Shown: one piece after another, positions 1 through 64,000 of the stretch
How the letters are laid out: each line of letters starts with the position of its first letter
Numbering within the stretch: position 1 is the first letter of the stretch
DNA from: a virus
Taxonomy: Duplodnaviria > Caudoviricetes
Length of the DNA: 64,000 nucleotides
Direction: 5' to 3' (one strand)
Virus record (IMG/VR): IMGVR_UViG_3300037067_009230
Span: 12,156-76,155 of that record
Notes under the pieces: generated by a model
What the model was told of the DNA's origin: nothing
Databases searched by the model: none
What the model saw: only the letters and a program-made list of their open reading frames with translations
Translations under genes and position numbers: made by a program

Positions 1-24
1 ACATAAAAATTAAAAATTAAAAAT

Positions 25-1170
25 TTATTTTGTTTTCAAAAAACTGGTAGCCTTTTCAACCTCAGCCTGCAAAACATTTTGACTAATATTTCCAGTACCC
101 CCGGTCGGAATAGGTCTATCACTTCTCATCAAAAGAGATTCAGTGGTCTTAGATTCTGTTTCAGATCTAACTTTAGCCACGAAGTCACCAATTGTTTTAG
201 CTTGTGCAGCAACAATAGATTTTCCAAACGTGAGATAAGCTATTTTCTCAGCAGCATCAGGGAGATACGTTCTATCCTTTGCGAATAAACTGTCATTTAA
301 TCCAGTAGTCATAGTCTGTCTGACTTGCTCAATGGCTGCCTTCTCCATTCTAGGATTATTCGCTACCATTTGAGCAATAGAAGAATCCACGGAGGCCAAA
401 AAAGATTTTTGCCTTGTTTCCGCAGCTGACCTAATATTCGTTTGCATATTAGCATACTCATCCTGATCCGCTTTGTACTTTAGTTTAGCAATGTCTTGAA
501 AACTTTCTTGTATATTTGGATCAAGCGTATCAAAGGTTTCTTTTGTAAAGTCCTTTTGTGTATAATGATTTATTAAACTCAAAGCATCATGTGATTCAAA
601 AGGTTTATCAAAATCAATAATAGATTTTTGAGTAAGCTTTTGAATTATAGGCATATGATCCTGACCCTGTAAAGCAGCAGACAAAATCAAAGAAACATCT
701 TTTGGAAGATTGTTGATACTATCTGTATAAGTATCTACTAATTTCTGCAATTTATCAACAGAAGCAGCCTTTTCCTGAACTACTTTATAGTTAGTTATAA
801 GACCCACAAAATCTTGTACATCCTTTAATTCTGCTCCAATAGTATCTTTAGCAAAAGCAGCTACATCAGCAAAAGATGATAATTTAATCTGATCAACTGG
901 GGTACCACCATATACCTGATCCCCTAAAGGTGTCTTAACAACAATAGGATTTACAACAGGCTTAGATATATTTTGGATATTCGGGTCTATAACTCCTTTA
1001 TTAGGTTGCAAAATAGGGGCAACTGGCTCAATAACAGGAGCAGAAGCAGAAGGAGTTCCTACTGAAGTACTATTTTCGGTATTATTAGTCACCACAGCTT
1101 GCAATTTATTATCCGGTACTAAACCCGCAGCAGCGGATATCATACTCTCATCTGAAGAATTTCTTGGCAT
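25..1170 (-). CDS. Putative capsid-assembly/scaffold-like protein downstream of portal
   Basis: 381-aa ORF with a low-complexity Pro/Val-rich N-terminus and helical body. Its position after the portal resembles the pre-MCP gene of crAss-like phages (positional inference). Confidence 0.4.
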   Translation of the reverse strand: MPRNSSDESMISAAAGLVPDNKLQAVVTNNTENSTSVGTPSASAPVIEPVAPILQPNKGVIDPNIQNISKPVVNPIVVKTPLGDQVYGGTPVDQIKLSSFADVAAFAKDTIGAELKDVQDFVGLITNYKVVQEKAASVDKLQKLVDTYTDSINNLPKDVSLILSAALQGQDHMPIIQKLTQKSIIDFDKPFESHDALSLINHYTQKDFTKETFDTLDPNIQESFQDIAKLKYKADQDEYANMQTNIRSAAETRQKSFLASVDSSIAQMVANNPRMEKAAIEQVRQTMTTGLNDSLFAKDRTYLPDAAEKIAYLTFGKSIVAAQAKTIGDFVAKVRSETESKTTESLLMRSDRPIPTGGTGNISQNVLQAEVEKATSFLKTK

Positions 1171-1230
1171 AACTTTAATTTTTAATTTTTATTTTTTGGC
1201 TTATTACCATAATTAATTTACTACCAACTA

Positions 1231-1238
1231 CAAAGTTA
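1231..1238 (-). promoter_or_regulatory. Bacteroidota sigma70-type -7 box (TAACTTTG)
   Basis: Matches TAnnTTTG, intergenic, upstream of 25..1170. Confidence 0.6.
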
Positions 1239-1267
1239 TATAATAATTTATACGACTTTAAAAATTT

Positions 1268-3460
1268 TTATCCTTTTTTAGCATTAATAGCTGCCATTTT
1301 TACAGATCGGTCAGCATCTTGATTTAATTGATCCCTGACTTTATCCCTGACATTCTCATCATAAACAACCCTACCGGCCTGTTCCTGAACATTCTGTTGT
1401 TGAGAGGTAATAGCAGCCTGTCGCTGTTCAGCCATACGTTTTTGAACAGCCATACGTTTTTGAAATTCCCTCATCTCAAGTAAAGCTTCTTCCATAGTAG
1501 CTCTACCATAAAGTTTAGAAACAGTAGGTTGATCCAATAAACCAAATTGTAAGAATGACATCAAAGTACTATCAACAGACAAACGTTCATTAGCACTATC
1601 AATACTACGAACTAATGTAACACGCATAGATTCATTACGCATATCCTTAGATAGTTTAAGAATATTAGCTGAATCCTCCCCAACTGCATCCATTAGTTCT
1701 ACATCATTATCTATGTAATAACGTTTTCCCGAAGTGGCTATACTTTGATAACAACCCCTATATACGTCCATTATAGCTTTATAAAAAGGTTCCTGAATTA
1801 TAGACCCCCGCTGTATCATTAACTGCATGACACCTACAAGTTGGTCAGGATTATTAGATTCCCCCTTCACACCCTCATTAACTCCTGTCACTTGTTCTAT
1901 GCCCATCTTGAAACTATCAATCAAATTAGAAAAAGCAACAATAGATTCCTTTGGTGTAGAATCATAACGGCCAAATATATTCTGAACTCCCCTACCCTTA
2001 GCATTTACGCCTATGGCTTCACCTCGTGCGATTTTAGACCTTATCTCATCCTCAGGAGTGCCAGATATCAAGTCATTATCATAAACAACACCAGCCCCTC
2101 CGGAATTATTAATTTGGTTCTCCATAACAGATAAAAACCTATTTATCATTCTTTGAGGATTAATGACAACATCCACAGGTGATAAAACTATCCCGTTTAA
2201 ATATGACCAAGTACCCACTTTATAAGGCGGAAGCATATTAGTAGGGCGATATAAATCAGGCTCTTGATATGGAAGCATACCACATTCAAGAACTATATCT
2301 TTCGCTGATCTATCATTAGGGTTAGCAGTAACAATTTCAAGAGGAATAAAATTACAATATCTCCAAAGATCTACATATAGATGTGCTGTATCAGATCCCT
2401 TAACTACTTTTCGTTGATATGAGGTAAGATCTTTATAAGGCACAACATCCTTCATAGTATACTTAGGATCAGTCTCCCCATCTTCTATGTAATTTATTCT
2501 TTGTAATATCCTTTGACCAAATTGATCATGTACATAACCAAATGTATCAACTACTAAATCGCGCCATACAGCATAATATACCGGTATCTTACCAGAAATA
2601 GCTAAATCAATTGGAGCATTATATGGATGAGATGAACGATTAGATACAAAAGTTTCAATACGTTTTCTATCATCTATTGAAATATTCTGATAAGATTCAA
2701 ATAATGTAGAAACTGATAAATAATCGCCCTCAAAAAAATATTCTGCATCCAGTAAACAGGGATCAGTAGCAGATCTATCCCAGCCAAATTTATCCGGTAG
2801 TATATGCTGAAACAACCATTCCCCGTTATAAGGGTAAGGCTTCTGAATAGCAATTCCAGCTAATGCCATATCACGAGCTAAAATACCTCTATATGAATCT
2901 AAATTATTTATATTTTTTGAATACCGTAATAAACGATTTATAGAAATTATATTTTTATCTGAATATAGATTTGAATACTTATCCTCTACATCTACTGAAT
3001 CACCAACGGGCATATTATTAGCCTGCATGTAATCCCTAAAACCTGTCATATCCTTAGCAACGTCATTGTATAAAAGCAATTTAGCTAATCCTCCCTCTCT
3101 ACGGCTACGAGCCATAGGAGATAGATTAGCTACCTTCATATCAAATGTCATCCTCTCAGCATTCCCCCGATATTGCTCAACCATAGGTTGAATATAATTC
3201 CTTGTAACCTTTAGTCTATTTCTATCCTGACCACTCTCATCCTTAAAAAAAGCCTCAGTATCCTCAGACAGTATCCATTGTTTGTTCATATAGAACTGAG
3301 CATTAATTCTATAATTATTAACATACTCTCTATGAAGTTGATTATAACCTGAACTAATTACCCATCTGGCATATTTAACATGGTAATCTTCGTTCTTATC
3401 TACCTCAGCAGTTTCTACCCGATTCGGTTTATTTGGATTACCTGTAACAATAAATTCCAT
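1268..3460 (-). CDS. Portal protein
   Basis: 730 aa, near TerL. Has N-terminal 'NAQFYMNKQW', 'NYIQPMVEQYRG', the 'EQVTGVNEGVKGE' stem motif and a Gln-rich coiled-coil C-terminus typical of P22/crAss-like portals. Confidence 0.8.
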   Translation of the reverse strand: MEFIVTGNPNKPNRVETAEVDKNEDYHVKYARWVISSGYNQLHREYVNNYRINAQFYMNKQWILSEDTEAFFKDESGQDRNRLKVTRNYIQPMVEQYRGNAERMTFDMKVANLSPMARSRREGGLAKLLLYNDVAKDMTGFRDYMQANNMPVGDSVDVEDKYSNLYSDKNIISINRLLRYSKNINNLDSYRGILARDMALAGIAIQKPYPYNGEWLFQHILPDKFGWDRSATDPCLLDAEYFFEGDYLSVSTLFESYQNISIDDRKRIETFVSNRSSHPYNAPIDLAISGKIPVYYAVWRDLVVDTFGYVHDQFGQRILQRINYIEDGETDPKYTMKDVVPYKDLTSYQRKVVKGSDTAHLYVDLWRYCNFIPLEIVTANPNDRSAKDIVLECGMLPYQEPDLYRPTNMLPPYKVGTWSYLNGIVLSPVDVVINPQRMINRFLSVMENQINNSGGAGVVYDNDLISGTPEDEIRSKIARGEAIGVNAKGRGVQNIFGRYDSTPKESIVAFSNLIDSFKMGIEQVTGVNEGVKGESNNPDQLVGVMQLMIQRGSIIQEPFYKAIMDVYRGCYQSIATSGKRYYIDNDVELMDAVGEDSANILKLSKDMRNESMRVTLVRSIDSANERLSVDSTLMSFLQFGLLDQPTVSKLYGRATMEEALLEMREFQKRMAVQKRMAEQRQAAITSQQQNVQEQAGRVVYDENVRDKVRDQLNQDADRSVKMAAINAKKG

Positions 3461-3470
3461 AGTATATTAT

Positions 3471-4076
3471 TTAATCATTGTTATCTTCTTTACTCATGTG
3501 CCAATCCCTAATAGAAGAAGCACCCTCATCTCCATCTTTCTGTTTACCTGATATATCTACTATACCAAACCCCTCTTCAAGTTTAGCCAGTAATGATGGA
3601 ATCTCTTCCGCTATCTTAGCACTGGTTGTTACATATCTGGGATAGTCAATATAAGTTACTGCTTTATTCCCAGATCCTTCAGTAGCAATAAAAGCATCTG
3701 GCCCTTGTTCTATTAACTTTTCATAATGATCAAAAATAGTTTTGATCATTTTATAACCCTTATATCGGGCACCCGGATCAAACTCAGACATCTTCTTTAT
3801 AGCAACAGCCATAGAAGAATTAAATTGCAATTTTAAAATATTTTCTTTCTCCGTTTTACTTGGAGTATATGTGGACATCCTTAATGCCTCCTGTACTCTC
3901 TCATAATCATCTGGAATACCTATTACAAGAGGACTGGTAGGATTAGCATACCACCATACAAAAATTAAAGCCTTAGATAGTAAATCAGAAAACTCTGGTA
4001 CACGATCCAACTCAGGGTATCTGCTACGATAATTCTCAGCTTTTATACCTCTTGGGTCAAATAAACTAATCTTCAT
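3471..4076 (-). CDS. Hypothetical protein between TerL and portal
   Basis: 201-aa ORF overlapping the TerL stop. Confidence 0.6.
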   Translation of the reverse strand: MKISLFDPRGIKAENYRSRYPELDRVPEFSDLLSKALIFVWWYANPTSPLVIGIPDDYERVQEALRMSTYTPSKTEKENILKLQFNSSMAVAIKKMSEFDPGARYKGYKMIKTIFDHYEKLIEQGPDAFIATEGSGNKAVTYIDYPRYVTTSAKIAEEIPSLLAKLEEGFGIVDISGKQKDGDEGASSIRDWHMSKEDNND

Positions 4077-6345
4077 TGTTAAAATTTGATAAAATATCTT
4101 TTTCTTCTGTCTTAAACACCGAAACCTTAACGGGCATCCTTACCATATCCCAATCCTTTGTGCGAACTAACCTATGCCTCAAAATAGTCTTACTACTAAT
4201 TGCATCCTTGTGTACAGGTTGAAGATTTGGATGAGAAAGTCTGCATATATAAGCATAAACGATAGCATATAAAACATCATCAAAATGCATTAAACGATTT
4301 TGTGGTCCCCAGACTTCCTTACCACTCTTGGATAAATCCTGTACAAAAGTAGTTAATTGCTCAAAGATAACACTTATGTAAATACGACTGTGATAATTTC
4401 TTAATAATTCAGTCATATAATCAATTATGCCATTTGCTCTGGTGCCTTTATTGTCTATTCCTATTAACCGGGCACCACCAGTAACCTTACTTGGTAATTG
4501 TGAATTAAATACTAAAGAACTAAAATATCCTTTAGCCTCAACATAATCCATATAGTTAGTTCCAATGTTAGCCTCAACAAGATCATGAACACCTACCTTT
4601 ATTCCGGGTCTGGTATCATAATATAACCCTAATAGTAAGCTCTGTAAGAAAGTGTATTTATGATCATGCTGTTGACGAAAATTCATAACAGCTGAAATAG
4701 TTTTCTCATAATCGTCCCATATTGCAGTTGCAAATTTAGAGTGACCTGTCTCTGTTGCTATGGGGTCTGTTCCCTTCCAATACCTATTCATCCAGAGATC
4801 TTCCGGTCTGCGAAATATACAAGTAGAGGCTTTTTTAAAATCATCTTCATCATCAATAGGGATAAATTTAGCCCCTATTACTCTATAAGGGACATCACTC
4901 TCAGGGGGCATAGGATCCATCTCATCAAAAATAGGTTCAAAATAACCATAAGTAGGAGCCATAGATGAAGATAGTTTCCTGCACCTATCCAGTCCACCCT
5001 CGATAATTTCACGGGAAACAAGGGTACTGGCAGTAGTTAAGAACATATCCTTGTAATTGGAAGGATAATGCTGATGGAACTGAGTCTTGGAGGTTTCGAG
5101 ATCTATATCTTCCTTCATTGCTCTGGCACCATAGTACCAAGCTTTCTCCTTCTCATATTCCTGTTTATCAAAACGACAATGCCAACTAAAAAACAGTGGA
5201 ACAAAACCGTTGGAGAAATTCTTAGATTCCCATAAACCTAAGATACGATACCACTCTTTTTCATACTCCCCCTTGCCCTTATCGAGTTTCCCACCCGTCC
5301 CCCACATCCAAATTTGCCTCTTCAATTCAAACTTTCCGGTCTTTGGATTATTCCAAAACAGGGTAGGACGAGCCTCGTTTAACATGGCTCCTAAGATACC
5401 AATATTCCCTATCTCATCTATAAGAGCAAGCTGAGGTGAACCACCATTAATAGCTGTTGGTTTAGGGGCTATGACATCTATCCTGCTATTAGGATAACCC
5501 TTTTCTCCTTTCTGTGATTTATCAGACAACCAAAAACGACTTCCAGAATCTGATTTAACTTTTGGCATCATCCATTTTGGGAGGCCTCCAAAAGGATATT
5601 TTATCTTATCATTGAAGATTTCTTCTCCGGTATCCTTATCCTCAGTTACAAATTTTATGTAATAGTTTGATTGAAGTATAAGTTTCTTTATGCCTAAAAG
5701 ACCCATGATAGAGGTAAATCCTATCTGACGTCCTTTACCACCGATCACATTATACCCACAATCAAACAAATAACAAATAACTGCATGATGTTCACGAGCC
5801 TGATACTTGACAAAACCTGAAGAGATATCACCCTCTTTTAACTCCCCATATCGGTTAACAAAATATAAACTATTCTCATCACAACGATTATATTCTCGTA
5901 TCTTAAAACCTCTTTTAGCATCATCAGTATGATATGAAGTTATATTATCATCTTCAGATAACCACCTAAATGCTTGAACTTTATATAAAGTAAATTTTTT
6001 ATATTCTGCTTTGTTTGGAAAATATCCATATAGCATAGAATTAATCCATGCTACAAATTCCGGACTATGCTCTAAAACACTTTCCGGCATCCAGTCAGAT
6101 TTGGTAATATCCTCTTTGTATCTGTAATATAGAGAACTCTCTGAGAAAGGATTCATCATAGTTTCCCATGATTCATCTATACGGGCGGCTAACTCTTCAT
6201 CAGGTCTTGTTCCACGTTTACCGGTACGAATATAACCTTCTCGTTTTAATTCCTCAATTTTATCAGGCTGTAAAATGCCCTTCTCATATTGAGTCATTAA
6301 GTATTTCAAATACTTCTTTCGTGCTGCGGCTTCGGTTAATGGCAT
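4066..6345 (-). CDS. terL: Terminase large subunit
   Basis: Walker A-like GKGRQIGFT, Walker B LIDEIG, coupling motif GTGG, and RNase H-like nuclease motifs GTDP and HFDDVLYA. Confidence 0.9.
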   Translation of the reverse strand: MPLTEAAARKKYLKYLMTQYEKGILQPDKIEELKREGYIRTGKRGTRPDEELAARIDESWETMMNPFSESSLYYRYKEDITKSDWMPESVLEHSPEFVAWINSMLYGYFPNKAEYKKFTLYKVQAFRWLSEDDNITSYHTDDAKRGFKIREYNRCDENSLYFVNRYGELKEGDISSGFVKYQAREHHAVICYLFDCGYNVIGGKGRQIGFTSIMGLLGIKKLILQSNYYIKFVTEDKDTGEEIFNDKIKYPFGGLPKWMMPKVKSDSGSRFWLSDKSQKGEKGYPNSRIDVIAPKPTAINGGSPQLALIDEIGNIGILGAMLNEARPTLFWNNPKTGKFELKRQIWMWGTGGKLDKGKGEYEKEWYRILGLWESKNFSNGFVPLFFSWHCRFDKQEYEKEKAWYYGARAMKEDIDLETSKTQFHQHYPSNYKDMFLTTASTLVSREIIEGGLDRCRKLSSSMAPTYGYFEPIFDEMDPMPPESDVPYRVIGAKFIPIDDEDDFKKASTCIFRRPEDLWMNRYWKGTDPIATETGHSKFATAIWDDYEKTISAVMNFRQQHDHKYTFLQSLLLGLYYDTRPGIKVGVHDLVEANIGTNYMDYVEAKGYFSSLVFNSQLPSKVTGGARLIGIDNKGTRANGIIDYMTELLRNYHSRIYISVIFEQLTTFVQDLSKSGKEVWGPQNRLMHFDDVLYAIVYAYICRLSHPNLQPVHKDAISSKTILRHRLVRTKDWDMVRMPVKVSVFKTEEKDILSNFNNED

Positions 6346-6662
6346 AATACTGAATTTTCTATGTTTAAAACACCAGTACCGTCATCACAGAAGTACCCGT
6401 CATCCCCATAAACTGAGAAATATCCATCAAATGATCCGAAATGAATACCACGATATAATCTATATTCCGGCATTCCTTTTACTGGATTCCAGAATATATG
6501 GATAGAATTTCCTTTATGTCCTGCATAAACCTGTAAGGTATTTACATAGGATTCCTCTCCAGTTGGGTTAACCTCAACCAGAGAATAGAAATACATACCC
6601 TTAGGCAGATCACCATCATCATTCACACGAACCTCTTGAGCATCTATTACTGGACTGATCAT
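6336..6662 (-). CDS. Small fibronectin-III/Ig-like protein
   Basis: Pattern YFYSL...IFWNPVKGMPEYRLYRG...DGYFCDDG. Confidence 0.5.
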   Translation of the reverse strand: MISPVIDAQEVRVNDDGDLPKGMYFYSLVEVNPTGEESYVNTLQVYAGHKGNSIHIFWNPVKGMPEYRLYRGIHFGSFDGYFSVYGDDGYFCDDGTGVLNIENSVLCH

Positions 6663-6700
6663 AAATAAATTAAAACCTTTATCCCTGTTAAATAACTTTA

Positions 6701-6708
6701 CAAAGGTA
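6701..6708 (-). promoter_or_regulatory. -7 box (TACCTTTG) for the packaging operon
   Basis: TAnnTTTG in the intergenic gap upstream of 6336..6662. Confidence 0.6.
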
Positions 6709-6727
6709 ATAATTTATTTATAATAAT

Positions 6728-7003
6728 CTAAATATTATTTCTTAAGTAGTATTTTTTCTTCAGAATATACACCATATCCTGTATTTGCTGAATCTTGTCA
6801 CTAAGTTCTTTTAATTTATCCTCGGTAACTGCCAGAGCCCTAAAATTAGTGGGATGGGCAGTGATATATACCAGCATCTCCGGTAAAGTGGATAGTTCAT
6901 TTATACCTACATCTACAGGATCTTCATTACCAATTGCCATATCAGCAATCTGATTTAGCAGGTAAAGAGGATCAGTATTCTTATCAATTGGATGCCTACC
7001 CAT
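6728..7003 (-). CDS. Hypothetical protein
   Basis: 91-aa ORF coupled to the upstream ORF. Confidence 0.55.
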   Translation of the reverse strand: MGRHPIDKNTDPLYLLNQIADMAIGNEDPVDVGINELSTLPEMLVYITAHPTNFRALAVTEDKLKELSDKIQQIQDMVYILKKKYYLRNNI

Positions 7004-7394
7004 TTAAGTCTTTAAAAAAGGGTTCCAGATTCTTATCATAAGCCCTGCCAGCATCTCTGGCACGTTTAGCTATCATAACATCACGCATCTGAGGTTTAAA
7101 AGTTCTTTCCAGTTTATGAACCAAAGAAGCTGATTCGGTAATGGAAGAATTATCAATTACGGGAACTTCCAAAGGGGTCTTTTTTATTTCCATATTTACA
7201 GGATTCTGTAAAGACTCCATCGGTTTTAATTCAATAGGCTTAACCTCTACCATCTTTGATTGAATAGCCATACGTATTAAATCTCGTATGATAGCTGCTA
7301 CTGAAGGAAATTGCTCAGTCTGCATCCCCTCTAATTTAGCATAATCATCCCTATCAACCATAACATGCATTAACTTAAAATTATTTTTTAACAT
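6996..7394 (-). CDS. Putative ribbon-helix-helix DNA-binding protein
   Basis: N-terminal LMHVMVD-RDDYAKLE...SVAAIIRDLIRMAI fits the beta-alpha-alpha RHH pattern. Confidence 0.5.
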   Translation of the reverse strand: MLKNNFKLMHVMVDRDDYAKLEGMQTEQFPSVAAIIRDLIRMAIQSKMVEVKPIELKPMESLQNPVNMEIKKTPLEVPVIDNSSITESASLVHKLERTFKPQMRDVMIAKRARDAGRAYDKNLEPFFKDLNG

Positions 7395-7521
7395 AATGTA
7401 ATTTATTAGATTATTAATATATTAATCATATTTAGTTTATACTATCTATATACAATATATATACCTTATATATACTAACCTTATACTATCTATATACTTT
7501 ATATATACAATCTTTATACAA

Positions 7522-7553
7522 CAAATATACAACCTTTATACTTTACATCCAAA
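7522..7553 (-). promoter_or_regulatory. Bacteroidota promoter TTTG-N20-TATATTTG
   Basis: Both boxes with consensus spacing, upstream of 6996..7394. Confidence 0.65.
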
Positions 7554-7721
7554 TAAATTGTAATTTTTTTAAAATCTCCCCAATGGTCAAGTGATCAATG
7601 GTCAATATACATATTTAATAATACACGCGCATAAATAGGTTATTTATATAATTCTTATATAAATTATATAAATATAGAAAAATTTAAAAAATAAAATTAA
7701 TAAAAAATAAAGTGCAAAATA

Positions 7722-7751
7722 TTTGCATATTTAAAAAATGTAGTATCTTTG
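7722..7751 (+). promoter_or_regulatory. Bacteroidota promoter TTTG-N18-TATCTTTG
   Basis: Both boxes, divergent from the 7522 promoter, upstream of 7786. Confidence 0.7.
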
Positions 7752-7785
7752 CATAAGATCTTAATTTACCATTAAAAAATTCATT

Positions 7786-8472
7786 ATGATAAGTAGAGAA
7801 ATTAAAATGATCATGGAAACTATTGGCCAACTTGATAACATATCCAAGGGGCTTGATATAAATAAAGAAGCTGTTAGTAAACATTCTTCCACGTTAACGG
7901 AGGTTAGGAATAAGTTATCAAAATATACTGAGCAGTATAATAACGCTGAGTATATGAAAACACTTTCTCCACCTGAACAGCAAAACCTGATGAAGAATGC
8001 CAGAGCTTTATATGAAGTTCATGAGAAACTTGTAAAGGAACTTGATTATCTTGATATGAGTAAGCAACCACCCTTTATAGTTAAAGCTATCTCAGCTCTG
8101 GATAAAGCATATCTATTCTCTCAGTACCTGTATGAAGAAGTCCTTAAACCTTGTGGAGATATTGTAATTCCTCATTTTACTTGTATTCAAGTGAAGTATA
8201 TTGATAAAGCATCTTACAAGCAGTTAGTACTATCCATAACCACAGAGTTAGAAACCTTTGCCAATGATCTTTACAATAGTCATATTCCTACAACTATAGA
8301 AACTGGTCTCCATGTAACTACAATTTACACTCATCTCATTGAATCGTATATGTGGTTCAAGAAAGAGAATGAGAGATTAAGTATAGAAGCCTTACCAGAG
8401 ATCAATAAGATTGATATACCAGAGGAAAGTGTACTTGAAGTACCTACACAACCGGAAGAAGTTAAACCCTAA
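7786..8472 (+). CDS. Hypothetical protein
   Basis: 228-aa ORF with a promoter upstream and a hairpin downstream. Confidence 0.7.
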   Translation: MISREIKMIMETIGQLDNISKGLDINKEAVSKHSSTLTEVRNKLSKYTEQYNNAEYMKTLSPPEQQNLMKNARALYEVHEKLVKELDYLDMSKQPPFIVKAISALDKAYLFSQYLYEEVLKPCGDIVIPHFTCIQVKYIDKASYKQLVLSITTELETFANDLYNSHIPTTIETGLHVTTIYTHLIESYMWFKKENERLSIEALPEINKIDIPEESVLEVPTQPEEVKP

Positions 8473-8482
8473 CAGTATTAAT

Positions 8483-8570
8483 AAAACAAGGCTCCCGTTA
8501 TTTTGAGAGCCTTGCATTCACCAGTAAAAGTAGAAAAATCAACGAAGCAGGAAGGAAATAAGAGAAATTA
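8483..8570 (-). ncRNA. Candidate ~90-nt pyrimidine-rich small RNA
   Basis: Minus-strand promoter TTTG(8606-8603)-N18-TATATTTG(8584-8577), then a minus-strand intrinsic terminator, with no ORF between. Confidence 0.35.
8487..8514. terminator. Stem-loop CAAGGCTCCC-N8-GAGAGCCTTG; T-tract on the minus strand
   Basis: 10-bp imperfect stem followed by TTTTATT on the minus strand. Confidence 0.6.
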
Positions 8571-8631
8571 CATCTACAAATATAAATTAATTTTTAATTA
8601 TCCAAATAAAAAATTATAAAAAACTTAAAAT

Positions 8632-9111
8632 ATGTCAAATTTTACTACCAAAGATTCTAAAGAACATAAAACATTTTCCACAGGAATGCAAAGAGACACT
8701 GATTCTGATAAACCCAGATTTGATCTTATTACACCGGAACAGATCCCTTATAGTGAACAGATGCTCACCAGATGGGCCAGCCGTATGACCATGGGAGCAA
8801 AGAAATATGATCAACGTAACTGGGAGAAAGCAGAGACTACTGAGGAACTAAACCGCTTCATTAACTCTGCATTTCGTCATTTCATGCAGTGGCTTTGTGG
8901 AGAAGTAGATGAGGACCATGCATCAGCTGTATTCTTTAATATTCAGGGAGCTGAATATGTGAAGTATAAATTATCCCATAATAAACATCTTATCACAACT
9001 GATGAAGATGATGTATGCTTTACTTGTGTAAGAAATAAAATTACCGCTCTAAGTGATAAAGAGATTGAAGAAGTCCAATTATGTAAATCTTGTGTACACG
9101 ATAAGAAATAG
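8632..9111 (+). CDS. dATP/dGTP diphosphohydrolase-domain protein (DUF5664-like)
   Basis: GMQRD..DKPRFDLI, GAKKYDQRNWEK, SAFRHF..W..GEVDEDH motifs. Confidence 0.8.
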   Translation: MSNFTTKDSKEHKTFSTGMQRDTDSDKPRFDLITPEQIPYSEQMLTRWASRMTMGAKKYDQRNWEKAETTEELNRFINSAFRHFMQWLCGEVDEDHASAVFFNIQGAEYVKYKLSHNKHLITTDEDDVCFTCVRNKITALSDKEIEEVQLCKSCVHDKK

Positions 9112-9128
9112 AACTAATAACGATAATC

Positions 9129-9296
9129 ATGGATGAATTAGATGAGGTAAACGATAAAATAAGAAAATTTAAAAATCTTGAAAGAGTGCAAGCGTGGGGA
9201 AAACGTAATCCAGAAAAAGTCAAAGCGTATAGGGATAAATGGAACAAAGAAAAAAGACGAGAGTATCAAAGAGCTTATAGAGTAAAGAACAAGTAA
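9129..9296 (+). CDS. Small basic hypothetical protein (55 aa, not in ORF track)
   Basis: Translated by hand: MDELDEV...NPEKVKAYRDKWNKEKRREYQRAYRVKNK. Fills the gap between flanking genes. Confidence 0.5.
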   Translation: MDELDEVNDKIRKFKNLERVQAWGKRNPEKVKAYRDKWNKEKRREYQRAYRVKNK

Positions 9297-9298
9297 GT

Positions 9299-9496
9299 AT
9301 GGAACATTATAAATTAGTATTCATTGATGAGCAGGGGAATGAAGAGTCTACTCAAATTGAGTCAGATGACCTTCGTTATCTCACATCAGAGGCTAGGGAT
9401 CTTCAGAGAATCCTCCCTAAAGAGCGGAAGGATGATCATTGCTATTATGCTGTTTTTGATGGTATAACATTGATATATTCAGCTTATGGCTATTAA
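9299..9496 (+). CDS. Hypothetical protein
   Basis: 65-aa ORF in a tightly packed operon. Confidence 0.55.
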   Translation: MEHYKLVFIDEQGNEESTQIESDDLRYLTSEARDLQRILPKERKDDHCYYAVFDGITLIYSAYGY

Positions 9497-9671
9497 TGAA
9501 GTTTACGTTCTTACAGAGGAGGAATTAAAGCGATTACTTGCATCACAGAGGGCTATTTGTAGTGATAATTATATCAATGGCTATGATGTAATAACAGCAC
9601 CGGAACCGGAGTTACCAAAGAAATTAAGTGAGTGGGATATGATGCAGAAAATTTTTAATAAAAAATATTAA
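9486..9671 (+). CDS. Hypothetical protein
   Basis: 61-aa ORF overlapping the previous stop. Confidence 0.55.
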   Translation: MAINEVYVLTEEELKRLLASQRAICSDNYINGYDVITAPEPELPKKLSEWDMMQKIFNKKY

Positions 9672-9672
9672 G

Positions 9673-10185
9673 ATGAGAGAAATAAAATTCAGGGGTAAAA
9701 GAATTGACAATGGGGAGTGGGTTTTTGGTGGGTTTCATGAGCATAAAAATGTAATGCTTTGCATCGCATCAGAAGAGGAAATTAAAAACAACCTAAAAGC
9801 TCTTATTCTTGTAGACGGGATGAGTGATTGGAATTTACCAGTTCCAATAAATGTTATCGAAGTAGACCCTAAATCTGTAGGTCAATTTACAGGGCTTAAA
9901 GACAAAAACGGAAAAGAGATTTATGAGGGGGATATTGTTAAAAGTATGATAGAAGATTACTCCATAATGGATGATTGGGATAACAACGACCCTAGATGGG
10001 AACAACAACTTCCAACTATTGAAGATAATCGAGATGTAGTTACTCTGGAAAGATTTAGATTTTGGTTAAAGAACGAGGAGTTTGGCTATGAAGGTGAAGA
10101 TATTCAAAATTCCGACTATTATGAAATCATCGGTAATATTTATGATAATCCTGAACTTTTAATAAAAAATATTGATAAATATTAG
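9673..10185 (+). CDS. YopX family protein
   Basis: MREIKFRGKRIDNGEWVFG...VGQFTGLKDKNGKEIYEGDIV...EIIGNIYDNPELL. Confidence 0.9.
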   Translation: MREIKFRGKRIDNGEWVFGGFHEHKNVMLCIASEEEIKNNLKALILVDGMSDWNLPVPINVIEVDPKSVGQFTGLKDKNGKEIYEGDIVKSMIEDYSIMDDWDNNDPRWEQQLPTIEDNRDVVTLERFRFWLKNEEFGYEGEDIQNSDYYEIIGNIYDNPELLIKNIDKY

Positions 10186-10205
10186 GATTATATCCTAAAA
10201 CATTA

Positions 10206-10230
10206 TACATTTGTATCACGTTCATTGAAG
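10206..10230 (+). promoter_or_regulatory. -7 box TACATTTG plus boxA-like CGTTCATTGAAG
   Basis: TAnnTTTG at 10206-10213, followed 6 nt later by a boxA-like sequence, upstream of the tRNA. Confidence 0.5.
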
Positions 10231-10284
10231 TTTTAACGGCATGGTGGTGATTATAAAGAATATTAAGGTTTTAATCATTTAAAT

Positions 10285-10357
10285 TGCGGGTTACGCAGGA
10301 GGGGTTCCTCGAAGGGCTCATATCCCTTGCACAGTAGTTCGAGTCTACTACCCGCAA
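10285..10357 (+). tRNA. tRNA-Met(CAT), initiator-like
   Basis: Acceptor TGCGGGT/ACCCGCA; anticodon stem AAGGG/CCCTT with three G-C pairs and loop CTCATAT; T-arm AGTAG-TTCGAGT-CTACT. D-arm is atypical and CCA is not encoded. Confidence 0.85.
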
Positions 10358-10383
10358 CAAGGGATTGTTGATCCACAGGTGAG

Positions 10384-10572
10384 ATGATCCCCTTTAATTT
10401 AAAAATTTTAATTCTTCCATATATGCCACAAGGTTATCTTGATATGAAGCATGAGTTTATGCGTAAGGGGATGAGTGAGAAAGCAGCTGCAACCAAGGCC
10501 GCTAAGATATGGAACTCTAAGCATAAAGGGGGTGAGACTGTTGGTAGAGGTAGAGAGGATAAAGGTAAATAA
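10384..10572 (+). CDS. Small basic protein (probable start 10423)
   Basis: MPQGYLDMKHEF...AATKAAKIWNSKH, followed by hairpins. Confidence 0.5.
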   Translation: MIPFNLKILILPYMPQGYLDMKHEFMRKGMSEKAAATKAAKIWNSKHKGGETVGRGREDKGK

Positions 10573-10672
10573 TAAGTTTTTGTGTTTCTTCAGTTTGGGT
10601 GTGTTCGGGGCCGGAGTGGTTAACCGGCCCTTCTTTGAAAGGCTGTTATTTCATTATATTGCTGATTCGGAT

Positions 10673-10718
10673 GAGTATCCCAGCTTGAGCCCTTGGGAGT
10701 TCGCTGGGGTACTTTTTT
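10673..10718 (+). terminator. Putative intrinsic terminator
   Basis: GTATCCCAGC...GCTGGGGTAC stem followed by TTTTTT. Confidence 0.55.
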
Positions 10719-10869
10719 AAACTTTAAACTTTCTGTATGATGCATTCACAAAGAATTAAAAAAGATAAACCACCTAAGTTACCGCCTAATACAGAGTTTA
10801 AACTTAACTTAGTAACTCTTGTAAAATTTATTATATCTATCAAGAAATTCTTACATAAACAGAAAAATC

Positions 10870-11664
10870 ATGTGCTTCAAAAAACCAAACTTTATTTTCA
10901 CAGAACCATTTGACTTCAGATTAATATCTGCTACCATCAATGATTATCCGGGTAGTATGAATGATCTCCGTGGGTGTAACAATGACGGTAGGCTTGTTAA
11001 AGATACCGTTCTATCTTATAAATACAATGCTGATGTTCTCAGGCTTATTGATTCTCAGGCTACTGTATCTGCTGTTACTAATGCTATTAGCAGTGCTATA
11101 TCCCTACTTAAACCGGGAGCCATAGTGTGTATATTGGCTGATTCATGTTTTTCAGGTGATATTACCAGACTTATGATGAATTTCATGGGTAGTATTCCTA
11201 CACCTGAAAATTATAAGAGAAACAGATTTTATCAAACTCCGGGAGTCGTTCCTACGGTTAATTATCCACTCTTTCATAAATCAGGTGATATTCGTTGGAT
11301 AGCAATGGGTGGATGTGGCAAAGTAGCTTACAGTGCTGATGCTTATATCAATGGGGATTATTATGGAGCATTTACTTACTATGCCATGAACTCACTCCGT
11401 TTTGATATGACTTATAGGCAGTGGTATGAAGCGATTAAAAAATATCTTCCAAGTAGTTTATTTGAACAAGATCCTACATTTATGGGACCGGATGATTTAC
11501 TTGACTCAATAATTGGCTACAGGCAGACTCTATGGATTCATAATAGCAGCCACGGTACCCAACTTAACGGAACAAACGGGGATTCTGTAGATGAAGCTAT
11601 TTGTTTGTATGATGGCAATCTCAGAGATAAGGTGTATTATAATATCTTAAATAAGTTAAAATAG
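10870..11664 (+). CDS. Metacaspase/peptidase C14 family protein with rearranged catalytic His segment
   Basis: INDYPG...LRGCNND, ILADSCFSG (Cys93), SADAYING.YYGAFTY, QDP, and C-terminal HNSSHGTQ (His228)...DEAICLYD. Confidence 0.85.
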   Translation: MCFKKPNFIFTEPFDFRLISATINDYPGSMNDLRGCNNDGRLVKDTVLSYKYNADVLRLIDSQATVSAVTNAISSAISLLKPGAIVCILADSCFSGDITRLMMNFMGSIPTPENYKRNRFYQTPGVVPTVNYPLFHKSGDIRWIAMGGCGKVAYSADAYINGDYYGAFTYYAMNSLRFDMTYRQWYEAIKKYLPSSLFEQDPTFMGPDDLLDSIIGYRQTLWIHNSSHGTQLNGTNGDSVDEAICLYDGNLRDKVYYNILNKLK

Positions 11665-11669
11665 AGATT

Positions 11670-11891
11670 ATGAAAAATATTATAGTCATCTTGGAAAAGT
11701 CAGAAGACAATTATTCAGCATATATTCCTGCATTAGATGGATGTGTAGCCACAGGTGATACATTTCATCAAGTTAAGCAGAGAATTGAAGAAGCTGTGGA
11801 GTTTCATCTTGACGGAATGAAAGAAGAGGGGTTAGATATTCCTGAATTATTTCAAAGTGATTATGATTTCGTTTATAAAATCGAAGAATAA
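11670..11891 (+). CDS. hicB: HicB-family antitoxin (orphan)
   Basis: EKSEDNYSAYIPALDGCVATGDT...IEEAVEFHLDGMKEEGLDIP. No hicA nearby. Confidence 0.85.
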   Translation: MKNIIVILEKSEDNYSAYIPALDGCVATGDTFHQVKQRIEEAVEFHLDGMKEEGLDIPELFQSDYDFVYKIEE

Positions 11892-12080
11892 TATGATCTG
11901 TATCTACCAAATTCTTTAAAAACTGAAATTGTAGTAACTGCTAATATTAGGGAATGGAGAACCATATTTAAACAGCGTACTGCTTCTGGGGCTCATCCTC
12001 AAATGAGGGAGTTGATGTGCCCTCTTTTAGAGGAATTGAAAACAAATATTCCAGTAGTATTTAATGATATACTTTATTAA
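11892..12080 (+). pseudogene. thyX: C-terminal remnant of FAD-dependent thymidylate synthase ThyX
   Basis: 62 codons with no start, translated by hand: YLPNSLKTEIVVTANIREWRTIFKQRTASGAHPQMRELMCPLLEELKTNIPVVFNDI. Confidence 0.8.
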
Positions 12081-12092
12081 AAATAAATTATT

Positions 12093-12557
12093 ATGAAAAA
12101 GTACTTTTTAATTTTATCTTTTGCCCTACTTACATTAGTAGGATCAGCTCAGGTAAGTAATCTATTTAAACCAATAGATAATGTTCTACTGGTTAGCAAT
12201 AACAGATCTCTTGTTAACAATAGAGGTATTCTGGATAATGTAGCTATGAGATTGAATGTGGGAGTGACTACTACCCAGAGTACTTATGTAAACACTGAAG
12301 ATAAGTTATTTGATAGTCATCCTATGGCTGCTGTTGGATTCGGCTTTGGTTTGCAGCACTATGTAGCCAGACCCAATGGAGAATTATTTAATGACTACGG
12401 AGCTAATCTACTTCTGCTTGTACCCACTGGTGTTGAAGGTTCAAAGGGTATGGGAGTGGGCTTATTTGGGAATGTAGATAAGTTCCAGCTTGGTGTGGAT
12501 TACAATTTCACATTAAAGAAAGTTAGTTTAGATACCGGGATAACACTTAAATTTTAA
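12093..12557 (+). CDS. Exported outer-membrane beta-barrel-like protein
   Basis: Sec signal peptide, alternating beta-strand pattern and C-terminal Phe (GITLKF). Confidence 0.6.
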   Translation: MKKYFLILSFALLTLVGSAQVSNLFKPIDNVLLVSNNRSLVNNRGILDNVAMRLNVGVTTTQSTYVNTEDKLFDSHPMAAVGFGFGLQHYVARPNGELFNDYGANLLLLVPTGVEGSKGMGVGLFGNVDKFQLGVDYNFTLKKVSLDTGITLKF

Positions 12558-12562
12558 GAGTT

Positions 12563-12883
12563 ATGTGTGACGGAAATTTAGCAATGGCAGAAACTTTGAA
12601 TAACGCAGAACCAACCCAATTGGGTATAGGTGCAGTTAGCAGTAGTGCTTTTGTTAATAGAGAAGGTATTGTTTTGAAAGTTGGTATGAAAGTAAAAGGA
12701 TTTATTACATATCAACGCTCATATATGAGAACTGGTGACAAAGACATCACTGGTACTATTGTAAGCAAACATGGGAGATTGTATGTAAATAGCGATTCTG
12801 AACCCGAAAAGAACTATCCACTTTCAAAATTTGCTCACAATTGGCTAACTCAAAATAAAATTGCATGGTTGGATGTTCTTTAG
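12563..12883 (+). CDS. Cassette-borne hypothetical protein (cassette C1)
   Basis: N-terminus QLGIGAVSS is encoded by an attC-like right arm. Body is bounded by GTTAG(12635) and CTAAC(12896). Confidence 0.65.
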   Translation: MCDGNLAMAETLNNAEPTQLGIGAVSSSAFVNREGIVLKVGMKVKGFITYQRSYMRTGDKDITGTIVSKHGRLYVNSDSEPEKNYPLSKFAHNWLTQNKIAWLDVL

Positions 12884-12959
12884 CATTGCACCTAACGGAC
12901 AGCGGTAAGAGTAGGCCGCTTTGTAGACTGCTCAAATTTAGTAACAGCCTTTCTGCGGT

Positions 12960-13274
12960 ATGCTTTATGACCGCTTGTTAGGCACAGTACATTTTATTAT
13001 GATTTCAATTAAAAAAGCAGATTGGACAAAGAAAAGAGAATACTCAAAAGAAATGAAACTTGATGGATTTATTTCTTCCGTAGAATTAAGCGGAATGCAC
13101 TTTACTCAGATTGATTCACTCGGAATTGATTCTCGAAAATTAGATAATCCAAAAATACTTAAACAGAAATTTGAAGCAGATAATAATTTGCGTTGTATCT
13201 GTTTGGATTACGGAGGCAGAACTAAAAAATATTGGTACAAAGTTGGCGACTTGCGGAAGTTGTATTGTGCCTAA
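12960..13274 (+). CDS. Cassette-borne hypothetical protein (cassette C2; alternative start 12999)
   Basis: Stop TAA lies inside the terminal CTAAC box. Confidence 0.65.
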   Translation: MLYDRLLGTVHFIMISIKKADWTKKREYSKEMKLDGFISSVELSGMHFTQIDSLGIDSRKLDNPKILKQKFEADNNLRCICLDYGGRTKKYWYKVGDLRKLYCA

Positions 13275-13328
13275 CTAGCTAGTAAACATACTAAAGGTAT
13301 GTTTACTATACAAAAATCAGTAAATAAA
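13273..13328 (+). repeat. 56-bp attI-like array-terminal element, copy 1
   Basis: AACTAGCTAGTAAACATAC-TAAAG-GTATGTTTACTATACAAAAATCAGTAAATAAA; three copies in the window. Confidence 0.9.
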
Positions 13329-13363
13329 TACACTTTTAAGGCTAACAAAATAATCAGGTAATT

Positions 13364-13645
13364 ATGGAAAATAAAACATTATTAGTAATCATTCCGGGAC
13401 GAAATACCAAAAAGAGTATATTCAGTTTACTTGTAGCCGAGACGGGTGAGTTTTTAACATCTCGTTTCTGTACCAATTCTGATTTTGCTTATGGTGATTT
13501 ATACTTAACCAGGGAGGATAAAGTAAAAGAATATAAAGAACGCTTTGGAGAAGTTGAGGTGAAGTACATAGATGAGACAGATATCTCAGTAGCCGAATTA
13601 AAATCCCGGAACAAGAAGTGGTTTGAATCATTACCGAAAAAATGA
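13364..13645 (+). CDS. Hypothetical protein, tandem paralogue A
   Basis: KTLLVI.PGR...LLVAETGE.L.S..C.N..FA..DLY...KE.KERFGE shared with the next ORF. Confidence 0.7.
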   Translation: MENKTLLVIIPGRNTKKSIFSLLVAETGEFLTSRFCTNSDFAYGDLYLTREDKVKEYKERFGEVEVKYIDETDISVAELKSRNKKWFESLPKK

Positions 13646-13649
13646 AATT

Positions 13650-13856
13650 ATGAAAACACTATTAGTTATTGATCCAGGTAGAGATGTAATGTATGATTGC
13701 GTATTTCATTTATTGGTTGCTGAGACTGGGGAACATTTAGCATCTCATTTATGTAGTAATTATGGGTTTGCTAAATCAGACTTATATGAAGGGAGGCCAG
13801 AACGTATAAAAGAATTTAAGGAGAGATTTGGTGAAATAGAGATAATAATTCATTGA
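13650..13856 (+). CDS. Hypothetical protein, tandem paralogue B (shorter)
   Basis: Homologous to 13364..13645; start chosen by alignment. Confidence 0.65.
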   Translation: MKTLLVIDPGRDVMYDCVFHLLVAETGEHLASHLCSNYGFAKSDLYEGRPERIKEFKERFGEIEIIIH

Positions 13857-14179
13857 TGAAACCAATATCTCACCAAATGAATTATTATCTCGAAACAAAA
13901 AATGGTATGAATCTTTATCAAAAACAGAATAATATGAGCATATATACAATTGAAAGACAATTAAGTGACAAAGCGGATAAATGGGAACTGCATAATGTCC
14001 AAAATGAGAACAGGGAATTAAAAAACCAAATCAATGAACTTGAAAGAAAAATTGGACAACTTGAAAGTGTAAATAGTAACAGATATTATGCACTTGAACA
14101 GCTTTTTAATATACTTGCGGAACATCCAGAATTCTCTGATGTATCAGATCAACTTTATACGTTAAGGAGTAATCTTTAA
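13853..14179 (+). CDS. Coiled-coil hypothetical protein
   Basis: ORF track; heptad pattern. Confidence 0.5.
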   Translation: MMKPISHQMNYYLETKNGMNLYQKQNNMSIYTIERQLSDKADKWELHNVQNENRELKNQINELERKIGQLESVNSNRYYALEQLFNILAEHPEFSDVSDQLYTLRSNL

Positions 14180-14191
14180 TTATTATAAGTT

Positions 14192-14356
14192 ATGACAAGA
14201 GAATTGGGTTATTACTGGGTACAATGGGACATCAAAGATAATTGGCTAATATTCTGGTTTAATGGTGGATATTGGCAATGCTGTGCAATGGGTAGAATTG
14301 AACTTAATGACAAAAATATATTGTCAATTGATGAACATAGACTTTACCATAAGTAA
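14192..14356 (+). CDS. Small Trp-rich hypothetical protein (54 aa, not in ORF track)
   Basis: Translated by hand: MTRELGYYWVQW...IDEHRLYHK. Confidence 0.55.
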   Translation: MTRELGYYWVQWDIKDNWLIFWFNGGYWQCCAMGRIELNDKNILSIDEHRLYHK

Positions 14357-14368
14357 AAAATTGATTAT

Positions 14369-14581
14369 ATGATAACTATTAAAGTAAAAGGGTGTGTTAA
14401 GGAAACAACGAATGGTTATATAAAACCAGAATGTCCATGTGTGTGGCCCAATAAGAATGGAGAATGGCATTGTCAGTTTGGTTGTTTTCTATCATTTACC
14501 ATATTACATACAAAAGCTCCATCTGATTGTCCATTAAGAGAGGGAGGTGTTGAGATTATCTTAAGCGAAAGCGGGGGGTGA
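14369..14581 (+). CDS. Small Cys-rich hypothetical protein
   Basis: ECPC...WHCQFGC...PSDCPL. Confidence 0.55.
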   Translation: MITIKVKGCVKETTNGYIKPECPCVWPNKNGEWHCQFGCFLSFTILHTKAPSDCPLREGGVEIILSESGG

Positions 14582-14605
14582 AAAATAAAATCTATAATTA
14601 TTTAA

Positions 14606-14637
14606 AAAGGCTCTCATATTAGGGAGCCTTTCTTTTT
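14606..14637 (+). terminator. Intrinsic terminator
   Basis: AAAGGCTCTC-ATATTA-GGGAGCCTTT-CTTTTT at the end of the operon. Confidence 0.8.
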
Positions 14638-15415
14638 ATATCTTATATGGAAGATAGTAGAATCGTTTCCTGACCCTTCTGGGCCCTTTTAACGAGTTCA
14701 CATGCATACAGAGTATACCAGCCGCCTCTTTCTTTGTCCGGACCACCAGAGTCTCCTTAGGGGCTTCTAAGTCAATAACAATGTGTCGTAGGTGTTTCAT
14801 TCAAACATAGCTTTATCTATTCTGGCAAACAGATCCTTCTCCTTAAGGGTATTCTTAAGACACTGCCCAAGGAGCCTACAGCTTACACAAGAGCCAAATT
14901 CCTTACTATCATCCTTATTTGCTTTACACAGGGCACAGTAGATACTCCTGCAGGCTACGTGGATAAATTTTCTCATGATCTTTTTTATTGGTTTATGCAA
15001 AGATAAGTAAAATTGTGTATTCTCTAAGTGGGTTTTACACATTTTCATCAAAATTATTGGGAAATATGGGTATATTTTATGTTATATAACATGTTTTTAT
15101 AGGATATGTGCACATTTTCCACTTTTCTATGCGTGATGTACAGGTTATCGGGGTGGTCCCCTACCCCCTTTGTGTGTTACTGTGGAGGTTTTACACAATT
15201 TCAGGGTGAAATAGGGTCCCATATTCGGATAAAAAGGCATTTTTCTACTTAAAAAGAGGTGAGATCGGGGAATTTCCACTTTTCCATGGGTGGGGGACTA
15301 TCCATCCGATTCACCCCCTGCCCTGCTCTGAGGGAAAACTCGATCCTAAAACCGCTCTCGAATACGACCGGGTCCCCTTTGTCTAATAGATTGACATACA
15401 GCAACATACGTTTCT

Positions 15416-15443
15416 ATTTTACATAATGTTAATTATCGGACAC
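15416..15443 (-). other. XerCD dif-like recombination site
   Basis: Minus strand GTGTCCGATAA-TTAACA-TTATGTAAAAT is 11-6-11; the XerD arm is one mismatch from TTATGTTAAAT. Confidence 0.75.
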
Positions 15444-15673
15444 AAACATATTAAAACGCTTATTTTCAGGCTGTTATATGAATATTTGGGCAATATGACA
15501 GGAAACTGAGAAAATCATAGAGACATTAATAAAAGCGTAGGGGGTGCATAATCCTAATTCTATTTTTACAACTAGACAAATAATATGTTATAAAATATGT
15601 TTTACCTGCATTATATGTTATATAACATATTTTATAAATTGTAACTGACTGATACACAGTATAAAGTAAATAC

Positions 15674-15762
15674 CTGTAAATAATAGAGGATATAAAAGTC
15701 TTTTATTATTTATTACTTATACTATATAATAAAGGATCACTGTAAATAATAGAGGATATAAA
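15674..15762 (+). repeat. 23-bp direct repeat CTGTAAATAATAGAGGATATAAA x2
   Basis: Identical copies at 15674-15696 and 15740-15762. Confidence 0.85.
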
Positions 15763-15984
15763 GATCCGAATATATTTTATTATGGCAATATAAAAATAAT
15801 TGAAAATTATTACTCTCAATATCAGTAACTTATAAATAAAATGAAAATATTTTGAAAAATACCTATTAAAATATATTAATAAAGTAAAACTAAACGTCTC
15901 AAACGTTCACCCTGTGTGGTTTTGCACACGCAGAATTTTTATATTTTATTCCTTAAAAACTATGTAACTCACTGATAATCAGTC

Positions 15985-16033
15985 TTGACATTACATATCT
16001 TAATATTATATCTTTGCTACATGTTCTTTGACA
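15985..16033 (+). promoter_or_regulatory. Early promoter TTG-N21-TATCTTTG plus boxA-like TGTTCTTTGACA
   Basis: Bacteroidota consensus; boxA-like sequence is two mismatches from E. coli rrn boxA TGCTCTTTAACA. Confidence 0.65.
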
Positions 16034-16050
16034 TATGAAATAAAATATCA

Positions 16051-16091
16051 TCCCTGGCAGTTAAGCTGTGGCATTCGATCGCAACCAGGGA
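16051..16091 (+). ncRNA. Armless tRNA-like hairpin, copy 1 (divergent)
   Basis: TCCCTGG/CCAGGGA stem enclosing a short hairpin and a TTCGAT loop. Confidence 0.35.
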
Positions 16092-16123
16092 ACTAATTAT
16101 TAACCACTTTAATACTTAAAAAT

Positions 16124-16351
16124 ATGAATAAAAAATTATTTGAGTCTATTATAGACAAACATAATGCAGGCATGTTTAATATCTCACGCTTAGAGTATTC
16201 GAGTGAACACGAAGAAGCAAAACAAATGCTTAATAAATTAAATAAAAAAAATTTAATTCACTTTGTTAATTATCTTACATGGTATAATGGTCAGTTATAT
16301 GTAGGGATAAATGGTAAAGGCGAATTTGATTTATTTGATCTTCCAAAATAA
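16124..16351 (+). CDS. Early hypothetical protein
   Basis: First ORF after the early promoter. Confidence 0.65.
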   Translation: MNKKLFESIIDKHNAGMFNISRLEYSSEHEEAKQMLNKLNKKNLIHFVNYLTWYNGQLYVGINGKGEFDLFDLPK

Positions 16352-16378
16352 TTATTAACCACTTTAATACTTACTAAC

Positions 16379-16675
16379 ATGAAAACAATAGATTTTAAAC
16401 GTATTAACAAGGACGTTAACGGAAATCCTCGTTATGTATGTCATTATTCAGAGTTTATAACTGATAAGGATAGGGAAAATTTTCCTTACAAGCAACAAAT
16501 ATTTAAAGTAAATGGTTACTTAGATAATCTTTATAAAATTGCTCTAAATAGGGCTAAAACCCTTGGGGGTCGCAAATTCCACAATAAACAGTATGGCGGT
16601 GGGATTGTATTTCAATCTTATAATATCATATATTTGCAAAATAGTATCTTTGAATTAATGAAAAAATATGAATAA
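16379..16675 (+). CDS. Early hypothetical protein
   Basis: FKRINKDVNGNPRY...GGGIVFQSYN. Confidence 0.7.
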   Translation: MKTIDFKRINKDVNGNPRYVCHYSEFITDKDRENFPYKQQIFKVNGYLDNLYKIALNRAKTLGGRKFHNKQYGGGIVFQSYNIIYLQNSIFELMKKYE

Positions 16676-16704
16676 TGAAAACACAAACCAAAAAATCAAT
16701 CATT

Positions 16705-16977
16705 ATGAAAACTTTAGAAAATTTAATCAACGAAAAAACCTACCAAGTCATTGACCAAGTTTCAAATCGCTTCAATTTTTGCGAATTAGTCGACATTGAC
16801 AAACAACTTATTGAATATGCTGAAAATGGCACAGAATACGAATTAACTGAACAATTACCAGAAGATGTAAAAAGAGCAGTTGATACAATGATTACAAACG
16901 ATGTAAAAATTGAAGATTTTACAGGTGTTGTAAGATTTGAAAATGAAGATACTACTTATTATTTATTGACTTGGTAA
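16705..16977 (+). CDS. Hypothetical protein (start set by the repeated 31-bp leader)
   Basis: Leader identical to that of 19051..19149. Confidence 0.6.
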   Translation: MKTLENLINEKTYQVIDQVSNRFNFCELVDIDKQLIEYAENGTEYELTEQLPEDVKRAVDTMITNDVKIEDFTGVVRFENEDTTYYLLTW

Positions 16978-16978
16978 T

Positions 16979-17164
16979 ATGCTAAAACTTGAAGAAATAA
17001 GGGCGTTTTTAACCGAACGCCCTCTTCTTACTCAACGAGGTTTGAGTTTAGAAAGTGGCATATCTGACAGCCTTTTAGGCAAGATTTTAAGAGGTCAAAG
17101 AAATATGACCGAAGATGTTTCCGACAAGTTAGAACCGATACTCCGCAAGTACGGGTTTAAATAG
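16979..17164 (+). CDS. XRE/Cro-like HTH protein
   Basis: LTQRGLSLESGISDSLLGKILRGQRNMT. Confidence 0.8.
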   Translation: MLKLEEIRAFLTERPLLTQRGLSLESGISDSLLGKILRGQRNMTEDVSDKLEPILRKYGFK

Positions 17165-17246
17165 CAGTTAACGTTAAATGTTTGTGCAGTTGGGGATTAT
17201 AAACCACTGCACTGTCAAAATAGTACTAACTTAATAAATACAGATT

Positions 17247-17549
17247 ATGAGCGAATTAGCACAAGACCCCCAATTGCATAAACATATTGTTGTGCGTAGT
17301 TATTTATCATTCTTTGCAGAAAAACACAAGTGCCACATTGATAAAATAATGGTTGGAATGGTTGGGGGTGATTTGCATGTATGGAAATACGACGAAGGCG
17401 CAGCAAATATTTTTACACAACTCGAAATCATATCCAATTTTGAGACTGATGATAGAAAATGGATTTGTCAATTATGTGGCGAATTAGTTAACGGTAGAAA
17501 TGTAACATTTGAAGAATATCACGAAGGTTGTGGTGGCCTCTGTGTATAA
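17247..17549 (+). CDS. Cassette-borne protein with C-terminal Zn-ribbon-like motif
   Basis: ATG lies in the hairpin loop; CQLCG...HEGCGGLC. Confidence 0.65.
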   Translation: MSELAQDPQLHKHIVVRSYLSFFAEKHKCHIDKIMVGMVGGDLHVWKYDEGAANIFTQLEIISNFETDDRKWICQLCGELVNGRNVTFEEYHEGCGGLCV

Positions 17550-17557
17550 TTACGCAC

Positions 17558-17613
17558 AACTAGCTAGTAAACCTACTAAAAGTATGTTTACTATACAAAA
17601 ATCAGTAAATAAA
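17558..17613 (+). repeat. 56-bp attI-like array-terminal element, copy 2
   Basis: 54/56 identical to copy 1. Confidence 0.9.
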
Positions 17614-17628
17614 CAAAAAATTAAAGTC

Positions 17629-18182
17629 ATGAAAACAAAATTAACAGAAGCACAGAAGCAAGCTAATAAAGAGGCTAAACGAGCTAAAATAAAAGCTGAA
17701 AAAAGATTAAAAGAATAGAAGCTGAAAAAACCCAACCAGATGTAAAGGATATTACAATTACTATTGAATGGAAAAAGTCTCGGACATGGGGCGCAAATCC
17801 ACACGCAACGGCAGCCGTAAATTTTAAAGATAAAACAGCAGGCGAATTTAAAACAGGTTTTTACCGTTCTCCTGAAGGTAATTATACTTGTTCTGGGTGT
17901 GGGTACGATAAAGAAAGTACGGTTATTGCTCAGATATTTAATGACTTTCTGAAATACAAACTTTGGAGGCTTAGCCCTGAAAAATTAAAAGGTGGAAATG
18001 GATCCTTAGATAAAGGTCCGGCTCCATATGGAATTCATTTATATTCTGAAAATGAACCTTATTATGATGGAGGTATTGGAACAAGTTGCTATTATAATAT
18101 CTCTGAATACATTGGTGGTAAATTTGAATGCATTGCAAGTGGTAAAACGTTTGATGTTTATAAATATACTGATAACGAATAA
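17629..18182 (+). pseudogene. Frameshifted phage early gene (or sequencing error)
   Basis: MKTKLTEAQ...RLKE* continues in the -1 frame for 156 codons (ITIEWKKSRTWGANP...SGCGYDKES...YDGGIGTSC). Confidence 0.65.
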
Positions 18183-18262
18183 AGTTTTTGCCTGTTACAA
18201 GTCAGGGATTAATACAGAGTATCCCCCAGATAAGGGGGTAATGTAACCAAAAATTAAAAGAT

Positions 18263-18568
18263 ATGAAAACAGATAATCAAGTTACGGATGTAATTTTCCG
18301 TAAGTTTAAGGATGGAGATATAATAGCCTTATTTCCATATGAAATTGATAATTATCATGGTGACTGTCTAAGTTATATGCATATTGGACAACATGGCGGA
18401 GCTAATTACTGGCATTGCTTAACAATAACTAAGCCAGCAATGATAAATGAATATGAGCCATTGATGCGGGAACTTATTTCTATTGGATATGAACTAAGAA
18501 TAAGACAAAAAATAAATTACAAAGTGTTTTTATCTGCTATGAAAATATTTAGAGATAAATATAATTAA
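18263..18568 (+). CDS. Early hypothetical protein
   Basis: VIFRKFKDGDIIALFP...SYMHIGQHG. Confidence 0.7.
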   Translation: MKTDNQVTDVIFRKFKDGDIIALFPYEIDNYHGDCLSYMHIGQHGGANYWHCLTITKPAMINEYEPLMRELISIGYELRIRQKINYKVFLSAMKIFRDKYN

Positions 18569-18588
18569 CTAACCTAATACTTAACATT

Positions 18589-18972
18589 ATGAACTACAAT
18601 GATCTAATAAACAAAATTTACCAAAAGACCATCGAAAATCAGTTTTATGTTGTAAATATTGAAGGTAAGGAACCTGTTACGGGCTATACTGTAAGCACAA
18701 TTGGCAATGAATTAAGGATTAAATTAAGTGATTTTACACCCGAAAAAATTGATAAATATATTAAAACAAAGCTACTTAGGTATCCTTATGCCTATTTTGG
18801 TACATGGATCTTAGATGATACGGTATATATTGATGTTTTATATTATACAGAATGCAAAGCTATTGCCATCGAAGCTGGAAAAATGTTTGGCCAAGTATGT
18901 ATCTGGGATATCTCTAGTAAACAAGAAATATATTGGCTATCTGAGGCATTATTTGAATATAGTTTAAATTAA
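18589..18972 (+). CDS. Hypothetical protein of a GTW...DV...A...GK..GQ..IWD family
   Basis: Motif pattern; a similar domain occurs in the 2093-aa protein. Confidence 0.6.
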   Translation: MNYNDLINKIYQKTIENQFYVVNIEGKEPVTGYTVSTIGNELRIKLSDFTPEKIDKYIKTKLLRYPYAYFGTWILDDTVYIDVLYYTECKAIAIEAGKMFGQVCIWDISSKQEIYWLSEALFEYSLN

Positions 18973-19015
18973 CCGGACTATGGAGCATGAGGCAGTCCGA
19001 TTCTGCCTCCGGTTC
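18971..19015 (+). ncRNA. Armless tRNA-like hairpin, copy 2
   Basis: AACCGGA/TCCGGTT acceptor-like stem; GGCAG-TCCGATT-CTGCC T-arm. Confidence 0.5.
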
Positions 19016-19050
19016 AAATGTTTTTAGTATTAACCAAAAAATCAATCATT

Positions 19051-19149
19051 ATGAAAACTTTACTTATTCTTTTAATCGTATTTGTTGCTATATGCCTTCT
19101 AGGTATATTATACAACGGTTACACATGCTTCAAACAACTGTTTAAATAA
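19051..19149 (+). CDS. 32-aa membrane peptide (not in ORF track)
   Basis: MKTLLILLIVFVAICLLGILYNGYTCFKQLFK. Confidence 0.5.
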   Translation: MKTLLILLIVFVAICLLGILYNGYTCFKQLFK

Positions 19150-19213
19150 CAGAGTGTCAAAGAACTACAGTATTTAAATATACTTAAAATTTCAATATGT
19201 TTAATTAAAAAAG

Positions 19214-19726
19214 TTGAAAAAAATTATGAAAAAGTACAAATTGACTAATCAGGAATTGCAGACTTACAAGGACTGCCAATGGGAAATCGGCGTATCAAAA
19301 ACAACATCCGGAGAAGGTAATTTATGTTCCTCCGGATGGTTACATTATTATGATAATCCTTTATTAGCCATCTTATTAAATCCTATTCATGCAGATATTA
19401 AAAATCCACGACTTTTTGAATGTAAGGCTGAAGGTAAACATCTTAGTGATAGAGGATTAAAAGGGGGTTGTACAAAAATGACTTTAATTAAAGAAATTAC
19501 AGTCCCTGAAATTTCCAAAGAACAAAAAATTGCTTTTGGGATTCTTTGTTCTTTGGAAGTATATAAAGAAACAAAATATAAGAAGTGGGCTGAAAATTGG
19601 CTAAATAATACCGACAGGTCAGCAGATGCTGCTTATGCTTATGCTTATGCTGCTTATGCTGCTTATGCTTATGCTGCTGATGTTATAGATTTAATTAAAA
19701 TAGCTGAAAAAGCTATGAAATATTAA
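19214..19726 (+). CDS. Hypothetical protein with Ala/Tyr tandem repeat
   Basis: LCSSGWLHYY; GCT/TAT repeat encodes AAYAYAYAAYAAYAYAA. Confidence 0.7.
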   Translation: MKKIMKKYKLTNQELQTYKDCQWEIGVSKTTSGEGNLCSSGWLHYYDNPLLAILLNPIHADIKNPRLFECKAEGKHLSDRGLKGGCTKMTLIKEITVPEISKEQKIAFGILCSLEVYKETKYKKWAENWLNNTDRSADAAYAYAYAAYAAYAYAADVIDLIKIAEKAMKY

Positions 19727-19733
19727 AGTAAAT

Positions 19734-19778
19734 AACCCTGTATGGTACTCGATCAGGTTCGACTCCTGATCCGGGTTC
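19734..19778 (+). ncRNA. Armless tRNA-like hairpin, copy 3
   Basis: AACCC/GGGTT stem; ATCAGG-TTCGACT-CCTGAT T-arm. Aligns with copy 2 (TAACC...TATGG...GGTTCAA). Confidence 0.5.
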
Positions 19779-19779
19779 A

Positions 19780-20046
19780 ATGAGTAATATTACTCAGTTA
19801 TTTAAATTTATTGATATGAAAATAGAACATTTTGAATCCAAAGAATCTGGCAAAGTTTCTTTAGTATGCCAAGATCCATTATTTAATCAATGGAATAATT
19901 TAAAACAATTAATGTCAAAGGCTGTAAGTATTCGTGAGTGGAATATTTTACGGGGGCTGGCTAAACTTACCTATCCAATTGAATTAATAAATAGACTGGA
20001 TGCTTCTGGCTTTATCGTTTCCTTAAATCTTAAAAATGAGAAATAA
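19780..20046 (+). CDS. Hypothetical protein
   Basis: ORF track; coupled to the next gene. Confidence 0.55.
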   Translation: MSNITQLFKFIDMKIEHFESKESGKVSLVCQDPLFNQWNNLKQLMSKAVSIREWNILRGLAKLTYPIELINRLDASGFIVSLNLKNEK

Positions 20047-20588
20047 TGGAAAAGGAAACAGTAACAATTGAGATTCTAAATCGAGCTATTGAAGTAGAGC
20101 CAGTAACTGCTATACATCCAAAGGGTGTAAAAATATTCATGGAGAGAATCATAGGTACCACAAAGTATCTTTCAAACAACAGAAAGATCTTATATGATGT
20201 ATCCTTCATTAGTTTGTATAATTACAATAATAAAATTATTGATGGGTGTTTTGCGATTGATGGGTTTGTCTATAAAATTGATGCATGGGCTTCCATAGAT
20301 TTTCCGGATAGATTCTTACAGATACTGGATAAAAATGTACCAGAATGTAGGGGTATATGTTTTTATCTTGATAATAAACTCTATGCTGAGAATGTACCAT
20401 TTCTCAAATGTGATGATATGCAAGACCATCTTCTTACCCAAAGAAATGATGGTCTGATGTGGTTCAACAAGTTAAAAATTGTGGACAAATCAGGAAACAA
20501 GACAGTATTTTACCCTTCCATCAAAGCAAAGAAACTTCATGATCAATTTAAAACGCAAAAAGAAGGATATAGTACCACAGAAGCCTGA
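20046..20588 (+). CDS. Hypothetical protein
   Basis: 180-aa ORF. Confidence 0.65.
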   Translation: MEKETVTIEILNRAIEVEPVTAIHPKGVKIFMERIIGTTKYLSNNRKILYDVSFISLYNYNNKIIDGCFAIDGFVYKIDAWASIDFPDRFLQILDKNVPECRGICFYLDNKLYAENVPFLKCDDMQDHLLTQRNDGLMWFNKLKIVDKSGNKTVFYPSIKAKKLHDQFKTQKEGYSTTEA

Positions 20589-20769
20589 TATTAAAGTTGC
20601 TTATTATGGGTTCCATTGCCCTATTTGTGGAGTTTACGTACCAGCCGGGACTAATTATTTAAACTTTAATGGGTTTAAAATGTGTATTAAAGAGTCTAAT
20701 TAATTAGCCTCTTATCGAATAAACAGTAAATTGTATGTAAAAACATCTATATTAGTAGATAATTATTAA

Positions 20770-20809
20770 ACAAAAAGGGGGTAAGATTGATTTCTTACCC
20801 CCTTTTTGT
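20770..20809. terminator. Bidirectional terminator between convergent operons
   Basis: Perfect 17-bp inverted repeat ACAAAAAGGGGGTAAGA-TTGATT-TCTTACCCCCTTTTTGT. Confidence 0.9.
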
Positions 20810-20817
20810 TTTAAATT

Positions 20818-21261
20818 TTAAAGAGACTCTTTTAATAAAATCTTTGATTCTGTTAATATCTGTTTTCTCCGATTCTTTAACTTAATGATTGTAGTATCAA
20901 TCATAGCCAGTAAAGTATTTCTATCCAGTTCAAAAAATATTGTAAGTAACCCCGTATTTTGTAACTCATTTGGGATATAAACTCTTTGAAATCCTACTGG
21001 TTGAGTAACCTCTGCCTCAGATGTATTATCACCTGTATGAACCATCTCCAGAGGTTGCCCACAATTATTAGCCGGGTAAATAGGACTGATAATAGGTCGG
21101 GCACCGTTATTAGGAAGGGTTTCCATAATAATGTCACCGTTTACAATGTCACAATTTATCATAGTTTTACCAAATAAACCTAATTTGGCTATCCTATAAT
21201 CAATAAATTTAAGTTCCTCATCCAAGTTCCCAGCCTTATTTAAAAATTTTCTCAGTTGCAT
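20818..21261 (-). CDS. Hypothetical protein
   Basis: 147-aa ORF, last gene before the terminator. Confidence 0.65.
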   Translation of the reverse strand: MQLRKFLNKAGNLDEELKFIDYRIAKLGLFGKTMINCDIVNGDIIMETLPNNGARPIISPIYPANNCGQPLEMVHTGDNTSEAEVTQPVGFQRVYIPNELQNTGLLTIFFELDRNTLLAMIDTTIIKLKNRRKQILTESKILLKESL

Positions 21262-21265
21262 AATA

Positions 21266-22270
21266 TTAGTCTTTATATACTGTACCTCTATATATTTTCA
21301 TGTTACTCATAGCAAAATCTTTTCCAGATGTCTCAATTAACGCAAATCCCTGATTCCATTTATTTATAGGATTCCATTCCGGATGAAGTCCACAAAGACA
21401 CCCAATAGACCACCAGCTCATAAGTTTCTCGTTTATGTCAAGTTCTGAATGAGCACTGGATCTATGATGATGAGACACCACAGCAGAACTAAGAGTTTTT
21501 AAGAATAAACCTCTGGCCGGATTAACTGGAGAAGCTGCCCCACCCTGTAATTCATGCCCATGAACCCAAGGTAATCTCCCAGTATATATAATCTGATGTT
21601 CAATAACATCAACATTTTCAATCCCCCTGATCTTAATTATATTCTCAAATTTATATTCTTCCATATCAAGTAACTCAGGTGCCTTTACTCTTAAATAATT
21701 TTCCCATCGTTCTTCATGATTACCAAGTTTCCAGTAAATCTTTACGTCTGGAAAAGTTTTTTGAAGTATATTAAGAAATTCAACCCACATCCATAGTTCA
21801 TCACTAAAAGATCTATTTCTCATATCCTTATTAAATTTGGATAATTGATAACAATCAAGACCATCCCCATTGATCAGTATAAAATTTATCTTTCGATGTC
21901 CTATTGTATAATCTATCATTGCATTAATAGCCTCAACATTATGATATGGAAAATGAGAATCTGAAAATACTAATCCATTATTAAACCTTTCTGGTATATG
22001 AATAGGATTCCATGTAGTTTCATCTGATTCAGGAATCGCAAATGGGTTTAAAGATCCAGCCTCTTTAAGATATTTATTAGTACTTAATCTTTTTCTGTCA
22101 TTATTACCATTTTGCCCTCTATAATACCTAATTATATTCCTAGCGGATTCTACATTTAAAAATATGGTAGAATTTTCTGTATAAATCTTTTTAGCTAAAG
22201 TAAGGGAAGGAACATTTGGAAATCTTTCTAAGTATTCTTTTACTACAATACCTGTTATTTTTTTATTCAT
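21266..22270 (-). CDS. Calcineurin-like metallophosphoesterase with N-terminal helical domain
   Basis: SDSHFP, INGDGLD, GNHEE, HGHE, SHHH motifs. Confidence 0.85.
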   Translation of the reverse strand: MNKKITGIVVKEYLERFPNVPSLTLAKKIYTENSTIFLNVESARNIIRYYRGQNGNNDRKRLSTNKYLKEAGSLNPFAIPESDETTWNPIHIPERFNNGLVFSDSHFPYHNVEAINAMIDYTIGHRKINFILINGDGLDCYQLSKFNKDMRNRSFSDELWMWVEFLNILQKTFPDVKIYWKLGNHEERWENYLRVKAPELLDMEEYKFENIIKIRGIENVDVIEHQIIYTGRLPWVHGHELQGGAASPVNPARGLFLKTLSSAVVSHHHRSSAHSELDINEKLMSWWSIGCLCGLHPEWNPINKWNQGFALIETSGKDFAMSNMKIYRGTVYKD

Positions 22271-22294
22271 AACGTTAAGTTTAATAAGTATTTA

Positions 22295-22302
22295 CAAATA
22301 TA
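22295..22302 (-). promoter_or_regulatory. -7 box TATATTTG
   Basis: TAnnTTTG in the 39-bp gap upstream of the phosphoesterase. Confidence 0.55.
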
Positions 22303-22309
22303 CTACTAT

Positions 22310-23656
22310 TTAGTAAACTATGAATAAATTTTTACTAGGCCTTGTACAATTTGTATAATAAATTCTATTTCTTTCATACACATTATAATTAGTTTCAATA
22401 TCCCATTTTAGAACATAAGCATTTTCATAAGTACTACCCTGTGCCTTATGAGCTGTAATAGCATATGAATATTTTACTTGATGCCATTGTTGGAGAAAAT
22501 TATAATAGTCTACCCATGCAGATCTGGATTGATACGACCCCTGAGAATAACTTTTAGCTAAAGCTACTTGTAAAGTGCAGAGTTTATTAAAAGTTGCTTC
22601 TGAATCCTCATGTATAATTCGGAGCATATACTCATTATATTTCTCATAAGTATATACTCGAACTTGAGTGTTATAATATTTTAAGGTGTATTCATCATTT
22701 AAGACTTCTTGCATGACAGTTGCCGATAAAACTTCCATCTCCTCATTTGTATTAATTAATGTATGCTTATCTTTTATAACTGGACCATCAGCAATTAATT
22801 TATCTCCTTTTATAATTTTTGGAATATCTACTCCAAAAATATATTCTCGAATTCTTTTATTATAATCATCAATAGTATTGTTTCTCCATCCTATTACTTT
22901 TATGTAATCAATAGATCTTTCATAGTTTGGACTTGTAAACATTGGAAGAATCTTATTGATAAAATATTCTTCTTCTTTGTCCTTTTTTATTGGAAAAACC
23001 CCTCCCAGATCATTCTTAACCTCCTGAGGATTCAATATTTGAACCGGGGCATGTATCCTTGTCCTAATATTAGTGGCATTTTCAATTATAGGATTACCAG
23101 CTGCTTGTCTAATAATAGAATTAAGAGAACTTGTTTCAATTCCATATTTTAATCTAACCTCCTTATTAAACGGTAAAGAAGATTCTTGACCTACCGGGGG
23201 AATCTGTAAAGGATCTCCAACCAGTATAATTTTCTTCCCATTTTCAGATAAAGGAATTAAAGTTTCAAATATTATATCATTAATCATTGAAACCTCATCA
23301 ACTATAATATGGGTATATTCATCTGCTGGAAATCCTAATGAATGATCCGGCTTAAATGATAAGGTTCCATCATTATTAATAACTTGTCTCATCCCAAGTG
23401 CTGCGTGGATGGTACTAAACGTCACATCACATTTAATCATATCTTTGAGTACTTTGACAGCCTTATGGGTGGGGGCTGTTACAATTACACGACATTTATT
23501 TTTTTTAATATATCGTACAATTTCATCAAGTAAATATGTTTTACCAGTTCCGGCATATCCTTGTAATAAATATATTCCTCCCCCATCTAATTTTAAGAAC
23601 ATTAAAATAGCTTCATATGCTTTTGGTTGATCTCCGAGTAAGTTTTTTTCTTCCAT
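22310..23656 (-). CDS. SF1 Dda/RecD-like helicase
   Basis: GYAGTGKT, APTHKA, IVDEVSM, GDPLQIPPV, YAITAHKAQGSTY. Confidence 0.9.
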   Translation of the reverse strand: MEEKNLLGDQPKAYEAILMFLKLDGGGIYLLQGYAGTGKTYLLDEIVRYIKKNKCRVIVTAPTHKAVKVLKDMIKCDVTFSTIHAALGMRQVINNDGTLSFKPDHSLGFPADEYTHIIVDEVSMINDIIFETLIPLSENGKKIILVGDPLQIPPVGQESSLPFNKEVRLKYGIETSSLNSIIRQAAGNPIIENATNIRTRIHAPVQILNPQEVKNDLGGVFPIKKDKEEEYFINKILPMFTSPNYERSIDYIKVIGWRNNTIDDYNKRIREYIFGVDIPKIIKGDKLIADGPVIKDKHTLINTNEEMEVLSATVMQEVLNDEYTLKYYNTQVRVYTYEKYNEYMLRIIHEDSEATFNKLCTLQVALAKSYSQGSYQSRSAWVDYYNFLQQWHQVKYSYAITAHKAQGSTYENAYVLKWDIETNYNVYERNRIYYTNCTRPSKNLFIVY

Positions 23657-23745
23657 TTGCTATAATTGTTAATATCAATCTACATAATAAAGTTAGAGTA
23701 CAGAAAATTATTATAACTACAATACCTATTGTAATTGAGAAAAAA

Positions 23746-24186
23746 TTAAATATTGCTCTCATGACTAAAATAGGGATTTGCTTGTTTTGATAATCTATCT
23801 ACAATCCTTTGTCTAGGGTTCGATCTTGGAACCCAATCAAAATGTATCGATTTATCTTTCATGTAACTTAACATATTATTAATCTGAGCGTTAAGTTCTA
23901 TCAGTTTAGGTGCACGCACTCTATATTTACCCTGTAATTGATGAATTACTATCTCGGAATCACTAAATATTATAGCACCTGTTATGTTTTTCTTAAGTGT
24001 AAGGAGTTTTGACATAGCTGCTTTAATGGCTAAATACTCTGCCTCGTTATTACTTCCTAGATGTTCACCGGAAATCCTTAAAGTTAAAAAGGGTTTTATG
24101 CTTTTTTCATAAAAAAATGCCACACCCATACCCATCCTACCATCTAGGTAATAACAAGAACCATCACAATGAATGTGTATGATCAT
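23746..24186 (-). CDS. rnhA: Ribonuclease HI
   Basis: HCDGSC, SNNEAEYLA, FSDSEIV, WVPR, VDRLS. Confidence 0.9.
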   Translation of the reverse strand: MIIHIHCDGSCYYLDGRMGMGVAFFYEKSIKPFLTLRISGEHLGSNNEAEYLAIKAAMSKLLTLKKNITGAIIFSDSEIVIHQLQGKYRVRAPKLIELNAQINNMLSYMKDKSIHFDWVPRSNPRQRIVDRLSKQANPYFSHESNI

Positions 24187-24872
24187 AATAACTTCTGTTT
24201 TATTACTTGTAAATGGGCAGCTACAAAAAGATCTGCTAGAACATTAATAGTGATTGGCTGCCTCATTAATTCAGCCTGTTCTTTATTTGTATAGAATCCA
24301 GTCTCTGTAAGAATTGCAGGCATTCTAGTCTTAGTAAGAACATAAAATTTTGCCTCCTTATCTTTATCTCCATCTATCATATCAGCTCGCATTTGCCACC
24401 CCATATTAGAAAGATGATTATAAAATATATCAGCTATCGGATCTGATTTTGTCTTTCCGGGAGATGTAAATACCTCAATACCGGATGCAGCGTGTGTTTT
24501 AAACGCATTAGCATGAATTGAATGATAGTAGCATTTAAATTTATGATCTGATAAATATTGCATGGTATTATTAGCCCTTTCAACTCTTAAAGGCACTGTA
24601 ATGTCATCATCCTCTGATACTATAATAGAATATGGAAGGTCTAGATCATTTAATTTAGATGCATATGTCCATGCTAATGCCCTATTAAATACCCCCTCAT
24701 AAAAAGTAAACTCAGGATATACATACATTTTTGATGGTGCAGTAGTATATACACAGTCTAATATCCCACCGTGTCCCGGATCTATAAGAGGTACAATTTT
24801 TGAATCTCTGCCATAATGATATGATGGTATCTGATTCTTTATATCACTGATAATTTTAAGAAGTGCTTTCAT
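24183..24872 (-). CDS. N-acetylmuramoyl-L-alanine amidase (Amidase_3), putative endolysin
   Basis: IDPGHGG, SIHANA, ILTETGFYTN. Confidence 0.9.
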   Translation of the reverse strand: MKALLKIISDIKNQIPSYHYGRDSKIVPLIDPGHGGILDCVYTTAPSKMYVYPEFTFYEGVFNRALAWTYASKLNDLDLPYSIIVSEDDDITVPLRVERANNTMQYLSDHKFKCYYHSIHANAFKTHAASGIEVFTSPGKTKSDPIADIFYNHLSNMGWQMRADMIDGDKDKEAKFYVLTKTRMPAILTETGFYTNKEQAELMRQPITINVLADLFVAAHLQVIKQKLL

Positions 24873-25417
24873 TTATAAATTTGTTTGAATAATTCATAAC
24901 TGATATCCCTAAAGAATATGTCAGATTTAAATCCAATAATATCCAGATTCCACCCCATAAACTGTGCTGCTGTGTATCTCATCCATTCAATATGTTCGAT
25001 TAAAACCATAGGAAAAAAGATATAATATAAATCTTTTGGCATGCCGTTCTCTCGAACCATCAAAAATGGTTTTTTCTTAGCAGCAACAGCATCATTTTTA
25101 CACTGGATCATAAACCTGTATATGACAGAGTTAGTCCTAATGAACGGTGCGGTCTTTTTTAATCCAAGGTTCTTATAGAACTTAGTCTCCACACTATAAG
25201 GGAAATCAAATTCTCTGTCTACATTAATAACATCTCCGCAAATATCACCACGTTCTTTCCATCTTAATCCCCCGGACATAGGTACTCTAACAAATTCATG
25301 CCCGGTCCATTCCTGTAATAAATGAGTAACATTTAACTCATTTCTATTCCCTTTGAGTTTACTATTAATCCTGTTATTTGTAAGTTTAATGTCAAATAAA
25401 TCTTCGGCTACGTTCAT
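24869..25417 (-). CDS. Holliday-junction resolvase-like PD-(D/E)XK nuclease
   Basis: KGNRNE...FVRVPMSGG...GDV...SVETKF. Confidence 0.75.
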   Translation of the reverse strand: MNVAEDLFDIKLTNNRINSKLKGNRNELNVTHLLQEWTGHEFVRVPMSGGLRWKERGDICGDVINVDREFDFPYSVETKFYKNLGLKKTAPFIRTNSVIYRFMIQCKNDAVAAKKKPFLMVRENGMPKDLYYIFFPMVLIEHIEWMRYTAAQFMGWNLDIIGFKSDIFFRDISYELFKQIYK

Positions 25418-25884
25418 AATACCTTATTTATGAAATAATGTTTCCAAAGTCTTTCCTGCTCTGTCTTATCACCACTGGTCTTAATCCAGTATAGTAAAGA
25501 TAGGAAAAAATTATTCTTCCAACCCCCATTTTTATCAAACCATTTTTTAAACTCCTTTGTCTCATTCTCTTCCTTTACTTTTTTCTTACTATTCTTTTCC
25601 ATTTCAAGTATTTTACTAACTTGGTCAGAAAAAGCAGCACCCCGAAGAGTAAATGGTCTATTTTTTGATTTGTTAAACTCTTTACATTCGGCTATCCACA
25701 TATTACGATACTTAGTAAATAGTGCATCGGCTTCTTCACCTTCAGTATCCTTTAAATCGGACCGGTAAGTAAAAAATAAATTTATAAGTGTGGTAAGAGT
25801 CTCCTGTTTCTTTGCTCTTAATCTTCTAACAAATCTGGGATCTTTCTCCTTAGTTTCGTTTTGAACAACCTTTTTCTTTTCCAT
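25414..25884 (-). CDS. Hypothetical protein
   Basis: 156-aa ORF coupled to both neighbours. Confidence 0.65.
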   Translation of the reverse strand: MEKKKVVQNETKEKDPRFVRRLRAKKQETLTTLINLFFTYRSDLKDTEGEEADALFTKYRNMWIAECKEFNKSKNRPFTLRGAAFSDQVSKILEMEKNSKKKVKEENETKEFKKWFDKNGGWKNNFFLSLLYWIKTSGDKTEQERLWKHYFINKVL

Positions 25885-27830
25885 TAGTTTAAAATTAAAT
25901 TGTTATTTTCTTTAGTAAAATTTATTGTATTAGCATATAAGTTATCCAGAGTACTGGAATGAGATATTACATAAACACTCTTTCCTTCATCGGCTTTCAT
26001 CCTAATTAAATCAAATACAGCATTTTCACCATCCTCATCCAAACCATCAAAAACTTCATCCATAATTAATAGGTTGATATCTGTATTAATTGAAATGAGA
26101 TCGTACATCGCAAAAATTAAAACGATATCTAATCTTTGCTTCTCACCCCCTGAAAATTCTTTATAGTCTTTATTTAATTTATCCCCTAAAGAGCATATTG
26201 TCGTAAAAGGCTTGCTAGATTTCGTTAAATCAATTGCAAATTCAATTGATATTCCAAGCCGTTCTCCATATTTGCGTGTATTCTCGTTAAGCTGGGCCAG
26301 CATAGCGTTAAAAATAAATGCTTTTATTCCACTGGCACCAAATCCCTTCTCAGACCACCATTTTATTATTTTAATCTCTTCTTGTAAATCCGTGATATTA
26401 CTATTAAGTGATTCAGATTTAATCTTCATTAAAGTAATTGCTTTCCCCTGTGATGCTATATTAAAATCTGGAGCCTTTTCATTCTGTAAAGATTTTAACC
26501 TAATCTTTTCATTTTCTAATAGGACTATCTCAAATAGGGTATTTTCAATGTTATTAAGTTCTTGATATCTGGCAGCAACTACATTGTATCTATCATTTGT
26601 GGTAGTAATATCGTTTTTAACTCTTTTAATCCCTTCTGTGACATCATCTAAAGCCTGTGTTAATTGAAGTAATTTATTATTTAACTCAAGTATCTGAGTA
26701 TTTAAATCTTCAATCTCAGCCTCAGCCTCTTTGTTAGCAGTCGAATAAATCTTTTCAATATTTGCATGATTAGTTTGATTAATAGCCTGATGACATACAG
26801 GGCATAATCCTTTTACAATAGATTCTTTAACAATACCTTTATTTTCCTCAATCTCTTTCTTAATTTGATTTATTCTAGCAGTAAACTGGTTAATTCTATA
26901 ATTATTATTATCAATCTCAGACTGAATACGTTTCTGGTCATTATCAATCTCTACCAAATCCAATCGATACTTATTCTTGGTACTAGTGAGTTCATTATAT
27001 TCCTGTTCAATCTTATCATGTTCTTCTTTGTCATAATCAAGAGGAGGAACAACTACTTTTAACTCATTATTATAATTAGTAATAAGAGTTTCAAAACCCT
27101 TAATATTTGATTCACAGTCTGAAATCTTATTAGCCTGATTCTGACCCCACTCCTCACAAAGACGTTTATCCCGAACAAGGGTAGCCTCTGCCATAGTAAT
27201 CTGAGAATTAAGGGTATCAGCCTCAGATATGATCTTACTAAGATTTTGATTCTTCTCAGTAAGATCCAGTTCGGCTTTATGCTTACAGATATTAACCCAC
27301 TCTACATCAAATAATTGCTCAAACAAGGCTCTCTTATCTTTATTATCCTGAGTGATTAATCGGGCCATCCTTTGACCAAACATTACAGAGTTCATAAATG
27401 TCTTAGGATCAGTGCCAAGGAGTTTATTAATTCTTTCCTGAGTTTCATCTTTATTAATTCCTGGGAAAAGTTGTTCATTATTTTTCCAGAGCATGAGTGA
27501 ATCATTACCCTTTAAACCGTTAGTATCTCCCTTATAATCCAAATGACGAGCAATGGAGTAATCTTCTCCATCTACTTCAAAATACGTTATTACTCTGGTT
27601 CCTTTCCAATTTGAGGGTCTTATCTCTTCCCATGAAGCGACTTTATCCTGATTAGTTTCTTTTAAGTTTGTACCAAATAAACACCATACCACAGATTCAA
27701 ATAATGTTGTTTTTTTAGTACCATTAACACCTTTAATAAGATTTAATCCGGGACGGTCAAGATCAAATATTAATTGATTGACGATACCACGGAAACCATC
27801 TATTATTGCTTGTTGAAATTTAATTTTCAT
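25884..27830 (-). CDS. sbcC: SbcC/Rad50 (gp46-like) ATPase
   Basis: Walker A variant GVNGTKKT, coiled coil, Zn-hook CPVC, FSGGE signature, MDEVFDGLD, ISH. Confidence 0.9.
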   Translation of the reverse strand: MKIKFQQAIIDGFRGIVNQLIFDLDRPGLNLIKGVNGTKKTTLFESVVWCLFGTNLKETNQDKVASWEEIRPSNWKGTRVITYFEVDGEDYSIARHLDYKGDTNGLKGNDSLMLWKNNEQLFPGINKDETQERINKLLGTDPKTFMNSVMFGQRMARLITQDNKDKRALFEQLFDVEWVNICKHKAELDLTEKNQNLSKIISEADTLNSQITMAEATLVRDKRLCEEWGQNQANKISDCESNIKGFETLITNYNNELKVVVPPLDYDKEEHDKIEQEYNELTSTKNKYRLDLVEIDNDQKRIQSEIDNNNYRINQFTARINQIKKEIEENKGIVKESIVKGLCPVCHQAINQTNHANIEKIYSTANKEAEAEIEDLNTQILELNNKLLQLTQALDDVTEGIKRVKNDITTTNDRYNVVAARYQELNNIENTLFEIVLLENEKIRLKSLQNEKAPDFNIASQGKAITLMKIKSESLNSNITDLQEEIKIIKWWSEKGFGASGIKAFIFNAMLAQLNENTRKYGERLGISIEFAIDLTKSSKPFTTICSLGDKLNKDYKEFSGGEKQRLDIVLIFAMYDLISINTDINLLIMDEVFDGLDEDGENAVFDLIRMKADEGKSVYVISHSSTLDNLYANTINFTKENNNLILN

Positions 27831-27856
27831 TTTATTAATAATTAATAAAAAGTGTG

Positions 27857-27912
27857 TTTATTTACTGATTTTTGTATAGTAAACATACTAAAGGTGTGTT
27901 TACTAGCTAGTT
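27857..27912 (-). repeat. 56-bp attI-like array-terminal element, copy 3
   Basis: Matches copy 1 except for the hairpin loop, which is reverse-complemented (CTTTA vs TAAAG), and one substitution. Confidence 0.9.
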
Positions 27913-28267
27913 AGCAGCCATTTTTAAGGAAGTCTGGTAGCTTCTCATAACATTCACTTAAAAATAATGGTCTGTCTTTGTAATGCTTTCGTAACTTCAA
28001 GAGCATATTTCTTTGATATTCCACCTGTTTAACAAAGTCATTGTATTCGGTTTCTGTAAGTTCATTTTGTCCTTCTTTTCTAAAGAATTTATTGTAGAAA
28101 TAAACAAGTGAATCTTTGCACTTTTGAAGTTCCTCTTGGTCAGCAGATAATAAACGGCTGCTAACCGCATCTATACCCAATTGGGTAGTTTCTGAGGTAT
28201 TCAAATTTTTGTGTTCCATTGTTACTTTATTTTTTAAGTTGATAATTTTGTGTTTCAAATTGCCCAA
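27911..28267 (-). CDS. Cassette D8 protein (probable start 28219 in hairpin loop)
   Basis: QLGIDAVSS N-terminus comes from the hairpin arm; stop inside CTAAC. Confidence 0.65.
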   Translation of the reverse strand: MGNLKHKIINLKNKVTMEHKNLNTSETTQLGIDAVSSRLLSADQEELQKCKDSLVYFYNKFFRKEGQNELTETEYNDFVKQVEYQRNMLLKLRKHYKDRPLFLSECYEKLPDFLKNGC

Positions 28268-28319
28268 CTGGGCATAGCTGCAACACGTTAGGTTTAATAA
28301 TTACCCCTACGCACCGGGA

Positions 28320-28490
28320 CTAATTACTATCAGGATCGTATGTTTTATATTTCCATCCTAACCATGCCATTCGTCCAAATTTCTTATCCAGTTCTAAATC
28401 AATGTGGGCCATTGACCAATTCTTACTGATTTCAAATTCCTCTGATGACCCATTTTCTAATTCTACAATTATTGTTCTCATTTGTCGCAT
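28320..28490 (-). CDS. Cassette D7 protein (56 aa, not in ORF track)
   Basis: Translated by hand: MRQMRTIIVELENGSSEEF...WLGWKYKTYDPDSN. Confidence 0.55.
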   Translation of the reverse strand: MRQMRTIIVELENGSSEEFEISKNWSMAHIDLELDKKFGRMAWLGWKYKTYDPDSN

Positions 28491-28577
28491 AATTAATTTC
28501 GTTATCTGATCTCTTCTGTAATTACTGAAATCTAACTACGTGTAAAATTCATTGAAACGAAATTTTACACCTGTCCG

Positions 28578-28874
28578 TTAGCAAACATGCCGATAGAGGT
28601 ACCCACTTTTATGAGCGCGTTCATCAACTTGTTGCATTAGTTCTTTTGCTGATTCACTTCCGTAAGGTCTGCGATATTTGACTTCTTCTGTGCCGTCTGG
28701 CCACTTTTGCACAATTTCAGTAGTTACAAAGGCACGATTTGCTAACAATGTATTTACGCCATTGGCGGTTACATTCTCGCTGGATAAGTTATCGGTTTTC
28801 ATATATTCGTTTTTACGTTTAAAATTTGTACTAATTAATCGCCAACAGGCGCAAATACTCACCGTTAGCGGCAA
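28578..28874 (-). CDS. Cassette D6 protein (probable start 28802)
   Basis: Start in hairpin loop; stop inside CTAAC. Confidence 0.6.
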   Translation of the reverse strand: MPLTVSICACWRLISTNFKRKNEYMKTDNLSSENVTANGVNTLLANRAFVTTEIVQKWPDGTEEVKYRRPYGSESAKELMQQVDERAHKSGYLYRHVC

Positions 28875-29167
28875 TTAAGCGATTTTATGTACTCATTAGC
28901 AACATAACTTGCTTTGCATTCATCAAACTCATTAAGTGTTGATTTGTACCATATCAAAAAATCGCTTAACAGTTCGCTTTGCCCGCTAACATCAGGTATA
29001 GTTAATTGCCTTTGCTCCGATTCATACCCGTTCGCTAAGTGCTCAGAATATTCGGTCATTAACCTAATAACAGTATCATAACTAAATGCTGTTCCTTCTT
29101 CTTGTCCGTCTGGGTAACGAACTTTCTGTGTGTACCCTTTTTCAAATAAAAATTGATGTGCTTTCAT
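28865..29167 (-). CDS. Cassette D5 protein; N-terminal ~59 aa encoded within a giant attC-like hairpin
   Basis: QLTIPDVS marks the GTT junction; stop inside CTAAC. Confidence 0.65.
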   Translation of the reverse strand: MKAHQFLFEKGYTQKVRYPDGQEEGTAFSYDTVIRLMTEYSEHLANGYESEQRQLTIPDVSGQSELLSDFLIWYKSTLNEFDECKASYVANEYIKSLNCR

Positions 29168-29275
29168 AATTCGCTCACTATTTAAGTTATTAAAGTTTAT
29201 TACTCTTATTAAGGTTAGTAGTAATTTGACAGAGGCAACTAACCATACCTGTGTTCGTTAGGCACAATAAAAAGA

Positions 29276-29512
29276 TTACGGTGTATCTCTGAAATAAGCA
29301 GTTGTGATATGATATTTTGCTTGTTCATCTTTTGGTAGTTTATGAATTTCGTCCATAATCCTATTATACATCTCCACCTTTTTAATCTTATACTGTTTAA
29401 GTTCTTTATACCATTTTATGGCGAATGGTAGTTTAGTTATCCACCCAATTAAAATGCCTATTGCTAAAATAATACATGTACTCATATTATTAAGATTTAC
29501 TGTGCCTAACAC
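29276..29512 (-). CDS. Cassette D4 membrane-anchored protein (probable start 29485)
   Basis: Hydrophobic N-terminus CIILAIGILIGW. Confidence 0.6.
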   Translation of the reverse strand: MLGTVNLNNMSTCIILAIGILIGWITKLPFAIKWYKELKQYKIKKVEMYNRIMDEIHKLPKDEQAKYHITTAYFRDTP

Positions 29513-29638
29513 ATGCTATAAAAAATAGCGGTTTTAGTAGTTTGCACAAGGTTTATACTTCTATTTAATTTCACTGTATTTTGATAAATTTGTTCTTCTA
29601 TTTCCGCTACTTTTCATAGCATCAACGTTAGGGTGCAT

Positions 29639-29977
29639 TTAAAAATCCTTACACCAACTATCCAACTGAAAGGATAGACTGTCATATACTATTGTTTTAT
29701 TTGGTAACTTTCGCCAATTCCAATAACCTCGTGGATATTCTTCTGTTGCAATAAATTTAATTTGCTTTTTGATTAATCCAAACAAAATAGGTTGTTCGCA
29801 AGTCAAAATGATGTTACCCTTTTCGTTTGTTTCTTTTTTAATTGCTTTCATAAAAATTGAATAAAAACGCACCCTAACAATGTATATAGCAAATTGGGGG
29901 TGTCGTTCCAACTTGTATATTTGTGCTGTTAATTTACTTCTGTGTGGCTCGATAGGGTAGCACATTTTAATCCCCAA
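29639..29977 (-). CDS. Cassette D3 protein (alternative start 29851)
   Basis: Body bounded by gttagggtgc / gcaccctaac. Confidence 0.6.
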   Translation of the reverse strand: MGIKMCYPIEPHRSKLTAQIYKLERHPQFAIYIVRVRFYSIFMKAIKKETNEKGNIILTCEQPILFGLIKKQIKFIATEEYPRGYWNWRKLPNKTIVYDSLSFQLDSWCKDF

Positions 29978-30021
29978 CTTGCCATATACTTAACGTTAGT
30001 TGCAAGGCTAAGTCCATGCAT

Positions 30022-30852
30022 TTAATCAACATTTGTGGGTAAATCCGTAAAAGAAAAAAGCCCACGCTCTTTTGCTTTTTCAAAGCAATTAGGGTTAATG
30101 TCACAACCAATAAAACTTCGGTTTAAGTCTTTACAAACTTCTGCTGTTGTAAAACTACCTGAATAAAAGTCCGCAACTAAATCACCTTCATTGCTACTTG
30201 CTTTAATAATTCGTTCAATTAATGATTTTGGTTTTTGGGTATCATACCCAAGTCTTTCAGAGTTAGTCGGCCCTAAATTATTCAATTCCCAAACATCATC
30301 AATAGGTGTTGAATCTTGTATTTTATAAACAACATCCCCATTTTCATCCCTTTTCATTACCTTTTTGCCATCTTTCACATCTACCTTATTTTTCTTTCTT
30401 GGTGTTTCTAACGGTAATCTTAATTCATTAAATATTATTTTGTCGGTTTTACCATAAAATATAAGTATATCGTGGTTTTTAGCAAACGCCTTTTGTTTTA
30501 TACTCCATTTATTGTAACTCCAAATAACCTCATTCACAAAATTATCATACCCAAATATATCATCCATAATACACCGCATCCAATGGTTTATTTTTGTGTC
30601 CATTTGTAGGTAAATGCTTCCTGTTGGTTTTAATATCCTGTGCATTTCTTTTATTCGTGGTATGTAGTGGCTTTCAATTTCGCTTCGTATTGGCTTTATA
30701 TCTTGATAGTCTGCAAATCTTCTACCAGTACCATAGAGTATATCACAATAAATTAAATCAATCGTGTTGTCTTTAATTTCTGCCATCAATTCTAAATTGT
30801 CGCAAATTCTAAGGTCTAAAAACCCCTCCCCATTTTTTTCTTTTACTCTCAT
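30022..30852 (-). CDS. N4/N6 DNA methyltransferase (beta class), cassette D2
   Basis: Motif IV variant YCDILYGTG, TQKPKSLIERII, motif I DFYSGSFTT, FIGCDIN. Confidence 0.85.
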   Translation of the reverse strand: MRVKEKNGEGFLDLRICDNLELMAEIKDNTIDLIYCDILYGTGRRFADYQDIKPIRSEIESHYIPRIKEMHRILKPTGSIYLQMDTKINHWMRCIMDDIFGYDNFVNEVIWSYNKWSIKQKAFAKNHDILIFYGKTDKIIFNELRLPLETPRKKNKVDVKDGKKVMKRDENGDVVYKIQDSTPIDDVWELNNLGPTNSERLGYDTQKPKSLIERIIKASSNEGDLVADFYSGSFTTAEVCKDLNRSFIGCDINPNCFEKAKERGLFSFTDLPTNVD

Positions 30853-31022
30853 TCGTTCATTTAATTAAGTTTCTACTAATTTTACCGCCCAGCATATAAC
30901 AATGTATATAATTTATAGGCAGTTATGTTAATAATTCAATCTTTATTTCTCGTTTAAAGTATGTAGGTAACTCAAAATTCGTAGCTCGAAATGCCTACAA
31001 ATCATATACAAACCGTTAGCAC

Positions 31023-31262
31023 CTATTTTAAAATGAATGACTGACAATCATCACATATAAAACTATGAGCATAAACAGATTTTAATTCGCACCATGAGCA
31101 ATGACCATATGTGGCACCCGTATAGTATTTACAGTTCCCGTATTTATAAAAAACAGGTGCTAACACAGGCTCAACTGCAATAGCTGGAGAAGTATGTTGC
31201 GTAGGTCTTACTCTTTTTGCCATGTTCGTTGTATTTTGATAATTAAGTATTTCAAATTCCAC
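31023..31262 (-). CDS. Cassette D1 small Cys-rich protein (probable start 31223)
   Basis: CKYY...HCSWC...ICDDC; start in hairpin loop. Confidence 0.6.
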   Translation of the reverse strand: MEFEILNYQNTTNMAKRVRPTQHTSPAIAVEPVLAPVFYKYGNCKYYTGATYGHCSWCELKSVYAHSFICDDCQSFILK

Positions 31263-31283
31263 TACATGCGGTTAGCATCAACG

Positions 31284-31676
31284 TTAGACACCTATTTCAA
31301 AAGAATAATCACTCCCATTGATAGTTTCTTTTTCATAATAATTACATAGTTCACCAAGGGAATAGAAAACAGGTATATTATGTTTCTTTGCAAGTGCTAC
31401 CTCATCATCTGCGCCAACGCTCTCACCAGATAAACGCAGTACACAATCACAAACTAGTAGCCATATATTATCTATAGTAATCCAATCATTGTCGGGTCTT
31501 GGCTGTACTACATTTTGAAAATGATTTAAAAGTGGTACAAAAGGCACAAAATTTAAATTCATGAGAATATGTGCAGTATCTATCTGCCTATTTACATTTG
31601 AGATTTTATTACCCAGTGTATAAGGACTTGCGATATAAACCTTAATTGAATCTTTAGTCATATTTGGGAAAGTCAT
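31284..31676 (-). CDS. DUF1937/DUF4406-like (nucleoside 2-deoxyribosyltransferase-like) protein
   Basis: KVYIASPY...WLLVCDCVLRLSGESVGADDEV...IPVF. Confidence 0.75.
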   Translation of the reverse strand: MTFPNMTKDSIKVYIASPYTLGNKISNVNRQIDTAHILMNLNFVPFVPLLNHFQNVVQPRPDNDWITIDNIWLLVCDCVLRLSGESVGADDEVALAKKHNIPVFYSLGELCNYYEKETINGSDYSFEIGV

Positions 31677-32653
31677 TTTATTAAAATTAATCCATAGTTT
31701 AAAACCTTCTCATCTAATTTAGTGACTTCTGCATAGTTTTTTATAATAGTCTCCGGTGCAAGGTCTGTTCTGAAATTATTTAACATTTCCTGCTGCTTAG
31801 TGGTTTTTGTATTAATGACAGGAGACCATACCACATATTGCTGTTGTTCCCACTCAGTTAACTCAGATCCCTCTTCTTTTCTAATGAACTGGGGAAATTT
31901 ATCTGTGATGTCCTTAAATGATATAGTATTAGGATCATCTAAGTCTAATATCCAGAATCCCTTCCGTTTTCCAAGATCTCCGAGATCCCTATGCATAGGA
32001 CTTCCGACATTAATAAACTTATCAGTTATCTCTCCACCATCATGGACATGACCATTAAACACCATATCAAAATTATCAAATAATGAATCATCTGGTTGAA
32101 TATGATCTTTCTCTGGAAAGCCAGAAGCTACCATCTGGTGCATGAGAAGATAACTTTTACCTGTAGTATATGTTTGTTTCACTTTATCCTGTAAACCACC
32201 AAGAACCTTTTTAAAATGCTCCGGATATTCAAAATATGAAATACCAAATATATGATTATTGTTATCGGTAGATAGCCGACTCATATCATTTAATAGAATG
32301 AAATTATCAAACAAAATAGCCAAATGTTGAAGGGCACTGGTAGCCGGTTGGTCTATGAGATTTTTACTTGCTTGATCATGATTACCAGAAATAGCTATAA
32401 TCTTGATTAATGGATATTTCTTAAAGTTATTCTTGAAGCAGGCAATAATAGCATCCTCAGCTTCAGTGGACATAATCTGCATCAAGTTATAAAGATCCCC
32501 CGGCAATAAGATATATTTTATTTCATTTACACTTGCAAAATTAAACAGGTAATCAAGATATGCAATTCCATTATTTAACCTGCGGTTATCCTGATTGAAT
32601 TTCTGATATTTATGCACGTGGATATCTGACGTAACAATAGCTAATTCACTCAT
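31673..32653 (-). CDS. sbcD: SbcD/Mre11 (gp47-like) nuclease
   Basis: SDIH, PGDLYN, GNHD, NGHVH motifs. Confidence 0.9.
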   Translation of the reverse strand: MSELAIVTSDIHVHKYQKFNQDNRRLNNGIAYLDYLFNFASVNEIKYILLPGDLYNLMQIMSTEAEDAIIACFKNNFKKYPLIKIIAISGNHDQASKNLIDQPATSALQHLAILFDNFILLNDMSRLSTDNNNHIFGISYFEYPEHFKKVLGGLQDKVKQTYTTGKSYLLMHQMVASGFPEKDHIQPDDSLFDNFDMVFNGHVHDGGEITDKFINVGSPMHRDLGDLGKRKGFWILDLDDPNTISFKDITDKFPQFIRKEEGSELTEWEQQQYVVWSPVINTKTTKQQEMLNNFRTDLAPETIIKNYAEVTKLDEKVLNYGLILIK

Positions 32654-33122
32654 CTTTTATAAAATCTGTTAATGTATTATTTCCTTTTGGTAAATGTATT
32701 ATACATCCTAAGGGTTCAAAATATGCAACTATCTTATCCACAGCCTCACTAAATTCAACTGTTGACATTTGAGAGAAATGTTTACCTTTAATAACAATTA
32801 CCTCTTCCCCTTGAATCGTTTCAAGTACTGGCTGCTGACCAAGAACTTTTGTTCTGAGATAAGCATAAACAGCATCCTTAGTATGTATTTCCCCTGTAGT
32901 TTCTTTAAGAAATGCCATTACCTCTACGACAGCTACACCCCAAATATAACGGTTCTGGGCATCTGTACGCTTTTTATAGAAGGGTCTTAAAGTAATCTCC
33001 AAGGGAGTTTCTTTTATGATTTGAAATAATCTAACTAATAGGCCCCCAGAGTCTATTATGATACTCTGGAGGTCATCAGAAAATTTACCTGTTACGGTAT
33101 AGTTAAAATCTTTTCCGGCCAC
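32646..33122 (-). CDS. NinB/YbcN-like recombination protein
   Basis: RTDAQNRYIWG...SQMSTVEFSEAVDKI. Confidence 0.6.
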   Translation of the reverse strand: MAGKDFNYTVTGKFSDDLQSIIIDSGGLLVRLFQIIKETPLEITLRPFYKKRTDAQNRYIWGVAVVEVMAFLKETTGEIHTKDAVYAYLRTKVLGQQPVLETIQGEEVIVIKGKHFSQMSTVEFSEAVDKIVAYFEPLGCIIHLPKGNNTLTDFIKDE

Positions 33123-34189
33123 TACTGTGTATCTTTAAGATCCTGTAAAAGATTTCTACCTCTTCTACTACTTGTAGGGGCTGCTGGTGGTGGGGTACTT
33201 GGTGTACCAGCCCTTCTACCTCTACCAGATGGAGCTGCAACCTCTTCCTGTATTTGAGTAGGAGCATCAATTGGTGCAGGAGCAGGTGCAGGAGTAGCAC
33301 CCGGACGTCTACGTGGAGTCGGAGCCTCTTCTGCATCAGTATCCTTAAATTTATCCTTCAATGCATTCCGTATGTCAGGAAATTCATAATTTGCATCAGA
33401 ATCAGCAGGAATCTCACAGTCCCCATAGAGATAGTTACCCATTACTGCACTCATGTACTCATCCGTAAACATCATGGATTGTGCAATCTCAAAAGGATCT
33501 GTTAATTTACCTTCCTGATAAAACTCAATAGGCATTGGCATCTTCTCAGTTGCAGCTACGGCATACTTGGAATCTCTATCTTCACCTGTTCTAGTAAGAA
33601 CAATATTCATACCATCAGTAGCACTCATCATCTGTGAATTACCACGGGTCTGAGCAATAACATTGATCGCTTTAATAACGGTAAGATTAGCTACCAGAAT
33701 TTTTACTCTGTTATCAAGAATAAAATTCTTTATTTTTTCAACATCATAAGATCTCCCATCTGCACCATAAATTCCTGCGATGTTGTTGTTTGCATCAAGT
33801 TCCCAATTAAACTGTAAAACTGGAACCCAATATTCCCATTTAAACTGAATAAGTGGGATATTTTTAATGTTCTTTTTATTGAGAAGCAGAGCAAGAGTTT
33901 TATCTGTCTTAGACACACGGTCAGCTTCTTTTTTCATATTTTCCAGAACATCTATTTCTTCTGGGCCAAAGAGTTTCTTTGATATTAGTCTTTTACCATT
34001 AACCCACCAAACCGGAACTTCAACGAAATATACACCATCCATAGATGGTAAAGGATTTAAAATCCTTGCATCAAGAGGTTTTGTAATCTTACTAACCTGA
34101 ATCCAATTCTTGTTAGCACCTCCACCTCTCTTTTTTAGTTCTTCTTCTTTTTCTTTTAATTTACTTAGATCTAACCCTGTGTTACTCAT
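33122..34189 (-). CDS. Putative single-stranded DNA-binding protein (gp32-like)
   Basis: DGMNIVLTRTGEDRDSKYAV, acidic/Pro-rich disordered tail, located next to polA. Confidence 0.55.
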   Translation of the reverse strand: MSNTGLDLSKLKEKEEELKKRGGGANKNWIQVSKITKPLDARILNPLPSMDGVYFVEVPVWWVNGKRLISKKLFGPEEIDVLENMKKEADRVSKTDKTLALLLNKKNIKNIPLIQFKWEYWVPVLQFNWELDANNNIAGIYGADGRSYDVEKIKNFILDNRVKILVANLTVIKAINVIAQTRGNSQMMSATDGMNIVLTRTGEDRDSKYAVAATEKMPMPIEFYQEGKLTDPFEIAQSMMFTDEYMSAVMGNYLYGDCEIPADSDANYEFPDIRNALKDKFKDTDAEEAPTPRRRPGATPAPAPAPIDAPTQIQEEVAAPSGRGRRAGTPSTPPPAAPTSSRRGRNLLQDLKDTQ

Positions 34190-34248
34190 GTTTAAAATGT
34201 TTAATTGTTTTGGACAAAATTGTCATTGATTTTATAGGAACAAATATA

Positions 34249-36723
34249 CTAATTTATTAGATACGGAGATACACTTTTCCAATTTTTTTTACTTGTTTCA
34301 AATTCTACTTTTATAGGTAAAGAATCTATTTCTTTATAGAAATACTTTTTTAATGGAAGTTTCTCCATCGTTTCCCGAATAATTATTATAGATTCATCTA
34401 AGATACTGTCGGGAACATAAAAGTAAATTGCATCATGTATCTCATTTACAATCAATATTTTTGGATCTAATCTATTGGACAATAAAGTCAAAGCCCATAT
34501 TGTTAACTCTCCCCCGGTTCCTTGGATAGGGGAATTTATGGCGTTACGTTCGGCATGACTCCTAACACCCTCATTTATACTATCTATGTCTGGAAGATGA
34601 ACCTTTCTTCCAAAAAAAGTACGCACGTATTTAAATTTTTTACCTTTCTCTTTATATAACTTATGATAAGTTAAAAGATTTGGGTATTTCTTAAAATAGG
34701 CTTCTCTTCTTTTCTTAGCTTCATTAAGTGAAATATTTAAATTATATGTTGTTCTGGCATATTCTCTAAACCCCTCAGGTGAAATCCCATAAATGAACCC
34801 AAAATTCTCTGCCTTCGCTTCGAATCGGTACTGCTTATATAAGTCATGATCTATTACTTTAAACTCATCCAATGTATACCCATGAGAGTTAGCAGCTGTA
34901 ATCTCATGAAGATCCTGATTATTTCTGTATGCATCAATCATTGCAGTTTCTTGTGCATAATGAGCAATAAGTCGTAACTCCATTTGTGAATAATCCGCTG
35001 ATACAAGTGTGTATCCCTCAGGTACAGTAAATGATTGTTTTACGAGAGATACTGAATCCTCAACTACTTTATATTTTGTCCGGGTAATAATATTTTGCAG
35101 ATTAGGTTTATCTGAACTAAGCCTGCCAGTTTTAGCAACGTGCTGATTAAAATTAGTATGGATAAAATGATTCTCATCAAGTTTATTAAGGATACTCTCC
35201 AAATAAGTACTAACTAATTTCTTTAATTGCCTATAAACCATTAATTGTTCAATAAATCCAGATTTATCATTAATAAGACTTAGATTATCTGCCCCAGTTG
35301 AATCGTCTGAGTTACCATAATGATTCTCAGGTTTTTTAAAATTAAAACCTTCTTTTGAAAAGAATAATTCCTTTAACTGATCAGGGCTATTAAAATTAAT
35401 ACTTTGACTTTCAACAGTTATTGTACCTGATTTAAATCCCGATATTTGATTCTCTAATTCTGTTATTTTTCTTTGATTATTAGTTTGAGCAGTTTTACTC
35501 TTAAATTCTGCATTTTGACACTTTTCCAATTTTGCCACCAAATTATTGATAGTGTCTATCCTAAATTGTTCTGTTTTAAACATATCAAATTTTGTAACAG
35601 CGGTATGCATTCTCATAATACTTTCTTGATCCTCAATAAGTTCTTCAACATTACGAATAGATTCTGTAATAAAATCTTTATCTACTAACATCCCCGTCTC
35701 CTCCACTTTAAAGAATGCCTTTGTAGCAGCAGCGGTAAGATTCCGATACATAAGATAAAGATGATCATCCTTTAAAAGAATATCAGTTAATACCCAATAT
35801 AATCTAAATGTAAGATCTGAATCCAGTGCATTATATCTGGCCAAATCATTTAAAGGTATATTAGCCCAATCTTTTGTAATAGCCTTTTCATAATTAGCAA
35901 ACCGTGGAAAAAAGTCACGTACTATATCTTTTAATTTATGTGATAAATTCTCATCATAGAGTTGATGCATTAGCATAGTATCATGAAATGGTCCTCTAAA
36001 TTCGGTTACACCACACCATGCCAAACAATGCATATCAAATTTAATATGATGACCCACTTTAGTTATATTCGGATTACCAAATACCCTTTTATTTAACTCA
36101 TGAAAAATAAATTTTATTTGGGTATCACTAAAAGGACTTTCCTTATGATATAAAGGTATCACATAACTGGAACCCTGCTGAAAACTAATAGATAAGGAAG
36201 TGCAATAAAAGTCCGGATCAAATGTACCCATATCAGTAAGTTCAGTAGTCTCAAAATCAAAGCAGCAATAACCCGTTTGTTTTATATAAAGTATAAGTTC
36301 GGCCAATGTTACCATATCTGTCACAACCTTATACTGATTTTCTACTTCCTCCTTCTTTATACCCATAGAGATATGATAAGCTACAAGCATATCCTCGGCA
36401 AATTTTCTAAGATAATTAGGATTATGATCTATAAATCCGGGAGAAACTATTGGAACTACCGGTATTCCAGATGGTGCGGTTTGAACAGTCCCTGCATATT
36501 TAGTAATGCCATGTAGGTTTGCTATGTAATTAAGGGATTTTTCCCCAATAGGAACAATCACATCCGCTTCTGTAATCTTAAGAAGGGGATTTAAATCTAC
36601 TATCTGAACATTGGCCGGATCTATCTTAACTACATCATACATCACACTCTCAAGTAATTTATAACTTGCAGAGCCGGGATATAATGTCTTTTCCTTAATT
36701 AGAACTATCTTTCCGTCTTGCAT
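34249..36723 (-). CDS. polA: Family A DNA polymerase with N-terminal UDG-like domain
   Basis: Exo I FDFETT; motif A ADYSQMELR; motif B KAENFGFIYG; motif C IHDA. Confidence 0.95.
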   Translation of the reverse strand: MQDGKIVLIKEKTLYPGSASYKLLESVMYDVVKIDPANVQIVDLNPLLKITEADVIVPIGEKSLNYIANLHGITKYAGTVQTAPSGIPVVPIVSPGFIDHNPNYLRKFAEDMLVAYHISMGIKKEEVENQYKVVTDMVTLAELILYIKQTGYCCFDFETTELTDMGTFDPDFYCTSLSISFQQGSSYVIPLYHKESPFSDTQIKFIFHELNKRVFGNPNITKVGHHIKFDMHCLAWCGVTEFRGPFHDTMLMHQLYDENLSHKLKDIVRDFFPRFANYEKAITKDWANIPLNDLARYNALDSDLTFRLYWVLTDILLKDDHLYLMYRNLTAAATKAFFKVEETGMLVDKDFITESIRNVEELIEDQESIMRMHTAVTKFDMFKTEQFRIDTINNLVAKLEKCQNAEFKSKTAQTNNQRKITELENQISGFKSGTITVESQSINFNSPDQLKELFFSKEGFNFKKPENHYGNSDDSTGADNLSLINDKSGFIEQLMVYRQLKKLVSTYLESILNKLDENHFIHTNFNQHVAKTGRLSSDKPNLQNIITRTKYKVVEDSVSLVKQSFTVPEGYTLVSADYSQMELRLIAHYAQETAMIDAYRNNQDLHEITAANSHGYTLDEFKVIDHDLYKQYRFEAKAENFGFIYGISPEGFREYARTTYNLNISLNEAKKRREAYFKKYPNLLTYHKLYKEKGKKFKYVRTFFGRKVHLPDIDSINEGVRSHAERNAINSPIQGTGGELTIWALTLLSNRLDPKILIVNEIHDAIYFYVPDSILDESIIIIRETMEKLPLKKYFYKEIDSLPIKVEFETSKKNWKSVSPYLIN

Positions 36724-37144
36724 ATACTTTTCCCTCCTTAAGAATTAAATTAGTTGTAGGTATTGTTCTTTTAAGATATTCAATAACAGCTATATCATCT
36801 TTAGTACGAGCCAAATCAGATACAGCATCAACAAGTTCCTGAAATAATAACGGCTCTCCTTCCTCTTCATATTTTATGGCTAATTCTTCAATTTTAGCCA
36901 TATTAACAGAATCAAAATCAGTTTGATCCAACAAAGGACCATGCTTTTGTTCAAAGTCTGTTTTCTTCTTTTGAATAATTCCCTGAAACTTTATACCACA
37001 TATCTCTATGTCGGCACATATTGAACAATCTTTATCCTGAGGATTATAAAATTCTGTTCCAAAACAATCCCCAGCCGACCCATCCAGTATAGTTACTGGT
37101 TTTAAGAGGTCTACTTTCTGCTTCGTTTCCTTTGGCTTTCTCAT
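36695..37144 (-). CDS. Hypothetical protein with four-Cys motif
   Basis: CFG...DCSICADIEIC. Confidence 0.6.
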   Translation of the reverse strand: MRKPKETKQKVDLLKPVTILDGSAGDCFGTEFYNPQDKDCSICADIEICGIKFQGIIQKKKTDFEQKHGPLLDQTDFDSVNMAKIEELAIKYEEEGEPLLFQELVDAVSDLARTKDDIAVIEYLKRTIPTTNLILKEGKVYARRKDSSN

Positions 37145-37148
37145 AATT

Positions 37149-38630
37149 TTAATTTATTATAACATTTCTCATACGCTTAACATCTTTAATATCAAAATGA
37201 TAAATAATCTCTAACTCTTCTGCTTTATATAAATTTATACGTTCTATGGAGTGCTTTTGTACAAACCTACCAATGTCATAAAAATCATGAAATTCTACTT
37301 CACTCTTAGATTCATGGATTCTTTCTCCCCTGCCCATCCATTGCTTAATATAAGACTTTGATTTACCTCCGGCAGCGTTGATAATGGTAGATATTCTAGG
37401 TAAATTTACTCCCTCTTTTATGACACCTGTAGAAATAAGTACATCAATCTCATTATCCCTAAATGCATCAATCTTGGTAAATATTTCTTTATCTTTTGAG
37501 TGTGTAAGTTCAGTAATAAGCCCCTGTTGTTTAAGATATTTACAGATAAGATCCCCCTGCTCTGTTTTTTCTACTGCAACTAATATAGGACCTGTAGACA
37601 AACGACCTTTAATAATTTCGTACATTAAAGACATCCTCTCTATGGATTCCATTATCAATTTATGGATACAATCATCATAATCAACTACTGGGTCATATAA
37701 AATTGTATTACATAAATGCATGTGTACTTTAATTGGGGTACTTATGCCTCTATCCATAAGATATCTTTTTGATACTTTAATAAGTTTTGGGCCCGATAAA
37801 CCAACCTTAACCATATTCGCTACAATATCATCAGAATCAAAAGCAGACCCAGAAAGAAATAATCGTACAGAAGCTGGACAATGAACTAATACTTTGGAAT
37901 ACATATCGCTTCCGGCTCTGTGGGCTTCATCGACTGCTAAAACAGTGAAACTATTTAAATCTTTTATAAAATTAAGATCCTCAATACGATTATACATAGT
38001 CTGAATCATAGCTACCGTAATTGGCTTAATGATATAATTCTTATCATTAATCTGTCCAATCTCTGTAAATACAGATTCAAAATATTTAACCAAGTCTCGA
38101 TAGATAGTTTTCCTATGGATAACAATAAGCATCCTTTCTTCTGTTTTCAAGTTCAGATAAACCCCCACCATAACAGCAGTTTTTCCGGCATTCGTAGCTG
38201 CATCTGCCACACCTCTTGGAAAATATATACTTGTACCTCTGAACTTTATATAATTATTAAATGATTCAATTATATGCTTTTGATGGATGTACTGCTCATT
38301 AATTTCCTGAGAACCTATCTTTGATACAAACTCCGATTTAAATTGGGGTATATTCTGTCTTAGGTCGTTAATTGTGACTTCAAGGGTAGGGTACTCTTCA
38401 TCAATAAACTTAAGAAATACAGGCAAAAACCCGGTAGCCATAGCCCCCCGCTTAGTGAGAAAATATTTCATCCCATCCCAGTGAAACTTTAAAGCCTTAG
38501 CAGCAAAGAAACTACCCGGAACTTTGACTGACATATACTCCCTACAATGCTCCAATAAATTAGGATCAACTAAATTATCCTTACCACCTATGGTAATCTG
38601 ACATTTTATGTTCTCAATCGATATAATCAT
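37149..38630 (-). CDS. SF2 DNA helicase (UvsW-like)
   Basis: TNAGKT, VDEAH, SGS, EGVNLP, QWMGRGER. Confidence 0.9.
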   Translation of the reverse strand: MIISIENIKCQITIGGKDNLVDPNLLEHCREYMSVKVPGSFFAAKALKFHWDGMKYFLTKRGAMATGFLPVFLKFIDEEYPTLEVTINDLRQNIPQFKSEFVSKIGSQEINEQYIHQKHIIESFNNYIKFRGTSIYFPRGVADAATNAGKTAVMVGVYLNLKTEERMLIVIHRKTIYRDLVKYFESVFTEIGQINDKNYIIKPITVAMIQTMYNRIEDLNFIKDLNSFTVLAVDEAHRAGSDMYSKVLVHCPASVRLFLSGSAFDSDDIVANMVKVGLSGPKLIKVSKRYLMDRGISTPIKVHMHLCNTILYDPVVDYDDCIHKLIMESIERMSLMYEIIKGRLSTGPILVAVEKTEQGDLICKYLKQQGLITELTHSKDKEIFTKIDAFRDNEIDVLISTGVIKEGVNLPRISTIINAAGGKSKSYIKQWMGRGERIHESKSEVEFHDFYDIGRFVQKHSIERINLYKAEELEIIYHFDIKDVKRMRNVIIN

Positions 38631-39048
38631 AATCTTCGCATCCCACTTCTTTTAAACCGGTTACAAATTTATTATAAGCTATCTTATCGTGCTTTTTTCT
38701 ATATTCCATAATCTGGGGAAGATCTTTGAAATTCTTAATAGATTCAAAATCCCTGTCATCTAATTTCTCATGGCAACCTTTATGGTCTCCAAAATTTTGA
38801 CAACGTAATTTAAAATTTTCTGGGTCTGTTTCTAAATCCACTCTTTGTCCTACCGGAATATTATGGCTGTGACCAAAGGAACCCTGACCACTAATACCAC
38901 AACTGGAACAAAATAAATAGTCAAACTCATCTATTAATTGCTGATCCTGTTCCTTACGAGCTTTTAAATACTCAGCCTTGTGGCGTGCGCGTTTTGAATT
39001 TAACCTCTTTATAGGGTATCTCTTTTTTACTTTTGATTGCTTTATCAT
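38614..39048 (-). CDS. HNH/NinG-like nuclease
   Basis: CSSCG...HSHNIP...NFKLRCQ...CHEKLD. Confidence 0.65.
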   Translation of the reverse strand: MIKQSKVKKRYPIKRLNSKRARHKAEYLKARKEQDQQLIDEFDYLFCSSCGISGQGSFGHSHNIPVGQRVDLETDPENFKLRCQNFGDHKGCHEKLDDRDFESIKNFKDLPQIMEYRKKHDKIAYNKFVTGLKEVGCEDYDYID

Positions 39049-39820
39049 ATCCTGCGTCTTGTTGTGTTTCTTTGCCTGTATATATTTTATAATTTAATTT
39101 TGCATTATCCCCATGTAATTGAGAAAATTCAGGAACACTCTTAAGATAACCCCACTTTTCAAACTGGGCATTCATCCAATCATCATAATCAGCCTTTAAA
39201 TCTTCTGCATCCTGCTTAGCATATAATAAATGTATATACTTATCAGAATTTAATACTATCTCTGAGTTAACCCCGGCATATTTTTTCATAGCCTCTATCC
39301 AACAATTATGCATCTTCTTGGTTAATTCCGGAGTTGGATCATCATTAATTGTATTTATATTCTGATATGTAGAAGATATCCAATCAGCAGAGGCCTTTAA
39401 CCGGTATAAACTATACTTCTTATTTAACAATTTAACGCCTAACTGAATATATTGCTTGAAACCTGTTTCATAAGGAACATTGTATAAAGTGCAAAAATCC
39501 ACAGCTTGTCGGGTAATCTCCTTAAGAGTTAAATATTGTGGATCTTTTTTATGTATTGGAAGAACTTTTATATTATTCTCCATCATTACAATATTATATA
39601 TACCATTAAAAGTATCTACCCATTCAGATTCAGTATCAATAACCCTCTCTGCTTTTTTTCGGGAATTAGATGGTAAAACCACATTAATACGATTCCTAAT
39701 AGAATATTTCATGGCTGCTCGCATAATATCATTAATCCTTGCAGCAGTCACATCTAAAAACATGCTTTCAAGTACTTTAACTAAATCTGATCTTTTTATA
39801 TGAATCGAAGGGTCTCTCAT
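38972..39820 (-). CDS. Hypothetical replication-module protein
   Basis: 282-aa ORF between primase and nuclease. Confidence 0.7.
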   Translation of the reverse strand: MRDPSIHIKRSDLVKVLESMFLDVTAARINDIMRAAMKYSIRNRINVVLPSNSRKKAERVIDTESEWVDTFNGIYNIVMMENNIKVLPIHKKDPQYLTLKEITRQAVDFCTLYNVPYETGFKQYIQLGVKLLNKKYSLYRLKASADWISSTYQNINTINDDPTPELTKKMHNCWIEAMKKYAGVNSEIVLNSDKYIHLLYAKQDAEDLKADYDDWMNAQFEKWGYLKSVPEFSQLHGDNAKLNYKIYTGKETQQDAGYDKAIKSKKEIPYKEVKFKTRTPQG

Positions 39821-40815
39821 GCTTTTACTGATTTTAAATCATTCATTTCTTTATATAAAAAACTCATATCTACCCACGGAGTATTTTTTTCTACTTCAAA
39901 TACTATATCCTTACCTATCTCATTAACATCTTTTCCAAGACCCTCTTTCTGACAAGAAGTAAGATTCAATACTTTTATTTTTTTCGTATTACCTTTAACA
40001 GAAAACAGTTCATACCCCATGTCTAATCCATTTGCATAAAAACCCGCATCTGGAATAATAATTAATTCCTTAATAGGGCTATTAATAACAATATTCCTTT
40101 GTATTACACTCCATATAGAACCTTGCATGGAAGAACCCCTTTCTCCTATTGTAGCAGCACACGCCCAACCTTCTGTTAGATATACTTTATCTTGTAGTAA
40201 AAAAGCTTCCTCATTAAAAAATACTTCCCCCTTTCCTACACCAACTTTTCCTTTATCCGGATTTTTATACCTTTCAAAATTACCAATAAAATCCCTGCCT
40301 ATAAAATAGGTTAATATACCATGACGTTTAAATGGGATAATAATGTATCCGAAATAGTTATCCTTTGGGTTGTCTGCAAGCTCATCACAATAACCCACCC
40401 CGATTCTATCAAGATAATTTAAATCAAATCCACGACCACGGAGATAATTTCTGGCTCTGTTTGCCAAAACAGTAGATCCTGAAAGGATAGGTTTATATCC
40501 TATAGGTAAAAATAATTTTATATCTTTGGTGATTCTTTTTATAGACTGAGGAATTTTAATAATCCCTGTCTCCATAGAATCTATTAACTCACGGGTTTCA
40601 AAGTAACTAATATCATGGTAAATCTGTATTATATCCAGTAAAAACCTGTTACGATAACAACCCCTCCAACATTTACCAATCAAATAATCAAAATGAACAG
40701 CTAATTTATGTTTACCACATACAGGACAGGTACATTGATACCACCCATTAGAACTATGTTCTATGGGACCATGAAACTTTTCAAAATAAGCATACAATTT
40801 GTCCCGATCTATCAT
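39817..40815 (-). CDS. DnaG-type DNA primase
   Basis: Zn finger CPVC...CWRGC, FIGRDF...KNP, TOPRIM LTEGW and PDAG. Confidence 0.85.
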   Translation of the reverse strand: MIDRDKLYAYFEKFHGPIEHSSNGWYQCTCPVCGKHKLAVHFDYLIGKCWRGCYRNRFLLDIIQIYHDISYFETRELIDSMETGIIKIPQSIKRITKDIKLFLPIGYKPILSGSTVLANRARNYLRGRGFDLNYLDRIGVGYCDELADNPKDNYFGYIIIPFKRHGILTYFIGRDFIGNFERYKNPDKGKVGVGKGEVFFNEEAFLLQDKVYLTEGWACAATIGERGSSMQGSIWSVIQRNIVINSPIKELIIIPDAGFYANGLDMGYELFSVKGNTKKIKVLNLTSCQKEGLGKDVNEIGKDIVFEVEKNTPWVDMSFLYKEMNDLKSVKA

Positions 40816-40826
40816 ATTAGTATAAT

Positions 40827-42152
40827 TTAATCATCCGTTGCATCCGAATTATATTCATCTTTACAAACCTCTTTTACTTCCATTATCTTCTCATCAACAT
40901 GAATTAAACACTCAACACCCTGCTTGAATCGTACACCCTCCCTTTGACATACAGGTACAATTCTCCTAAATCCTTCCTCTATCTCTGTATCTGTTGCACA
41001 AATAGCAAAAACACCATGTGCATTCATCGCTTTCCCAAAATCCTCTGCAAGATCACCCATATCAAAAACCTTCTTCCCAATAGCTTTTCTATTAACCTGT
41101 GAGGGAGCTATGGCAAATGTTCCAAGTTTCTTATTTAAATTGATAGCTTCATCATATACTAATTGAATCCTGATTCGGGTATCTCGTTTCTGATCTAATA
41201 CATTTGAAGGGATAAATTTATCAATGGTATCATAAATTATAATATCTGGCATCCAGCTATTTTTTTCCTTTAAATAAGTTAATCGTGCCTCAACGTCAGT
41301 CATACTTTTTGAATAAGCCGGATAAGTATCAATAAAAATATCCCCCCTCATAAAATGCCCAAACTTATATAAAATCTCATCTAATTCTTCCTGTACACTT
41401 GACTCATAAAGCTCATGGAGCTCACAGTTCATTAAAGCCATTTTAAGCCTATTTCTAATACTGGTAGCACCATTTTCATTGTCTGCATAATATACTTTTG
41501 CACCTCCTCTGGCAAATTCTAAAGCTATTTTTAAAATTATACCCGTCTTAAAATGCTTAGGCCCTGATAAGAAAATAATCAATTGGGGAGAATAGAAACC
41601 CCCCGCAGCTGTCATATCATTAAGATCTTCAAGAAAGGTGGGAAGTCCCTGAATCCGTTCATCCTTATGTTTATATCTATCCTCAACTAAAAATCCTCCA
41701 TCCTCATGAGCAGTTACACCAACAGATTTAACAAGTGATGAGAGTTTATCAACTTTCTCGAATACTTGATTTACACTTAATCGTTTTGCAGCATAATCCA
41801 TGAAGGTATCCTGCAAACTCTTTTGCTGTATCTCAACAATAATAGTATCTTCTATTTTCCGTATATCCCCATCAGGAATAGAAAGATATATATCCTCAAA
41901 GTTATCTCTCAAACTTTGACTCATACCCTCCGTCAGATCTGGTGTAATCTGAATCTGCTCCTCTAAAAATTGTTTAGCTGTAACCTTAGATGGTAATGAT
42001 CTGTATAACTTATAGTATTTTTTTAGAATTTGAATAGATAATTTATCTTCTATCAGGTCAAAAAAATCTTCCCCCAGATCATTTAAATAAATTTCCCCAT
42101 TAGGACATTGCACCAGATACTGTAAAACTAACAGTTTATAGTCTGATATCAT
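40827..42152 (-). CDS. DnaB-like replicative helicase
   Basis: Walker A variant SGPKHFKT, IIIYDTID, PSQVNR, DLAEDFGKA. Confidence 0.8.
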   Translation of the reverse strand: MISDYKLLVLQYLVQCPNGEIYLNDLGEDFFDLIEDKLSIQILKKYYKLYRSLPSKVTAKQFLEEQIQITPDLTEGMSQSLRDNFEDIYLSIPDGDIRKIEDTIIVEIQQKSLQDTFMDYAAKRLSVNQVFEKVDKLSSLVKSVGVTAHEDGGFLVEDRYKHKDERIQGLPTFLEDLNDMTAAGGFYSPQLIIFLSGPKHFKTGIILKIALEFARGGAKVYYADNENGATSIRNRLKMALMNCELHELYESSVQEELDEILYKFGHFMRGDIFIDTYPAYSKSMTDVEARLTYLKEKNSWMPDIIIYDTIDKFIPSNVLDQKRDTRIRIQLVYDEAINLNKKLGTFAIAPSQVNRKAIGKKVFDMGDLAEDFGKAMNAHGVFAICATDTEIEEGFRRIVPVCQREGVRFKQGVECLIHVDEKIMEVKEVCKDEYNSDATDD

Positions 42153-42154
42153 CC

Positions 42155-42499
42155 CTATTCTTTTTCCTTATCGCCTATTTCTGATTCCATATAATTCCAA
42201 ACACGACCAACTATCAGAGGATTAGGATGTTCTCCTATAATTTTCTTAATTGTACTAAGTTCATTAATAGTTAAATCAACATCCCCATTTGCTTTTTTGA
42301 TCTTTTCAGCCAGTAAGAAACGATTATAACGTTCTATATCGGTACACGTAGCATCCTCTTTAGTTAGGTTTCCCATAACTACCTCATCAAGAAAAATAGG
42401 TACCTCAATCTCTTTTTTATCACCATCCAAATCAATTCGTTTAATCTGTTGACCATTCAAATTATACAATCCCTGCTTCTTAAAGTTAATTGTTGCCAT
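42155..42499 (-). CDS. Hypothetical protein
   Basis: 114-aa ORF with its own promoter. Confidence 0.65.
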   Translation of the reverse strand: MATINFKKQGLYNLNGQQIKRIDLDGDKKEIEVPIFLDEVVMGNLTKEDATCTDIERYNRFLLAEKIKKANGDVDLTINELSTIKKIIGEHPNPLIVGRVWNYMESEIGDKEKE

Positions 42500-42529
42500 A
42501 ATCCTAATTTTTTAGTATTTTAATATATA

Positions 42530-42560
42530 CAAAGATAGATAAATCTTTTGAATTCCCAAA
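42530..42560 (-). promoter_or_regulatory. Bacteroidota promoter TTTG-N19-TATCTTTG heading the replication module
   Basis: Both boxes with consensus spacing. Confidence 0.7.
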
Positions 42561-42565
42561 CTTAT

Positions 42566-44320
42566 TTAATACTTTCCGAAAGTACCTCTATAACGACCAA
42601 AAGTTCCTTTATAACGACCATATTTTAATGATGGATTTATAATCTCTTCAATATATTCATAAGCTCCGATAGAGGGACTTGAAAAATATGCGTTACCGGC
42701 ATAGTCAGTAGTTGTGCTAGTACTGATTCCTGCATGATAAGCGGGAGAGCTGGTTGATGACAGTGTATAATCTGTTAATGAAGTAAGCAGGGGATTTTGT
42801 CCAAGTATGTTTCCTGAGTTAGTATAATTTGTTGGTACGAAACCATCAACCCATTCTGGAGCATTATTATTACCATTCCCATAACATAGATTATTTCTGA
42901 TGTAAAGATCATCAAACAAAGTTCTTGACCCTAATGCATGGATGGCTGCTCCATCAAATCCAACTATAATATTATTTTCTATCCACCAATGTTGATTACT
43001 CATTGACGCTGACAACTCAAGTCCCCACCTGCTTACAGTGGTACGGTTAGGATCAGCTATTATAGTATTATGCCGGATGTAATTGTATACAGAACTAGCC
43101 TGATCAACATAGTTATCAGGATAATAGAAGCCCCAAGTTTGAAAGTCTGCATCTGATCGACCTAAGTCCATCAAAAGATTAATCTCTATTGTGGTATAAC
43201 TCATTTGATCATACCCTGTATAATTGTGTAAAGGACGATACAACGCAATTGCAACTTTTCTGATCTTATTCCTTCGAATTATCAGATGCTCAATTCTTCC
43301 TTCTATGTCAATCCCAACTTCCTGTTGACCTTGTATTTCATCATATCCAATGTCATTTCTGTCGATATCAACTGAATATCCCGCTCCAACAGCATCTACC
43401 ATGTTAACTAAATCAAAAGCTCCTATAATTCTGTTATTATAAAACCTGTCTCCTCCTAATCCATTCCACCATTCAATAGCAAATCCCCAATTACTGTTAG
43501 GAGTTGTCTCAGTATGTGCAAAATTATCGTGTATATCACTATGCTTATTAAATCCCAGATCTCCAAACTTAATAGCATAACCATTCAGTCCTACCCCTCG
43601 TCCTAACTGAATAAGAGCACAATTATATACTTTGATCCCATCCTGGCTACCGATCCTGATTAATCCTTTTCCTTCACCATTATCTCTTGTTCCTGAGTAA
43701 CCTGAACAGTTAATAATCTCACAGTCATATACTTCATTACCTGTTGCCCAATAAGAAGGCATTACTGCATAATCACAATTATCAGGTTCGCCTTTAGTTT
43801 TGTTGCTATATGGATTGTCAGCTGTAAATGTAGTTTCGTCTTGACCTATAAGGACTATACCTTCTGTTGTAAAATCAATAATTTTAAGATGATGTAATTT
43901 AACATTACACCTCGCAAGAACCTTTATTGCTCTATATCCTGTCATATCCCCATCAATTGTCATATAAGATATGCTCTGATTCCCATAATTTGTATTTCCC
44001 CAATATCCCCAAGATTCAAGAGCAAGACATGAACCTTCCGTATATGTAAGATTAAGTATTGTATTATCAATTCCAGACCCAACAATTGATACTCCGTCTG
44101 CCAATTCAAGTTTTGTTGAGCATGAGAACGTTCCACTTCCAAAATGAATTATATCACCCTCGCTTGTCGCAGTTGCTACAGCATAAGCAGCAGTAAGCCA
44201 AGGTGAACCATTAAGTCCTGTATTGCCGTTATTACCATTAGTTGCCACATAGTAATCAGTTGCAAATACGCGCAGTGTGCAAAATATTATTACTATAGAT
44301 ATTAATAGCTTTCTCATCAT
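42566..44320 (-). CDS. Right-handed beta-helix (pectate-lyase-like) protein with signal peptide
   Basis: YYVATNGNN..G...PW, GDIIHFGSGTF, Asn-ladder repeats, C-terminal SSPAYHAG...PSIGAYE. Confidence 0.75.
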   Translation of the reverse strand: MMRKLLISIVIIFCTLRVFATDYYVATNGNNGNTGLNGSPWLTAAYAVATATSEGDIIHFGSGTFSCSTKLELADGVSIVGSGIDNTILNLTYTEGSCLALESWGYWGNTNYGNQSISYMTIDGDMTGYRAIKVLARCNVKLHHLKIIDFTTEGIVLIGQDETTFTADNPYSNKTKGEPDNCDYAVMPSYWATGNEVYDCEIINCSGYSGTRDNGEGKGLIRIGSQDGIKVYNCALIQLGRGVGLNGYAIKFGDLGFNKHSDIHDNFAHTETTPNSNWGFAIEWWNGLGGDRFYNNRIIGAFDLVNMVDAVGAGYSVDIDRNDIGYDEIQGQQEVGIDIEGRIEHLIIRRNKIRKVAIALYRPLHNYTGYDQMSYTTIEINLLMDLGRSDADFQTWGFYYPDNYVDQASSVYNYIRHNTIIADPNRTTVSRWGLELSASMSNQHWWIENNIIVGFDGAAIHALGSRTLFDDLYIRNNLCYGNGNNNAPEWVDGFVPTNYTNSGNILGQNPLLTSLTDYTLSSTSSPAYHAGISTSTTTDYAGNAYFSSPSIGAYEYIEEIINPSLKYGRYKGTFGRYRGTFGKY

Positions 44321-44916
44321 TCTACTTTTGAGCTTGTTGTTGTCACGTAATCCTTGTCCGGTACTGATACCTGCACACGTCCTATAAGAAAATTATCGCC
44401 AGTTGCTGATCCGCTGTATGGGACTACAGCTATTGCTGTGCATCCGGAGGGTGTTGTAAAGGGAACTGATATACGAACCGGAGATGTTGATGTGCTGCTA
44501 TAATAAGAATCGTTAGCAATTGTCGCCCATCCATTTGAAGTGTCGTATATTACATATTCAGCAGAAGACCCTGAAGATCCCCTTGTTGCATCAAAACTAA
44601 GTACATAACTTGTGCTTGCTGTTAATCCTGTTATTCCCTGAGAAGATCCCCCCCAAGCTGATGATAATGTAATCCGATCCATTGTGGTATTACCACTTAA
44701 ATCATTTCCTGCATTTGCTGTAATAGTTGTATTTGAATTATCCCATGCAGCATTATCTATTTGCTCAGAATATAAGAGTAAATTCTGTACACTAGTAGAA
44801 GATGAAGAAGCAGTAGCAAACATTCCGGAAGCTTGCCCCTGTATATAATTGCAACAAAATAATATTAATACACCAATAATTAATTTTTTCATTCCAATGA
44901 CCCGATTAATTTCCAT
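44317..44916 (-). CDS. Carbohydrate-binding-module-like protein with signal peptide
   Basis: NLLLYSEQIDNAAW...Y.LSFDA...RISVPFTTP...QV jelly-roll pattern. Confidence 0.55.
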   Translation of the reverse strand: MEINRVIGMKKLIIGVLILFCCNYIQGQASGMFATASSSSTSVQNLLLYSEQIDNAAWDNSNTTITANAGNDLSGNTTMDRITLSSAWGGSSQGITGLTASTSYVLSFDATRGSSGSSAEYVIYDTSNGWATIANDSYYSSTSTSPVRISVPFTTPSGCTAIAVVPYSGSATGDNFLIGRVQVSVPDKDYVTTTSSKVE

Positions 44917-46457
44917 GCATTTGTTCCTATCTTAATTAACTCTGCATCCCCTAAAACTGTTATTCCTAATACACTTCCTTTACTATATATTGTAACACCG
45001 GATGTAGCAACTATTGTTGATTTACCAGACCCTAAACAAGATATAAGTATTTGTGTCCCTATTGGAAATGCCACACTAGAATTAAGCGGTACTGTAAGAT
45101 TAGTTGCAGAGGATGAATTTACTGTTATAAGTTTTGATGCATCTGTAAGAACAAATGTATAAGATGTTGTCTGTGCATTAATAGTAAGATATTTTGGAAA
45201 AAACACTGTTTCCAAATCTGTTGTATCATTCAACTGATCTTGAATATTACTTGTAGCCCCATCAAGATATCCTATCTCAGTGCTTGATACCGTTCCTATT
45301 GAAGTAGTAGAAGGTAAAACAACTGCGCCAGTAAAAGTAGGGCTTGAAAACATTGTAGCCTTACTCTCATTAGTAACATTACCCAAACCTAAACTTATAC
45401 GACCTGTTGCAGCAACTAAATTTGTTGAACTGCCATCCCATTGTCTACGTTCTGAATAGGCTGTACCCCAATTAGTTTGCTCTATTGTAGTAGGAACAAC
45501 ATATCCTGATGTTAATGAAAAAACTCCAGTAGAATTTGTATAAGTTAATCCAGTTACAGTAGATGAAAATAATCCACGTATTGTTGAATTAGTTCCTACA
45601 AAGTACCCAGCAGATGCATGATTACCCCATGAATATGCAGTATTCCAATTAGCTGAATTATCCCCTAGTATAGAATAAGTACCCAATGTAGCCCCCCGAA
45701 GCATAATACCCTGACCAGTAAAATCTCCATCTACAAGTACGTCAGCATGAGATGTTTCAGATGTTAAATATCCTGCACTTGCATGATTACCCCAACTGTA
45801 AGCTGTATTCCAATTAGATGAGTTATCCGTTATAGTAGTACCCCATGAAGAACCACTAACTACTGTTGGTATACCTGTACCTGAAGGATACGTCATAGAA
45901 CCACCCCCACTGCCATTAGCTACCCACGATCTTACACCGCCCACTGTTGAAGATAGTATATAACCATCTACTCCGGGATTACCTAAAATAGGTTCATATA
46001 CACTAGTATGGGTATGACTTGTTGCAGATTTACTATTAAGTTGAGTTTGAATAGATGATGTTACACCATCCAACCAAGCCAATTCAGCAGCACTTACAAT
46101 TCCTATAGAAGTAGTAGAAGGTAACGTAACTGTACCAGTAGGGGTAGGATTATTACTATTTAACTTTGCATTTATCTGATTTTGTATACTAGAGGTAACA
46201 CCAACAAGATAATTTAATTCTGTGGCATTTGTTACTACACCATCAAGAATATTAAGTTCTGTTCCATTTGCTGTTATTGTTGTAGTTCCTATTTTAAAAG
46301 AATTTTGTAATCTTAATGGAACCAATATATTTATGTCCTTAATAAAAGAAACACTATCTCTATAACTATACTTTGATCTCTGGGGAACCCACCCCTGTTG
46401 AGAGCATAATTGAATGGATATAAGAATAAAACCACAAATAGTTAATAATTTTTTCAT
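44889..46457 (-). CDS. Fibre-like protein with internal repeats and signal-peptide-like N-terminus
   Basis: Repeats EL.YLDGVTSSIQ.QLN and NWNTAYSWGNHASAGY; C-terminal SYT.VL.DA.KLI...G.AELIKIGTNAW head domain. Confidence 0.7.
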   Translation of the reverse strand: MKKLLTICGFILISIQLCSQQGWVPQRSKYSYRDSVSFIKDINILVPLRLQNSFKIGTTTITANGTELNILDGVVTNATELNYLVGVTSSIQNQINAKLNSNNPTPTGTVTLPSTTSIGIVSAAELAWLDGVTSSIQTQLNSKSATSHTHTSVYEPILGNPGVDGYILSSTVGGVRSWVANGSGGGSMTYPSGTGIPTVVSGSSWGTTITDNSSNWNTAYSWGNHASAGYLTSETSHADVLVDGDFTGQGIMLRGATLGTYSILGDNSANWNTAYSWGNHASAGYFVGTNSTIRGLFSSTVTGLTYTNSTGVFSLTSGYVVPTTIEQTNWGTAYSERRQWDGSSTNLVAATGRISLGLGNVTNESKATMFSSPTFTGAVVLPSTTSIGTVSSTEIGYLDGATSNIQDQLNDTTDLETVFFPKYLTINAQTTSYTFVLTDASKLITVNSSSATNLTVPLNSSVAFPIGTQILISCLGSGKSTIVATSGVTIYSKGSVLGITVLGDAELIKIGTNAWKLIGSLE

Positions 46458-46894
46458 TAGTATGTAATTATAAGATGTACTCCAAGAACAATTTCTGAAG
46501 AATAAACAATAATAGTATAGACACCACCAACAAAGGCAACCTGTACATCCATATTCTGCATTAAGTTACCAGCAGAATCAAATAAAGTTATAGTAGCAGG
46601 TTTTGTAGTTAAAGTTGTAATAAATGTATTATACCCAACCGCAAAATCCATAACTTGTTCATAAGGAGTGTTAGCTGATCCACCAACTATAGGAGGAATC
46701 CATATGCGATTACCATCCATATCAGATGATAATATATACCCATCAACAGGAGGATTACCTAAGGATGGCTCAGATGTAACTATTGGGGTACCACTACCAA
46801 GATCTAAATCATTTAATGTAGGAACAGGCAGAGGAGCACTCCTGTTTGGATGCCCATCTATTACAATTCCCCCAATATTCATTAAATCAGCCAT
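46457..46894 (-). CDS. Small fibre-related protein
   Basis: Shares an EP.LGNP.VDGYILSS...W module with the downstream fibre-like protein. Confidence 0.55.
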   Translation of the reverse strand: MADLMNIGGIVIDGHPNRSAPLPVPTLNDLDLGSGTPIVTSEPSLGNPPVDGYILSSDMDGNRIWIPPIVGGSANTPYEQVMDFAVGYNTFITTLTTKPATITLFDSAGNLMQNMDVQVAFVGGVYTIIVYSSEIVLGVHLIITY

Positions 46895-46938
46895 TCAAAT
46901 ATATTTATGAGTTGAGAACAAAATAACACCAATCTATA

Positions 46939-49900
46939 TTATCTAGGAATATCTTTTAGAAAAGCAATTTCTTTCTTTAATTGTGCAATCTCTAAACAAA
47001 ATAAATCCATATATGCAACACTAAGCATCCCATCTTTATCTGATCTAACCAATTCTGGATATGACTCTTGTATTGACTGAGCTATCACACCATATCTCAG
47101 TTGTCCCAGATCTGTTTTCATTCTAAACTGTTTGTAATCTATATTGATATATTTTGGTTCAAGCGGTTTTATCATAGTTTTAAGTCTTTCATCAGAAATA
47201 GTGACAAAACTAGTTGCGTACATAGAACCAGTAGAATAGGTAGACCCGGTAACATACAAAGAATAAGATATATTAGCCGGGCCACGAATACCAACATAAC
47301 CATAAGCTGTAGAACCATTATATGCAAGTAATGTATTCCCTACAACCCCTGTACCATTACCTAAACCACCATACATATAAACACTTCCCCCAGCATTATT
47401 ACCAGAAATATCATAACCATTACCGCCTTTAAGTGTAATATTTTTTCCAGTAGCACTACCACTAGTACCATTTGTACCAGTAATTATAGCATTATTATTA
47501 TTCCCAATATTAACAGCATTTGTATAAAGACTTACAGAAGGTCCATTAATAGCCACATAATTATTAACTCCATCTCCTATTGAGATAAAACTTGCTCCTT
47601 TTGATCTAATATTTAATGATACATTAGCAGCAGATCCATTAGAAGATAATATTACGGAACTTGCTGCGTAATTACTATCACCTAAATAAATAGATCCCAT
47701 AAGATTTGTAGCATTGGGATTACCCGGGGATATATACACATCACCTTGTAAAGAACTACTATCCCCTGATATAGCTGCACCCCCCCTTATATAAATACTC
47801 CCAGCATCAGCCCCAGAAGCATTATAAGGAGCACCTCCCATTAAATATAAATTTCTACCTGTAGGTGTACCTACAAGACCCGCAGATGCACTAATATTAA
47901 ATGACGAATTAGAAGTAGCGTTTAAAATACCCTCAGAATTAGCTCCTATATAATATGTATTTACTCGAATCAAATCCCCTGTAGTTGCCGGAGAAAGGGT
48001 AGTCCCTACCCTCTGCCAATAATTAGTACCACCAGTAGGAATAGCCCATGTTCCATCAGCTCTTAAAAAATTAGTAGTTCCTCCGGCAAGTTTTGGGAGA
48101 TATCCATGCTTAAGTGTAGTAGCATTATTAGTGGTAATATCCGTAAAAGTAATAATAGATTCTGCATGAACATGAGAAAGTGCAGCAGCCCCTACATCAG
48201 TATAAGTTAAACCATGAGCTGCAAAAGTAAATGTAGTGGCACTGGTAGCTTTGAGAAAATATCCCGTGGTTAATCCAGAAGCTGTATGATAAGAACTTAC
48301 TAAAGCATGACTAGCTACCGAAGAAGCCCCATAACTAATCTTACCTGTAGTGCTATCATAATAAACAATATTAGTCTCCGTTGTCCTAGCAGGAAGATAC
48401 CCTGTAGATCCTGTACCAAAATAAATATTACCGGCAGTACCCACTGTACCCCCATAGATATAGACATGACCAGATTGGCCACTGGTATTAGCATCTCCAC
48501 CCCGTAATGTTAAATTACCCCCACCATAAGTAGAAGTAGCAGCAGATCCAGCTAATATTGAGAGATTATAACCAGTAGTTGAAGCAGGCGCATTAGCCAC
48601 TGATATAATTCTATTATTTCCTGATAAGGATATACCACCGGCAACCGCTAATACAGAAGATCCAAAAGTTAATCCGGTAGTACCTTCTATAGTATGGTCA
48701 TCAACCCATACAGCTATTTGATTATCTACAGGAGTACTTGATTTATAAACATCACCACCACCCCCGGAACTAGCAGCACCATAAGTTAAAAGACCTGTAG
48801 CAGTATCATAATAAACAACATTAGTCTCAGAAGATTTAATAGGAAGATATCCTGCAGTCCCTGTACCAAAATAAATATTACCCCGTATTCCAGCACTTGA
48901 TGGACGAGGTGCTCCACCATATAAATATAAATTACCCCCATTTAAATCCCCTGAAGTAGCATAAGTATCTCCCCCTTTTAGTGTAAGATGTGTGAGTGCA
49001 GTAGCATTTCCACTATTCCCTGTTAAAGTTACTCCCCCGTTTCCTGTATTACCAAAAGTGTGGGTAGAACCGGTTGCTGCGATATTACCAAAAGCATAAA
49101 GTCCCCCATAAATAAGTACACTTCCAGTTGTTCCCTTAGGTTGAAGAACTATATCAATATTAGTTGATGTTCCTTTAACCCCTATAATAACTGTGGAAGG
49201 TATATAAGTATTATTCCCTAAATATATATATGCTCCGTATGATGAACTATGAGGATTACCGGGAACAATGTAAACATTACCGGGAGATGAAGATGAATCC
49301 CCTAATATGGCGTTACCTGCATGTAATATTAAATCTCCCGCATCAGTTCCGGCAGCCCCAACCGCATCTCCAGAAGAAATAGTTAAATGTTTCAAAGACC
49401 CGTCACCGGAATCAATAAGTGAAACACCTAATGCCCCTGTTGAACTATCATATACTAAACCAGTATGCCCTTCAATATGGGTAGAATCAGTCCAAACGGC
49501 TATTTGATTATCAACAGGAGTACCAATATTAGAAACATTTCCTGTACCTGTAGGAGACCCCCAACTTAATACACCAGATCCATTATTATATAAATATCCT
49601 ATGTTATGGGATAAATTACTTAAAGTGGTAAGAATAATAGAAGAAGATTGCTTCCCCGCCAGATCAGATACCAAATTTGTAATTTTAGACTGGGCTAATG
49701 ACGGAATATCCCCCGAAACTAATGACCTAAAAGTAGGAGACCCAGCCAACCCGTCCGGGGAAGCATATATGTAATTTGCAGCTATAGAACCAAAATATGT
49801 TGCTAAATTTGAAATGTATGTTCCAGTATGATTATGATCTGAACGGGCTACAGATGTTGCTACACCCGTACCCGAAAAACCATATTTTGTAAAAGTATCT

Positions 49901-50844
49901 ACCCCTGTCTGATATATAAATCCAGCAGAAGCATCCAGAGCAGCCAAGGCTGTAAGAGTAGCATCTACAGATTGATATAATCCAGCATGATTATGAGGAG
50001 ACCCATTAATATTATAAGTTGATCCAAGAGGTATATTAACTACACCCGTATCTGATATAGTCATTAATGAATCATCTACCAAAGCTCCAGTAGCACCATC
50101 CCATCTTACAACTGCATTATTTGTAGAAGAAGATATTTTTCGTACTTGTGCATAATTAGTGACATTCCCTAATCCTATATCTGAATTAGTTAAACCATGC
50201 GATGTAAATCCATAAGTAGTTCCGGATAGTGCTTTTAAGAATTGCCCTGCTGTTAAACCAGTTACAGGATGATTGGTAATATCTACTAAATTATGAATAG
50301 TAGGAGCTTTCCCTGCCAAATCTGTAACCAAATTAGTAATTTGAGATTGAGATAGTGTTAATGATGAGCTATTAATACCTTGAATAGTGGTAGCATTAAC
50401 CCAAGAAGCTAACTGACCACTAGAAGGAGTTCCTGAAACAACTACATTACCGCTTCCTGAAGCAAGTAGAGATGCTAATGTCACACTTCCGGATATGCTA
50501 TCACTGAATACAATGTTACCTAACCCATCCTGCGTAATCGTAGAGGCTATTCCTAACCTTATACCGTCTTTTGGATATATCTTACCATGAACATATAATG
50601 CCTCATCAAAAACAGTAATCAAACTTCCTATTGCGACTTTGTACAATACAGAAGCAGGGGATACAATGTCGTTTATCTTCTGCCAATAATTATATGCAGA
50701 TGGTACAGGATTACTAAAATCATGCCCATAAATAAAATCATGGGGTTTATAGCCCTCGCCTAAGTCAATATCCATAGATGGTACGATAGGAGGTACAGGA
50801 CTACCACCCACAAAAACACCATTACCATCAAGGAAATCATCCAT
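46939..50844 (-). CDS. Tail fibre with C-terminal intramolecular chaperone (peptidase S74)
   Basis: Gly/Ser/Thr-rich repeats; ISDERLK...YGVIAQ...YPELV...SVAY...QLKKEI. Confidence 0.85.
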   Translation of the reverse strand: MDDFLDGNGVFVGGSPVPPIVPSMDIDLGEGYKPHDFIYGHDFSNPVPSAYNYWQKINDIVSPASVLYKVAIGSLITVFDEALYVHGKIYPKDGIRLGIASTITQDGLGNIVFSDSISGSVTLASLLASGSGNVVVSGTPSSGQLASWVNATTIQGINSSSLTLSQSQITNLVTDLAGKAPTIHNLVDITNHPVTGLTAGQFLKALSGTTYGFTSHGLTNSDIGLGNVTNYAQVRKISSSTNNAVVRWDGATGALVDDSLMTISDTGVVNIPLGSTYNINGSPHNHAGLYQSVDATLTALAALDASAGFIYQTGVDTFTKYGFSGTGVATSVARSDHNHTGTYISNLATYFGSIAANYIYASPDGLAGSPTFRSLVSGDIPSLAQSKITNLVSDLAGKQSSSIILTTLSNLSHNIGYLYNNGSGVLSWGSPTGTGNVSNIGTPVDNQIAVWTDSTHIEGHTGLVYDSSTGALGVSLIDSGDGSLKHLTISSGDAVGAAGTDAGDLILHAGNAILGDSSSSPGNVYIVPGNPHSSSYGAYIYLGNNTYIPSTVIIGVKGTSTNIDIVLQPKGTTGSVLIYGGLYAFGNIAATGSTHTFGNTGNGGVTLTGNSGNATALTHLTLKGGDTYATSGDLNGGNLYLYGGAPRPSSAGIRGNIYFGTGTAGYLPIKSSETNVVYYDTATGLLTYGAASSGGGGDVYKSSTPVDNQIAVWVDDHTIEGTTGLTFGSSVLAVAGGISLSGNNRIISVANAPASTTGYNLSILAGSAATSTYGGGNLTLRGGDANTSGQSGHVYIYGGTVGTAGNIYFGTGSTGYLPARTTETNIVYYDSTTGKISYGASSVASHALVSSYHTASGLTTGYFLKATSATTFTFAAHGLTYTDVGAAALSHVHAESIITFTDITTNNATTLKHGYLPKLAGGTTNFLRADGTWAIPTGGTNYWQRVGTTLSPATTGDLIRVNTYYIGANSEGILNATSNSSFNISASAGLVGTPTGRNLYLMGGAPYNASGADAGSIYIRGGAAISGDSSSLQGDVYISPGNPNATNLMGSIYLGDSNYAASSVILSSNGSAANVSLNIRSKGASFISIGDGVNNYVAINGPSVSLYTNAVNIGNNNNAIITGTNGTSGSATGKNITLKGGNGYDISGNNAGGSVYMYGGLGNGTGVVGNTLLAYNGSTAYGYVGIRGPANISYSLYVTGSTYSTGSMYATSFVTISDERLKTMIKPLEPKYINIDYKQFRMKTDLGQLRYGVIAQSIQESYPELVRSDKDGMLSVAYMDLFCLEIAQLKKEIAFLKDIPR

Positions 50845-51061
50845 AGAACTCTGATTTAAGTGTTATCATACCGGTTAACTCATCTATCTCCGTGGTAGAA
50901 AATTCTTCGAGGCACGCGTTATCACCTAAGCACTGCAAGATCATTTGCTTATTTAAAAGTTTTAATAATTCATCCTGATCCGGCAAATTTCGTATAACCC
51001 CATATACATTACGGGAACAATACTTTGCAACCTCTAAAGAGAATGTATTTTCAGCTGCCAT
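50837..51061 (-). CDS. Hypothetical protein
   Basis: 74-aa ORF coupled to the fibre gene. Confidence 0.55.
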   Translation of the reverse strand: MAAENTFSLEVAKYCSRNVYGVIRNLPDQDELLKLLNKQMILQCLGDNACLEEFSTTEIDELTGMITLKSEFYG

Positions 51062-51064
51062 AGT

Positions 51065-51793
51065 TTAATATTTTGAAGCGATTTGCTTACAGAAATTTAT
51101 ATTTACATCTACCTCAGTAAATCTATCAGCTGCCATAAGAACAGGAATTGAGTTAATAGATACAAAAAGTCGAATAGCATCAATAAATTCAGAATCTTTT
51201 AAAAGTTTCTCCCAATTTTCCCCTATTTTATTATTCACAACATTAGCATTATAAATACGTCTGGCATAGCAACGTTTGGCCTCAGAATAAACAACAATCC
51301 TTTGAGCAAGTCTGTATTTAGATGGAAGCAAATCTATATCTGTTATAGCAGTCCAATATGCCCCCTCTGTGGGAGTTACCCCTGTAGAGTTTTGTAATGC
51401 TTTCCATATTGTAGACCCATAATAAACATAAGGCGTGGTTGAATACAAATAAGCAGCGATAGCAGAATATGTAGGAACTGTATAAATAGTTACCCAATAT
51501 TGCCCATCTCCTGTTGAATAAGTATAATCAACATGAGGATCTCCGGAACTACCTGTACTTGGGGCTGCAATAATGCCCTCTCCATCCCCTAAAGTAGAAT
51601 ATAAATACTCAGTGAGGTCAGGTAAAGTAATCTTTAACTTATAAAAAGAACTAAAATTACTCCTTGAATGCCCTGCCTCTGGAGAAGAATCATCATAATT
51701 ACTTCTATCTATAATAGAGATTACACCATTAGATATGGAAATATCCGCCACACCTGTGACAGGATTTATAAGGGAAGTAGCGAAATTAGCCAT
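51065..51793 (-). CDS. Virion-module protein with CBM5/12-like motif
   Basis: YVYYGSTIWKALQNSTGVTPTEGAYWT. Confidence 0.55.
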   Translation of the reverse strand: MANFATSLINPVTGVADISISNGVISIIDRSNYDDSSPEAGHSRSNFSSFYKLKITLPDLTEYLYSTLGDGEGIIAAPSTGSSGDPHVDYTYSTGDGQYWVTIYTVPTYSAIAAYLYSTTPYVYYGSTIWKALQNSTGVTPTEGAYWTAITDIDLLPSKYRLAQRIVVYSEAKRCYARRIYNANVVNNKIGENWEKLLKDSEFIDAIRLFVSINSIPVLMAADRFTEVDVNINFCKQIASKY

Positions 51794-51808
51794 TATAATA
51801 CGTTTTTA

Positions 51809-51816
51809 CAAAGTTA
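51809..51816 (-). promoter_or_regulatory. -7 box TAACTTTG for the fibre operon
   Basis: TAnnTTTG in a short intergenic gap. Confidence 0.6.
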
Positions 51817-51827
51817 TCATTTATTTA

Positions 51828-54800
51828 TTAAAAGTTAGGAATCTTCCGATCCTTTTTATTAGGAAGAGGTTTATCAATAGGTTTATTTAAATTTTCTGAA
51901 GGTTTTGCCTTTTCATTTAATATTTTTTCAACCTCCTCAGGAGTTAAATCACTATCATCTACTGCATTTCCCAGAGTATAATCAGACGAACCAAGAATAC
52001 GTTGAATTTTATAGGTTAATGGTTTACCCTCTTCTTTACCCGTAGATACATCATAAATCCCCTCCCCAATAGCAGTAGCACCGGGAATAGGAAGACCAAG
52101 ACCAGCACCTATTATCTTACTAGCATATTTAATTGTCTTTAATAATTCCGGTGTATTCCATCTATAATCCTCAGCAGCCTTACGAACTGCATCAATATAT
52201 TCAGGAGGCACCCCTTCGATCATTTCTTTATCTGACATATGAACCTTAGGTAAATGTTCTACCACTTTAGCAGCGTCATCATACGTACTTAGTATTGGTG
52301 AAACATTATATTTCTTCCATGATTCTCCCTGAGCAACATTTAATAAACCCATTCCAATATCCCCTAAAGCAAAAAGATTATTAAGATTACCTATTGCCCC
52401 TGCCCATAATTCATCTTTAGTATCCCATTTAAAACCATTGGCCATAAATTGAAATAATGCAGGCATCACTACATGATAAATAGCTATTGTTTTAACATTT
52501 TGTTGCCATGAACCTCTGCCAGTAAATAAATTACGAGTAGCAGCAGATACCTTTCTATGATACTGCATAGGGGCAGATTTATACATAGTCATGGTCTTAA
52601 AAAAATCATTTGCTGTCTGAACCTGAGATAAATTAAAATGTAGGCCTGATTGCTGTGTATCATCCACGGCTCTTGAAAAAGTATGTAATGCCTTAGCCTC
52701 CGCTAATTTTTTATTATATCCCGCTTTTATTGCCTGATCATAAGCATAACGATAAACAGGAATACCACCAATAAAGATTGATGTTGCATCAAACCCACTT
52801 ATAGGAAACATTGCTTTATGCCTCCAATCAGATTTATTTGCAATTGAATGATAATCTGCTGCAAGAATTTCTGTAATTACATTATCCCATCCTTGACCAT
52901 ATCTTTGTTGAAGATAAGCATCGTTCCATAATTTTTTTGCTAATTCTATATTATTTTTATCCCCCATCCAACGTGTTAAATCTTGAATAGCATATTTAGG
53001 TATCTCCTTCATTGGAATATACTCCATAAATGCTGGTATAGAAGATAATTGTTTTATTCCAACCGGAATTTTAAGAGCTAAGGAAGCAAACAGAATATTA
53101 TTCCTAACCTTTCTTATTGTCTTTGCTGTCATCCATGCATCTGTAGGTTTATGTAAAAGATCAGCAACGTCTTTTTGTAATATCCTTAAATGCTGATCCC
53201 CATGAGCAAATACCTGTTTAATTGTATTTCTTATATCTGGATTGCTAACAAATGAATTAAGTATACGAATTGGTTCTGCATAATTTTTCCAGTAAGTCAT
53301 ATTATGAACATACGACATTAAAACTTGATCAGCATCCATTAATCTTAATGGTTTATCATGTTTAACACGACTAAGTAAACTTCCATTCTTAACATTAGAA
53401 GCAAAACTTTGTCTCGATAATAAATCATCATCGTTAATTTTTTTGCTATCCACCCCCTCTATAAATATAGGAGAATACATATCACTATATGGCATATCCC
53501 TACCATACATCTGCCTATAAATAGGATTTAAAAATTCATATAATCTAGGATAAAATTCATTTAACTGCCAATCAGCCCAAGCTTTATCCTGAGGTGTAAG
53601 AATATCTATTACTTTCTGCCCTAAATCAGTTAATTCCCCATTACGTTTATAATAACCAGCCTCATTGGATTTTTCAAGAGATAAATCCTGAAGTTCCATA
53701 TAAACCTTAATAGCCTGATTTGTTGTTAAATTTAATTCTTTATCCTTACCTAAAATATTTTTATACTTGATATTATGTATAATAGAAGTTCTATCTTTGG
53801 CATTTTTATTTAATTCCTTCTTTCCATATATCTCTTCAGCTTTCTTAGTAATCTCGTTAAATAAATTAGTCCTATCTATATATAATTGTCTATTAGCATA
53901 CCACATAGGCTCCCCTAAAGTTTCATGAAGAATACCCTCATTAGGTTTACTAGTTGTATCATTTTGAGAGAAAAATTCAATATGGGAAAATAGACTACTT
54001 GACATAGGCCAATCAAATACAGTAGCCCCAAATTCTTTAAGGAAAGAATTTTTCATATTCTGTATATTTCGGGGATCTGTCTCAATCACTTTCTTACCTG
54101 CTATTGCAGCAGCTTGAAGTTTAGCAATTTCGGCTTCTTGGGCTTTTTGTACCATTCGGGCAGCAGCAGCCTTAGAAGAACCCGCTTTTCTTATCTCCAT
54201 TAAATCTCTGGCTGCCCCCTGTAAAACATACGAATTAGCTCCACCTACACTTGTTTCATTTAAAAGGCCCCAAAAATTATACTTAGTTATTTGATCCATC
54301 TCTTCTGCTGTGGGAAATTGCCTGCCCTCCTCATCTATCTTAGCGTATATCTTATTAATAGCCTCTTGCCCCTCTGCCCAGTTCTTATTAAGCATATTAT
54401 CCCTAATACCATTCTTCCCCAATATTGCATCCCAAAGAGGTAATCCACCTATACCTTTAATATTTTTATCTGGCTGCCCTGAAACTTTTTTACTTAAAGA
54501 TTTCTCTGTACTTTGTTTATCAAGAATATCTAAAGCTTGCTCAGCTTTAGCTTCATTAAATCTCCATGTAGCATTATTAACAATTTTATCAAAATAGTCG
54601 ATAGCTCTATTTAATGATGCTGGTTTAGTAAAATCAATGCTATTCACTTTATTAAGCATCCTCTTTTGAAGTTTAACACCCAAACCGGAAAAAGATGGCA
54701 TACCCTTAATGAAATCCTTAAATTTATCCTTAATAGAAAGTTCAGGACTATCTGCTGCACTTAATCTCTCTATAAGAATACCACCCTCAGGATATCGAGC

Positions 54801-57800
54801 TATCACCTTATAAGTACCTTCACGAATTAATTCCTGAGTTACATCACCAAATTTTTGGGCATATTCTTTAGTATCTGACAACCAACTAAGATTCTTAGCA
54901 TCTATTTTTTTAAGATCAATATCAGGTTCAACTTGTATATCTTTATTACCTAATTTATCTCTCTCATATGTAATCACATCCTCAGCTGTAGCATTCTTTG
55001 GCATCTCAGATGGAATACCCCCACGATAAAACCTCTTTGATGGAGTAAGACTATTTTTAGCTTTTATATCTGAAAGAATCTTATTCTTAGTTTCAGTCCA
55101 AGCTTTCTTTAATTCCTTTTGTTCTGCTATAGGTATCTCTAAAGATTTCATCTTTCTTTCAAGAGGGGTCTTTGCTGGACTTCCTTCAAGATCCACATTC
55201 TCTAACCCCGCATATCCTTCTTCATATAGCCTACGAGATTCGGCCATAGCTTCTTCATATAAACTACGTGGAGTGATGCGTAAATCTTTTATTCTTTCTT
55301 CAAAAGGTATTGTACCAATATCACCTTTTTTAGTACCAGTAGAAACTTCCTTCATGTTCTCAAGATCCGTAACAGATTCTTGATTGTACTTCTTACCAAG
55401 TTCAATAGCTTTATCTTTATTAGTAGTGGCAACAATATCTAATGTATGCTCACTATCAGATTTTTTTCGGGTACTTATTGATAATATATCTTCGTTACCT
55501 TCCAGTATATCCTTATTTTTTTCAATAAAAGTTTTTATTTCTTCCGGAGTTAACCCCTCAGTCTTAGGTCTGAATATTATATCCCCATTTTCAGCTTTTT
55601 GTACATCAAATATCTTTGCAAGTTTCTCATGAATCTTGGGTATTTGAACCTTATTCTGTCGGGTTGAAGCAGGAGAAATAATACCTTTATACCCCTCTGG
55701 AAGATTCTTCATAGCATACTTATACAGGTTAGTGGCATAACCTTTACCCTCATTACCCGTAGCTGTTACAGCCTGTTGAATAGACCAATATTTATCCTCG
55801 TTTACCTTTACAGTTTTAAAGGTAATATGACTTATTTCATTACCCTCGGCATCTTCAATAGAAACCTTATCTTTTCCAGATTTTCTTTGTTGTACATCTG
55901 GTGTAAATCCTTCCGGAAACACGGGCTCTTCCATAGTTTTCTGTTCCTCAGATTTAACCGTCTTACTAATAGTCTCAGAACGTTCCGGAAATAAAGATAC
56001 AGATGCCTTACCCTTTTTACCTGTAAGATTCTCCCCACCCATTGAAAAAGTAGAACTACCAGTTTCCTCATGAGATTTAACCTGATCTTCTGCTTTATAT
56101 TTAGCCGGATTAGTTTCAACATCAACTACATCAACAGGAGGAATGCCCTCTTTACGATATTTATCCCTAATCGCTTCAGCTGCTTTTTGTGCTTCCCATG
56201 TTTTCTCTGTATGTATCTGGATCTCTCTTCCAATACCATCTTCTATCTTTGTTGCTATTATTCCAAGTCTACCTGTATCTTTATTAGCAACTCTTTTATT
56301 TGAAATAGAGTATCCCTCTTTTTTTAACTTCTTAGATACATTTTTAAGATCCTTCATATTACCAACAATGACAGCCCCACCCATAATATCTTTTACATCA
56401 GTAGAAGCCACACCCTCTCTACCCGCTTTCTCACTGGTACTCTCTACGGTCTTTAATCGGGATTCAAATCTACCACCCAATTCGTTAGCAAGTGCTTCCC
56501 CCTCAGCCTGAAACTGGGGAAATATCTGGGCAGCCCTACTCTCAACTATTCTGGCTTGTTTTAAATTCTCTTGTTTAACAGCATCAGGTATTTCAGGTTT
56601 AGTTTCTTCAACAATTTTTATCACTTTATTAACAAGACCCTCACGTTTAGCAGCCAAAGATTTTATCTTTATCTCTTGAAGTACTGGTGCTAAATTACTA
56701 TTTTTCTTTATCATATCTATCTGAGCATCAAGGTCAGATATCTTATCTGTGATAGATTTAGATGCAATGGCCATAGGATCTGTTTCTACTACAACCTGAT
56801 TAATCTTATCTATGATATGATTTTTTATTTCACTTGGTAGAGTACTCTCTTCTACAGATTTAACAACATCCTGTGGATTCTCTTTAATCTCTTCCAATAC
56901 TGATTTTAACATAGCAGTATTATTACTAAGTATGGCTGAAGCCACATCCCCTTCAGGATTCTTAGATGTCTTAGATTCAACTGCCTTTATTTTCTCTTGA
57001 GAATGAGAAATCATTTCATCAGAGCTAATCTCGCTTTCAACAGCTCTCTTTATAGTGTTCATATCGGAAGCAATGAAAGTATTTATACCTTTGGCCCACA
57101 TAGTTTTACCAACCTCTCTTGCACCTAATCCTACACCCGTACCAACACCAGTCCAAAATGTTTTCCAAGAACTTTTACCAGTTTCCAAAAATTCATTTAG
57201 TGTACCATAACCACCAAAGGCCAAAGCATTAGAACTTGTAGTTCCCAAACTACGAATCAACATACTGGTATGAAAATCTGCCTTAGTTTTTATTTCATGC
57301 ACAAACTTAAGAGCTAATTTTGAACCCAATTTAGAGGACATTGCCCCCATCATATCATAAACCTGACCCGTAACATATTGCTCTACTGCTCCTATAAATG
57401 GGGTAGTAAGTTTCTGCATTGTAGTACCCGTCTCTGCGGATTGAGCTCCGGCTATAGCACCCTCAGCTCCCATAACCATACCAAACTTACTTAGTACAGG
57501 CATACCATATTTCGCAAGTATCTGACTCGTTTTAATTTCAGGTGCTACTGCTGCCGTTAATATCTCTGGGCCTAGTGCTCCAATACTCCCAACTATATCT
57601 CCCATTATAGTATTGGGTAATTCCTTAGCATCCTTATATGCCATATCAATAGCCGAAGATATAACTTTAAAAGGTCTAATAGTATTAATTGAAGCATCTC
57701 CACCGAATTGTGGAGTAATATTTACTCCATATTTATTCCGAATATCCTTTATACCATTAGCTGCGTCTTTACCAAGTAAGATAGTATTTATTGCATCCCC

Positions 57801-58109
57801 TAAAGTAGTTTGAACATAATCCAATTGATTAAACATTCCCGCTAAAGCTTGGTCAAATTTTGCTGCACCACCTACTATAAATTCTCCTACTCCTTTTGCA
57901 GTCTCAGTTTTAGTTTTAGTTGGCTGAATAACATCTGCCCACTGAGGGGCATTAGGAAATTGAGAGGTATCTTTTGCAGTAGACAAAGAATCCATCACTC
58001 CAAATAAATCTTTCCATTTTACAGGATTAGGTTTTGGAGTAGCAGATGTTTTTGGTGGTATCTCCTGTTTATTATTTGTATCTTTAAATAAATCTTTCCA
58101 ATCGGTCAT
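51828..58109 (-). CDS. Large polyvalent ejection-type protein with RelA/SpoT-like and GNAT domains
   Basis: RLKTVES..EK..R...DVKDIMG...EIQIHT (RelA/SpoT-like); V.ATGNEGKGYATNLY (GNAT motif A); helical, hydrophobic C-terminus. Confidence 0.7.
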   Translation of the reverse strand: MTDWKDLFKDTNNKQEIPPKTSATPKPNPVKWKDLFGVMDSLSTAKDTSQFPNAPQWADVIQPTKTKTETAKGVGEFIVGGAAKFDQALAGMFNQLDYVQTTLGDAINTILLGKDAANGIKDIRNKYGVNITPQFGGDASINTIRPFKVISSAIDMAYKDAKELPNTIMGDIVGSIGALGPEILTAAVAPEIKTSQILAKYGMPVLSKFGMVMGAEGAIAGAQSAETGTTMQKLTTPFIGAVEQYVTGQVYDMMGAMSSKLGSKLALKFVHEIKTKADFHTSMLIRSLGTTSSNALAFGGYGTLNEFLETGKSSWKTFWTGVGTGVGLGAREVGKTMWAKGINTFIASDMNTIKRAVESEISSDEMISHSQEKIKAVESKTSKNPEGDVASAILSNNTAMLKSVLEEIKENPQDVVKSVEESTLPSEIKNHIIDKINQVVVETDPMAIASKSITDKISDLDAQIDMIKKNSNLAPVLQEIKIKSLAAKREGLVNKVIKIVEETKPEIPDAVKQENLKQARIVESRAAQIFPQFQAEGEALANELGGRFESRLKTVESTSEKAGREGVASTDVKDIMGGAVIVGNMKDLKNVSKKLKKEGYSISNKRVANKDTGRLGIIATKIEDGIGREIQIHTEKTWEAQKAAEAIRDKYRKEGIPPVDVVDVETNPAKYKAEDQVKSHEETGSSTFSMGGENLTGKKGKASVSLFPERSETISKTVKSEEQKTMEEPVFPEGFTPDVQQRKSGKDKVSIEDAEGNEISHITFKTVKVNEDKYWSIQQAVTATGNEGKGYATNLYKYAMKNLPEGYKGIISPASTRQNKVQIPKIHEKLAKIFDVQKAENGDIIFRPKTEGLTPEEIKTFIEKNKDILEGNEDILSISTRKKSDSEHTLDIVATTNKDKAIELGKKYNQESVTDLENMKEVSTGTKKGDIGTIPFEERIKDLRITPRSLYEEAMAESRRLYEEGYAGLENVDLEGSPAKTPLERKMKSLEIPIAEQKELKKAWTETKNKILSDIKAKNSLTPSKRFYRGGIPSEMPKNATAEDVITYERDKLGNKDIQVEPDIDLKKIDAKNLSWLSDTKEYAQKFGDVTQELIREGTYKVIARYPEGGILIERLSAADSPELSIKDKFKDFIKGMPSFSGLGVKLQKRMLNKVNSIDFTKPASLNRAIDYFDKIVNNATWRFNEAKAEQALDILDKQSTEKSLSKKVSGQPDKNIKGIGGLPLWDAILGKNGIRDNMLNKNWAEGQEAINKIYAKIDEEGRQFPTAEEMDQITKYNFWGLLNETSVGGANSYVLQGAARDLMEIRKAGSSKAAAARMVQKAQEAEIAKLQAAAIAGKKVIETDPRNIQNMKNSFLKEFGATVFDWPMSSSLFSHIEFFSQNDTTSKPNEGILHETLGEPMWYANRQLYIDRTNLFNEITKKAEEIYGKKELNKNAKDRTSIIHNIKYKNILGKDKELNLTTNQAIKVYMELQDLSLEKSNEAGYYKRNGELTDLGQKVIDILTPQDKAWADWQLNEFYPRLYEFLNPIYRQMYGRDMPYSDMYSPIFIEGVDSKKINDDDLLSRQSFASNVKNGSLLSRVKHDKPLRLMDADQVLMSYVHNMTYWKNYAEPIRILNSFVSNPDIRNTIKQVFAHGDQHLRILQKDVADLLHKPTDAWMTAKTIRKVRNNILFASLALKIPVGIKQLSSIPAFMEYIPMKEIPKYAIQDLTRWMGDKNNIELAKKLWNDAYLQQRYGQGWDNVITEILAADYHSIANKSDWRHKAMFPISGFDATSIFIGGIPVYRYAYDQAIKAGYNKKLAEAKALHTFSRAVDDTQQSGLHFNLSQVQTANDFFKTMTMYKSAPMQYHRKVSAATRNLFTGRGSWQQNVKTIAIYHVVMPALFQFMANGFKWDTKDELWAGAIGNLNNLFALGDIGMGLLNVAQGESWKKYNVSPILSTYDDAAKVVEHLPKVHMSDKEMIEGVPPEYIDAVRKAAEDYRWNTPELLKTIKYASKIIGAGLGLPIPGATAIGEGIYDVSTGKEEGKPLTYKIQRILGSSDYTLGNAVDDSDLTPEEVEKILNEKAKPSENLNKPIDKPLPNKKDRKIPNF

Positions 58110-59848
58110 TGTCCTGCATTTTTATGAATATAAGCACCACTTAAAACTTTAGTACCCCAACGATAAAAAATATTCGGGTCATCCTTAAAAAAATCTATGG
58201 TTGCATCATCAGGGGGAATAATCACATCTGAAGTTGCATTCCTATTAGGGTCAAAATTTCGTCTGCCCCCAGATGGATAAGTTACTTTATTTAACTGCTC
58301 ATGTGCATAAGATGCGTAAGGTATATTCGCTTCTATCTGACCCTTCATTATTTCATAAGGAGTTAAAACAGTGGTTTCTCCAAATAATTGTACCACATTA
58401 CCGGCATCGTCTACAGCATCGACTGGTTTAATCTCTTGTACAGTGCGTCCCTCTCCTATAGCTATAGGCATTTTATTTATAGTTTTTGTAATATCCGGTG
58501 TATAAGGCTCAGTAGCTTGGAAATGTATCTTACCCTCAATATATCTGCCCCTTTTAACAGCCCCACCTTCATCAATAATATCATACTCAGATGTTGGTAT
58601 CATACTATATGAATTAGGAACGGTAACTCTTCGTATACCCTGTCCCTTGGGGTCTCTAATATAAATAGACATTCCTCCAACGGTAGGAATAGGATTATTT
58701 TTATCTATAGGATAATCTAGTGCATTTTTCGCTATGGTCCCCGTCATAATAGACGGCTTATCCTGAAAAGTTATATCCCCCTTTTCATCCATCCAACCCA
58801 TCTTACGCAAACCCAAATCCCGATCTGCATTATTTTTCTTAACAGTCTGGATAGCTTTTTCTTTATCAAACTTAATACGATTTCTTACTCCACGTTCAAA
58901 AATCGCTAATTGATCCGGTTTATTTTTGAGCCATGAATATGTGGAAGATTCTAATGCTGTTTTAATAATATCATCAGCAGCACCTTCATTAGTTGTTTTA
59001 GTCTTAATGTATACATCTAATTCATCTGTAGACATAGAACCATAGTTCTTAAAATCAGAATCAATAACACTATCTTTATAACCAGCAGTAGCAGCCTCAG
59101 CTAATTTATCTGCACTCATAACAGATTTAAATTTCTGAGCATTTTTAAGAAGAGTATCTGGAGTAAGTGAATCAAGATTACTATGGGAGTATAAAAAATC
59201 ATCTACTGATTTTATAACTTCGGGATCAACATATTTTTCTATATTTCCATCTTTAGGATTTATATCTGCTTCTATCTGTGCTGCCTGAGCAAATACAACT
59301 TTAAACATATCAACATATTCCTTACATGTCCTCATAGTCTTTTGAAAATTCTTATCATGCTTAGTAGCAAGATAAGCTTTCATAGGATCACCTAATCTCT
59401 GAGTATACATGTTAAGGTATTGATCAATAATATCCTGTACCTTATTAGCAAAAGCAGGTTGCTTAAATGGATCAGCTAATTGTAGCTTATCAGCAAATAG
59501 TGGTTTATCAAGATCCTCTTTTAAGTCTTTATAGAATTTGGCTTCAGCTTCATATTTAGCTTTTTCCATTTCATCTAACATACCAAAAGGAAGTAAACCA
59601 CTACCGGTTGCAAAAATAGGAACACTACCCAAAGTTCTGCTGCTAATAGTACCAGCCTGTATACCCTCTGTAGCATTAGGAAAATATTGATTTTGTGTCA
59701 TGGGGCTCCCAACTGCGTGTTGTGCAAGGTTAGATAAATTCTCTAAGTAAGCTTGTTGGGCTTCCTGCATTCCTCCAATATTTCCTATTCCCCCATAGTT
59801 ATTACCTGATTCATCAGATACAATAGAAGGATTATTTTCAATAGCCAT
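58106..59848 (-). CDS. Putative internal virion/ejection protein
   Basis: 580 aa, between the Gly-rich pilot-like gene and the large ejection-type protein. Confidence 0.5.
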   Translation of the reverse strand: MAIENNPSIVSDESGNNYGGIGNIGGMQEAQQAYLENLSNLAQHAVGSPMTQNQYFPNATEGIQAGTISSRTLGSVPIFATGSGLLPFGMLDEMEKAKYEAEAKFYKDLKEDLDKPLFADKLQLADPFKQPAFANKVQDIIDQYLNMYTQRLGDPMKAYLATKHDKNFQKTMRTCKEYVDMFKVVFAQAAQIEADINPKDGNIEKYVDPEVIKSVDDFLYSHSNLDSLTPDTLLKNAQKFKSVMSADKLAEAATAGYKDSVIDSDFKNYGSMSTDELDVYIKTKTTNEGAADDIIKTALESSTYSWLKNKPDQLAIFERGVRNRIKFDKEKAIQTVKKNNADRDLGLRKMGWMDEKGDITFQDKPSIMTGTIAKNALDYPIDKNNPIPTVGGMSIYIRDPKGQGIRRVTVPNSYSMIPTSEYDIIDEGGAVKRGRYIEGKIHFQATEPYTPDITKTINKMPIAIGEGRTVQEIKPVDAVDDAGNVVQLFGETTVLTPYEIMKGQIEANIPYASYAHEQLNKVTYPSGGRRNFDPNRNATSDVIIPPDDATIDFFKDDPNIFYRWGTKVLSGAYIHKNAGQ

Positions 59849-59858
59849 AATCTATAAT

Positions 59859-60605
59859 TTATTCAAAATTCTGAGTACCCCCACTAATAGAAGAATATAC
59901 ATCAGCATCCCCTGTAGTTGGAGTAGAACCACCTAATAAAGAAGATAAACCATTTCCCCCATTCATGCCCGGTAGCATGTTTAATGCTTTGGGTCCAAAC
60001 TTAGCTAACATAGCCATTGCATTAGCATTAAAATCTTTTTTATTAGCTTGAGCATTAGCCATTTTATATGAAGCTTTCATCATTTCTACATCTAACTCAC
60101 GTTGACTTATTTTCTCAATAAGATCAGAAAGCATTTGAGTATACCCCATACCTTTTGTAGCAATAGTACCTAATGCTTTATTAGTAGAAACATCAGTCTG
60201 ATTAGATACTTGATTCATCATCATTAAAGCCAAAGATGGGTTAGTCATAGCTAATTCAGCAGATACACTCATACCCCCCGCCTCAGATTGTGATATCATA
60301 TCACGGGCAACTTGAAAGTCTGTACTAAAACCAGATTCCACAGCCCTCTTTTCTCTACTTAATTGATCCCTAAAAGTTAACATATTTGGGTCAATAGCGG
60401 GAATAGCTTCAATAGATGCCATAGCATCCTCCACAGCTCTTTGTTTCTTATTCCCCCCTATAGCACCAATAGCACCACCAGCTAAAGCACCTACTATTGT
60501 GCCTATCCCCGGAATTGGGATTAGTGAACCTAATTCTGCCCCAATAGTAGCCCCCGTAGCAGCACCACCTAGACCACCTACTATTGTACTTGTATTATCT
60601 GCCAT
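59859..60605 (-). CDS. Gly-zipper DNA pilot/ejection-like protein
   Basis: GGLGGAATGATIGAELG...GALAGGAIGAIGG followed by Ala/Met-rich helices. Confidence 0.55.
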   Translation of the reverse strand: MADNTSTIVGGLGGAATGATIGAELGSLIPIPGIGTIVGALAGGAIGAIGGNKKQRAVEDAMASIEAIPAIDPNMLTFRDQLSREKRAVESGFSTDFQVARDMISQSEAGGMSVSAELAMTNPSLALMMMNQVSNQTDVSTNKALGTIATKGMGYTQMLSDLIEKISQRELDVEMMKASYKMANAQANKKDFNANAMAMLAKFGPKALNMLPGMNGGNGLSSLLGGSTPTTGDADVYSSISGGTQNFE

Positions 60606-60611
60606 ATTAAT

Positions 60612-60911
60612 TTATGATTTAATTGGATGTTCCCTAGTCTCAACTCTTATTGTTCTAGCTAATTGACAATTAGGATAAAAAGCTATCCTTTTATGATTTG
60701 GAATACTGACACCCGTTAAGTTAGATCGAACCCCCTTTGATTTAACAGATGTTATTCTACCAATCCCCCGCAAATAAACATCCTTACCCGATTGTATTCT
60801 ACGGGACAGAATGTCCATAAGTACATCATAAACAAAATCTGCCTGTTCCTTATTAATTCTCGATTCTTTTGCTAATTCTGATACAATCTGTTTCTTTTCT
60901 GATACTTTCAT
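60612..60911 (-). CDS. HU/IHF-like DNA-binding protein
   Basis: VYLRGIGRI...RSNLTG..IP.HKRIAFYP. Confidence 0.85.
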   Translation of the reverse strand: MKVSEKKQIVSELAKESRINKEQADFVYDVLMDILSRRIQSGKDVYLRGIGRITSVKSKGVRSNLTGVSIPNHKRIAFYPNCQLARTIRVETREHPIKS

Positions 60912-60935
60912 TTTTTTATCTAATTTTTATTTTTA

Positions 60936-60943
60936 CAAAGATA
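60936..60943 (-). promoter_or_regulatory. -7 box TATCTTTG
   Basis: TAnnTTTG upstream of the HU gene. Confidence 0.6.
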
Positions 60944-60969
60944 ATAAAAATTATCTAATTTCTTATTAC

Positions 60970-63900
60970 TTAACCTCCTATAATCTCTCTATATCCCGTT
61001 TTTACATATTTTATACCATAAAAATAATTATGATCAGCATAATTAATTTTTACATACAATGTTTTACCTATTGCTTTTTTAAGACCTATCTTAGGTATAC
61101 CCTGAATATAATATAAAACATCATTGTATGTTTGAATTTTTGCAGTTACTACTGTAGAATAAACTAAAAAATCCTTATCTAATGAAAATTGTACATTATA
61201 AGGTTTATGAGTAGCACTGATAAATAAATCAATGAATTCATAAGTAGCCCCGATTTGTGGGGTAACAGAAAAAACTATATAAGGATAATAAGGAGTTTGA
61301 TTAACAGGTGTAGCCACATTAGTCATGAGTGAAATATCTCTATGATAGTTTATAGGGTCATAATTAATCTGGGCTAAAACAGATCTCGTATCACGAGTCT
61401 CTATCCAAGGAACAAATATAGTCTTAACAAGTTCTTTCCCAGCTATGGGACTTCTATGATGCACAGAACCACTCCAGTTATTAATATCAAAATTAAAATA
61501 AAAGGATGAAGATCCTATTCTATAAATAAGGTCATTATTACTCTCATCTATAACACTATGCATCAATGTAGTAAAAATAGTGCCAGCCAAATCTACCTCA
61601 GCAAGTTTACCAGAAATAGTTTTTCTATTATTATCCGTAATAGCCATAAACTGATTATTAGATAATATAATAATATCTTTATATGTTGGGAAAGTTAATA
61701 TCGGTGCTATTATGTTATTGCTGAGTTTTACATTACCCTCAGACTTGCCCCGCCAAAACTCTTTTGGACACCCTATACCGGTATTTAACCATACCTCCCC
61801 TTGAACTAAAGTAGATTCATTAACCATAAGTGCCAAAGAATTACCTCCGGCATCCGTAAGCATTTTCTTATCTGTAAGCACTAATCCGGCACCATAATCA
61901 GTAATTACATATAGATTATTACCCTTCTCTGATAATACATCATATAATATACTGATTTGGGATGCTTTATCGTTACGCAGATCATATACATTAGTCGGAA
62001 TAAATATACGACTAGACGGATATCCTACCAGACTCTCCGCAGACCAATGTAATCTTTTCATAAACTCTAACTGTTCCTGAGAACCTGATGAGGGTTTAGT
62101 AAAAGATCGTGTATGTAAAACCTTTTCATAATCAAAATTATTACCTATAGGTAAATGAAAACCCCCATAACCCCATAGCAAATATTCATCTCCATAATCA
62201 GCAAAATATTCATCAGCCCATATGCTGTGTTTTTCATAATAATCCTGAGTAGTATCAGTAGATAACTTCTCATCATAAAACGATGGACGTATTACATAAT
62301 TCCTATTAGGAAAATAATTCTTATATAAAAATGGAAGATTCATAGAAGATTCACAACCAAAAGAAACTACCCACTGCCTTAAATAATCCATACTGCACGT
62401 ACCCGGCAACTCTGTGGTTGAGGTATAACTAGATCTGATGTAATTAGTTTTAAATGAAAAATCCAGAAAAGGCATAGGAGCTCCGAGATATACACCTGCA
62501 TAAAGAGGCCCTCTTGTAACATTTGCATCAACAGGAGCAAAAATAGCATCATCAACAATAGTATCACCAAGAAAGATATTAATAGGGGAATTGTTATCAT
62601 ATTTAATTACAATTTTATCCCCTAATGCCGGGCATATGGCAACACCGGATGGTATGGTTGTATATGGAAAAGATATAACTTTACTTGGTCCTGCAATTGT
62701 ATCAGCGTAAGTATAGTAGTACAATCCATAACAAGTTAACCCACCAACAGGGGTAAAATACCCATTAGTCTCTAAATCGGTTCTATATGTGTTTATGTCA
62801 CCAGTACTCAAATTATTAACACCCAACCAAGGCAATTCGTTAACCCATAAATATCTATAAGAGGTAGAACTTAAAGTAAGAATATCCTCTTCACGTTCAT
62901 CCACTAAATCAAAAGTTTGACTAGGCTCCCCATTACCTATACCAATAATACTGGATAATTTGATATAATTCCCAATATCTTTATAACTATTAATATTGTT
63001 ATTTGGAATATGCTTACCATTTTGTATGATATTCACAATATACCAAGGCTCATGAAAAGCTCGTGCTCCTGCGTCGTTGCCGGATACCCTGTTCACATGA
63101 TCCATAGCATATATGTTTGTAGTTAATCCTATCTCCAGATAACGAGTTCTACTCTTATCAGCATTATTTTCTGTACTAAGTAAAGTAGGCTCAATGACAG
63201 ATGATATATTAAATGTTAAATTATCATCAACTAAACCATCTCCCTGAATATGTGTTGGATTCACATTTCTAAAACGGCCAAAAGTAGCCCTTCCCTCTCC
63301 TATTCCTATCTGTGCAGAGGTATCAAAATTAGTAGGCTCCATTAAATGAATATCATTCCCACCCATGATAGCATAAGAGACCATATCAATTCTTGTAGAA
63401 AGATATCCCGATGAATAATGAGCCGAATAAACATCAGTAAAAAAGCCCACCGGGGAAACTAATTGAATCTGATAATCAGATGGATTATTTTTTATATCAT
63501 CAAACAAAAAAGATTTATCCCCAATATTAGGATCTATCTCTGGAGAATAAAACCAAATTTTATCCAAATACTTAACTAGGGCTGGGCCAGAACCCGGCTC
63601 CTGTAAATTCAACGCATACATAGCAAGTCCCTGACAAACTATTCTTCCTGCCGCAGGTGTCCTCACAATACTAAATGATTTAACCCAGTTAGGTAGTTTA
63701 GTAGTATCTATACCACCTATGCTTAAACCAACAGTATATTTTATGGTACCATGTCTAGGAGTATTATAAGCTAACCCATCTACTGTATCCATATACTCAG
63801 TACCAAGCCCACTAAAATCAACACCACCACCACCATTACCTGCTATGCCCCCACCACCAACATAACCATCATCTCTCCCGGTTGGAGTAAATGGTCTATA

Positions 63901-63972
63901 CTTATTAGCATCAGACTTATCAAGGATCGTACGTACCCGTACATTCGTATCTTTTTGAATCAATTGGCTCAT
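60970..63972 (-). CDS. Tail stabilisation/tubular-like protein
   Basis: 1000 aa, beta-rich C-terminal part, positioned upstream of HU and the ejection genes as in crAss-like podophages. Confidence 0.55.
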   Translation of the reverse strand: MSQLIQKDTNVRVRTILDKSDANKYRPFTPTGRDDGYVGGGGIAGNGGGGVDFSGLGTEYMDTVDGLAYNTPRHGTIKYTVGLSIGGIDTTKLPNWVKSFSIVRTPAAGRIVCQGLAMYALNLQEPGSGPALVKYLDKIWFYSPEIDPNIGDKSFLFDDIKNNPSDYQIQLVSPVGFFTDVYSAHYSSGYLSTRIDMVSYAIMGGNDIHLMEPTNFDTSAQIGIGEGRATFGRFRNVNPTHIQGDGLVDDNLTFNISSVIEPTLLSTENNADKSRTRYLEIGLTTNIYAMDHVNRVSGNDAGARAFHEPWYIVNIIQNGKHIPNNNINSYKDIGNYIKLSSIIGIGNGEPSQTFDLVDEREEDILTLSSTSYRYLWVNELPWLGVNNLSTGDINTYRTDLETNGYFTPVGGLTCYGLYYYTYADTIAGPSKVISFPYTTIPSGVAICPALGDKIVIKYDNNSPINIFLGDTIVDDAIFAPVDANVTRGPLYAGVYLGAPMPFLDFSFKTNYIRSSYTSTTELPGTCSMDYLRQWVVSFGCESSMNLPFLYKNYFPNRNYVIRPSFYDEKLSTDTTQDYYEKHSIWADEYFADYGDEYLLWGYGGFHLPIGNNFDYEKVLHTRSFTKPSSGSQEQLEFMKRLHWSAESLVGYPSSRIFIPTNVYDLRNDKASQISILYDVLSEKGNNLYVITDYGAGLVLTDKKMLTDAGGNSLALMVNESTLVQGEVWLNTGIGCPKEFWRGKSEGNVKLSNNIIAPILTFPTYKDIIILSNNQFMAITDNNRKTISGKLAEVDLAGTIFTTLMHSVIDESNNDLIYRIGSSSFYFNFDINNWSGSVHHRSPIAGKELVKTIFVPWIETRDTRSVLAQINYDPINYHRDISLMTNVATPVNQTPYYPYIVFSVTPQIGATYEFIDLFISATHKPYNVQFSLDKDFLVYSTVVTAKIQTYNDVLYYIQGIPKIGLKKAIGKTLYVKINYADHNYFYGIKYVKTGYREIIGG

Positions 63973-64000
63973 GATAGGCTCTTATACCTTATCAGTAATA

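Follow-up and report, generated by a model that had tools for sequence, protein, structure and literature searches.

A probable integron-type cassette array with reversed coding polarity in an uncultured phage

What kind of element sets an imperfect hairpin before one small phage gene after another, and how might such units be gained and lost? Integrons are the textbook bacterial gene-capture device, and phages have been taken to carry mere occasional fragments of them. We analysed a stretch of 64,000 nucleotides (the window) of IMG/VR record IMGVR_UViG_3300037067_009230, a 76-kb contig of a virulent-type phage that is 92% complete. Eight cassettes, at 27857-31288 of the window, were found inserted between the sbcD- and sbcC-like genes (Table 1). 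This is probably an integron-type gene-cassette array of the sort called a CALIN, which lacks its own recombinase; its hairpins are of the attC-like family of Bacteroidota and its coding polarity is reversed. A CALIN is defined by two or more attC sites in the space of a few kb with no integron integrase nearby; here seven model hits lie within 3.1 kb, and the 76-kb genome has no recombinase.

An array between the sbcD- and sbcC-like genes

Table 1. Features of the cassette arrays and their flanks (window coordinates; ORFs in reading direction)
Feature	Position	Strand	Description
Third copy of CTAAC + 56-nt element	13271..13337	+	closes a small array lying near 12.6-13.3 kb
Second array, single cassette	17167..17615	+	hairpin 17167-17294 (R1 87.6 bits on +); ORF 100 aa, 17247-17549, start in hairpin loop; terminal ACGCACAAC, then 56-nt element 17558-17615
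sbcC/Rad50-like gene	25884..27830	-	Pfam AAA_23, SMC_N, SbcC_Walker_B; conserved flank, downstream side of array
End element, main array	27857..27909	-	about 56 nt; internal 12-bp inverted repeat
Terminal core GCTAAC closing cassette 1	27910..27915	-	gene 1 stops at its TAA
Cassette 1	27911..28292	-	hairpin H1 28160-28292 (R1 85.8 bits); ORF 102 aa, 28219 to 27911, start in H1 loop, no family assigned
Cassette 2	28293..28582	-	short, truncated 52-nt hairpin H2 28531-28582; ORF 56 aa, 28490 to 28320
Cassette 3	28578..28869	-	hairpin H3 28741-28869 (R1 89.1 bits); ORF 74 aa, 28802 to 28578, start in loop, stop is TAA of next core
Cassette 4	28865..29262	-	278-nt hairpin H4 28985-29262, coding loop; ORF 100 aa, 29167 to 28865; H4 arm codes for QLTIPDVS
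Cassette 5	29263..29632	-	hairpin H5 29505-29632 (R1 108.5 bits); ORF 69 aa, membrane-like, 29485 to 29276
Cassette 6	29633..30000	-	hairpin H6 29873-30000 (R1 113.4 bits); ORF 70 aa, 29851 to 29639
Cassette 7	30001..31020	-	hairpin H7 30895-31020 (R1 90.2 bits); N6/N4 DNA methyltransferase gene, 30852 to 30022 (Pfam N6_N4_Mtase, 1e-45; phrog_67)
Cassette 8	31021..31288	-	decayed hairpin H8 31159-31288 (R1 55.5 bits); ORF 66 aa, Cys-rich, 31223 to 31023, start in loop
Accessory gene without own hairpin	31284..31676	-	nucleoside 2-deoxyribosyltransferase-like, DUF7768
sbcD/Mre11-like gene	31673..32653	-	Pfam Metallophos; conserved flank, upstream side of array

The content of the sbcD-sbcC site varies among close relatives of the phage. 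The two genes overlap in L176 and are separated by 224 nt in L177, and in L175 other cassettes lie between them; the accessory gene beside sbcD had no counterpart in these three relatives. When the 76-kb contig was scanned for TAAC..GTTA hairpins, the top sites were nearly all in the 3-kb array or at 17167. Hairpins of the H6 type occur with 77-95% identity in many other phage contigs, there with unrelated genes. H8 no longer folds as a hairpin; a relative with intact stems is present at L005:8406-8536.

The initial annotation described arrays that begin with a hairpin and end with a 56-bp element. The end was borne out in all three arrays of the phage, each of which closes with the (C)TAAC of its last cassette followed directly by a copy of the element, in the position that attI would occupy. 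No further copy turned up in any of the loci fetched or in IMG/VR, and the element is unlike the TAAC/TAnnATATAT junction (the slash marks the boundary) of recombinase-bearing phages. It is a putative attI-like site or a phage regulatory site, and may play the part of attI.

Folding strand and gene polarity

The hairpins share a common plan: 5′-CTAAC-G, a 4-nt bulge, a stem of about 17-18 bp, the loop, the returning stem, a 2-nt bulge and T-GTTAG. When 60 phage and bacterial sites were aligned, TAACG..GTTA was invariant, compensatory changes were seen in 15 of the 22 pairs (17 in the stem and 5 in the core), and three G·U/G·T pairs were conserved on the gene-sense strand (in 58, 44 and 57 of the 60 sequences). 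Because of this covariation and the conserved wobbles, only the gene-sense strand folds well. Folded as single-stranded DNA, the sense strand was the stabler at six of seven window sites, by 1.2-5.6 kcal/mol, in agreement with the earlier claim that wobbles favour its folding. A covariance model gave the window hairpins 55-113 bits on the gene strand and at most 28 bits on the other. The short bulge beside the core, which had been described as always longer on the gene-upstream arm, was so at every window site, with 4-6 nt after TAAC and 1-3 nt before GTTA; classes (5,3), (5,2) and (5,1) dominate in hairpins from 46 other viral contigs. In classical integrons strand choice is set by extrahelical L-box bases. 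No single-base bulge is conserved in the consensus structure here, and strand bias comes from the three conserved G·T pairs together with the 4/2-nt internal loop.

Gene polarity is opposite in phages and bacteria. In intervals between consecutive sites the longest ORF lies on the folding strand in 42 of 47 cases in phage contigs, as do all eight ORFs of the window array, whereas in 40 of 44 intervals of bacterial arrays it lies on the other strand. These bacterial arrays support the proposal that the antisense strand of the phage array has classical integron geometry with the ORFs reversed. Of 85 phage sites, 24 have an ORF that starts inside the hairpin and 42 have one that starts no more than 80 nt downstream of it; the corresponding numbers for 141 bacterial sites are 3 and 14. 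The suggestion that genes start in their own loops held for the five ATGs named (17247, 28219, 28802, 29167 and 31223), all inside their own hairpins, but four of the eight main-array genes start just past the hairpin. The recurring N-termini QLGIDAVS, QLTIPDVS and NTLLA, attributed to the hairpin arm, do map to the 3′ arm and core. We found no paper on reversed cassette polarity; phage attC clusters themselves have already been published (Qi et al. 2023).

Cassette ends, exchange and recombinases

An asymmetric 21-base pattern, used as a search probe, matched 46 contigs of IMG/VR; in bacteria it matched more than 120 genomes, mostly of Bacteroidota. On a Prolixibacteraceae chromosome, the region 1.94-2.33 Mb has 150 or more model hits, almost all sharing one strand, and the array ends 5 kb from an Xer/IntI-like recombinase; similar arrays were found in Gilvibacter and Zobellia. 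Dozens of unrelated phage contigs have the layout of the window array, with the hairpin upstream and on the same strand, and some of them encode a recombinase of their own.

All window cassettes have complementary ends of 8-10 nt, such as a split R box would give; in cassette 1, GGCTGCTAAC is complementary to GTTAGCAGCC, which lies 3′ of hairpin H1. The 3′ flank of one site matched the reverse-complemented 5′ flank of the next at 3.8 of 7 positions in phages and 5.2 of 7 in bacteria, against 2.2 of 7 for the two flanks of the same site and 2.1 of 7 for random flanks. Units of hairpin plus gene are gained and replaced naturally at TAAC. Contigs L044 and L045 are 100% identical except for a 950-bp unit of hairpin and methyltransferase gene, inserted 3′ of CCTAAC and ending CCTATAAC, and L189 differs from L190 in a unit adjoining the recombinase gene, bounded by TATAAC/G and ATAAC/TAG. 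In a classical integron the cassette boundary falls at G/TT of R′, with the cassette start complementary to its own R″; the window cassettes agree with this in their complementary ends, and the natural indels are bounded by TAAC. As the initial annotation held, the upstream hairpin probably belongs to the gene and travels with it: both natural pairs differ by a hairpin and the gene downstream, cut at TAAC, and hairpin type is linked to 3′ flank in 13 pairs. Public metagenome contigs gave no readable excision junction or circle.

The 92%-complete phage genome yielded no match to a tyrosine, serine or HUH recombinase family. The array of this phage may therefore be inactive, a fossil. In about 35 other phage contigs, same-strand arrays lie just 5′ of a gene for a 268-aa Xer-like recombinase, with cassette genes that run in the direction of the docking site and of the recombinase gene; in L023 and L028, enzymes of 268-270 aa are encoded directly after the last cassette. 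Among 35 viral loci with any hairpin and a recombinase at least 41% identical, same-strand upstream hairpins totalled about 170, against one upstream hairpin on the opposite strand and none downstream. Same-strand upstream hairpins were also present at two loci whose recombinase was 37% identical, and absent from all 26 whose identity was 35% or lower.

The L023 recombinase is 45% identical (5e-68) to an enzyme adjoining a bacterial array. It aligns with XerA end to end, and has about 48 residues fewer than VchIntIA between two aligned blocks, a stretch that we take to be the place of the IntI-specific domain. Recombinases beside related phage and bacterial arrays fall under the TIGR02249 cut-off. 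Since the associated recombinase has no IntI-specific insert and the sites conserve no extrahelical base, the reaction chemistry may depart from that of classical integrons.

Readings of the array and their meaning

We tentatively propose that Bacteroidota phages run a mirror-image integron, a reading that we hold to be a serious possibility though short of probable. The phages would use their hosts' folded sites and Xer-like recombinase family with cassettes placed on the folding strand, giving a polarity barrier and sites that serve as leader, start and N-terminus. In the more probable reading given first, that of an integron-type array, the mobile unit on the gene-sense strand runs from C through the 4-nt bulge, stem, loop and stem to T-GTTAG and an end X, followed by the gene and X′-CTAA; the complementary ends X and X′ would complete the stem in the excised circle. 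An Xer-like tyrosine recombinase would act on the folded gene-sense (bottom) strand, swapping strands within or beside the TAAC core. Such an enzyme is encoded beside the arrays of related phages and of Bacteroidota chromosomes; here it would have to be supplied in trans, by the host or a co-infecting phage. As the genes are on the folding strand, transcription of the phage operon around the array would continue through it toward the end element, and their co-orientation suggests that no Pc promoter would be needed. Each hairpin would form the 5′ leader of its cassette mRNA, with an A-rich loop often holding the start codon and a 3′ arm coding for the N-terminus. We infer the enzyme, the exact bond cleaved, transcription and any RNA-level role.

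The array shares with integrons, especially sedentary chromosomal ones, imperfect hairpins that bound cassettes, cores (xCTAAC and GTTAGx) that fit the attC consensus RYYYAAC ... GTTRRRY, a preference for one strand in folding, complementary cassette ends like a split R′ box and, in relatives of the phage, a tyrosine recombinase beside the arrays. Near-identical sites before unrelated genes recall the VCRs of Vibrio. In a classical integron, however, the ORF is on the top strand, 5′ of its attC site, and reads away from attI, as it does in the 40 of 44 bacterial intervals, whereas phage ORFs are on the folding (bottom) strand and run toward the docking end, and the site precedes the gene and can contain its start codon. 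The recombinase associated with phage arrays is Xer-like, without the IntI-specific insert, and G·T wobbles with an internal loop stand in place of conserved bulged bases.

Qi, Rajabal, Ghaly, Tetu and Gillings (2023, PMC9892861) reported 17 phage CALINs, which they treated as phage-carried integron components, and found that IntI1 recombines attC sites from virulent phages with attI1. Like the present array, those CALINs are attC clusters without integrase in virulent phages, with DNA methyltransferase cargo. P12002L_attC1 of a Polaribacter phage, which failed to recombine with IntI1 in that study, has the same build (CTAACG, 5 nt, stem..stem, ATT-GTTAG) and precedes a methyltransferase, again on the gene strand. 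Systematic ORF reversal, in-site start codons and an Xer-type recombinase do not figure in that paper, which mentions only 'divergent directions' in P12002L. Captured integron fragments of the kind it describes, as reported for some Vibrio phages, and the abundance of the hairpin family in Bacteroidota chromosomes would suit an array that is a passive piece of a host chromosomal integron. We think this very improbable: phage polarity is the reverse of the bacterial, the ORFs point the same way as the phage operon and begin within hairpins, the layout recurs in unrelated phages, and a phage-specific end element is common to three arrays.

Purely RNA-level mRNA elements (for processing, 5′ stabilisation or start presentation), their likeness to attC being incidental or co-opted without DNA recombination, would account for a folding strand that is the mRNA strand, for G·U pairs, for A-rich loops containing start codons and for a phage without recombinase. 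Yet bacterial members of the family are antisense to genes and adjoin a recombinase, an RNA leader needs no complementarity across the gene body, and entire hairpin-plus-gene units are gained or replaced precisely at TAAC. None of the hairpins matched the Rfam 15 covariance models, which gave two weak matches (E about 5) elsewhere in the window. We regard the RNA-level reading as unlikely; a secondary RNA role is part of the integron-type reading favoured here. Less likely still is a module of the PeSL type. PeSLs of T4-type phages are composite motifs, an early promoter with a terminator stem-loop, that shuffle genes through homologous recombination over short homology, with no site-specific enzyme (Arbiol et al. 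2010; Comeau et al. 2014, PMC4122927). They share with the array intergenic stem-loops bracketing small accessory genes, modular exchange in hyperplastic regions and near-identical hairpins before unrelated genes, and the phage has recombination genes of its own. The junctions here are nevertheless fixed at a single four-base core and not scattered through homology, variable bases past the core covary between both cassette ends, and in other phages and bacteria the arrays are strictly associated with, and oriented toward, a dedicated tyrosine recombinase family; the array was not classed with the PeSLs. Single-strand transposition of the HUH (IS200/IS605) type, cutting beside hairpins at the TAAC tetranucleotide, fits insertion 3′ of TAAC, units ending in TAAC and strand-specific folding. 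It is the least probable of these accounts, for the phage has no Y1 transposase, arrays are associated with tyrosine recombinases, and each unit has a single hairpin instead of two subterminal ones.

The same class of folded site organises accessory genes in many uncultured phages, where the cargo includes anti-restriction methyltransferases and small ORFans, the latter possibly anti-defence genes. The system departs from the textbook integron in its reversed polarity, its insert-less Xer-like recombinase and its sites overlapping translation starts, and bears on the origin of integron integrases from Xer recombinases and on how strand choice is encoded without extrahelical bases. It offers a concrete, testable mechanism by which the hyperplastic parts of phage genomes could gain and lose single genes, and cassette boundaries can serve as a rule for annotating short phage genes and locating their true start codons. 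If the mirror-image integron is real, the recombination site would double as 5′ leader, as start codon and as the module coding for the N-terminus of its gene. A cassette would be expressed only in a phage-type array and be silent (antisense) in a bacterial one, and conversely, which raises the question of whether orientation insulates viral from host cassette pools: the two would be kept functionally apart while sharing the machinery of exchange.

The sbcD-sbcC insertion and its hairpin sites

The viral record is a single sequence of 76,155 bp, 92% complete by CheckV, and encodes portal, large terminase and tail proteins, DnaB helicase, primase, family A DNA polymerase, a Dda-like helicase, RNase H, a PDDEXK nuclease, and SbcC-like and SbcD-like proteins. 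The main cassette array lies between the genes for the last two. Searches of GenBank phages with 10 kb of the genome (megablast) or with hairpin H6 (blastn) gave no match, and the SbcD-like protein retrieved no close relatives from IMG/VR; five relatives of the phage were recovered by a metagenome scan. In three relatives the sbcD- and sbcC-like genes overlap (L176), are separated by 224 nt (L177), or have two other cassettes between them (L175). The operon is thus a conserved one into which the array has been inserted.

Positions of features in the window
Feature	Position	Strand	Remark
sbcC-like gene	25884-27830	-	one flank of the array
sbcD-like gene	31673-32653	-	other flank of the array
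Main array, hairpins H1-H8	27857-31288	-	numbered from the sbcC-like side
Hairpin site with distant arms	28985-29262	-	arms 200 nt apart
H5	29505-29632	-
H6	29873-30000	-
H8	31159-31288	-	eighth site, decayed
Further TAAC...GTTA hairpin	17167-17294
Small ORF	18028-18246	+	end overlapped by twister
Type-P3 twister ribozyme	18184-18254	+	51.9 bits, E 2.5e-08
264-aa protein	10870-11664	+	Peptidase_C14 match

When TAAC...GTTA hairpins were sought across the genome, nearly all of the best-scoring sites fell within this 3-kb stretch, with one further site elsewhere. Read along the gene-sense strand, every site opens with xCTAAC-G and a bulge of some 4 nt, followed by a stem of roughly 18 bp, a loop of roughly 70 nt, the returning stem, a 2-nt bulge and T-GTTAGx. 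As described in the initial annotation, the gene-upstream arm carries the longer bulge in every window site, the ATGs that it named all lie inside hairpins, and the N-terminal peptides that it quoted are encoded by the hairpin 3′ arm and the core. Peptides of the forms ...IPVVS and ...YTLL(A/G) recur because two of the three reading frames are open through the core. The proposed preference for folding of the gene-sense strand was also borne out: 6 of 7 window sites fold better as sense single-stranded DNA, three conserved G.U pairs occur on one strand only, and under a covariance model of the site family (R1) the window sites reach 55-113 bits on the gene strand and no more than 28 bits on the other. 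The hairpins had no match in Rfam.

All three arrays of the phage close as first described, with (C)TAAC followed by a common element of about 56 nt. H8 is both the most decayed site and the farthest from this element, which fits growth of the array from the end-element side. In the site with distant arms, the N-terminal 60 residues of the cassette protein are encoded in the 'loop', and growth of the gene or a fusion between two units may have split the site. The twister ribozyme, which exceeds the Rfam gathering score, is situated downstream of the second array, some 570 nt from its end element. In the 264-aa protein, the caspase domain match is confined to residues 23-76.

A site family in phages and bacteria

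An asymmetric pattern of 21 bases, derived from three window sites, matched 46 IMG/VR contigs, most of which bear hairpin arrays, and more than 120 bacterial genomes. The viral hairpins fall into size classes of approximately 92, 127, 140 and 205 nt. The bacteria are mostly Bacteroidota, with a few Marinimicrobia, Calditrichia, Ignavibacteria and Spirochaetes. R1 was built on 60 aligned sites from phages and bacteria, whose consensus has 22 pairs with compensatory changes in 15, an invariant TAACG...GTTA, and the three G.U pairs conserved on one strand only.

Logan contigs of four public runs showed depth peaks at the hairpins and broke there, which fits repeats common to many contexts. No RNA data set was listed among the public runs. 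Summed contig depth at H5 (window 29481-29617) and H6 (29755-30028) was 10-40 times the phage baseline in runs X1, X2, X3 and X7 (groundwater, landfill, aquatic and wastewater metagenomes), indicating that these site types are common to many other elements of those communities.

The complete Prolixibacteraceae MAG chromosome OY782875.1 contains at least 150 R1 matches over about 380 kb (G001:C1:1944075-2325666), nearly all on one strand, and the array ends 5 kb from a tyrosine (Xer-like) recombinase gene (L167:1204-2310). If continuous, this would be a very large chromosomal cassette array. Gilvibacter and Zobellia uliginosa have arrays of tens of kb with a homologous recombinase gene within about 7 kb. 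These arrays are therefore integron-like chromosomal arrays, R1 representing their folding (bottom) strand. The array-adjacent enzyme passes NCBIfam NF040815 ('site-specific tyrosine recombinase/integron integrase') and falls under the cut-off of the integron-integrase model. Sub-threshold matches to TIGR02249 were also obtained in ordinary Xer-bearing control genomes, so such matches alone do not establish an integron integrase. IntegronFinder 2.0 reported just a single complete integron in Bacteroidetes.

Gene polarity was scored from the longest ORF between each site and the next, where both had the same orientation. In phages this ORF was on the folding strand in 42 of 47 intervals, whereas in bacteria it was on the opposite strand in 40 of 44. 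In this respect the bacterial arrays of the site family resemble classical integrons, and the phage arrays are reversed, as the initial annotation had proposed for this phage. Two bacterial exceptions trace to a single short MAG contig whose hairpins are of the phage type. Contig PWLF01000077.1 (L106; 4 kb, from a Bacteroidales MAG bin) shows the phage type of polarity together with an H6-type hairpin; it probably derives from a phage and was binned with the host. An ATG within the hairpin, in a frame open for at least 40 codons past it, was found at 24 of 85 phage sites compared with 3 of 141 bacterial sites; at a further 42 and 14 sites, respectively, a start lay no more than 80 nt downstream of the hairpin. 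The same layout is seen in the cultured, virulent Polaribacter phage P12002L.

Cassette ends and natural variants

Within the window, the sequence that follows each GTTAG is complementary, for 8-10 nt, to the sequence preceding the next CTAAC, as in GTTAGGGTGC ... GCACCCTAAC flanking gene 6, and the TAA of the core is the stop codon of three genes. Over all arrays, end-to-end complementarity was 3.8/7 (phages) and 5.2/7 (bacteria); the two flanks of a single hairpin gave 2.2/7, and random sequence 2.1/7. This complementarity is the signature of a site split on integration.

End complementarity alone does not tell which hairpin belongs to which gene; the assignment comes from two natural pairs of variants. 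L044 and L045 are 100% identical save for a 950-bp insertion directly after CCTAAC, consisting of a hairpin, a methyltransferase gene and CCTATAAC. L189 and L190 differ in a stretch adjoining the recombinase gene, which starts with a different hairpin and is bounded by TATAAC/G on one side and ATAAC/TAG on the other (slashes mark the boundaries). In both pairs the variable unit is a hairpin with the stretch downstream of it, cut at TAAC, and the upstream hairpin therefore belongs to the gene, as originally suggested. Near-identical H6-type hairpins precede unrelated genes in many contigs, with 3′ flank and leader alike and 5′ flanks different. A signal linking hairpin type to flank in phages (5.9/7 versus 3.5/7) comes from only 13 pairs, and no linkage was found in bacteria.

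A contig of the same phage from another sample (L174) is identical to the window over ninB-sbcD-g9-g8-H7 and the first half of the methyltransferase gene of cassette 7, then diverges sharply within that gene near the contig end (L174:3190-3287, window approximately 30510-30600). Either a strain variant differing in its target-recognition half or a chimeric assembly could account for this. We rejected it as evidence on cassette exchange, the breakpoint being within a gene and off any cassette border. The Logan contigs of the four runs allowed no excision junction or circle to be identified, joint sides being short (20-33 nt) and inserts unknown.

Recombinase, candidate docking junction and proposed mechanism

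No tyrosine, serine or HUH recombinase was matched in the 76-kb, 92%-complete genome. A serine or HUH enzyme as the agent of cassette movement was rejected, since neither is present in the phage genome. A tyrosine recombinase is missing from most array-bearing viral contigs; in the 327-kb phage L023 and in L028, the last cassette is followed, on its own strand, by a gene for a recombinase of 268-270 aa. The enzyme of L023 shares 45% identity (5e-68) with the one adjoining the bacterial arrays and aligns end to end with archaeal XerA. Compared with VchIntIA it is shorter by about 48 residues between the two aligned blocks, in the stretch where the IntI-specific domain lies.

A profile search for the recombinase yielded 80 viral loci. 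The 35 with a recombinase at least 41% identical and any hairpin have a total of about 170 hairpins upstream on the same strand, one upstream on the opposite strand, and none downstream. Same-strand upstream hairpins are also present at two loci of 37% identity, and 26 at 35% or less have none. An Xer-like recombinase is thus associated with the arrays of relatives. The junction in recombinase-bearing phage arrays (L179-L225) is a conserved TAAC/TA(T/C)nATATAT, usually some 35-45 nt ahead of the ATG of the recombinase gene, and is a candidate docking (attI-like) site. The possibility that the 56-nt element is a remnant docking site with the first recombinase codons was not borne out. The element was found in no fetched locus nor in IMG/VR, and is unlike the recombinase junction.

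With the TAAC junction as candidate docking site, the order of integrase, docking site and cassettes at the DNA level is that of the classical divergent integron, but the phage genes are flipped and run toward the docking site and recombinase gene. The initial reading, of classical geometry on the antisense strand with reversed ORFs, is supported. In earlier work, 17 attC clusters were reported in phage genomes, and five phage attC sites recombined with attI1 under IntI1 (Qi et al. 2023, PMC9892861). The nearest phage analogue, the PeSLs of T4-type phages, differs in acting via homologous recombination. We found no paper on reversed cassette polarity, in-site start codons or an insert-less recombinase adjoining such arrays.

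By analogy with integrons, recombination would take place on the folded sense strand, and this phage, which lacks a recombinase, may be acted on by an enzyme of the host or of a co-infecting phage. The array would be transcribed from the sbcD operon, and the hairpin may have a second role as the 5′ leader of the mRNA.

Follow-up and report, generated by a model that had tools for sequence, protein, structure and literature searches.

A conserved 276-nt hairpin with a start codon and 60 codons inside it, in a putatively integron-like cassette array of a virulent-type phage

The Phage Genome and Its Hairpin Array

The virus record is a single contig of 76,155 bp with an estimated completeness of 92% (CheckV), and the 64-kb stretch taken from it for analysis, hereafter the window (64,000 nt), has a G+C content of ~33%. 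The genome carries structural genes as well as genes for a family A DNA polymerase, helicases, RNase H, an amidase, SbcCD-like proteins, and a PDDEXK nuclease. Profile searches of this 76-kb, 92% complete genome identified no tyrosine recombinase, serine recombinase, or Y1 transposase; PF00589 had no match in the 76-kb genome, nor did PF01797 (Y1 transposase) have any in the phage. The closest relatives of the DNA methyltransferase encoded in the window come from Flavobacterium, Cellulophaga, and Polaribacter phages, and the methyltransferase gene is ~78% identical to that of phage P12002L over the aligned pieces, which cover 12% of the 3.9-kb query. The phage is of the virulent type, with a host probably among the Bacteroidota.

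Between DUF7768/sbcD-like genes and an sbcC-like gene, the minus strand carries an array (27897–31276) in which eight hairpins of 118, 125, 126, 128, 276, 129, 50, and 133 nt alternate with eight bodies, one of which encodes an N6_N4 DNA methyltransferase. The array ends in the sequence CTAACTAGCTAGTAAACA, which is referred to as the anchor. GTTAG[CG] sites change strand 15 times at 27910–31276, and parsing into eight hairpins required that GTTAT, GTTAGA, and ACTAAC cores also be admitted. With GTTAT and ACTAAC cores admitted, a single hairpin of 1148 nt around the methyltransferase gene was rejected in favor of two ordinary hairpins. GTTAGG at 28357–28362, in the following ORF, was likewise considered as a hairpin core and found to be incidental, the true element being a 50-nt hairpin of the same type at 28533–28582 (minus strand; CTAAC, ggaca, GGTGTAAAATT...AATTTTACAC, gta, GTTAGA). 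In folds of the array, the hairpins close from core to core.

The bodies of the array begin with GTTA, finish with TAAC, and have ends that are complementary over 10–15 nt past the core, which is the signature expected of a cassette that formerly existed as a circle containing a complete hairpin site. Upstream of the 276-nt hairpin, unit c3 (29257–29510, minus strand) has an ORF of its own (69 aa; 29276–29485) and the complementary ends GTTAGGCACAGTAAA / TTTATTGTGCCTAAC. The downstream unit, body c4 (28864–28990, minus strand; 127 nt), consists of 40 codons with no in-frame ATG, has complementary ends (GTTAGCGGGCAA..TTAAGCGATTTT / AAAATCGCTTAATTGCCGCTAAC), and has no homologue. The start codon of the following gene lies within the hairpin in four of the eight array hairpins and in a plus-strand hairpin at 17.17–17.30 kb, so that the 276-nt element represents the extreme of a common habit. 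Stop codons in the array often coincide with the TAA of CTAAC.

The array contains 26 promoter-like sites, compared to 17.9 ± 5.1 in shuffled sequences, which is no excess of sigma-70 sites, and one terminator-like site, compared to 2.2 in shuffles. A scan of the array with Rfam, which does not include the attC covariance model, yielded no family match.

The 276-nt Hairpin and the Protein That It Encodes

On the minus, gene-sense strand, the 276-nt hairpin is composed, in order, of CCTAAC, a 5-nt spacer, CAGGTATGGTTAGTTGCC, the interior, GGCAATTAACTATACCTG, a 2-nt spacer, and GTTAGC. TAAC is the conserved portion of the R''-like 5' core CCTAAC (29257–29262), and the base that precedes it goes with the upstream unit. 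The L''-like 5' arm (29230–29251; core CAGGTATGGTTAGTTGCC) lies 5 nt past this core and is non-coding. The loop then contains a conserved non-coding leader (29168–29229; alignment A6), with an inner CTAAC at 29218–29214 and an ACGA/GAGCGA-type motif directly before the ATG, followed by an N-terminal module of type A (MKAHQFLFEKGYTQKVRYPDG...), whose first ~51 codons, from the start codon on (29015–29167), fill the interior up to the 22-nt 3' arm. This L'-like 3' arm (28993–29014; core GGCAATTAACTATACCTG) is coding (QRQLTIPD) and ends 2 nt before the R'-like 3' core GTTAGC (28985–28990), which forms codons V60 and S61 and in which the similarity of relatives stops after GTTA (alignments A3 and A7).

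The arms were recovered by a repeat search as 22-nt segments (28993–29014 and 29230–29251) that are 86% complementary and have 215 nt between them. Their 18-nt cores (29251–29234 and 29010–28993) pair on the minus strand without interruption and with two G·T wobbles only, as the initial annotation of this 276-bp site had described. The long-range stem is found in the minimum-free-energy and centroid folds alike, and the z-score of the fold is −4.3 for the sense RNA, with values of −2.2 and −1.5 for the sense and antisense ssDNA, respectively. When the 76-kb genome was scanned under strict criteria (TAAC and GTTA separated by 44–334 nt, and an unbroken stem of 14 bp or more located no more than 7 nt from each core), four sites were found, all on the minus strand in the array and the 276-nt element among them; shuffled controls gave three sites in 20 genomes, or 0.15 per genome. 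Given that inverted repeats of similar nominal length are frequent in the AT-rich window (36 pairs), the significance of the hairpin rests on its core-adjacent geometry, the context of the array, and its conservation in relatives.

A second stem, predicted as nested in the 276-nt loop, was rejected, as it is not conserved in the related locus L001. The 5' arm contains GTTAG (29240–29244, minus strand), which pairs with TTAAC of the 3' arm, and the leader contains CTAAC (29214–29218, minus strand) 21 nt past this GTTAG; both are kept in most relatives. They may represent inner boxes similar to 2L/2R of attC, or a vestigial empty unit.

An ORF of 100 aa (28865–29167, minus strand) runs through the interior, the 3' arm, the core, and the downstream unit. 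It begins with the ATG at 29167, has ~52 codons before the 3' arm, and uses GTT-AGC as codons 60–61; the 3' arm and core encode QRQLTIPDV-S, the frame remains open for 40 more codons into the next unit, and the TAA stop codon sits in the next GCTAAC. The initial annotation, which had described a leader, an ATG, and ~52 codons fused in frame through the arm and GTT-AGC to the body, is therefore correct in this respect, as it is in claiming that more than half of the protein (i.e., the first 60 of 100 codons) is encoded by the hairpin site. Pfam and PHROG scans of the small ORFs of the array, including that of the 100-aa protein, assigned no family. The predicted structure of the protein is of low confidence (pLDDT 59.6) and too poor for a structure search. 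A profile of residues 1–45 of P0001 matches short GYTQKV.YPDG-like repeats that occur in 3–21 copies in very large proteins, and it also matches single copies at varied positions in other small proteins, so the N-terminal module may be derived from a common repeat fold.

A Conserved Scaffold with Exchanged Modules

Four relatives were found with the 100-aa protein as query, and all of them share residues 1–60 and then diverge. Residues 1–60 (N-type A) are joined to four unrelated C-parts, namely those of the window, of P0002/P0003, of P0004, and of P0005, and in all four the divergence sets in precisely behind the GTT codon (V60) of the core. At the DNA level, identity to the window is 70–96% strictly from CTAAC to GTTA in L001, L002/L003, and L004/L005, and falls to background just outside. 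The downstream bodies of L001 (GTTATACGCAGGC / GCTTGCGTATAAC) and L004 (GTTAGCAAATCGGTTT / AAACTGTTTGCTAAC) have complementary ends of their own, and body ends are likewise complementary in L001, L005, L008, L009, L012, L013, and L014.

With residues 60–100 as the sole query, no homologue was found besides the window's own protein, which makes a reciprocal test impossible on the C-part of the window. The reciprocal case is found among the relatives: L005 and L011 share the body SKSVCDCPENC... at 96% identity, and it stands behind N-type A in the former and behind an unrelated N-type in the latter. The alignment of these two loci (A8) is a mosaic: the leader is ~85–90% identical, the interior is unrelated, the 3' arm and body are 96% identical up to the closing CTAAC, and the sequences beyond are unrelated. 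The two halves of such proteins are not always found together as one unit, and each occurs with other partners. Of the proposal in the initial annotation that N- and C-terminal modules are swapped by mis-paired recombination, the exchange at the V-S junction is supported, and mis-pairing is not needed, as ordinary exchange at the core suffices.

Public collections were also searched for the exact 24-nt 3' arm plus core or the 18-nt 5' arm, which yielded eight further viral loci and two contigs from metagenome-assembled genomes (MAGs). The 24-nt string GGCAATTAACTATACCTGATGTTA is exact in the window, L001, L005, six viral contigs, and two MAG contigs, and the 5' arm is identical or nearly so in at least seven of the ten rows of alignment A6, with that of L013 partly different. 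All the scaffold loci conserve the 5' arm, the ~65-nt leader, and the 3' arm, but not the coding interior or the body (alignments A6 and A7), so that 13 scaffold contigs display 10 N-types and 12 C-types. The variable coding segment comprises ~38–60 codons and is followed by the constant peptide ..QLTIPDV from the 3' arm and core; hairpin lengths in the relatives range from 221 to ~340 nt. Hairpin types are not syntenic, since an a4-type precedes an a2-type in L005 and the reverse order is found in the window. Searches that started from SbcC or from the recombinase, made to find related viral loci, returned nothing or the query alone.

Frame 0 is open through the body at 10 of 11 junctions, compared to ~13% expected by chance at a stop-trinucleotide frequency of 0.069. 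In L010, the frame stops two codons after the junction, and fusion is therefore usual and not obligatory. Several of the C-bodies are CxxC...CxxC modules that have no start codon of their own.

The coding interior is also exchanged between arms that are otherwise nearly identical, which the initial annotation had not foreseen. Since this replacement falls between the ATG and the 3' arm, in a stretch that lacks a core motif, at least this exchange requires another mechanism, probably homologous recombination.

A direct repeat of ~12 nt, ATACGAGTGAT, occurs soon after the 5' arm and again immediately before the 3' arm in L009, L012, L014, L018, and others, where its copies bracket the leader and the variable interior; in the window the copies are degenerate (29195–29210 and 29015–29030). 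ACGA-type motifs related to ATACGAGTGAT stand before the start codons in ordinary hairpins. The repeat may be a footprint of the origin of the giant loop, or an initiation-type motif that is used twice. The 24-nt arm string was also noticed on small scaffolds of two MAGs, L017 (labeled Methanolobus) and L018 (labeled Bacteroidota). The archaeal label of L017 probably arose when a phage fragment was wrongly binned, and the label of L018 fits the presumed host range.

Position of the Crossover and Selection on the Structure

Across the relatives, only TAAC/GTTA is constant in the core. The nucleotide following GTTA pairs up with the one that precedes TAAC at the other end of its body (G..C, T..A, and A..T in different bodies) and disagrees with the 5' core of the hairpin itself, which is CTAAC, ATAAC, or degenerate. 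That the post-GTTA base tracks the far end of the body puts the point of exchange inside the 4-nt core or at its edge, comparable to G|TT in integrons. With the crossover core in codon 60, any downstream unit would be read in frame as the C-terminal part.

In L002 and in the second copy of L008 (L008b), the arms differ in sequence and their pairing is kept, i.e., they covary. A column-wise count of covariation on alignment A3 gave no double changes, as the sole divergent sequence has an arm indel, and the arms were then analyzed sequence by sequence. Over 14 hairpins, wobbles with G in the 5' arm and T in the 3' arm number 36, versus 5 of the opposite kind. The sense strand is the better folder in 12 of the 14, and the plus-strand array likewise folds on its own sense strand. 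The compensatory arms, the wobble bias, and the restriction of the hairpins to the sense strand all indicate that the hairpin structure is under selection.

A Candidate Recombinase in Related Phages

In the 48-kb phage L008, a 267-aa Xer-like tyrosine recombinase (7239–8039) is encoded directly after the last CTAAC, 600 nt after the array. A truncated homologue of this recombinase, 46% identical over the last 142 residues and with one stop, abuts hairpins in the 640-kb jumbo phage L019 (1504–1914). The best NCBIfam models for the L008 recombinase are those of XerA, XerD, and the integron-integrase subfamily, all of which score below their cut-offs (e.g., 131.6 bits for TIGR02249, the cut-off of which is 265). 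Xer-like recombinases of the L008 type are the best candidate for the enzyme, which would act in trans for the present phage.

Comparison with Known Systems

Virulent phages, among them Polaribacter phage P12002L, can carry clusters of attC sites that lack an integrase (CALIN; Qi et al., 2023; PMC9892861), and one attC site of P12002L was recombined by IntI1 (PMC9892861). Similar to the CALIN of P12002L, the array described here has small accessory genes and an N6_N4 DNA methyltransferase gene between imperfect ..TAAC/GTTA.. hairpins and has no integrase, and P12002L has CTAAC...GTTAG hairpins of the same type beside methyltransferases homologous to that of the window. A CALIN is defined by the absence of an integrase around two or more attC-type sites that lie within a few kb; the array may be one, with eight hairpins of like build in 3.4 kb and no integrase, its sites having been recognized by their structure and not by a formal attC model. 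In contrast to the P12002L sites, which are of ordinary attC size and located between genes, the element here is 276 nt long and holds a start codon and 60 codons, its crossover core lies within a reading frame, and its folding strand is the gene-sense strand. The type of array is thus already known from the literature; what is new is the conserved coding-loop scaffold and the in-frame combinatorial joining.

Translation across integron sites is also known. ORF-11 and ORF-18 of attI1, short ORFs within attC, and fused cassettes are all examples, and about one-fifth of integron cassettes have no initiation region of their own (PMC8876359). The ORF-11 and ORF-18 peptides have 11 and 18 residues, respectively, and act by translational coupling, while ORF-17 (17 residues) stays outside the cassette (PMC8876359). 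As in these integrons, the recombination site here would provide a translation start that is read across the crossover into the next cassette; unlike in ORF-11/ORF-18 coupling, a domain-sized segment of 60 residues is fused to the cassette product.

The usual length of attC is ~57–141 bp, with a short and variable terminal loop. The 276-nt element is about twice as long as the maximal attC, and six of the eight hairpins in the array are 118–133 nt. It shares with integron attC the R''-L''...L'-R' layout, and the start of the cassette is complementary to the box before its own hairpin. Of the outer boxes, R'' (GCCTAAC) fits RYYYAAC, and R' (GTTAGCG) fits only the GTTRR portion of GTTRRRY. The inner inverted repeats form a stem of 18–22 bp with two G·T wobbles, and the circular-permutation signature is found in c3 (GTTAGGCACAGTAAA / TTTATTGTGCCTAAC), in c4, and in the bodies of the relatives. 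Different from integron attC are the absence of extrahelical bases, the spacers of 5 versus 2 nt, the conserved G·T wobbles, and the lack of an IntI. The description of the site as attC-like in the initial annotation thus holds for the stem and the circular-permutation signature, but not for the length, extrahelical bases, spacer symmetry, or integrase, and the 276-nt element is at most a putative member of the integron attC family.

The PeSLs (promoter-early stem-loops) of T4-type phages are regulatory stem-loop motifs that flank ORFan genes and have been proposed as linkers for shuffling (Arbiol et al., 2010, PMC2839356; Comeau et al., 2014, PMC4122927). The hairpins described here resemble them as conserved structured motifs beside small ORFans in hyperplastic regions of virulent phages, with G-T pairs in the stem and modular shuffling, possibly through mini-circles. 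PeSLs are, however, short, local, GC-rich stem-loops that are coupled to sigma-70 promoters and recombine by homology, whereas the stems here are of 18–22 bp and span 50–340 nt, the TAAC/GTTA closure is fixed, the bodies have complementary ends, and the junction lies inside a coding sequence. The promoter/stem-loop-terminator organization of PeSLs was not found, the stems being long-range and not local.

Interpretation

Taken with some reserve, the reading that we favor is that the 276-nt element is a structured boundary of an integron-like cassette array in a virulent-type phage, probably of Bacteroidota, and belongs to a large-loop subfamily that supplies the start codon and N-terminus across the crossover core. 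Exchange would take place as at the attC sites of integrons, through site-specific recombination of a single strand in its folded form. The recombinase would come in trans from the host or from a phage infecting the same cell, and the candidate is a small Xer-like tyrosine recombinase such as those beside related arrays. The oversized loop would have arisen from a leader-plus-N-terminus segment lodged in an ordinary hairpin of ~125 nt; deletion between the copies of ATACGAGTGAT would leave a hairpin of ordinary size, which is what suggests that the giant form may be an ordinary site with a lodged segment. The discrete units, the complementarity of the body ends, the core-delimited exchange, and the precedent all fit the logic of integrons. 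Against this reading, the phage has no recombinase, and the length, extrahelical bases, and spacer symmetry of attC are not matched. The interior is swapped without a core motif, and the same hairpin is found between different units on both sides, which would not be predicted from a strict cassette of a body plus its attC.

Also against the integron-like reading, the folding strand is the mRNA strand in two arrays of opposite orientation, and the fold is stronger as RNA than as DNA. These observations fit the main alternative, which we regard as less likely, namely that the hairpin acts in the mRNA. In that case, the stem formed by the 5' UTR and codons 52–59 would enclose the ribosome-loading region together with the N-terminal coding part and tune translation or stability for each small gene, and the arms and leader would serve solely as short homology linkers for module shuffling by general homologous recombination between co-infecting phages, in the manner proposed for PeSLs (PMC2839356). 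In arrays of either orientation, the wobbles are G·U-compatible on the sense strand, the z-score is −4.3 for the RNA versus −2.2 for the sense ssDNA, start codons are located in the loops of four of the eight hairpins, and stops often fall in the TAA of CTAAC. The swap of the interior between conserved leader and arm, where the core motif is absent, is consistent with homologous recombination, as is the presence of SbcCD-like and PDDEXK nuclease genes in a phage that has no site-specific recombinase. An mRNA hairpin would not, however, explain the complementary ends of 10–15 nt that each body has abutting a core of 4–5 nt, nor the covariation of the post-GTTA base with the far end of the body, and a core of 5 nt is too short for homologous recombination. 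The sigma-70 promoter and terminator signals are within the shuffled expectation, Rfam gave no match, and homologous tyrosine recombinases adjoin such arrays in two other phages. The mRNA-hairpin and site-specific readings may also be true together, and if the RNA reading is true, the element would be a long-range structure of the mRNA that is conserved and also serves as a linker for recombination.

It is improbable that the hairpins are the ends of single-strand-transposing units, IS200/IS605-like or MITE-like, cut by an HUH/Y1 transposase at a short target such as TAAC. The array hairpins resemble the ends of IS200/IS605 elements in being imperfect and strand-specific, in their conserved mismatches, and in the short motif conserved beside them, and in metagenome contigs the hairpins are many-fold more abundant than the bodies. 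On the other hand, the phage lacks a Y1 transposase, the elements stand head to tail in regions of accessory genes and are not scattered, and both of their cores are symmetric, as opposed to the subterminal hairpins of IS200/IS605, which differ between its left and right ends. A two-domain gene family of the ordinary, fast-evolving kind, whose linker is conserved and in which the complementarity between upstream region and linker is incidental, could draw on the frequency of similar inverted repeats in this AT-rich genome and on the lack of homologues for the C-terminal 40 residues, but the covariation and the mosaic alignments (A3, A7, and A8) largely refute this reading, and it is very improbable, given that synonymous positions of the 3' arm are invariant where the flanking coding sequence is unalignable, that the arms covary and the non-coding leader is conserved, and that the element stands in register among eight hairpins of like build.

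We tentatively hypothesize that these phages run a DNA-level system similar to exon shuffling, a possibility that we would put somewhat below even, in which oversized recombination hairpins of one family lie in frame within genes, and their unchanging parts, i.e., the arms, the leader, and the QLTIPDV linker, form a scaffold that freely joins variable N-segments to variable C-units, often zinc-ribbon-like, and yields combinatorial small two-module proteins, for instance for host takeover or anti-defense. Integron-type cassettes have been understood as movers of whole genes, with the site as non-coding punctuation; here the site carries the start codon and a domain-sized coding segment, the crossover lies inside a codon, and natural relatives display the combinatorial products that would be expected. 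Should the exchange be site-specific, it would be a viral mechanism for building proteins from modules, and it would widen the range of folded-DNA recombination sites to one of twice the accepted size with a coding loop. The attC length limits of current integron finders would cause such sites to be missed. The integron-like systems of Bacteroidota phages are poorly understood, and the element also provides a testable substrate for them, with two arms, a 4-nt core, and a candidate Xer-like enzyme.

Other Hairpins, Anchors, and Metagenome Depth

In four metagenome runs, the summed contig depth was 10–30 times higher over ordinary hairpins than over bodies (e.g., 533 versus ~15 in X1). The hairpins with high depth are at 29812–29968, 29498–29654, and 28085–28398; unitigs break there, and the sequences are common to many genomes in the samples. 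The interior of the 276-nt element was at baseline depth. The metagenome joints, which were short-sided and came from contigs only, are unreliable and cannot show excision. Neither a joint nor a circle was seen at the 276-nt element, which does not count against their existence.

The anchor CTAACTAGCTAGTAAACA, with the palindrome CTAGCTAG, has exact copies at 13271–13288 (plus strand) and 27897–27914 (minus strand), i.e., two versus zero expected, and terminates, in the sense direction, both arrays that were checked for the exact string. A third, slightly altered copy (ACAACTAGCTAGTAAACC) near 17559–17580 (plus strand) closes the unit at 17.2–17.55 kb. It is possible that the anchor is an attI-like or protein-binding site.

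The plus-strand hairpin at 17170–17300 (TTAAC...ATGTTTGTGCAGTTGGGG / CCCCAATTGCATAAACAT...GTTGT), which has the start codon in its loop, is closely related to a hairpin in the complete phage L010 (325–435) that has a different body behind it, and is a candidate for a second site of module exchange. In hairpin a7, the 3' arm and core (28161–28195, minus strand) encode ..TQLGIDAVSS. The a7 arm recurs without its 5' partner at 12609–12640 (plus strand), in an ORF at 12563–12883 (..TQLGIGAVSS), and the two proteins are unrelated past the core. The two copies are a case, within one genome, of an arm-encoded peptide placed on different bodies.
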